Source of the DNA: a virus
DNA: 21,760 nt
Direction: 5' to 3' (one strand)
Virus record (IMG/VR): IMGVR_UViG_3300015242_000001
How positions within the stretch are numbered: position 1 is the stretch's first letter; each line of letters begins with the position of its first letter. The notes below the pieces were generated by a model. That model saw nothing but the letters and a program-made list of their open reading frames with translations. It had not been told where the DNA came from and made no database searches. Below, in pieces: positions 1 to 21,760 of the stretch. The position numbers and the translations under genes are program-made.

Positions 1-139
1 AAAGTCCCTGTAAGGTTGGTTCGTTACGTTGTTCTTTTGCTTCATTGACGGCCTGAAATAACCAGCGCTTGCCCTGCCTATGCAGTGCCTCGTGTATGTC
101 TTCCCAGCCTTCAGGCGTAATAGAGATTGACCATGCCAT
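1..139 (-). CDS. Hypothetical phage protein, runs off the left edge (MAWSISITPEGWEDIHEAL...)
   Basis: Manual translation from ATG at 139; open to the window edge; co-oriented with neighbours. Confidence 0.6.
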   Translation of the reverse strand, partial: MAWSISITPEGWEDIHEALHRQGKRWLFQAVNEAKEQRNEPTLQGL

Positions 140-171
140 AGTAATGTATTTAGAGGTTATAATTAAATATA

Positions 172-345
172 TCAATCTGTCTGTTCAAAATGGGTTATAG
201 TCAAACATTCGTCGTAATACTCCCCATCGTTAAAATATCCCTCATCGAATGAGTCATTTTTTAGATCGGCAGCTATCTTTAAGAGTGTTTCCGCTATCTC
301 TTGGCGTGTGCCCTCCCCTAGTATTTTTATGTTGTAATTTTCCAT
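172..345 (-). CDS. Small acidic hypothetical protein, 57 aa (MENYNIKILGEGTRQEIAE...)
   Basis: Manual translation; fills the gap in the leftward block. Confidence 0.6.
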   Translation of the reverse strand: MENYNIKILGEGTRQEIAETLLKIAADLKNDSFDEGYFNDGEYYDECLTITHFEQTD

Positions 346-356
346 GGTAAACAGGT

Positions 357-581
357 TTAAAGTTGTCTAAATTTAAAGGTATCTACACATAATCCGCTTT
401 CATTCATGGATAGTTTATATCCCTCTTTTATTAACTTAGTGATTAAGGCTGTGCTACATTTGTGTATTACAACCTGAGACACTGTACTAATACTGTCTGA
501 GGATAATGTGTGAAATGATGCGTGTGTGTCCTCAGTGGTAGATATTATTGTAAGTAAATGATTAAACTCCTGGGTGTGCAT
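357..581 (-). CDS. Hypothetical phage protein
   Basis: ORF track; leftward block. Confidence 0.65.
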   Translation of the reverse strand: MHTQEFNHLLTIISTTEDTHASFHTLSSDSISTVSQVVIHKCSTALITKLIKEGYKLSMNESGLCVDTFKFRQL

Positions 582-645
582 TATGTTGGATTTTTAGAGA
601 TTATTAGTTAATTACTCAAATATTACAAGGCAATTAACACATTAA

Positions 646-885
646 TTACACATTATCGTATAAACAACATAGTAGAGTATGATGTACATCTAACACTCCC
701 CAGGATGATGCAAAAGTCTCATATTCCTCATATGGCCTGTTTTTCCGTTCTAAAAACACACGTGCGAACCATTTTATTTTTGTGTAGGTTTTGGTCCCCT
801 GTATATCGGACTCCTTCAAACCTTCTAAAAATTCTTTTAATTGCTGGTCCATTTGCTTTGTTTTAGAAGTGATTGTTTCTATCAA
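646..885 (-). CDS. Hypothetical phage protein
   Basis: ORF track; abuts the next gene. Confidence 0.6.
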   Translation of the reverse strand: MIETITSKTKQMDQQLKEFLEGLKESDIQGTKTYTKIKWFARVFLERKNRPYEEYETFASSWGVLDVHHTLLCCLYDNV

Positions 886-1104
886 TTAACTGATCAGAGA
901 TTCCTCAATCTCATCCGGATATAATTTCTTACCGGCAACGACAACAATAACATGACCAAACCAACTTTTATCAGCGGGGTATATTTTTAAACGTTTTAAA
1001 TTATCAATGCTGTTTTTCTTTGGGGAGATTCCACCAATATAACCTTGTAAGGTCTTTGCATGGGGATTGACGGTAACCAACTGGTTTAAAGAATAATTAG
1101 TCAT
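886..1104 (-). CDS. Hypothetical phage protein
   Basis: ORF track; first gene downstream of the promoter motif at 1153-1160. Confidence 0.65.
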   Translation of the reverse strand: MTNYSLNQLVTVNPHAKTLQGYIGGISPKKNSIDNLKRLKIYPADKSWFGHVIVVVAGKKLYPDEIEESLIS

Positions 1105-1152
1105 AACATTATTTTTTAATGTTTGTTGTTTATTTCATTTCCTTCAACATTA

Positions 1153-1160
1153 TAAAGGTA
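1153..1160 (-). promoter_or_regulatory. Bacteroidota -7 element variant TACCTTTA for the leftward block
   Basis: TAnnTTT(G/A) match ~50 nt upstream of ATG 1104. Confidence 0.5.
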
Positions 1161-1459
1161 CAACATGCCGAATTATTAACCTAATATTTTCTGTCATTTA
1201 ATTGTCATACTAATATTTCATGTGATTTTATATTATTGATTATCAATTGATTATAAATCAGTGTGTAAAAAAGTAATTAAATTAATTAGTGTTTATGATA
1301 AATCTCGCTGAAAGCGCACTACCAATACAGTAATGTAGTACACTATCCACAATAATAAAGAGTATGTAGATAATAAACATCATGTAGAATATAGTATAAG
1401 GACACAGAGTAATGTCGAATGATTAAAGGTACGAATCTTTTATTACCTTGTATCCTGGA

Positions 1460-2150
1460 TTGTTACATTCATTCCCTGGTGAATGATCTATTGCTGTTGC
1501 ATTCATTATAATAATAACTAAATTATTATTAATCATTACATTATCATTATTCATTCATTGATTCATTATTATTACGTAACCATTTAGTTACTTATTGATA
1601 TGCAACCATTTGCTTGCGTATTGCTATATCTATTTGGAACGATCATTCCATTATTGATCATTCATTGCCTTATTGATGGGGATTTCATTGTGTTTACGCC
1701 CATTCTCTAACATCCACCATTCAAATTGCTAATATAGTATCACTTTCTCCTCATTATGACTATAATCTTTGATCTTACCCCCTGTAAAAAGTTATCTTTC
1801 CTTTAATTACTGATACTATATTGACATTATTAATTATTTTTTCATTATTAATAGGGGAAATCATTATTAGATTTGATTTCCTTCCCATACAACAAGGGGG
1901 AGATAACGTCATCGACTTTGAGAGGGATGGGAGGGATATGTGAAGTCACCATTACTCCAATACACATAATGAATTTTAAGGAATAATTGAATATCAATGA
2001 ATTAAGTTAATGAAAATGAAAAATATCTGTATAAACCCACGATCCATGAATCAATAGGTTGACAACAATAATGAAATTTTTCATCCTTAAAGATATACCT
2101 CTCAGAAAAAATGAAATATCACCCCCTTATAAGTCACATCAATGAAATAT
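1460..2150. repeat. Gene-free TCATT/AATGA motif array with strand flip at ~1870-1965
   Basis: About 14 TCATT in 1469-1865 and about 7 AATGA in 1968-2145 by manual count. Confidence 0.6.
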
Positions 2151-2249
2151 TTCTCCTATACACTACTAGTAGGGGGATCTTTAATAGGTTGTAATTACAC
2201 CCAGGGGCCTTTTATATAAGTACCTCTTTATCTCTTACATATATTTCCT

Positions 2250-2257
2250 TATTTTTG
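2250..2257 (+). promoter_or_regulatory. -7 promoter element TATTTTTG
   Basis: Exact TAnnTTTG, 4 nt before ATG 2262. Confidence 0.6.
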
Positions 2258-2261
2258 TAGT

Positions 2262-3047
2262 ATGATACTGGATAATTATTACGGGTACTATTTTGCTATA
2301 AATATGGATTTCAAAACTGAAATGTTTGAGAAATGGAAAGCTGAAAAGAAGGTAGGAATGATATACCTAGATGGTAAAACTGAGGAAGAAGCCGAAGCAA
2401 CGGATTTCTCAGAGTCTGAATACCTCATAATGACCACCAATGTTCGTCATTACCATATCACTAAGGAAGTACTGGACTTCGCTCAACAAATCAAATTAAA
2501 GGATACTAAGGACTATAAATGGCTACTCCCAATAAAGGATCAGACCTCTCAGTATACATTCGATAACACATTCATTATATTCCAGAAGAAGGGGGATAGA
2601 ATTATAGCCATAGCCTCTTCAAAGTGGAGAGTATCAGAGAGAGAAAATTACATGCATTGGGATATGTTTAATATTAATCTCTCAAAAGCTGAATTAAACA
2701 TTCATGAACATAGTGAATATGCTAATGCTTCCTACAAACTGCTACTCCAGCTACTTAGTTTTATAGAACTCTCTGATATTGATGAGATTACGATTAAACC
2801 AAATTCTCAACATGGGTTTGGTTCCAAGAGAGATCCGAATACCATCTACAACAGTAATAGATTCTCTGTAACATGGGTTACCTCCAGATGGGTTACTAGA
2901 GTATACAGACCAGGAGAATTTATGGTAACCCGTCATCAAAGATGGCAACCTAAAGGTCCAGGACGCGCTATGTATGAGTTAATCTGGGTAGAAACCTTTG
3001 AGAAAAAAGGTATGACAATAGCAGCTGGGAAAGAAAGAAATACATAA
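2262..3047 (+). CDS. Phage protein of unknown function with C-terminal VxxHxRxQxxGPGR...LIW motif
   Basis: 261-aa ORF; the C-terminal motif resembles one seen in uncharacterised phage proteins; start could be 2304. Confidence 0.8.
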   Translation: MILDNYYGYYFAINMDFKTEMFEKWKAEKKVGMIYLDGKTEEEAEATDFSESEYLIMTTNVRHYHITKEVLDFAQQIKLKDTKDYKWLLPIKDQTSQYTFDNTFIIFQKKGDRIIAIASSKWRVSERENYMHWDMFNINLSKAELNIHEHSEYANASYKLLLQLLSFIELSDIDEITIKPNSQHGFGSKRDPNTIYNSNRFSVTWVTSRWVTRVYRPGEFMVTRHQRWQPKGPGRAMYELIWVETFEKKGMTIAAGKERNT

Positions 3048-3063
3048 ATCTAATATATTTCAT

Positions 3064-3071
3064 TATCTTTG
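3064..3071 (+). promoter_or_regulatory. -7 promoter element TATCTTTG with no downstream ORF
   Basis: Exact TAnnTTTG followed by a hairpin at 3107-3139. Confidence 0.5.
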
Positions 3072-3264
3072 CTATAATTATTACTCCAAAACTTGCTGTT
3101 TATGGGGATGGTAATCGGAAATCCTCCGATTTAACCATCAAAATTATACAAAAAGTAAAGCTATAGCTTTACATAATAAATTATTTGTAAAGTCATAACT
3201 TTAAAAACACAATATGTTACCAGAAACCAATAGAACCATTTTTGAAATAATATTACCTTTATAC

Positions 3265-3497
3265 TAGCAGTCCCCTTGCAAATAGACTTCGCAGAAACCG
3301 GCTCTATAAAATTGAAACATACTGAAAAGGCCGATAGCGGGTGCTGACACATGGCTGAGGTACTGGTCCAAACAGGTAAATCCAAATCAACCTCCTGAGG
3401 GTGGGAACATACCCAAGAGCAATATCAGGCAAGGTGTCATTTGTTTCAATTGAATTAAGCTACCATAACCACCTTTAGAAATAAGGGTGGTTTTTTG
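3265..3497 (+). ncRNA. Candidate structured ncRNA (~230 nt)
   Basis: TACCTTTA at 3254-3261; nested helices AATTGAAACA(3310)/TGTTTCAATT(3442), TGACAC(3345)/GTGTCA(3434), CCTGA(3394)/TCAGG(3425); ends at an intrinsic terminator; GC-enriched; no credible ORF. Confidence 0.6.
3467..3496 (+). terminator. Intrinsic terminator
   Basis: AACCACCTTT-agaaat-AAGGGTGGTT followed by a T run. Confidence 0.8.
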
Positions 3498-3563
3498 TTT
3501 ATCTCAATATAATTCCTTATCTTTTCTTATTCAATCAATTTCAATTTAAACTCTCTAAATTAT

Positions 3564-3590
3564 AGCTGGGTACTCTTACCTGGCTTTTTT
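3564..3590 (+). terminator. Intrinsic terminator
   Basis: AGCTGGGTA-ctct-TACCTGGCT (G-U pairs) followed by TTTTT. Confidence 0.7.
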
Positions 3591-3651
3591 ATTTGAAAAA
3601 TTATCCCTAAATTAGTTCTGACAGTAATATTTACCTTCAAATTACCAATCG

Positions 3652-3945
3652 ATGTCGAAAATTATCTTGGGACAAACTGAAATTGATGAAGAAAATCTCA
3701 CAATCACCTACCCTAGAACTTCCAGAATACCTAAAGAAGAAGTAACCCTTTTAAAATTTATGTTAGAAAATCTTGAAAAAGCTGTATTTATAGATGATAT
3801 CCTTATGGAGGTGTGGGGGGATACCGAATTCTTTACTCACAGGAAACTGGAAGTATACCTTACTAGAATTCGGACATATGCAAGAGAGTTTATTATTCAG
3901 AAAGATAATACTTACGTTAAAATGTCCCCAAAAGCAAAAGACTAG
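3652..3945 (+). CDS. Stand-alone OmpR/PhoB-type winged-helix DNA-binding domain (Trans_reg_C-like)
   Basis: KE..LL.F..EN....V..D.IL.EVWG....F..R.LEVY.TRIR pattern; no receiver domain. Confidence 0.8.
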   Translation: MSKIILGQTEIDEENLTITYPRTSRIPKEEVTLLKFMLENLEKAVFIDDILMEVWGDTEFFTHRKLEVYLTRIRTYAREFIIQKDNTYVKMSPKAKD

Positions 3946-4071
3946 GTAAATACCCAGTCTTATTTCATTCATTGAATATATTTAATTAGAGGAGGTTCAT
4001 GCCCTCTATTGTTCTGCAATATCCCCCTTTCTACACTATCTTTTAGTTAATCCACTGTTAATCACTATAAA

Positions 4072-4190
4072 GAAAAATCCGCTATCATCCACAAGGAACG
4101 ATAACGGATTATGATTAGAAAAACAGGCCTGAGACGGCCTAAAACTACGATGAAAGAGATTAGGGAATTCCCCCTAATATAAAAAAACAA
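4072..4190 (-). ncRNA. Candidate minus-strand sRNA made of three hairpins
   Basis: Hairpins at 4159-4178, 4125-4140 and terminator-like 4076-4110 with a T run on the minus strand; weak promoter variant at 4195-4202. Confidence 0.35.
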
Positions 4191-4270
4191 CTCTGCAATA
4201 TAATAACTCCCCATTCTCCAAGTAGTTAATTCAATGTTAACATAAAATTTTCTTCAAAAACTAATAATTA

Positions 4271-4302
4271 TTTGATTAATCTAATAATATTGATTATTTT
4301 TG
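4271..4302 (+). promoter_or_regulatory. Bacteroidota promoter TTTG-N20-TATTTTTG for the rightward block 4318-7577
   Basis: -33 TTTG at 4271-4274 and -7 at 4295-4302. Confidence 0.7.
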
Positions 4303-4317
4303 CATTAAAATATATCA

Positions 4318-4695
4318 ATGTACAGTCATTCAAAACCTAGATACATAGACTTATATCCTGAACATGAAGATAAAATAACTCCAACCTTTGAAACAATTAA
4401 ATACGGAGAATTAATAGAATATCATTCAGGGAATGGTGGATATCATACTGGAGTAAAAGTACATTTCTTTAATAAGAAAGGGGTGTTTATTGGTAATTAC
4501 TATGAATGGGTTCCCTATGACCTATTGAGATTTAGAGAAGCTCGCAACAGGGAACGAGTATTTTATGGTCAGAAATTTGAAAAGCCCAAACAATTCATCT
4601 ATGAGAATCTCTGTAATGTCACAACCTACCTTATCCGATTAACACAGTATATATCTGCGAATGGTAGATTTAGTAGGAAATCTAAACTGAAATGA
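4318..4695 (+). CDS. Hypothetical phage protein
   Basis: ORF directly after the promoter. Confidence 0.7.
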   Translation: MYSHSKPRYIDLYPEHEDKITPTFETIKYGELIEYHSGNGGYHTGVKVHFFNKKGVFIGNYYEWVPYDLLRFREARNRERVFYGQKFEKPKQFIYENLCNVTTYLIRLTQYISANGRFSRKSKLK

Positions 4696-4853
4696 TAAAA
4701 GTTAAAGACACAGTATTACATACACTGTCAGGTTTATACTACCTGTGTGAGAATACAAAACATGAAAAATGGATGAATCAAAATCCATACTATAAACTAG
4801 TTCAAAAAGACATTGTATCTGAATCTTATTTCTATAAAAGTAAAGGAAAATGA
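4692..4853 (+). CDS. Small hypothetical protein, 53 aa (MIKVKDTVLHTLSG...)
   Basis: Manual translation; ATGA overlaps with both neighbours. Confidence 0.65.
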   Translation: MIKVKDTVLHTLSGLYYLCENTKHEKWMNQNPYYKLVQKDIVSESYFYKSKGK

Positions 4854-5047
4854 ACACAGAAATAACAACCAAGCTATTAAAAGTAACACTAGAATACGAA
4901 GATAAAATAATGACAATAGAAGGGGATGAATGTGGGAAATGGAATAATCACAATTTAGCAGTTGCTCAATTAGCTCAGATACACAACATGAACCCTTTCC
5001 TGAATGATCCTATCACATGGACTGCGGTTTACTTAAAATCAATTTAA
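4850..5047 (+). CDS. Hypothetical phage protein
   Basis: ORF track; coupled start. Confidence 0.65.
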   Translation: MNTEITTKLLKVTLEYEDKIMTIEGDECGKWNNHNLAVAQLAQIHNMNPFLNDPITWTAVYLKSI

Positions 5048-5087
5048 GGTACTAATAGTACCAATTTAATCTATAATTTAAACTAAC

Positions 5088-5414
5088 ATGTCATCATTCT
5101 GCTCAGAACACATATTTTATGAAGAGGGATGTCCTTTGTGTAATCCACGTGGTTCAATAACCATAAGTTCTTCAACAAACTATATAAAAGAATATAATAT
5201 ACAACCCGATAATATCAAAACATGGATATCGGTCAATGACGAGTTACCAAATGAAGGTGGAAGATACTGGTGCTATGTCAAAGAGTTAAATGATTTAGGA
5301 ATATCTCATTTCCAATGGAATTGTTCATTCACCCCAGGTGAAGGATTTAGTGATCTCTGCCAACGTATGAATGTTACTCACTGGACATACTTATTAGAAT
5401 CTCCAAAACAATAA
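5088..5414 (+). CDS. DUF551-like phage protein
   Basis: WISVNDELP...VTHW..L.ESP signature. Confidence 0.75.
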   Translation: MSSFCSEHIFYEEGCPLCNPRGSITISSSTNYIKEYNIQPDNIKTWISVNDELPNEGGRYWCYVKELNDLGISHFQWNCSFTPGEGFSDLCQRMNVTHWTYLLESPKQ

Positions 5415-5416
5415 CA

Positions 5417-5728
5417 ATGAATCAAAAAATTAAAGAACACTTAATAAAATATAATACCGAAAACGGTTACTCAATCGAAGAGGAATCCCTTATAGAAACT
5501 CTTACAGAAGCTAATGTGATTTATGAGAAAGAAACAAAAGGTAGTAGATGGTGGAATAACTATTTCAGGGTTGTAGAAATAGACGGGATGTTTATAGGGT
5601 ATGGATGGGCAAAGGCTTTCAGAGATGAGACACCAGCAGACTGCGGATGGGAATTTAATACTGATACTATCGGAGAGGTTGAAGCTGAAGTTATCATAAC
5701 TACTGTTTATCAATATAAAAATAAATAA
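5417..5728 (+). CDS. Hypothetical phage protein
   Basis: ORF track; tight packing. Confidence 0.75.
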   Translation: MNQKIKEHLIKYNTENGYSIEEESLIETLTEANVIYEKETKGSRWWNNYFRVVEIDGMFIGYGWAKAFRDETPADCGWEFNTDTIGEVEAEVIITTVYQYKNK

Positions 5729-5737
5729 AATATTTCG

Positions 5738-5938
5738 ATGAAAACTAAAAAGCCACAGCCTGTAAAGCAGGTATATGCTGAAACTTATCATAAGGGGGAG
5801 AACCCTTTGAATTTTGATGTTTTGAAAGAACTTCTTGAGAATAATCGTATCGAGGGATATATTACAAAAGCTGGATCTCTGAGTGATGGTAATTCCTTCT
5901 GTGACGTTCATCTTACAATAAAAGAGAAAACCAAATAA
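5738..5938 (+). CDS. Hypothetical phage protein
   Basis: ORF track; tight packing. Confidence 0.65.
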   Translation: MKTKKPQPVKQVYAETYHKGENPLNFDVLKELLENNRIEGYITKAGSLSDGNSFCDVHLTIKEKTK

Positions 5939-5939
5939 T

Positions 5940-6281
5940 ATGGGATGGGATGCATATGCAGTAGGGTATGTAGAAACTTTACATCAAAAGGATTTCGATA
6001 AAGCTATAAAGAGAATTCTCAGGAAGGGCCAGTATGCAGATGCTGGGTTAACTCAAGGTTACTTGGACTGTACACCTTGCGCCAAAGCAATGGAGGAAAT
6101 AACAGGGGTTACATCTTATGGGGAAGGTTACTCCCATCAATCGCTACTTTATATAGAAGATAAGATAAACCGTGCTAAACACGAACCTGACTCAGAAGTA
6201 GAACTTTGGGCTTTTTATAGTGCTCAAGAATTTCTGAAAATTTGTATTAAACATAAACTAGGTATTAAATTCTCATGGTAA
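5940..6281 (+). CDS. Hypothetical phage protein
   Basis: ORF track; tight packing. Confidence 0.75.
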   Translation: MGWDAYAVGYVETLHQKDFDKAIKRILRKGQYADAGLTQGYLDCTPCAKAMEEITGVTSYGEGYSHQSLLYIEDKINRAKHEPDSEVELWAFYSAQEFLKICIKHKLGIKFSW

Positions 6282-6520
6282 TGAATAATAAAACAAAACA
6301 TATACTATTATTTAGTTCAATCCTCTTAGTTCTGGTGTTGTTTATAACGGGACTTTGTATTGACCTACTTCTAACTGGAAAGATATTTCTTTGTATAGCT
6401 GGGGCAATTGTAGCAGGTATTATTATAGTATATATATGGCTTGAAACAGAAATGATGATATACGGGTCTTCCATAGAGACAGTAATTGATAAATCCAAAG
6501 AAGAAAATAAATGCAAGTAG
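6281..6520 (+). CDS. Small two-TM membrane protein
   Basis: Two hydrophobic segments; TAATG coupling favours start at 6281 over 6275. Confidence 0.7.
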   Translation: MNNKTKHILLFSSILLVLVLFITGLCIDLLLTGKIFLCIAGAIVAGIIIVYIWLETEMMIYGSSIETVIDKSKEENKCK

Positions 6521-6783
6521 GATCGTTAGTATTATGTGTAGATGTACTTAATTGCAAGCACGGAGAAGAAGCACCCATTAAAGAAAGTATTTATACAATT
6601 AGAGAAATTTTAAAGGTTTATGGGCAGGAAGCCGTTAGACTCGAAGAAATAATAAATGCTCCTCAATTTTATTTATTAACTGGTTATGCAGAAATAGCAT
6701 TTCGTATAGAGCATTTCAAAGAACTCCAACCTCCTATAGAGATAGATATAGAATATTTAATTAAAGAACCTTTGAGTATATGA
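6511..6783 (+). CDS. Hypothetical phage protein
   Basis: ORF track; overlapping start. Confidence 0.75.
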   Translation: MQVGSLVLCVDVLNCKHGEEAPIKESIYTIREILKVYGQEAVRLEEIINAPQFYLLTGYAEIAFRIEHFKELQPPIEIDIEYLIKEPLSI

Positions 6784-7052
6784 CACCACAAGAAATAATA
6801 GCAGAATACATGAATCATTCGCTTTCTCAAGTGCATCTTTACCATAGCTGCTGGAATAGTTTAATGGAAGTAATCAAAAAACTAAATGAAACTACTTTGT
6901 TTGGATTATTTCCAAAGCTCCATTACATGGACAATACATCAAGGTTAAATTATGCTCTATCAAGAGCAGACATCGAGACAGCTTACAATGAAGTGATTAA
7001 TATTATTACAGCATCAAACAAACGGAAAAAGGATGAAAAAATATCAAACTAA
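6780..7052 (+). CDS. Hypothetical phage protein
   Basis: ORF track; ATGA overlap. Confidence 0.7.
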   Translation: MTPQEIIAEYMNHSLSQVHLYHSCWNSLMEVIKKLNETTLFGLFPKLHYMDNTSRLNYALSRADIETAYNEVINIITASNKRKKDEKISN

Positions 7053-7302
7053 ATTCCCTGAACAAGTAGAAGCAGTTCAATTGACAACTTCAAATTACAA
7101 GGAAGTAATCGATTGGACAGAGAAAGAATGCATTGTACATTATCAGGATGCTGGGAATATGGATTTAATGGGCATTACTGTAATAGATGGAAATACTCAC
7201 TGGCCGTTATTTTTAGGTATGTACATTTCAAAACATAAAGGGGGTGAGGTTTGTAACTATACAGAGGAAGGTTTTAAAAAGACTTGGGAGGAAATAATAT
7301 AA
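7033..7302 (+). CDS. Phage protein of the K.Y..KP..VEAVQ...F.KT(W/Y)E type
   Basis: Terminal motifs typical of a common uncharacterised phage family. Confidence 0.7.
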   Translation: MKKYQTKFPEQVEAVQLTTSNYKEVIDWTEKECIVHYQDAGNMDLMGITVIDGNTHWPLFLGMYISKHKGGEVCNYTEEGFKKTWEEII

Positions 7303-7304
7303 AA

Positions 7305-7577
7305 ATGACGAAGATTGAACTAGTAGGGTTGACAGTAACAGACCTCCAGAATTTATTGGATAATGCCGTTTCTAAGGCAATAGAAAGGTACAAAGAGGAA
7401 CAAAGGACCCCTTCAGATTGGGAGGAATTGACATTAGATCAAGCAGCTCAAGAACTACATTGCTGCAAAGCCACCATACGCCGAAAAATGATTCAGCTTA
7501 ATATCCAAGGAGCCAAAACAGGAAAGGAGATATTGATTCAACGTAAAGACTTAAAAAAAATCAAGAAGGCTTCTTGA
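7305..7577 (+). CDS. Excisionase-like HTH protein (MerR/HTH_17-like)
   Basis: LTLDQAAQELHCCKATIRRK..GKEILI motif; convergent with and overlapping the integrase by 17 bp; ATG at 7305 preferred to TTG at 7284. Confidence 0.8.
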   Translation: MTKIELVGLTVTDLQNLLDNAVSKAIERYKEEQRTPSDWEELTLDQAAQELHCCKATIRRKMIQLNIQGAKTGKEILIQRKDLKKIKKAS

Positions 7578-8730
7578 AAAAGGGGCTTTCTAACATCATA
7601 TTTGCCGCCTCCTGTTTACCAATCTTTATATACTTAAAAAATTCTTTTTCTGATTTGTGACCAGTAATCTTCATGATCGCTTTTACCGGAAAGCCCTGCA
7701 AGTACATAATAGTAGCAAATGTCCTCCTGGCAGTGTGAGCGCTTACAAGATCATATTTAGCCCAGTATTCTGCCTGTCTTCTCCCTCCTTTGGTAATAGA
7801 TATCAAATGCTGTTCAGTAATCCCAGCCATTTCACAGATATCAGGCAGGTGATAATTTAACCCCTCTGCCGTGGAATATACTGGTAACACCCCATTATAT
7901 TTTGTATAAATAGCATCGGCCATCCAGTGAACTGGGATAACAACCTTCTCCCCGGTTTTCTCTGTAAGAACTTCGAATTTATCACCAACACGCTTATACA
8001 GGTTGATCCGTCCCAGATCTTCAGCTCTAAGAGCAACCCAGCACCCGAATACAAAAACATCCCTTGCCCGACCTTTAGCGCCACTCAATGGTAAATTGTA
8101 AACAGCGGTCAATTCTTCGATAGTAAGCGCCACAGTATCTGATTCCTCCCATGAATACTTAAATTCTGGATTCTCAAAAACTTTGTTCTTATGTTTCTTG
8201 GCATCGTACATTTTAACCAGGAAAGCACTGAGTCTGGCAACTACCTCTGCAATCGAATTTCGGCTATAGTCCTTTTTTATCAGCCACTTCAATAAATTAC
8301 GATAATCTTCAATATTAAATCGATATGAGAACTTAAAGGCGGAGGCTGCCTCATAATTCTGCAACTTCTTGAGGACACTTTCGTAATTTTTGGCTGAAGC
8401 CTCACTGAACCGATTTCCATCCTTCTTTTTTAACAATTTCCCAGATCTCATATCAGCAACCATTTGCCCCCAATCTGATATAAAATCCGAAACATCCTTT
8501 TTGACTTTTGCCAAGTGCTCATTCAGGTGTTCTGTTAGCTCTGGTTTTAAGACTGGCTGATCTTGGATTTTTGCATTGGCAACATATTGCGTTATTAGAC
8601 GCTTGATTTTGTCAAGTCTAAGTATGTCGCCCTTTTCTTTAGATCCAACTTTTATTTTTGTAGGATACCGCAGACGACCATCTTGGCAGTAAAACGAGGC
8701 AAGTAAATAACCATTGGCTTTAATAAACAT
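7561..8730 (-). CDS. int: Tyrosine recombinase (phage integrase)
   Basis: Complete catalytic set: ALRAED (R), TEKTG (K), HTARRTFAT (HxxR), ITGHKS (H), FFKYI (Y). Confidence 0.95.
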   Translation of the reverse strand: MFIKANGYLLASFYCQDGRLRYPTKIKVGSKEKGDILRLDKIKRLITQYVANAKIQDQPVLKPELTEHLNEHLAKVKKDVSDFISDWGQMVADMRSGKLLKKKDGNRFSEASAKNYESVLKKLQNYEAASAFKFSYRFNIEDYRNLLKWLIKKDYSRNSIAEVVARLSAFLVKMYDAKKHKNKVFENPEFKYSWEESDTVALTIEELTAVYNLPLSGAKGRARDVFVFGCWVALRAEDLGRINLYKRVGDKFEVLTEKTGEKVVIPVHWMADAIYTKYNGVLPVYSTAEGLNYHLPDICEMAGITEQHLISITKGGRRQAEYWAKYDLVSAHTARRTFATIMYLQGFPVKAIMKITGHKSEKEFFKYIKIGKQEAANMMLESPFFKKPS

Positions 8731-8736
8731 AAACAG

Positions 8737-8784
8737 AGTATGTCTAAAAGTATGTCTAAAAGTATGTCTAAAAGTATGTCTAAA
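8737..8784. repeat. 4 perfect tandem copies of AGTATGTCTAAA (candidate integrase arm-type sites)
   Basis: Copies start at 8737, 8749, 8761 and 8773; core TATGTCT recurs at 8979 and 8991. Confidence 0.9.
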
Positions 8785-8788
8785 AAAG

Positions 8789-8796
8789 TAAAGTTA
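8789..8796 (-). promoter_or_regulatory. Candidate int promoter -7 variant TAACTTTA
   Basis: Same motif as 17153-17160; lies just upstream of the repeats. Confidence 0.45.
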
Positions 8797-9052
8797 AGTG
8801 AATTTATGTAGAATGAAGTAAAAATAAAAATTAGCTGAAACGCAGTGGTAATGGGGTATTCTTGATTTTAATCAATTTATCTTTTATCCTGAATTACATA
8901 TCTCGGACCAACGCCGGTGGAACAAAATTTCATCAAACCACTGTACAGTGCTCAATTCTGAGACGAAGTTATGATTTTTATGTCTTTTTTTATGTCTCCG
9001 TTTAGTTCAGGTCGCTTCGGTTATAAGACAAATATACTATCTTTCTATACTA

Positions 9053-9469
9053 TCATTTCACAAAATACTCGACTCCCAGCGCATACCCTTTCATGCCTAA
9101 GCCGCAGATACTGCCTACGCATTTAGGCGCTATCATGGAAATATGCCGGAAATCTTCCCGTGCATATACGTTGCTGATATGGATCTCCAGCACCGGCGTT
9201 TTGATAGCTGCGATCGCATCCCTGATCGCTACGGATGTATGGGTATAACCTCCGGCGTTCAGCAGGATACCGTCTACGGTAAATCCTTCCTGGTGCAGGT
9301 AATTGATGATCTCCCCCTCCACATTGCTCTGGAAATAGCTGAAGCGTACAGCGGGGTACTGTGCCTGTAGGGTAGCAAAATATGCCTCAAAGGACTCGCT
9401 GCCGTAAATACCGGGCTCCCGCTTGCCCAGCAGATTCAGATTAGGGCCGTTGATGATAACGATGTACAT
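9053..9469 (-). CDS. aroQ: Type II 3-dehydroquinate dehydratase
   Basis: NGPNLNLLGKREPGIYG, QSNVEG, NAGGYTHTSVAIRDA and EIHISNVYAREDFRH motifs. Confidence 0.97.
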   Translation of the reverse strand: MYIVIINGPNLNLLGKREPGIYGSESFEAYFATLQAQYPAVRFSYFQSNVEGEIINYLHQEGFTVDGILLNAGGYTHTSVAIRDAIAAIKTPVLEIHISNVYAREDFRHISMIAPKCVGSICGLGMKGYALGVEYFVK

Positions 9470-9474
9470 AGATA

Positions 9475-10038
9475 TTATTTATTTCCCCATCTGTAAGTAT
9501 GCTGCTCAATTCCTACCAAGTCCAGTACACGGTCTATTACGGTAGCAGCTACCGCCTCCAAGGTGGTTGGCTTGCTGTAGAAGGAGGGAGTGGCTGGACA
9601 GATGATCCCACCAGCTTCTGTAACAGTGAGCATATTGTGCAGGTGTATCAGGTTATAAGGTGTTTCTCTTACCATACAGATCAGCTTTCTGCGCTCTTTC
9701 AGCATTACATCCGCAGCACGGGTGATCAAGTCATTAGAAACGCCAGTAGCAATACGACCCAGGGTGCCCATGGAGCAGGGACAGATGATCATGGTATTGA
9801 ACTGTCCGGACCCGCTGGCAAAAGGTGCATAAAAATCCTGCTGCGTATAGAATTTGAATGGCAGCTCCGTATAACTTTTATCCGTCAGCTCTGTTTCCCA
9901 TACCGTTTTGGCATTCTCCGTCATCACCACAGCCACGGTATCTACCTGGGATACCGCTGCACTCAGTTTGTTCAGCAGTTGTCTGGCATATATGGAACCA
10001 CTAGCGCCTGTAATAGCCACTACTATACGATACTTCAT
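9475..10038 (-). CDS. ubiX: UbiX-family flavin prenyltransferase
   Basis: ITGASGSIY, ASGS, PCSMGTL, RAADVMLKERRKL, RETPY and PSFYSKP motifs. Confidence 0.96.
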   Translation of the reverse strand: MKYRIVVAITGASGSIYARQLLNKLSAAVSQVDTVAVVMTENAKTVWETELTDKSYTELPFKFYTQQDFYAPFASGSGQFNTMIICPCSMGTLGRIATGVSNDLITRAADVMLKERRKLICMVRETPYNLIHLHNMLTVTEAGGIICPATPSFYSKPTTLEAVAATVIDRVLDLVGIEQHTYRWGNK

Positions 10039-10044
10039 ACCTTA

Positions 10045-10052
10045 CAAAAATA
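10045..10052 (-). promoter_or_regulatory. -7 element TATTTTTG of ubiX-aroQ
   Basis: Exact TAnnTTTG, 6 nt before the ubiX ATG. Confidence 0.65.
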
Positions 10053-10054
10053 AA

Positions 10055-10080
10055 TAAACCGGATCATATAACCCGGTTTA
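10055..10080 (-). terminator. Hairpin TAAACCGG-N10-CCGGTTTA, terminator-like on the minus strand
   Basis: 8-bp perfect inverted repeat followed by a T-rich tract. Confidence 0.5.
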
Positions 10081-10117
10081 AAAAATTCCCTACCTTAGTA
10101 GTCTAACATATTATAAA

Positions 10118-10558
10118 ATGAAACCATTCATTCTCTCCCTTATTATGGTTCTATTGTGCCAATTGGGATTTTCCCAGTATTTATTAGGGTTAAACGAAGA
10201 GGAAGTTAAAGAACAAGCCAAAAGATTAGGAAAAGATGATAACATAATATTCGATAAGGTTTATAAAGATAAAAAGTACTTCAGTTTAACTTGGCAGGAT
10301 AATCTCCTTGAATGTAAAGTAATTGTAATGTTTAACGTCTATACAGAAAAATCTGTCACAACCGTCCTAATTCCTGTTGACCAAATCGTTTTCAAAACCC
10401 TTGTTAAAAGATTTGATGAAGATTATGTTAGATTATCCAATACGACCTGGAGGGCTAGATTTGAAGATCGCACAATTGATATTTCCAGCATGTGGGCTAC
10501 TATGTACTCTAAGTATGTTATAAACTTTAAGGAAATAAAGCCTGAAGATGATAATTAA
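10118..10558 (+). CDS. Secreted/periplasmic protein with predicted signal peptide (moron-like)
   Basis: MKPFILSLIMVLLCQLGFS|Q N-terminus; lone + strand gene; promoter-like TACCTTAG at 10091. Confidence 0.75.
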   Translation: MKPFILSLIMVLLCQLGFSQYLLGLNEEEVKEQAKRLGKDDNIIFDKVYKDKKYFSLTWQDNLLECKVIVMFNVYTEKSVTTVLIPVDQIVFKTLVKRFDEDYVRLSNTTWRARFEDRTIDISSMWATMYSKYVINFKEIKPEDDN

Positions 10559-10782
10559 TTTTCGGTTTCATATATTACGGTAGTATTATAATACTTTGCA
10601 ATACGTTCTACTTCTTTCGCAAATTCTTTTGATCTTACGGTTTTTGAATGCACTAGATCAAACCCGCCATGTTCGGTGGTTGCCCATACACAAATTGCTC
10701 CCAAAGTGGTATCTTTATTATCATACAAATCTGTTGATAAAAAATACTTTTTAGAGTCTCTGTTTAGTTGTTCCTCTTTCAT
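10555..10782 (-). CDS. Hypothetical phage protein
   Basis: ORF track; TAATG coupling. Confidence 0.7.
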   Translation of the reverse strand: MKEEQLNRDSKKYFLSTDLYDNKDTTLGAICVWATTEHGGFDLVHSKTVRSKEFAKEVERIAKYYNTTVIYETEN

Positions 10783-11000
10783 TAGTTATTAAAGTTTTTG
10801 AACCATTTCAATACTCCCTTTAAAATATTGTTTGTCTCATTCCCATCTTCCCGAAGAATTAAAGGTGAGGAAGTAATCACATCTTCATTATTTACATTCG
10901 GTAAATGTGTGCTGTATTTACCACAAGTATGTATGAATGCTTTCCTTGACTTAACTCCAGCTTCATTATATCTACAGGCAATACAACTATTTTTCCTCAT
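10782..11000 (-). CDS. Small CxxC...HxC protein
   Basis: ORF track; TAATG coupling. Confidence 0.65.
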   Translation of the reverse strand: MRKNSCIACRYNEAGVKSRKAFIHTCGKYSTHLPNVNNEDVITSSPLILREDGNETNNILKGVLKWFKNFNN

Positions 11001-11272
11001 TACAACTTATGTATTAATTGAAACAATTTACCTTTAATAGTTTCAGCTTCACTTGCATCAAAGATTGACTTATATTTACTCCCGTCTGAAAAAGGAGCGG
11101 TATTTTCATCTACTGTAGTCTCAGCCAATAGATGTCTCAGGATATCGATCTTATCAATTAATATCCTCTCTCTATCTATTTTAACTTTCTCTTCTATTTC
11201 TTCCAATTCCTTTTTCTTTAGCTCCAGGTTTAAAGAGCGTAAAGTAGTAGTTGGAGTTTTAGGCTTTGTCAT
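11000..11272 (-). CDS. Hypothetical coiled-coil protein
   Basis: ORF track; ATG at 11272 preferred. Confidence 0.7.
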   Translation of the reverse strand: MTKPKTPTTTLRSLNLELKKKELEEIEEKVKIDRERILIDKIDILRHLLAETTVDENTAPFSDGSKYKSIFDASEAETIKGKLFQLIHKL

Positions 11273-11274
11273 AA

Positions 11275-11442
11275 TTAAACAATTACACACCCTTTACCAG
11301 GATGAGTAGTTACGTGATACTCTGTACAGGAAGTACACCAATAAATACCTATCTGTCTATTTTTGAATTTCTTATTACTACGTAAAGCATCAGCATGTTT
11401 AGATGCTCCATATGTGGTTTTATGTTTTATTTTATTACACAT
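11275..11442 (-). CDS. Small Zn-finger-like protein, 55 aa (MCNKIKH...YWCTSCTEYHVT)
   Basis: Manual translation; C..K..H...YxCxxCxxYH pattern. Confidence 0.7.
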   Translation of the reverse strand: MCNKIKHKTTYGASKHADALRSNKKFKNRQIGIYWCTSCTEYHVTTHPGKGCVIV

Positions 11443-11659
11443 CTCTTGATACAATTAAACAATGATTACCTGCTATCTTTGTAGGGAACCCTATATATTT
11501 CTTGGGAATATAAAATCTAATGTATCCACAAAATTCTACAAATCCTGTATTACCACTATAAGGAACAAATAATACTTTATTTCCACCAATAGTTTTAATA
11601 ATAGAATTATATCCACGATTATCAAATAATTCTTTTTTCATTTTAGTTAGTGGATGCAT
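11435..11659 (-). CDS. Hypothetical phage protein
   Basis: ORF track. Confidence 0.6.
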   Translation of the reverse strand: MHPLTKMKKELFDNRGYNSIIKTIGGNKVLFVPYSGNTGFVEFCGYIRFYIPKKYIGFPTKIAGNHCLIVSRDV

Positions 11660-11660
11660 A

Positions 11661-12080
11661 TTATTTTATTTCAAGCCATTTACACAAAGTTCTAAATTCG
11701 TTTATTGAGGGAATTTTTCCATCAAATATCTTCCTCCAATCAAATCTTCCCGATCCATCTCTGATATGATTCTTCCTGTAAATTTTAGTATTTTGATTAA
11801 GTTCCCAGTATTCCAATTTGTACAATTCAAATAAATAGTCTTGTCTAGTAAAAGTACCTCCCTCATGAACCCATCCTTCAGCTTCTATTTGTTCTTTAGT
11901 GAGATAAGGAACACGCACATTACCCAATTCTAAATATTCATAGATATTATTTTCTTCACACTTCCAATTCTCATCTATTACAACATCCCACATCCATTGT
12001 GCATTTTCAATGATTTGCACATGACATTCATAACCAACCCTAATATCTTCTTTAGATGGTATAAAATATTTATTTTCCAT
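11661..12080 (-). CDS. Hypothetical phage protein, paralogue of 16278-16730
   Basis: Three shared motif blocks. Confidence 0.8.
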   Translation of the reverse strand: MENKYFIPSKEDIRVGYECHVQIIENAQWMWDVVIDENWKCEENNIYEYLELGNVRVPYLTKEQIEAEGWVHEGGTFTRQDYLFELYKLEYWELNQNTKIYRKNHIRDGSGRFDWRKIFDGKIPSINEFRTLCKWLEIK

Positions 12081-12265
12081 TCAATCTCATTATTAAGTTA
12101 GATAAGTCTTTAAATTCTTCATAAGTCATTTCTATATTTTGTTGAAGTTCAGCTTCCTTACTGTACTTAGAAAGTGAAATCACACCCATTCTTCTAAATG
12201 GGTTATGTCCCAAGTTGAATTAGGAGACTCAGTATTTAATATAGTATCCCACCAATTATTTTCCA

Positions 12266-12442
12266 TTACCTTGCTTCATCTATTTTTTTAACAAATAAAA
12301 ATGCTAACGGTAGAATCGCTAATACACATATTGCAAATTTCTCAAAGTTGTCCATAGGTCCCATTTGTGAAGCACAGAGCGCACTAAAAATGAATATCCA
12401 TATAAACAATAGGATAATATAAAATAATTGTTTGTTATTCAT
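12266..12442 (-). CDS. Small two-TM membrane protein, 58 aa (MNNKQLFYIILLFIW...)
   Basis: Manual translation; two hydrophobic helices; overlaps the upstream stop. Confidence 0.65.
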   Translation of the reverse strand: MNNKQLFYIILLFIWIFIFSALCASQMGPMDNFEKFAICVLAILPLAFLFVKKIDEAR

Positions 12443-12689
12443 GTTCTTTATATTTTTTTCTCGGTACGATGTCTTTTCCTTGAGTAGCTCTCCTTAAACA
12501 TATTGAACATAATCCACCTTTACTAATATTACCTCTCCATATAGAGTAACCCGTACCGTTATCTCTATTCCATCCTCTTTTACACATAGGTCCATCCGGT
12601 TTATCATAATCTCCTTTATAAAGATGGGTTACTTTATGATCATCACTGTGGTCCCTTGATTGCCCGGTTATATATCCATCTGGTATCAT
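12435..12689 (-). CDS. Small His/Cys metal-binding-like protein
   Basis: H...PMC...LCSIC pattern. Confidence 0.7.
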   Translation of the reverse strand: MIPDGYITGQSRDHSDDHKVTHLYKGDYDKPDGPMCKRGWNRDNGTGYSIWRGNISKGGLCSICLRRATQGKDIVPRKKYKEHE

Positions 12690-13171
12690 ACTTCTGTTCT
12701 TGGTTTAGTGTAATCTATTATGAACTGATAGTCTTCTATGGTCAAATCCCCATGATCCATATAACCTCCCAATTCCTGCTTAGTTACAGTTCCATGTAAA
12801 TACCCTTCTGCTAAAGTGAATAACCAATCATTAGCTGGTTTACGCTTTAAATGAAATTCTGTAGGAGTAACTGCCTCATGAGAGGGAAATCTTATAGGTT
12901 CCAATAGGCAATCTTCAATATCTTCATCTAAAATAGGGATAGTATCGAACCCTCCTACTATTGTACATAAATCGTTGAAAAGAATACTCTCAATTCTCCT
13001 GAGCCTTAATTGCAATTCTTTACAATAATTGAAAAGATTTTCTATAACTATATCTTTATCCGGTTCTCCAGACCAACCTAATGGAACACTGGGTCCATGG
13101 TCCCGATGAGCAATTTTCTTACTGTACTCTTTTTCTATATTCTCTAAATATTTATTAGATTCCGTTTGCAT
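12686..13171 (-). CDS. Hypothetical phage protein
   Basis: ORF track; ATGA overlap. Confidence 0.75.
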   Translation of the reverse strand: MQTESNKYLENIEKEYSKKIAHRDHGPSVPLGWSGEPDKDIVIENLFNYCKELQLRLRRIESILFNDLCTIVGGFDTIPILDEDIEDCLLEPIRFPSHEAVTPTEFHLKRKPANDWLFTLAEGYLHGTVTKQELGGYMDHGDLTIEDYQFIIDYTKPRTEV

Positions 13172-13176
13172 ATTAT

Positions 13177-13983
13177 TTATTTTAAAATTGAATCATCTCC
13201 TTCCAATCCCCATTTGGTTACTATCAAAAATCCATCTTTTACATAATGAAGTACTATAGGATCTGGGATTTCTTTATAGGTAAATACACCTTTCTTTTTT
13301 TGCCCTTCCATATTCATGTCAGACTCAGGAGCGCAAATGAAAAAAGGTATTGCAGTGGTATATCCATCGTTCATATATCTCGATGGCAGATTTTCGTAAA
13401 TCCACTCCCCACTCATTTGCGCAAGTCTCTGTTCATGCCTCTGATGTTCAGCATAACTTATTATGTTTGCTCCCCCATCTGCCAATAACACTATACTAAC
13501 ATCTAAGCTAAAAGATGTGGAATAGTTCCACATTGAATACCTATCTTCATCGTTTACTTGGAAACTCTCTATTTCCTTCAAATTCTTTAAAGGAATATCT
13601 CCCTTATAATGGTTAGAGGGACCACAAAGAAGGTTATACTTAGTACAGATTTCAATTACTTGCTCTCTAAATATAAATTTATACTGGGGATACTTGTTTT
13701 TATACTTTTTAACAATATTAGCCTTTCTGTCAGCGGATACTTCTTCACGCATTCTTTCAGAATATTTTGCTGAAACCTTAGTTCCTTGAAATCCATGTTT
13801 CTGCATTAACAAGGCTTTCTCTTTCTCCAGTTCGTTAACACCATCTTCACTAAGTATTCTCCTAGCCTCTGCTAATGCCCTATCTGCTGCTGTATCAAAT
13901 TCATTGTGAATAGCAGCTATTGTTTCAGCAGCAGTTGCTTGTGAAACGATTTCTTTTACTTTATTGAATATTTTAAATTTCAT
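13177..13983 (-). CDS. Hypothetical phage protein, 268 aa, ending DPIVL...GFLIVTKWG
   Basis: Long ORF within the block. Confidence 0.85.
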   Translation of the reverse strand: MKFKIFNKVKEIVSQATAAETIAAIHNEFDTAADRALAEARRILSEDGVNELEKEKALLMQKHGFQGTKVSAKYSERMREEVSADRKANIVKKYKNKYPQYKFIFREQVIEICTKYNLLCGPSNHYKGDIPLKNLKEIESFQVNDEDRYSMWNYSTSFSLDVSIVLLADGGANIISYAEHQRHEQRLAQMSGEWIYENLPSRYMNDGYTTAIPFFICAPESDMNMEGQKKKGVFTYKEIPDPIVLHYVKDGFLIVTKWGLEGDDSILK

Positions 13984-13984
13984 T

Positions 13985-14242
13985 TTATTTATTTAATTTT
14001 CTAATTACCAATTCTCCTTCTACAGCATTTGGCTCATGCTTTACAAGTAACGTACCTTTGCGAGATGTATCAACTTCTTTATACCCGTTATCTAAATAAT
14101 CTTTTTTACAAGCAAGCATAAAAGCATTAAATTCTTTCTCTGTCATATCAATTTCAAGATCTACAGGGCCAGTTAGATCATTATCTGTTATATATTTGGC
14201 TGCTTTTTCTTCAATTATTTCCAAGATTGATTTATCACTCAT
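13985..14242 (-). CDS. Hypothetical phage protein
   Basis: ORF track (14266); ATG at 14242 fits coupling better. Confidence 0.7.
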   Translation of the reverse strand: MSDKSILEIIEEKAAKYITDNDLTGPVDLEIDMTEKEFNAFMLACKKDYLDNGYKEVDTSRKGTLLVKHEPNAVEGELVIRKLNK

Positions 14243-14474
14243 AATAATACTGTTGCTTAACTTCATGCATGATTGGTTCTTTCACTTTTCTTAGTTCATT
14301 CCATTCCCATCCATCCTGAAAGTAGGATTGTCCTTTTAAATAGGCTTTAAGGTGCTTATTTTCAAACTTCCTATCCTTATCAGGAATTAAATTGCCTTCG
14401 TTATCCCACTTAGAGGTAATTACCACCCCTAAGAATCTCCTTCGTAATTTTTGTTTTGATCTACTTTGAGTCAT
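14235..14474 (-). CDS. Small basic phage protein (KHLKAYLKG motif)
   Basis: ORF track; overlapping neighbours. Confidence 0.75.
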   Translation of the reverse strand: MTQSRSKQKLRRRFLGVVITSKWDNEGNLIPDKDRKFENKHLKAYLKGQSYFQDGWEWNELRKVKEPIMHEVKQQYYYE

Positions 14475-14772
14475 AGTTATATTCTTCAGCTTCCGTATAT
14501 AGGTTAAGTATCTCTCTATCTGTTTTCCAAGATTTCTTTTCTTTCTTTGTATGTTTCATTCCTAATTTGTGCATTTGAAGACTCACTTCCTGTTCAATAT
14601 GCCAAACTGGATTAGTAGAAGTAAAAGCACTTGCTATGTCAGGATTTCTCAATTTGTAGTGATTACAAATCTGGTTATGTACTCCTAAGAAAAGGAACTT
14701 TAAATCATTGGGACTACATAATAGAAATTCTTTCTCCCAACTTTTTGGGATGTATTTTTTCTTTGTTTTCAT
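14461..14772 (-). CDS. Hypothetical phage protein
   Basis: ORF track. Confidence 0.7.
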   Translation of the reverse strand: MKTKKKYIPKSWEKEFLLCSPNDLKFLFLGVHNQICNHYKLRNPDIASAFTSTNPVWHIEQEVSLQMHKLGMKHTKKEKKSWKTDREILNLYTEAEEYNYDSK

Positions 14773-15014
14773 TAAACATTAGCAATTTCTTCTTTAACTT
14801 TTTTTGTCTTGCTGTGAGATGCTGGGGTTTTGAGACCTTGTGTATTAATAGTCTCTGTGATTAGTGTCTTTATAACTCTTTCTGCAAATTCATTACTTGT
14901 TCCTGTGGAAACTTCAAAGTGGACATTTAATCCAAATTTTACTAAGTCATTCACACTCATTAAAATAAAGTCTTTGTCATTTGAATTAGGATAAAGTTTA
15001 CGTTTGATTTTCAT
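14772..15014 (-). CDS. Hypothetical phage protein
   Basis: ORF track. Confidence 0.7.
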   Translation of the reverse strand: MKIKRKLYPNSNDKDFILMSVNDLVKFGLNVHFEVSTGTSNEFAERVIKTLITETINTQGLKTPASHSKTKKVKEEIANV

Positions 15015-15202
15015 TTTTTCTTGTTTTTATATTTAGGTTTCTTTTTCTTGGGTTGTAAATAAATATAATCCTTCCCCAGTATAGCTCTCAACTCCTCTAT
15101 TGTAATAATATCTATTGTCTGTAGGCGTTTCAGCTCCCACATTGTTATAAACCCTTTCTGGTACTTCCTTTTATAGTGTCTTACATAGAGAAAATCTGTC
15201 AT
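15011..15202 (-). CDS. Small Lys-rich protein
   Basis: First ORF after the promoter at 15221-15228. Confidence 0.6.
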   Translation of the reverse strand: MTDFLYVRHYKRKYQKGFITMWELKRLQTIDIITIEELRAILGKDYIYLQPKKKKPKYKNKKK

Positions 15203-15220
15203 TGGATTAATTATTCATTA

Positions 15221-15300
15221 CAAAGATAATACTATTTTCTTGATTTCTAATAATATTTATTAGTTTTATTTGGAAATCTCAATTGTTTGTCATACATTTG
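15221..15300. promoter_or_regulatory. Divergent promoters: TATCTTTG (minus, 15221-15228) and TTTG-N20-TACATTTG (plus, 15269-15300)
   Basis: Exact Bacteroidota consensus matches at the strand switch. Confidence 0.7.
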
Positions 15301-15304
15301 TCAT

Positions 15305-15680
15305 GTAAAAGAAAATCTTCCCCCACTTCACGCCCTCTGTTAGCTGGGAGCAATTCCAGGGTTGATGAGGATTCGTAGTAAAGTCGAGTGTGCGGAGATA
15401 CCTTAAAGCGATTTAAGGTTCATAAATATCAATTGGGTGCTGTATCCGCGTCGCAATGTTCGGAAACCAACTACAGCCTTAGAATTACCTCAGCCGTCCC
15501 TAGTGGATTGTAGAATAAGGGAGAGAAACCGTATTCGTTGGGGGAAGGTGCCTTTAAAGTTTTTTATGATAATTTTACCTAAACTCTTTTTTAGCGGGTG
15601 GAGCACACCTTCTAACCGAAGGTACGTCTACTTAGTACTTAAGTATCCACGCCTCCGGCTGTATGTGAATATCTGAATAG
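15305..15680 (+). ncRNA. Candidate large structured ncRNA or leader RNA
   Basis: Own promoter; closing helix CTTCCCCCA(15317)/TGGGGGAAG(15539); CTGGGA-GCAA-TTCCAG and ACCTTAAA-GCGA-TTTAAGGT hairpins; nested helices; 3' three-way junction at 15598-15650. Confidence 0.65.
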
Positions 15681-15723
15681 ATATATTATACTAGAACGAT
15701 TTTACAGAAACATAGTAACTGTT

Positions 15724-16110
15724 ATGTACATAGATAAAAAGAACACAAATACTACTTTAGTTGAAGATTACTTAGAACTGCATAAGGAATGCACTGATAT
15801 AACAAAAAACTATTACAATTATGTTGTAAAAACACAAGCTACTCAGAAATTAGGAGTGTATTTACCAAAACTATCCACTATTGAAACATACGATGAACTT
15901 ATCAAATATGTAGAGGAAATGTATGTACATGGTATGATATTAGGAGATGAGTTTGTGATGAAACCAACAGATGAACAAAGAATTAAAATAGAAAATTCCA
16001 TACCTAAAAATAGATTTTTTCCTGAAGGTATTATGCATATGTGGAATATTGTTGATCATAAATTGAAAATTATATACGCTTCATTTGGTGTTAAAATAAT
16101 TATAAAATGA
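15724..16110 (+). CDS. Hypothetical phage protein
   Basis: ORF track. Confidence 0.7.
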   Translation: MYIDKKNTNTTLVEDYLELHKECTDITKNYYNYVVKTQATQKLGVYLPKLSTIETYDELIKYVEEMYVHGMILGDEFVMKPTDEQRIKIENSIPKNRFFPEGIMHMWNIVDHKLKIIYASFGVKIIIK

Positions 16111-16117
16111 AATATCT

Positions 16118-16285
16118 ATGTGTCTATTAGAAACCCATTGGGAGCAATATGAACAACTAAGTAAAGAAATGGGAATATCGTTTGTAGATGACTCACCTAA
16201 ACCGGAAGTAAAACCGTTACTGCTAACCCGCTACACATTAGACAATATGGATTCAGCATGGAATAAATTATTAGAGAATGATTGA
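16118..16285 (+). CDS. Small hypothetical protein, 55 aa (MCLLETHWEQYEQ...)
   Basis: Manual translation; fills the gap. Confidence 0.5.
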   Translation: MCLLETHWEQYEQLSKEMGISFVDDSPKPEVKPLLLTRYTLDNMDSAWNKLLEND

Positions 16286-16730
16286 AGAAGTGAGATACTA
16301 TATTCCGAAAATAAATGAATTTTCAATAGGGTTCAATTACTTAGAGAGATATTGGACAGCATACCCAGAAATTGATAAGTATGAAAACTGGGAAGAAAGC
16401 GTTTTTCCAACAGTAGCATTTAGCATTGAAGGAATAACGGAATCAATAGATAGAAAATTATTGAAAGTAAAATACCTCAATAAAGAAGATCTCGAATCCC
16501 TCAAATGGAAACATACCCATGAAAATGAATTCAAGTATAATATCAAAGAATCTTTTACAAATACCTATTACAAACTGAATTTTACTTTACTGGGTGAAAT
16601 CCCCTGGCTGAGGATAGTACTTGTAATACCTCACAACAAAAATTATTCTCCAGGAAACCAAATATTTGAAGGTAAAGTTAAGAATATCAATGAATTTGAA
16701 AAATTAATGGAACAATTAGGAATAAAATAA
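16278..16730 (+). CDS. Hypothetical phage protein, paralogue of 11661-12080
   Basis: Three shared motif blocks. Confidence 0.8.
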   Translation: MIEEVRYYIPKINEFSIGFNYLERYWTAYPEIDKYENWEESVFPTVAFSIEGITESIDRKLLKVKYLNKEDLESLKWKHTHENEFKYNIKESFTNTYYKLNFTLLGEIPWLRIVLVIPHNKNYSPGNQIFEGKVKNINEFEKLMEQLGIK

Positions 16731-16740
16731 AAACCAACAT

Positions 16741-17028
16741 ATGAGTACATTTAGAATTGTTAAATCCCATAGGCTTAAAAGACATCAGCTTACTCCCGAT
16801 TATACAACATTTGGTTATGTAATTCAGCACTTTCAAGAATTTGTAACCATTACTCAGCCCACATACGCATCACCTACCCTCTCTAATGGATCAAGAGGAA
16901 TGTGGACCGATTATCATCTTGAAAATTATGCTACTTTCAACGAAGCCAAGAATAAATTGGATCAAATACTATCAGTTAAGGAACTTGAAGAACTGAAAGA
17001 AGAAGTAGTTTTTGAAACTAACAGGTAA
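16741..17028 (+). CDS. Hypothetical phage protein
   Basis: ORF track. Confidence 0.7.
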   Translation: MSTFRIVKSHRLKRHQLTPDYTTFGYVIQHFQEFVTITQPTYASPTLSNGSRGMWTDYHLENYATFNEAKNKLDQILSVKELEELKEEVVFETNR

Positions 17029-17060
17029 ATTTTTTATGTTTTGTCCCCTTATAGTTAAAC

Positions 17061-17088
17061 GCCAACTCTTATCTAGGAGTTGGTTTTT
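17061..17088 (+). terminator. Intrinsic terminator
   Basis: GCCAACTCTT-atct-AGGAGTTGGT followed by a T run. Confidence 0.8.
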
Positions 17089-17128
17089 ACATTATATAGC
17101 TAACTATAATAAGATTGATTAGTTTATA

Positions 17129-17160
17129 CTTGTAAAGTATTAGTTTTATTCTTAACTTTA
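17129..17160 (+). promoter_or_regulatory. Promoter CTTG-N20-TAACTTTA for the packaging block
   Basis: Variant -33/-7 elements with canonical spacing, after the terminator. Confidence 0.55.
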
Positions 17161-17207
17161 CTGGTGAAAAGACAAACCAACCTTCATTAAATTGATGAAA
17201 CCCAAGA

Positions 17208-17582
17208 ATGGACGAGAAGGTGCTAGTGCAGAAGATTAAAAAAGAGTACGAGTCCCCTATTGAAATAGCCCTAAAATACTATTCAATAATCCTCAAACTA
17301 AATAATATCCCTATCCCAAACCGGGAACTGGAGCTATTGGCTTTTATAGCCGTAAGAGGTACTATCTCCTCCCCTTCTGCCAGAGATGAATTTATAAAGC
17401 AATTTCAGTCCACTCCAGGTACTATCAATAATATGATCTCCAAACTCAGCAAGTTAAAGTTGATAACCAAAGAGAATAGTAAATATCGTGTAGCATTTCC
17501 TTATAATAAAGTTGACTTTAAAAGCAAGCACTATGTATTCAATATAACGATAAAATTGAAAGGGAATGACACCACAGAATGA
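17208..17582 (+). CDS. Putative winged-helix DNA-binding protein
   Basis: RELELLAFIA...TINNMISKLSKLKLITKE..KYRV pattern. Confidence 0.65.
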   Translation: MDEKVLVQKIKKEYESPIEIALKYYSIILKLNNIPIPNRELELLAFIAVRGTISSPSARDEFIKQFQSTPGTINNMISKLSKLKLITKENSKYRVAFPYNKVDFKSKHYVFNITIKLKGNDTTE

Positions 17583-17928
17583 ATGGAGAGATAAGGTAAT
17601 AAAGGAAACGGCTGAGCAATTAAACCAACCGGAAGATATTGTAGCCATAATTGTAAAAAATCAATGGGTTAAGGCCAAAAAGGCAATAAAGCTAGTGAAT
17701 CAGGTAGACCTACCAGGGTTAGGTAAGTTTTCAGTTAAGATAGGGAAAATAGAAAAGTTACTCCCCAAGTTCGAGTACTTTCTGGCTTCCTTTAAAAGAA
17801 AACAAGCAGCTACAACTGATCCTATGTTATTACACGGAGCTGCAAAGAAAGTGAATGAAATGCAGGAGAATGTAGACAACCTCAAAAATAGACTATCCAA
17901 ACTACAAGCAAGTGAAAATAAATCTTAA
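17566..17928 (+). CDS. HU/IHF-like DNA-binding protein
   Basis: VIKETAEQL...IV...V.LPGLGKFSVK motif. Confidence 0.75.
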   Translation: MTPQNEWRDKVIKETAEQLNQPEDIVAIIVKNQWVKAKKAIKLVNQVDLPGLGKFSVKIGKIEKLLPKFEYFLASFKRKQAATTDPMLLHGAAKKVNEMQENVDNLKNRLSKLQASENKS

Positions 17929-18208
17929 AAATATATTAGAAGGAGCTAAGAACTCCATTTTCATTAAGGAAGCTATTGAAATAGTGTCTAAGGAACGTAT
18001 GAAGATATGTAATGATTGTGAACATGAATCTGACTATGCAAGATTTAGAGGTGAAAAGTTTATGCGACCAGATAATTTCTGCAAAATTTGCAGCTGTAAT
18101 CTACACTGGAAAACTAGATGTCTATCAGAAGAATGTCCACTAAAAAAATGGGAAGCCGAAGTATCTGATGAAGAAGATAAAGCAATACAAGAAAAGTTAA
18201 AAGGCTAA
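17912..18208 (+). CDS. Cys-rich Zn-binding protein
   Basis: ERMKICNDC...CKICSC...CPLKKW; GTG start. Confidence 0.8.
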   Translation: MKINLKNILEGAKNSIFIKEAIEIVSKERMKICNDCEHESDYARFRGEKFMRPDNFCKICSCNLHWKTRCLSEECPLKKWEAEVSDEEDKAIQEKLKG

Positions 18209-18212
18209 TGTC

Positions 18213-18422
18213 ATGACGGCCACCATCAGTAATATCTCAATAGCAGAAATGATGAAACATTTAGAAAAGATGTCTAAACACTATACACATATTAGTATCA
18301 GTGTAGAAGGTTTAGGTGTAAAGGTTTCAACAAAAAGTAAGATAATAATAACTCCTGAGACAATTCAAATAAATACAGAAGACGAAATTGACCCTACTAT
18401 AGACTTATATGATCTATTATAA
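18213..18422 (+). CDS. Hypothetical phage protein
   Basis: ORF track. Confidence 0.65.
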   Translation: MTATISNISIAEMMKHLEKMSKHYTHISISVEGLGVKVSTKSKIIITPETIQINTEDEIDPTIDLYDLL

Positions 18423-18462
18423 CGACATAAAATTCGAGTATTGCGACATATAAGTGTCGTAA

Positions 18463-18762
18463 ATGAAAAACCAACCTATGAAAGAGAAGATTGATTATTA
18501 TGATGAAGTATTAAAATTACTCCAAACCCTAAAGATAGAATACCCCCAGTACGAGATTTCTAAGCATATGGCAACTGCAACTTCAGATTACCAGGATATA
18601 TGGGGTTTGACCGATAGGCAGCTGTATGACCTCCTAGATAAGTACCAATTTGAATTATCCTGTGATTCCAAGCATTTAACCCCAGAGTCAGAGTTGGATA
18701 AGATCATAAAGGAGGGAATGAATTTGAGTAATATTTTAGATGAGGAAGATGAAAATTATTAA
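18463..18762 (+). CDS. Acidic hypothetical phage protein
   Basis: ORF track. Confidence 0.75.
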   Translation: MKNQPMKEKIDYYDEVLKLLQTLKIEYPQYEISKHMATATSDYQDIWGLTDRQLYDLLDKYQFELSCDSKHLTPESELDKIIKEGMNLSNILDEEDENY

Positions 18763-18919
18763 AGATATAATTAGTATCATTCTCTATCTCCCACTTTTTA
18801 TAATAACATTTCCGGTAGAATATTCATTGTGGAAAGCCTATAAAAATGCTGGGTATAAAATGTACCCATATCTAAAGTGGTTTTGGTATCACAACTTCAG
18901 AGATCATATTCACCTATAA
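18749..18919 (+). CDS. Small protein with hydrophobic N-terminus, 56 aa (MKIIKDIISIILYLPLF...)
   Basis: Manual translation; fills the gap. Confidence 0.5.
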   Translation: MKIIKDIISIILYLPLFIITFPVEYSLWKAYKNAGYKMYPYLKWFWYHNFRDHIHL

Positions 18920-18929
18920 TCCATTTAAA

Positions 18930-19124
18930 ATGGAAATCCGAATTGTTAATGTCTGGAGAGCATATGAAAAGTATGCCTATGAAGAGTCTGATTTGGATTT
19001 AGGCCCAAGATTACTTTACAATAAAGGTAAATATCATAGAAGATTATACATAGGAATCATCGGATTTGGAATTTCATTCAGTTGGAGGAAACCCCTAAAA
19101 ATACATAATGGCAAAGAAAAATAA
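18930..19124 (+). CDS. Hypothetical phage protein
   Basis: ORF track. Confidence 0.55.
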   Translation: MEIRIVNVWRAYEKYAYEESDLDLGPRLLYNKGKYHRRLYIGIIGFGISFSWRKPLKIHNGKEK

Positions 19125-19401
19125 TTTCATTACCTATGAAATTGACTGGCTCGATAGGAAGTTCAAAGAATTACAAAAATATGTTGACGATAGACCCTTC
19201 GATAAGTTAAAAGATAGAACTGACTCAGTAGGTAAAGTTATTTCTAAAATAGAAGATCAAATTAGAACCCTAAAAGATATTCTTAAAGATCTTCCATCTA
19301 TGCTCGAAGCATTAAATAACCTAAGAGAGAAAGAAGAAAAGAAGTTAGGGCCAATTAGAGGAGATCAAGCATTGTCCCCATTTGAGTCAGGAGATATTTA
19401 A
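19108..19401 (+). CDS. Helical protein coupled to terL, candidate terminase small subunit
   Basis: TAATG coupling to terL; coiled-coil character; function assigned by position only. Confidence 0.55.
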   Translation: MAKKNNFITYEIDWLDRKFKELQKYVDDRPFDKLKDRTDSVGKVISKIEDQIRTLKDILKDLPSMLEALNNLREKEEKKLGPIRGDQALSPFESGDI

Positions 19402-21760
19402 TGAATCATTACACTCAAGATACTGTCAATATATTTTTCCCAGATCAAGAAGAACCCATCTATGATCCGACAGATCCTATTTCAGATTATCAGTTCAAGG
19501 AATATTGGAAAAGAGAAAGAGATCGGTGTATAAATGGTTTCCATATAGCAGATGGTCAGGTATATATCCCAGGAGAATTATACAACCATTGTGTTTATTG
19601 GAAAATAGCTGCTTATATAGATAATCCAATCTCTGGAAGAAAAAGTCGTAAAATTATAACCCCCATTCTTAGAGATATTGAATGGATGATTTTTAAGGAT
19701 GTAGATACTTGTAGAAGAGATGGTAAGTTTTATAATTTAGTTGGGTCCAGGGATTTCGGAAAAGCCTTAATAAATAGTGCTACACTATATACAACAACGG
19801 GAGAAATAGAAATAGGAAATTCTAAAGTAGGAGATCAAATATATGGTGCTGATGGTAAGCTGACTACTATTACAGGTGTGTATCCTCAAGGCAGTATTGA
19901 TATTTTTAAAATCACTCTCAACGATGGAAGAGTATTGTATTGCTGTGATAATCATATTTGGAAAGTTTGGAATTCAAGAAAAAAGAAATACGAAAATTTA
20001 CCCTTAAATATAATAAGAAAAGATTACCTGCTTCCAAAAAAAGTTTCCTATAAAAATAGAAAAGGCATAGAATATAAATATGCAATACCTAATAATGAGG
20101 CAGTAGAATACAATGACAATGATACAACTCCAATAGATCCTTACTTTCTAGGATTGTGGTTGGGAGATGGTGATAATAGGTATATAAGAATTACAACTGT
20201 TGATCGTGAAATAAAACAATATGTTGAAAAATATGCTGGTTTAAATAACCTTTTAGTTAAAGATTCTGGAAAATATGGGTATAGAATAACTTCTGGTACA
20301 GTCGGCACAAGAAAATATAGAAGAAACCACGTATACACAAAATTCAAAGATTTACAATTAATTCAAAATAAACATATACCAAGTGCTTATTTCTATACAT
20401 CTATTGAAAATAGAATGAACTTATTGAGAGGGTTGATGGATACAGACGGAAGCTGTTCAAAAGACGGAACTGTGGAATTCAGTACATCAAATGTAAAATT
20501 AGCAAAGGATTTTTATAGACTGGTAAGAAGTTTAGGAATAATAGCTACTTGTAAAAAGAGAAAATCAGGTTACAAGAAAAATGGTATTTACATACAAACA
20601 AAAGATTCATATAGATTTACTTTACTTACAGATAAATTGATATTTAAATTAGAGAGGAAACTAAAAAACATTAAGAGCCATAGATCAGAGCGAGTTTCAA
20701 TAGTATCAATAGAAAGTTATGGTAAAGAAAACGCAACTTGTATAACTGTTGATAACAAGGATCAATTATTTTTAACTGACAACTATACAGTTACCCATAA
20801 CTCGATAATAGCTGCTTCATTAGCAGGACACAATTATTCCTTTTTTGATAATTCAGAGTCTGTAATATCAGGGGGGGAATCTTCCTACATAAAACTTGCT
20901 ACAAATAAAATAGAAGACGGGTTAACCAATTATCATCCAGTATTCAAAAAGAATAGGATTTCCTCCGATTGGAAAAAGGAAGTAAGAGCTGGTTGGAAAG
21001 ATAAATCTTCTAATCAACCCAGTGATAAATCCTCCAACTCTGCAATAATTGTCCGAAACTATGAGATGGGGACTAAAACCATGGCCGCAAATGGTACACG
21101 TCCTGGATTTCACCTGATTGATGAAATTGGAACCATCCCCAATCTTATAGGTTGTGTGAAAGATAGTGATGGATGTTGGTGGTCTGGCGGCGGGGATAAG
21201 CCTTCATGCCTTGTAATGCTGGCAGGAACAGGAGGGGACATGGAAGTAGGTCAAGAGGCTGCTGATATATTTTATGCTCCAGATGTATACAATATGTTAG
21301 CATTTGAAGATACTTGGGAAACAGGTAAAAAAATAGGCAGGTTTATTCCTGCTACAATGGCAAAAATGGCTTTTAAAGAGCCAATGAGATTATCTGATTA
21401 TTTGGGGATTGATCATCCAGATCTAGATAAAATTACCATACTGGTATCAAATGAAGAAAAGGCATTTAAAGAATGGTGGGAACCTACTCATGCGAAAGCT
21501 AAAAAAGGTGGAGCAAAAACGCTTACAAAATTCTTAGCTTATTGGCCGTTAAAACCCTCAGATAGTTTCCTTATAATTCAAGCTAATAACTTTAATATAC
21601 ATGCAGCTAGATTTCAACAATCTAGATTGAAGGAAAATAATATAACAGGTTCTTCTGTAGAAATAATAAATGATGGAGAAAAGTTAATACACAAATTCAT
21701 AAATAAACAACCGGTATCCGAATTCCCTATAAAATCAACAGAAAGAGATGGTTGTGTAGT
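19401..21760 (+). CDS. terL: Terminase large subunit (crAss-like), intein-containing, 3' partial
   Basis: Manual translation: YWKRERDRCING, Walker A GSRDFGK|S, Walker B FHLIDEIG, coupling motif GTGGD; open to the window end. Confidence 0.92.
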   Translation, partial: MNHYTQDTVNIFFPDQEEPIYDPTDPISDYQFKEYWKRERDRCINGFHIADGQVYIPGELYNHCVYWKIAAYIDNPISGRKSRKIITPILRDIEWMIFKDVDTCRRDGKFYNLVGSRDFGKALINSATLYTTTGEIEIGNSKVGDQIYGADGKLTTITGVYPQGSIDIFKITLNDGRVLYCCDNHIWKVWNSRKKKYENLPLNIIRKDYLLPKKVSYKNRKGIEYKYAIPNNEAVEYNDNDTTPIDPYFLGLWLGDGDNRYIRITTVDREIKQYVEKYAGLNNLLVKDSGKYGYRITSGTVGTRKYRRNHVYTKFKDLQLIQNKHIPSAYFYTSIENRMNLLRGLMDTDGSCSKDGTVEFSTSNVKLAKDFYRLVRSLGIIATCKKRKSGYKKNGIYIQTKDSYRFTLLTDKLIFKLERKLKNIKSHRSERVSIVSIESYGKENATCITVDNKDQLFLTDNYTVTHNSIIAASLAGHNYSFFDNSESVISGGESSYIKLATNKIEDGLTNYHPVFKKNRISSDWKKEVRAGWKDKSSNQPSDKSSNSAIIVRNYEMGTKTMAANGTRPGFHLIDEIGTIPNLIGCVKDSDGCWWSGGGDKPSCLVMLAGTGGDMEVGQEAADIFYAPDVYNMLAFEDTWETGKKIGRFIPATMAKMAFKEPMRLSDYLGIDHPDLDKITILVSNEEKAFKEWWEPTHAKAKKGGAKTLTKFLAYWPLKPSDSFLIIQANNFNIHAARFQQSRLKENNITGSSVEIINDGEKLIHKFINKQPVSEFPIKSTERDGCV
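19764..20801 (+). mobile_element. Class 3 intein with LAGLIDADG homing endonuclease, 346 aa
   Basis: Starts GK|ALINS and ends VTHN|S; block B HIW, block F TCITV, block G THN; PYFLGLWLGDG and LLRGLMDTDG motifs. Confidence 0.93.

Follow-up and report, generated by a model that had tools for sequence, protein, structure and literature searches.

A temperate crAss-like soil phage carries, beside its attachment site, the chromosomal ubiX-aroQ gene pair of Chitinophaga, cut down to the two coding sequences, and a related phage from an independent study has the same arrangement. We consider it probable that the temperate phage has retained this cassette as a moron or auxiliary metabolic operon, a reading drawn from comparative sequence evidence.

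The window, by which we mean the whole stretch of 21,760 nt that was analysed, corresponds to bases 47-21806 of one linear virus record (IMGVR_UViG_3300015242_000001; 43,601 nt, 35% GC), on which no terminal repeats were found. CheckV put the completeness of the record at 35%, and therefore a genome of about 125 kb fits, of which this contig makes up ~35%; AroQ and UbiX proteins identical to those of the window are also recorded on a contig of 126,075 nt. The stretch is present in soil metagenomes; none of the runs listed for it is an RNA run, which speaks neither for nor against expression. The database relatives of the portal protein belong to crAss-like phages of Bacteroides, Flavobacterium and Cellulophaga (23-30% identity), and no near relative of the phage was found in INPHARED. 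To the left of the cassette lie a tyrosine integrase gene and then the TATGTCT repeats and core of attP, and to the right small phage genes followed by genes for an intein-bearing large terminase, portal, major head and tail fibre proteins, which agrees with the phage genes on both sides that had been described. The insert in the large terminase gene (19401-21758 and beyond) is of the LAGLIDADG homing-endonuclease/intein type (PF14528, PF05204); it is retained in two relatives (L184 and L197) and probably missing from others (L185-L196), because the match to these spans only about 1.3 kb. Neither tRNA genes nor Rfam families were found in the window. The features around the cassette are as follows:

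7284..7577, plus strand: small ORF of 97 aa, Xis-like by position only, travelling with the integrase module
7561..8730, minus strand: tyrosine integrase of 389 aa (PF00589 above cut-off; phrog_1 integrase, E 3.7e-16)
8737..8785, no strand: P' arm with four TATGTCT arm-type repeats (8739-8781) spaced 12 nt apart, located between core and integrase start
8907..8933, minus strand: 27-bp att core, starting ATGAAATTTTGTTCC on the minus strand, invariant in three attP regions with diverged flanks
8979..8997, no strand: P arm with two TATGTCT arm-type repeats (8979/8991), conserved in two other phages (L161, L162)
9053..9469, minus strand: aroQ, type II 3-dehydroquinate dehydratase of 138 aa (PF01220, TIGR01088)
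9475..10038, minus strand: ubiX, flavin prenyltransferase of 187 aa (TIGR00421, NF004685), 5 nt upstream of aroQ
10045..10052, minus strand: putative Bacteroidota-type -7-like box TATTTTTG, 6 nt before the ubiX ATG, called by position
10055..10080, minus strand: terminator-like hairpin upstream of ubiX, 11 pairs then a T-run (fold z = -2.76)
10118..10558, plus strand: phage gene of 146 aa, divergent from ubiX and next to the cassette on its right; the N-terminus of the product is signal-peptide-like

Identity and origin of the gene pair

Against PF01220, AroQ scored 183 bits (cut-off 23.3; E 2.6e-54) and covered profile positions 2-137 of 138, and it reached 177.3 bits against TIGR01088 (cut-off 169.85). 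Aligned to the solved enzymes 1uqr and 5wrf, it has the motifs GPNLN (Asn), NAGGYTHTS and EIHISN (His) as well as the lid Arg and Tyr, residues that presumably play their generally known parts in the active site. UbiX scored 197.2 bits against TIGR00421 (ubiX_pad; cut-off 108.9) over positions 1-181 of 181 and 195.5 bits against NF004685 (cut-off 188), and it stayed under the cut-offs of the VdcB and BagM exception models. The motifs TGASG (Ser), KERR (Arg), FY (Tyr) and C-terminal RWG (Trp) are present when it is aligned to 6m8v and 3zqu/4zaf, and a Glu aligns with E49 of PaUbiX, the Pseudomonas aeruginosa enzyme (3zqu/4zaf). None of the 70 AroQ columns that are invariant across 17 host orthologues is altered in the phage protein, and 2 of the 100 host-invariant columns of UbiX are, both conservatively (V122M, A175V). 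Judged by full length and kept motifs, AroQ belongs to the type II 3-dehydroquinate dehydratase family, and by full length and kept residues for binding FMN and prenyl phosphate UbiX belongs to the flavin prenyltransferase family. The preliminary description, made from the letters of the window, had spoken of two full-length housekeeping genes with intact motifs and a GC content above that of the flanking phage genes, and both statements stand: curated cut-offs are passed, and GC reaches 0.48-0.50 between 9000 and 10000, compared with 0.30-0.36 on either side, the phage as a whole having roughly 33%. GC3 differs as well (0.61 and 0.51 in the cassette genes vs 0.23-0.39 in ten phage genes).

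The best protein matches of both AroQ and UbiX are in Chitinophaga, and a DNA search of 103 Chitinophaga genomes found ubiX and aroQ adjacent, in the same order and orientation, in 101 of them, so that hosts hold a copy of their own. Identity to the closest species in this search is 78-80% at the nucleotide level and 83-89% at the amino acid level, and homology to the hosts stops where the two coding sequences end, at window positions ~9051 and ~10040. In the AroQ, UbiX and concatenated trees the phage copy falls within one Chitinophaga clade (L168/L170/L175-L177; bootstrap 95 for the concatenation), which holds the C. rupis group and three further species. Protein matches, gene adjacency and trees thus confirm the proposed host derivation, and to judge from these comparisons the donor genus is Chitinophaga. 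The true donor is probably unsampled, because proteins of uncultured Chitinophaga reach up to 92% amino acid identity to the phage AroQ.

In the hosts the pair is preceded by a brxC-like gene and followed by bioB or a terpene synthase gene, neither of which the phage has, and the ubiX-aroQ gap of 5 nt in the phage is the tightest seen, compared with 18-216 nt in the hosts. A XerD-like gene downstream of host aroQ, which the phage layout would mimic, was considered and rejected, as the neighbours there are bioB or terpene synthase. One Chitinophaga genome (G020) has two equal-scoring full-length copies of the pair, on contigs C22 and C23, which could be a duplication or assembly redundancy.

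Retention in two phage lineages

In the Logan assembly of the probable source run (X1), a single contig of 38,077 nt covers 8756-14000 with 0 mismatches and includes attP, the cassette with both its junctions, and phage genes. This assembly breaks only at 8756-8766, within the 12-nt tandem arm repeats. Contig depth at the break is 25.5 on the left and 19.6 on the right, and the split may reflect co-existing variants with different integrase modules. Two runs from an independent 2025 study (X2, X3) yielded contigs of 52,696 and 33,877 nt that are colinear with the window on both sides of the cassette (on the left 5417-5722, 5933-6293 and 7032-7454; on the right 9016-10078, 10080-11000, 11006-11660 and onward, to 12877), at roughly 89-97% identity and with flanking genes that are 3-11% different. 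The piece that holds the cassette, 9016-10078, differs by 63 substitutions in 1062 nt (about 94% identity), a divergence as large as that of the flanking phage genes, and its only gap is a single base at 10039, immediately beyond the ubiX start codon, so that the coding sequences are indel-free. In the same contigs 7454-9016, with the integrase gene and attP, is exchanged for 1599 other letters, and 183 additional letters stand at 10078-10080, exactly where the hairpin ahead of ubiX has its outer foot; the cassette outlasted the exchange of the adjacent integration module. The 146-aa protein encoded at 10118-10558 matched no family, and 143 of its 146 residues are identical in the X2/X3 relative (P0019). 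The cassette therefore lies inside a real phage and is neither a misassembly nor a set of genes between two elements. Because X2 and X3 carry the same arrangement, it is part of the phage lineage and older than the split of the two phages. A metagenome scan gave one match (L181), which equals the window except for 11 single-base gaps and is possibly not independent of it.

More distant relatives are without the cassette. Fourteen IMG/VR phages whose TerL is about 50-68% identical have in common with the window a region of only ~2 kb ahead of TerL, and no integrase, aroQ or ubiX gene was found within 10 kb in any of them; DHquinase_II, UbiX and Phage_integrase likewise had no match anywhere in 5 near-complete relatives of 102-125 kb. 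Since both are missing from these 14 loci and five near-complete relatives, the lysogeny module and the cassette are adjacent additions particular to the lineage. Scans of IMG/VR with AroQ and with the neighbouring 268-aa protein returned no match, and the scan with UbiX returned one, 45% identical and in an unrelated record.

The cassette had been called recently captured, and for any known species this is unsupported, because identity to the 103 Chitinophaga species is at most 80% and dS to the nearest hosts is about 1 or more (dN 0.08-0.10), while the sister phage already has the cassette. To judge from this distribution, capture predates the split of the two phage lineages, so that at least two lineages inherited the cassette from a shared ancestor; a GC3 that has not ameliorated speaks against a great age of capture. 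The dN/dS of the phage cassette against the hosts is about 0.06-0.1. For AroQ, dN on the phage branch equals that on the host branches, and dS is saturated, which makes branch estimates resting on aroQ dS unusable. UbiX has a phage-branch dN of 0.06-0.075, about twofold the 0.02-0.04 of the hosts, a possible sign of relaxed constraint; even so, dN/dS on the UbiX branch is about 0.1. The 90% cluster of UbiX has a sole other member, differing at 1 of 187 residues.

Integration module and attachment sites

The integration module (small ORF, integrase and attP; 7284-9045) has about 40% GC and recurs at 65-77% DNA identity in two IMG/VR phages of about 41% GC that are otherwise unrelated, with no other gene in common. 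The integrases of two such phages are 67-81% identical to that of the window, ORFs beside related integrases in L161 and L163 have 61-63% amino acid identity to the 97-aa ORF, and both attP arms are conserved in L161 and L162, where attP is colinear across the 8756-8766 break. No ubiX-aroQ cassette was found in the two phages with the same attP. Integration modules have evidently been swapped at 7284-9045, as the module is common to unrelated phages and replaced in X2/X3. The cassette sits 53 nt outside the P arm and thus, as had been noted, beyond the right-hand TATGTCT repeats (8979/8991).

The 27-mer core occurs exactly, and once each, in three Chitinophaga genomes (C. rupis, strain GbtcB8 and a MAG), where it lies 24 nt upstream of trhO (core L164:1616-1642; trhO L164:1667-2710), a gene that passes the TrhO equivalog model. 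Lying between ordinary host sequence, the three sites are empty attB sites. A core at the 3' end of a host gene was considered and rejected, since the core is in the intergenic leader upstream of trhO. The host core begins a 10-codon mini-ORF (MKFCSTGVGP-stop), and upstream of the core, at a distance of about 50 nt, stands a -7-like box, TATCTTTG. The exact core is thereby found in the C. rupis clade, within which both cassette genes nest. In these three genomes the copies of the cassette are among the closest to that of the phage (about 80% nucleotide identity), with attB and ubiX-aroQ on different contigs (G001-G003); ubiX-aroQ was not found within 6-8 kb around attB in these genomes, nor the core within 6 kb of the cassette in any host locus examined. 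From the genomes closest to the whole cassette (G070, G007 and G094) the core is missing even with 3 mismatches, and no lysogen was seen among the 103 Chitinophaga genomes. Chitinophaga integrases that are 33-53% identical occupy other sites, and none lies beside trhO-flanking genes or carries the core. An origin by aberrant excision through the phage's own integrase and attachment site was rejected: both attP arms are complete and attB, upstream of trhO, is apart from ubiX-aroQ, so the cassette is not such a product, in line with the earlier view that it is no simple outcome of imprecise excision.

Possible roles of the cassette

Upstream of ubiX, the terminator-like hairpin that had been described is present, and it would shield the cassette from phage transcription. 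As to the claim that the pair has its own -7 promoter, a candidate box is found 6 nt before the ubiX ATG, but the window shows no enrichment of TAnnTTTG (24 found vs 29.9 expected), so that the promoter call for TATTTTTG is a weak, positional hint. Four operon-first ORFs have a box of this kind (2250, 4295, 10045 on the minus strand and 15221 on the minus strand) 4-18 nt ahead of the start codon, a placement that hints at very short leaders in the phage. From this putative Bacteroidota-type promoter ubiX and aroQ would be transcribed together. An infected or lysogenic cell would then gain a second, diverged type II dehydroquinase, adding capacity at step 3 of the shikimate pathway, and the phage UbiX would act as a second prenyl-FMN synthase, activating the host's single UbiD-family decarboxylase. 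No UbiD was found within the 43.6 kb of phage sequence, and each of 5 Chitinophaga genomes has one UbiD, so a plausible client of the phage UbiX exists in the host. Bacteroides thetaiotaomicron matches the UbiX model and not the UbiD model, and UbiX may have different clients in different Bacteroidota lineages.

On the minus strand the order is ubiX, aroQ, P arm, core, P' arm and integrase gene, with the same polarity as core and trhO in the host, and integration would therefore leave ubiX-aroQ at the end of the prophage, ~170 nt upstream of trhO and pointing towards it. No terminator-like site or stable fold was found between the aroQ stop and the att core, and the host TATCTTTG box would be left at the far junction (attL). 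By this layout, read-out into trhO is possible.

What speaks for a retained moron or auxiliary metabolic operon is, on the one hand, that host-derived metabolic genes are flanked by viral genes on a verified viral contig, as is expected of auxiliary metabolic genes, and, on the other hand, that it is missing at related loci and has a composition unlike that of the phage, as morons do. Because the related phage from another study has it too, it is genuine, long-kept cargo. Against a function it counts that the hosts already have ubiX-aroQ of their own, which makes the benefit of a second copy questionable. This is also the first point in favour of a neutral passenger, i.e. an undecayed leftover of illegitimate recombination or of an aberrant excision that is useless to the phage; the absence from all other relatives, the host-like GC3 and the roughly doubled rate of UbiX on the phage branch fit that reading as well. 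However, the cassette is indel-free in two lineages whose flanking genes differ by 3-11%, AroQ has lost no invariant residue, and the pair is trimmed to its coding sequences with a gap far below the host range, whereas useless DNA generally tends to disappear quickly from packaged phage genomes. We regard a neutral passenger as possible and clearly less likely than retained cargo. Lower still we place an artefact, be it an assembly chimera or chromosomal genes between two separate elements, to which we give next to no credence: the sharp GC jump at the cassette and the Logan break with its unequal depths could suggest one, but the break sits in a tandem repeat and not at a cassette edge, two other phages have attP colinear across it, one 38 kb contig contains both junctions, and the independent study has the same arrangement. 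These contigs, together with the different neighbours of the host copies (brxC upstream, bioB or terpene synthase downstream), exclude both forms of artefact.

Two further readings give the cassette a part in integration. It had been suggested that ~1 kb of homology might serve integrase-independent integration, and RecA-dependent entry into the chromosomal ubiX-aroQ would find its target in almost all Chitinophaga genomes. Such a role is unlikely, though, since the longest stretch of perfect agreement with any of the sampled host copies measures only 14-26 nt. In addition, no sampled species is more than 80% identical, the phage already owns a complete int-attP system, and a homology patch would not need both reading frames to be kept; we hold this to be very improbable. 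Somewhat less remote, and still improbable, is a read-out promoter module whose main selected role would be to restore transcription of trhO, separated from its own promoter by integration 24 nt before its start codon. The shared polarity of the cassette and of core and trhO, the host TATCTTTG box that would stay at attL and the stretch from the aroQ stop to the core, with no terminator-like site or stable fold, agree with it, but its basis is geometry throughout, two phages with the same attP lack such a cassette, and no lysogen was seen among the 103 genomes. Moreover, X2/X3 have another sequence where the window has int-attP and yet keep the cassette, so trhO read-out cannot be its only role. 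A combination, in which a selected lysogenic-conversion module does two jobs, supplying extra AroQ and UbiX and re-driving trhO (encoding a tRNA-U34 hydroxylase) by terminator-less read-out, is to us a rather doubtful proposal, with better prospects than read-out as the main role and poorer ones than a neutral passenger. If it were true, a housekeeping operon taken from the host would serve the phage as a patch, promoter included, over the scar of its own integration.

Relation to known systems

Among the closest parallels to the retained cassette is the brxC-ubiX-aroQ locus of Chitinophaga itself (e.g. in C. rupis, C. eiseniae and C. arvensicola), with which it has the gene pair, its order and orientation and the host-like GC3 in common; it differs in the absence of brxC and of the host flanks, the 5-nt gap and the phage DNA around it. 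Specialised transducing phages, such as those formed by aberrant excision of the lambda gal/bio type, also carry host DNA beside the attachment site of a temperate phage. Here, in contrast, both attP arms are intact, there is no hybrid att site, and host ubiX-aroQ is away from attB. In lambdoid phages, morons and lysogenic-conversion genes sit next to att sites, and the cassette is like them as an insert of foreign composition beside attP, with a hairpin and a promoter-like box, that is missing in relatives. It differs in that it encodes a pair of housekeeping biosynthetic enzymes instead of a surface, toxin or exclusion protein, and its promoter and terminator are putative.

Metabolic genes in soil viral contigs are often suspected to be host contamination or chimeras. 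The cassette is a clean, cross-validated case, for which the donor genus, the integration target, both boundaries and retention in two lineages are documented, and its carrier is a crAss-like phage with a lysogeny module. It offers a concrete system in Chitinophaga, made up of AroQ, a prenyl-FMN synthase and an attB upstream of trhO, in which one can test whether the cargo benefits lysogens.

Our literature search found no report of aroQ and ubiX together in a phage. Taken singly, aroQ has been counted among the auxiliary metabolic genes of gut phageomes, without further study (PMC12180181), and a UbiX-like shdB is annotated in the Microcystis phage MaAM05 (MW495066.1), with a match of 151 nt at 69% identity. 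The likeness to these auxiliary metabolic genes is that of host-derived metabolic genes in viral genomes, each gene there having been flagged on its own; the difference is that here both genes are the host's own operon, with donor genus, attB and retention on record. The cassette is thus a well-validated case of the moron and auxiliary metabolic gene kind and involves no new mechanism.

Follow-up and report, generated by a model that had tools for sequence, protein, structure and literature searches.

The window (the whole stretch of DNA that was analyzed, 21,760 nucleotides) is part of a 43.6-kb virus record that is about 35% complete. Small genes form one leftward and one rightward array, and the 521-nt gap between them harbors a GC-rich element (43.6% GC vs. 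34.0% for the window) whose position coincides with the minimum of the cumulative GC skew. The terminase genes follow about 3.7 kb downstream of the element on the same strand, with the large terminase (19401-21758) containing a LAGLIDADG intein, and a relative with the same gene order as the window encodes a crAss-type capsid protein. Positions 7284-10038 are occupied by a Xis-like HTH gene and a tyrosine integrase, followed by a host-like aroQ (dehydroquinase II) and a UbiX-like flavoprotein gene; the aroQ/UbiX-like stretch has about 50% GC with phage genes on both sides, and short tandem repeats are located just upstream of the integrase in the window and in the relative L089. Since the same gene order is found in L089 (852-3623), an independent relative, this arrangement is not a one-off assembly error.

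The promoter, the RNA with its helices, the downstream gene and the terminator described below are all located on the plus strand. A promoter of the Bacteroidota sigma-ABfr type was identified at 15269-15300 (-33 box TTTG, 15269-72; -7 box TAnnTTTG, 15293-300), and its -7 box lies 25-27 nt 5' of the first helix of the element, P1a, in 10 of 10 homologues. With the promoter consensus and the box-to-start spacing described for Bacteroidota (PMC6847099), the transcription start is predicted at about 15305. A preliminary description of this DNA had reported a consensus promoter at this position; the promoter itself was confirmed, but it is of the Bacteroidota -33/-7 type, and a scan for sigma-70 promoters revealed no enrichment. 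Because of the promoter type, we infer that the host is a member of the Bacteroidota.

Homologues were searched with the neighboring proteins as queries, and the contigs of the matches were then fetched. The element was found in nine other crAss-like phages, at the same spot as in the window: eight relatives gave nhmmer matches with E < 1e-69, and L089 was added separately as the ninth. The conserved core spans 15305-15625 (about 320 nt) and measures 277-369 nt across the homologues from P1a to the end of the pseudoknot. The ten sequences, all from uncultured phages, fall into three deep lineages only (the window with L089, L003 with L004, and L007 with L075-L079). BLAST against cultured phages gave nothing useful, protein-guided scans of viral and genome contigs yielded no additional RNA-bearing loci, and exact-pattern scans of viral, metagenome and genome collections returned chance matches or none, so that sampling of the family is probably incomplete. 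When applied to 11 more distant crAss-like records (several of them fragments), phi14:2 and Lbo-JY46, the RNA model scored at most 13.8 bits, compared with 144-248 bits for members.

Between the window and L089 the core differs at only 3 of 321 nt (0.9%), namely by one A-U to G-U change, one change from GNRA to GNRA and one change at the 3' edge, whereas divergence elsewhere amounts to 13.1% at four-fold degenerate sites, 16% in the 3' spacer and 12% at the start of the next gene. An ORF of 79 amino acids (15437-15676) overlaps the core. It is open only in the window and its close relative L089, while stops or frame changes interrupt it in the eight distant homologues, and it was rejected as a gene. 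What the homologues conserve are helices, not this reading frame. A '7-residue gene' annotated by JGI over the L076 homologue is a spurious antisense call with a stop after 7 codons.

A hand-curated model of 15 helices with 68 pairs was derived from RNAalifold and an exhaustive helix scan. It consists of a long GYAA-capped hairpin, an insertion-tolerant hairpin, a multibranched core and one long-range pseudoknot. Domain 1 (15318-15396) is a long irregular hairpin, P1a-d, in which 15318-36 pairs with 15368-96 around a C-C mismatch that is invariant across the homologues; its tip is formed by P2 (15344-59) with a GYAA tetraloop. In the unfitted MAFFT alignment 5 of the 6 P2 pairs are compensatory, and none of 500 shuffles reached as many paired P2 cells. 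The adjacent hairpin P3 (15400-15419) folds on itself in every homologue, carries a GNRA cap in the window and varies between 18 and 112 nt in the homologues, a behavior reminiscent of the expansion segments of large globular RNAs. L089 differs by one change in the P3 stem, which produces a G-U pair, and its loop is still GNRA. Domain 3 (15420-15569) begins with the outer stem P4 (15420-25/15564-69) and with P5 (15433-37/15551-55), which is weak in the window (3 of 5 pairs), and both lead into a three-way junction. One arm of the junction is formed by P6/P7 (15439-77) with a conserved 3' bulge ARCNAA, the other by P8 (15489-93/15538-42), which bears P9 as well as P10 with its A-rich loop of 7-8 nt (15521-28). 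A long-range helix (15543-48 with 15608-13), connected by a U-rich linker, is either a pseudoknot or part of an alternative fold; all 6 pairs are present in all ten sequences, with one compensatory position only. Its 5' strand stands between P8 and P5, and the 3' strand of P8 can be drawn into an extended form of the helix. Conservation across the homologues also includes the unpaired loops and joiners. Between the core and the start codon of the next gene lies a variable region (15616-15700; 16% divergent from L089) with predicted hairpins that can form in all homologues and in several of them close about 8 nt before the ATG, the pairing register being provisional.

Across the ten sequences 657 of 680 cells (96.6%) are paired and 32 of the 68 pairs show compensatory double changes, counts that refer to helices hand-picked on the same sequences and to three deep lineages only. 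In 1000 runs of a tree-aware null without pairing constraint, 70.6% of the cells were paired on average (maximum 80.7%), with a mean of 7.7 compensatory pairs (maximum 17). In unfitted MAFFT alignments the observed pairing was reached by 0 of 500 shuffles, and slid controls gave 27-53%. As a held-out test, a covariance model was built from eight other phages with the window left out; it matched the window over its full length at 42.6 bits (best background 10.8), whereas the same alignment without structure gave a partial match of 25.8 bits that missed the first 40 positions. The non-Watson-Crick cells comprise 18 of G-U type and a single C-A, and this excess of 18 to 1 points to selection on the plus-strand RNA. 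For the single sequence the folding signal is not significant (MFE z-score -0.57), and in each of the ten sequences the consensus fold lies 4-14 kcal/mol above the MFE. Two hairpins of at least 6 bp were found in the single sequence where 0.05 are expected (p ~0.001), and these are the two GNRA hairpins. Since only they beat chance in the single sequence, the case rests on the homologues. Taken together, it is close to certain that the RNA is real and structured.

The inverted repeat, GNRA hairpins and nested 5-mers on which the preliminary description had based its fold were all located in the sequence, but the fold itself, in which a 9-bp helix encloses nested pairings and is followed by a separate second domain, was refuted by comparison with the homologues. 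The two GNRA hairpins (15344-59 and 15400-19) did hold, with 5-6 of 6 and 5 of 5 pairs kept in the eight distant homologues. The perfect 9-bp repeat (15317-25/15539-47) is present, but as a closing helix it retains only 2-3 of 9 pairs in these homologues; such a repeat also occurs in 20% of dinucleotide shuffles, and the conserved model assigns its 5' strand to pairing within P1 and its 3' strand to P8 and the pseudoknot. Of the four nested 5-mer pairings, three are down to 1-2 of 5 pairs in the eight distant homologues; the remaining one has 2 of 5 pairs in seven homologues and 4 of 5 in the eighth. Nor does the single sequence hold an excess of 5-bp repeats (85 vs. 77). The supposed second domain likewise dissolved, as its hairpin (15607-23) is not conserved and the 5' strand of this hairpin pairs with 15543-48.

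The first gene after the RNA encodes an orphan protein of 128 amino acids (15724-16110). In each of the ten RNA-bearing loci it holds this place, 94-115 nt beyond the pseudoknot; none of the fetched loci that lack the RNA contains it. This linkage may reflect plain shared ancestry, as the loci were reached via neighboring genes of one phage group. Among 1.84 billion representatives only six clusters matched the protein at E < 1e-30; no Pfam, PHROG or fold match was obtained, with nothing above noise in the fold searches, and the structural model is weak (pLDDT 64) and shows no known RNA-binding fold. No terminator or processing site was found between the RNA and the orphan ORF, and release as a separate RNA is a proposal only. 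An intrinsic terminator right after P4 was considered and rejected, as only weak, AU-rich and lineage-specific stems are found there. Further downstream, an intrinsic-terminator-like hairpin (17061-17088) precedes the conserved packaging block, and all 10 relatives examined have a similar hairpin with a U-tract at the equivalent position. Together with the orphan gene and some variable small genes, the RNA therefore looks like a separate short transcription unit.

Several further elements were observed around this terminator and in related phages. Within 17061-17100 the terminator is followed by an 11-nt motif, exact or near-exact in all ten relatives, and then by a promoter-like site, whose -7 box is perfect in L003 and L004 only; an operator or part of a late promoter may lie here. 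An extra GC-richer hairpin stretch immediately upstream of this terminator was seen on the minus strand of L075 (345-725), L076 (5274-5500), L077 (4700-4962) and L078 (4908-5166); its sequence is common to at least L075, L077 and L078, and it is possibly another small RNA. In the RNA-less relative L012 the region preceding the packaging block is taken up by a tRNA cluster (6075-7400). Eleven crAss-like relatives without the large RNA contain a different GC-rich element, unrelated to it, which measures about 80 nt and shows H-type-pseudoknot-like pairings (L008 6043-6134, L009 2225-2312, L010 3504-3592, L013 4400-4488, L014 2339-2417, L015 4751-4831, L016 3494-3574, L017 7342-7439, L020 882-962, L021 5646-5741, L073 5307-5386). 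Where checked, it sits at the main strand switch; the L013 copy has no Rfam match, and a weak look-alike (E 0.04) is present in the window at 1865-1969, in a 1.1-kb gene-free gap at the first strand switch.

The RNA was compared with known classes. For the window and the nine homologous loci, Rfam 15 contained nothing near the gathering threshold, and among its ribozyme and intron families no match was obtained at E up to 10. The absence of tRNA, tmRNA, RNase P and group II domain V signatures noted in the preliminary description was borne out: ARAGORN detected no tRNA or tmRNA in the window or eight homologous loci, Rfam gave no match for these or for RNase P RNA, whose P4 pseudoknot motifs are absent from the alignment, and no domain V (RF00029) was found at E up to 1, with positive controls, in the contig, which represents 35% of the genome. 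The RNA resembles a group I core or group II domain I in its stem-internal loop-stem arrangement, multiway junction, ARC-containing bulge and junction-to-3' pseudoknot, but differs from both in lacking their catalytic elements (domain V; G-binding P7). A GUGCG at 15390 that recalls the group II 5' GUGYG, conserved immediately ahead of stem I(i), belongs to the paired 3' strand of P1 and differs in the homologues, and the ARC bulge conserved in P7 does not covary with a 5' pentamer. This bulge may resemble the epsilon-prime motif of group IIB introns (domain Ic), which we take as a lead only. Inspection of the consensus for a group I core revealed neither a bulged-A G-C site nor a P7 G-binding site; instead of a flush P4/P6 there is an 11-12-nt joiner between the arms, and P4 occupies the place of P8, which in group I introns directly follows P3. 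Flanking exons of either intron type are lacking. The initial resemblances to RNase P, group I, group II and cobalamin motifs did not hold up when tested.

Among phage RNAs, ROOL and GOLLD (PMC12286853) are likewise large, covarying, pseudoknot-containing and of unknown function. In contrast to these, the RNA described here is about half as long or less, has one pseudoknot only and matches no Rfam model; its core of 277-369 nt falls short of the length of more than about 500 nt that characterizes ROOL, GOLLD and OLE, and no tRNA genes were found nearby in the loci scanned. The crAss-like phage phi14:2 produces two abundant long non-coding RNAs of unknown function (bioRxiv 10.1101/2020.03.07.982082). 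These come from the same virus group and are also long and intergenic (g004-g006 gaps), but they are early-oriented, while the RNA described here lies behind a host-type promoter on the strand of the packaging genes, and the RNA model found no match in the phi14:2 genome. The ncRNA of the UG27 reverse transcriptase, described from Crassvirales and other gut phages (PMC9226505), is a predicted structured RNA as well; it forms three long stem-loops beside the RT gene, whereas the present fold is multibranched and lacks the adjacent RT expected of UG27 and retron ncRNAs (PF00078 is absent from the contig, 35% of the genome, and no RT is among the called neighbors of the homologues). Type III toxin-antitoxin systems such as toxIN share the layout of promoter, RNA and small protein gene, but no tandem repeats, no terminator before the ORF and no Pfam match to ToxN, CptN or TenpN were found. 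Compared by length only, the whole RNA exceeds the short viral candidate RNAs catalogued in PMC10690425 (models of 29-151 nt), although a single domain of it could be listed there. Because all testable defining features failed, the RNA is a member of none of the classes compared, being of the same general kind as ROOL/GOLLD and the phi14:2 RNAs. With no Rfam match for the element, with homologues that conserve the helices and not the ORF of 79 amino acids, and with the plus strand favored, the earlier suggestion of an undescribed structured phage ncRNA is supported. The large structured RNA thus represents a genuine family that is not yet catalogued and occurs in a narrow set of crAss-like phages.

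Homology, covarying fold, strand, promoter consensus and gene linkage are all evident from the sequences. For transcription, tertiary folding and function we tentatively favor a reading in which the folded RNA works together with the orphan protein, although we would put it at somewhat less than an even chance. Host RNA polymerase would start at about 15305 and generate a short transcript that covers the RNA, the orphan gene plus some variable small genes and ends at the terminator at 17061. Covariation shows its first 320 or so bases folding into three domains and a pseudoknot. The folded RNA itself would be what functions, forming a compact and stable particle whose tertiary contacts may involve the GYAA loop, the A-rich P10 loop and the P7 bulge. 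It would associate with the orphan protein expressed alongside it, and together they might act in trans at a middle or late stage of infection, for instance by engaging a host factor as a decoy or scaffold. This reading is favored because of the size of the RNA, its conserved unpaired motifs, the expansion-segment behavior and the lack of an expression platform; the orphan gene in 10 of 10 loci, the 0.9% core divergence and the phi14:2 precedent also count for it, whereas the lack of a site separating RNA and ORF, the weak protein model and a consensus fold above the MFE count against it. That the 300-nt pseudoknotted RNA, alone or with the orphan protein, constitutes a novel phage ribonucleoprotein or ribozyme with a catalytic or anti-host function for which no precedent is known is unlikely.

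The main rival, which is possible though doubtful and remains close to the favored reading, is a cis-acting 5' leader that switches between the P4/P5/P8 fold and a long 3' hairpin upon sensing a ligand or a protein, which might be the orphan protein itself (autoregulation), and so tunes the downstream genes; in a variant, the leader would modify RNA polymerase to read through the terminator at 17061, like put RNAs. The RNA always lies between the promoter and the same gene at a spacing of 94-115 nt, a competing 3' hairpin of -7 to -17.5 kcal/mol is possible in all ten sequences, the hairpins close near the start codon, where structure tunes initiation in Bacteroidota (PMC6847099), and a conserved terminator follows downstream. 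A leader is less readily reconciled with the lack of an internal terminator or clear expression platform, with an alternative hairpin that amounts to U-rich versus purine-rich pairing in a register differing between lineages, with the apparent promoter-like site of the packaging block itself and with the absence of the RNA from relatives whose terminase is closer. A new or intron-derived ribozyme that processes its own transcript, for instance a reduced group II domain I or a group I-like core, would fit the size, GNRA loop, multiway junctions and junction-to-3' pseudoknot, but is improbable given that the contig (35% of the genome) contains neither domain V nor a reverse transcriptase, that a group I G-binding P7 and flush P4/P6 are missing, and that neither flanking exons nor an Rfam ribozyme or intron match at E up to 10 were found.

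Two other explanations can be given very little weight. A packaging RNA resembling phi29 pRNA would fit the location of the RNA, which precedes the terminase genes by about 3.7 kb and shares their strand. However, a terminator separates the RNA from the packaging block, the deepest split among the terminases (31-36% identity to that of the window) has RNA-bearing phages on either side, and RNA-less phages have terminases 55-68% identical to that of the window. The distribution of the RNA hence departs from the terminase tree, and this speaks against a packaging role. The terminases of the RNA-bearing phages form two deep groups (82% vs. 31-36% identity to that of the window), which suggests exchange of the motor gene among these phages, and a single origin of the RNA may be compatible with the starred branches of the tree. 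Equally improbable is a DNA-level element at the strand switch, such as an origin or a single-stranded hairpin signal, or chance hairpins in and around a small ORF. The minimum of cumulative GC skew, the non-significant single-sequence z-score and the ORF of 79 amino acids being open in L089 would be in line with it, but strand-specific G-U pairs, GNRA loops, a promoter directly upstream, 32 compensatory pairs and the interruption of the ORF by stops or frame changes in the eight distant homologues are not.

Large, strongly covarying RNAs are rare in bacteria and phages, and several of them proved to be ribozymes or RNA assemblies. The family described here has a narrow distribution, in ten uncultured phages, and adds a fold that is absent from Rfam. 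Its ends are defined, a promoter is predicted and a partner protein proposed, and of its ten natural variants one, with a core of 277 nt, suits probing and cryo-EM. The family thereby provides a handle on the role of long non-coding RNAs in crAss-like phages.
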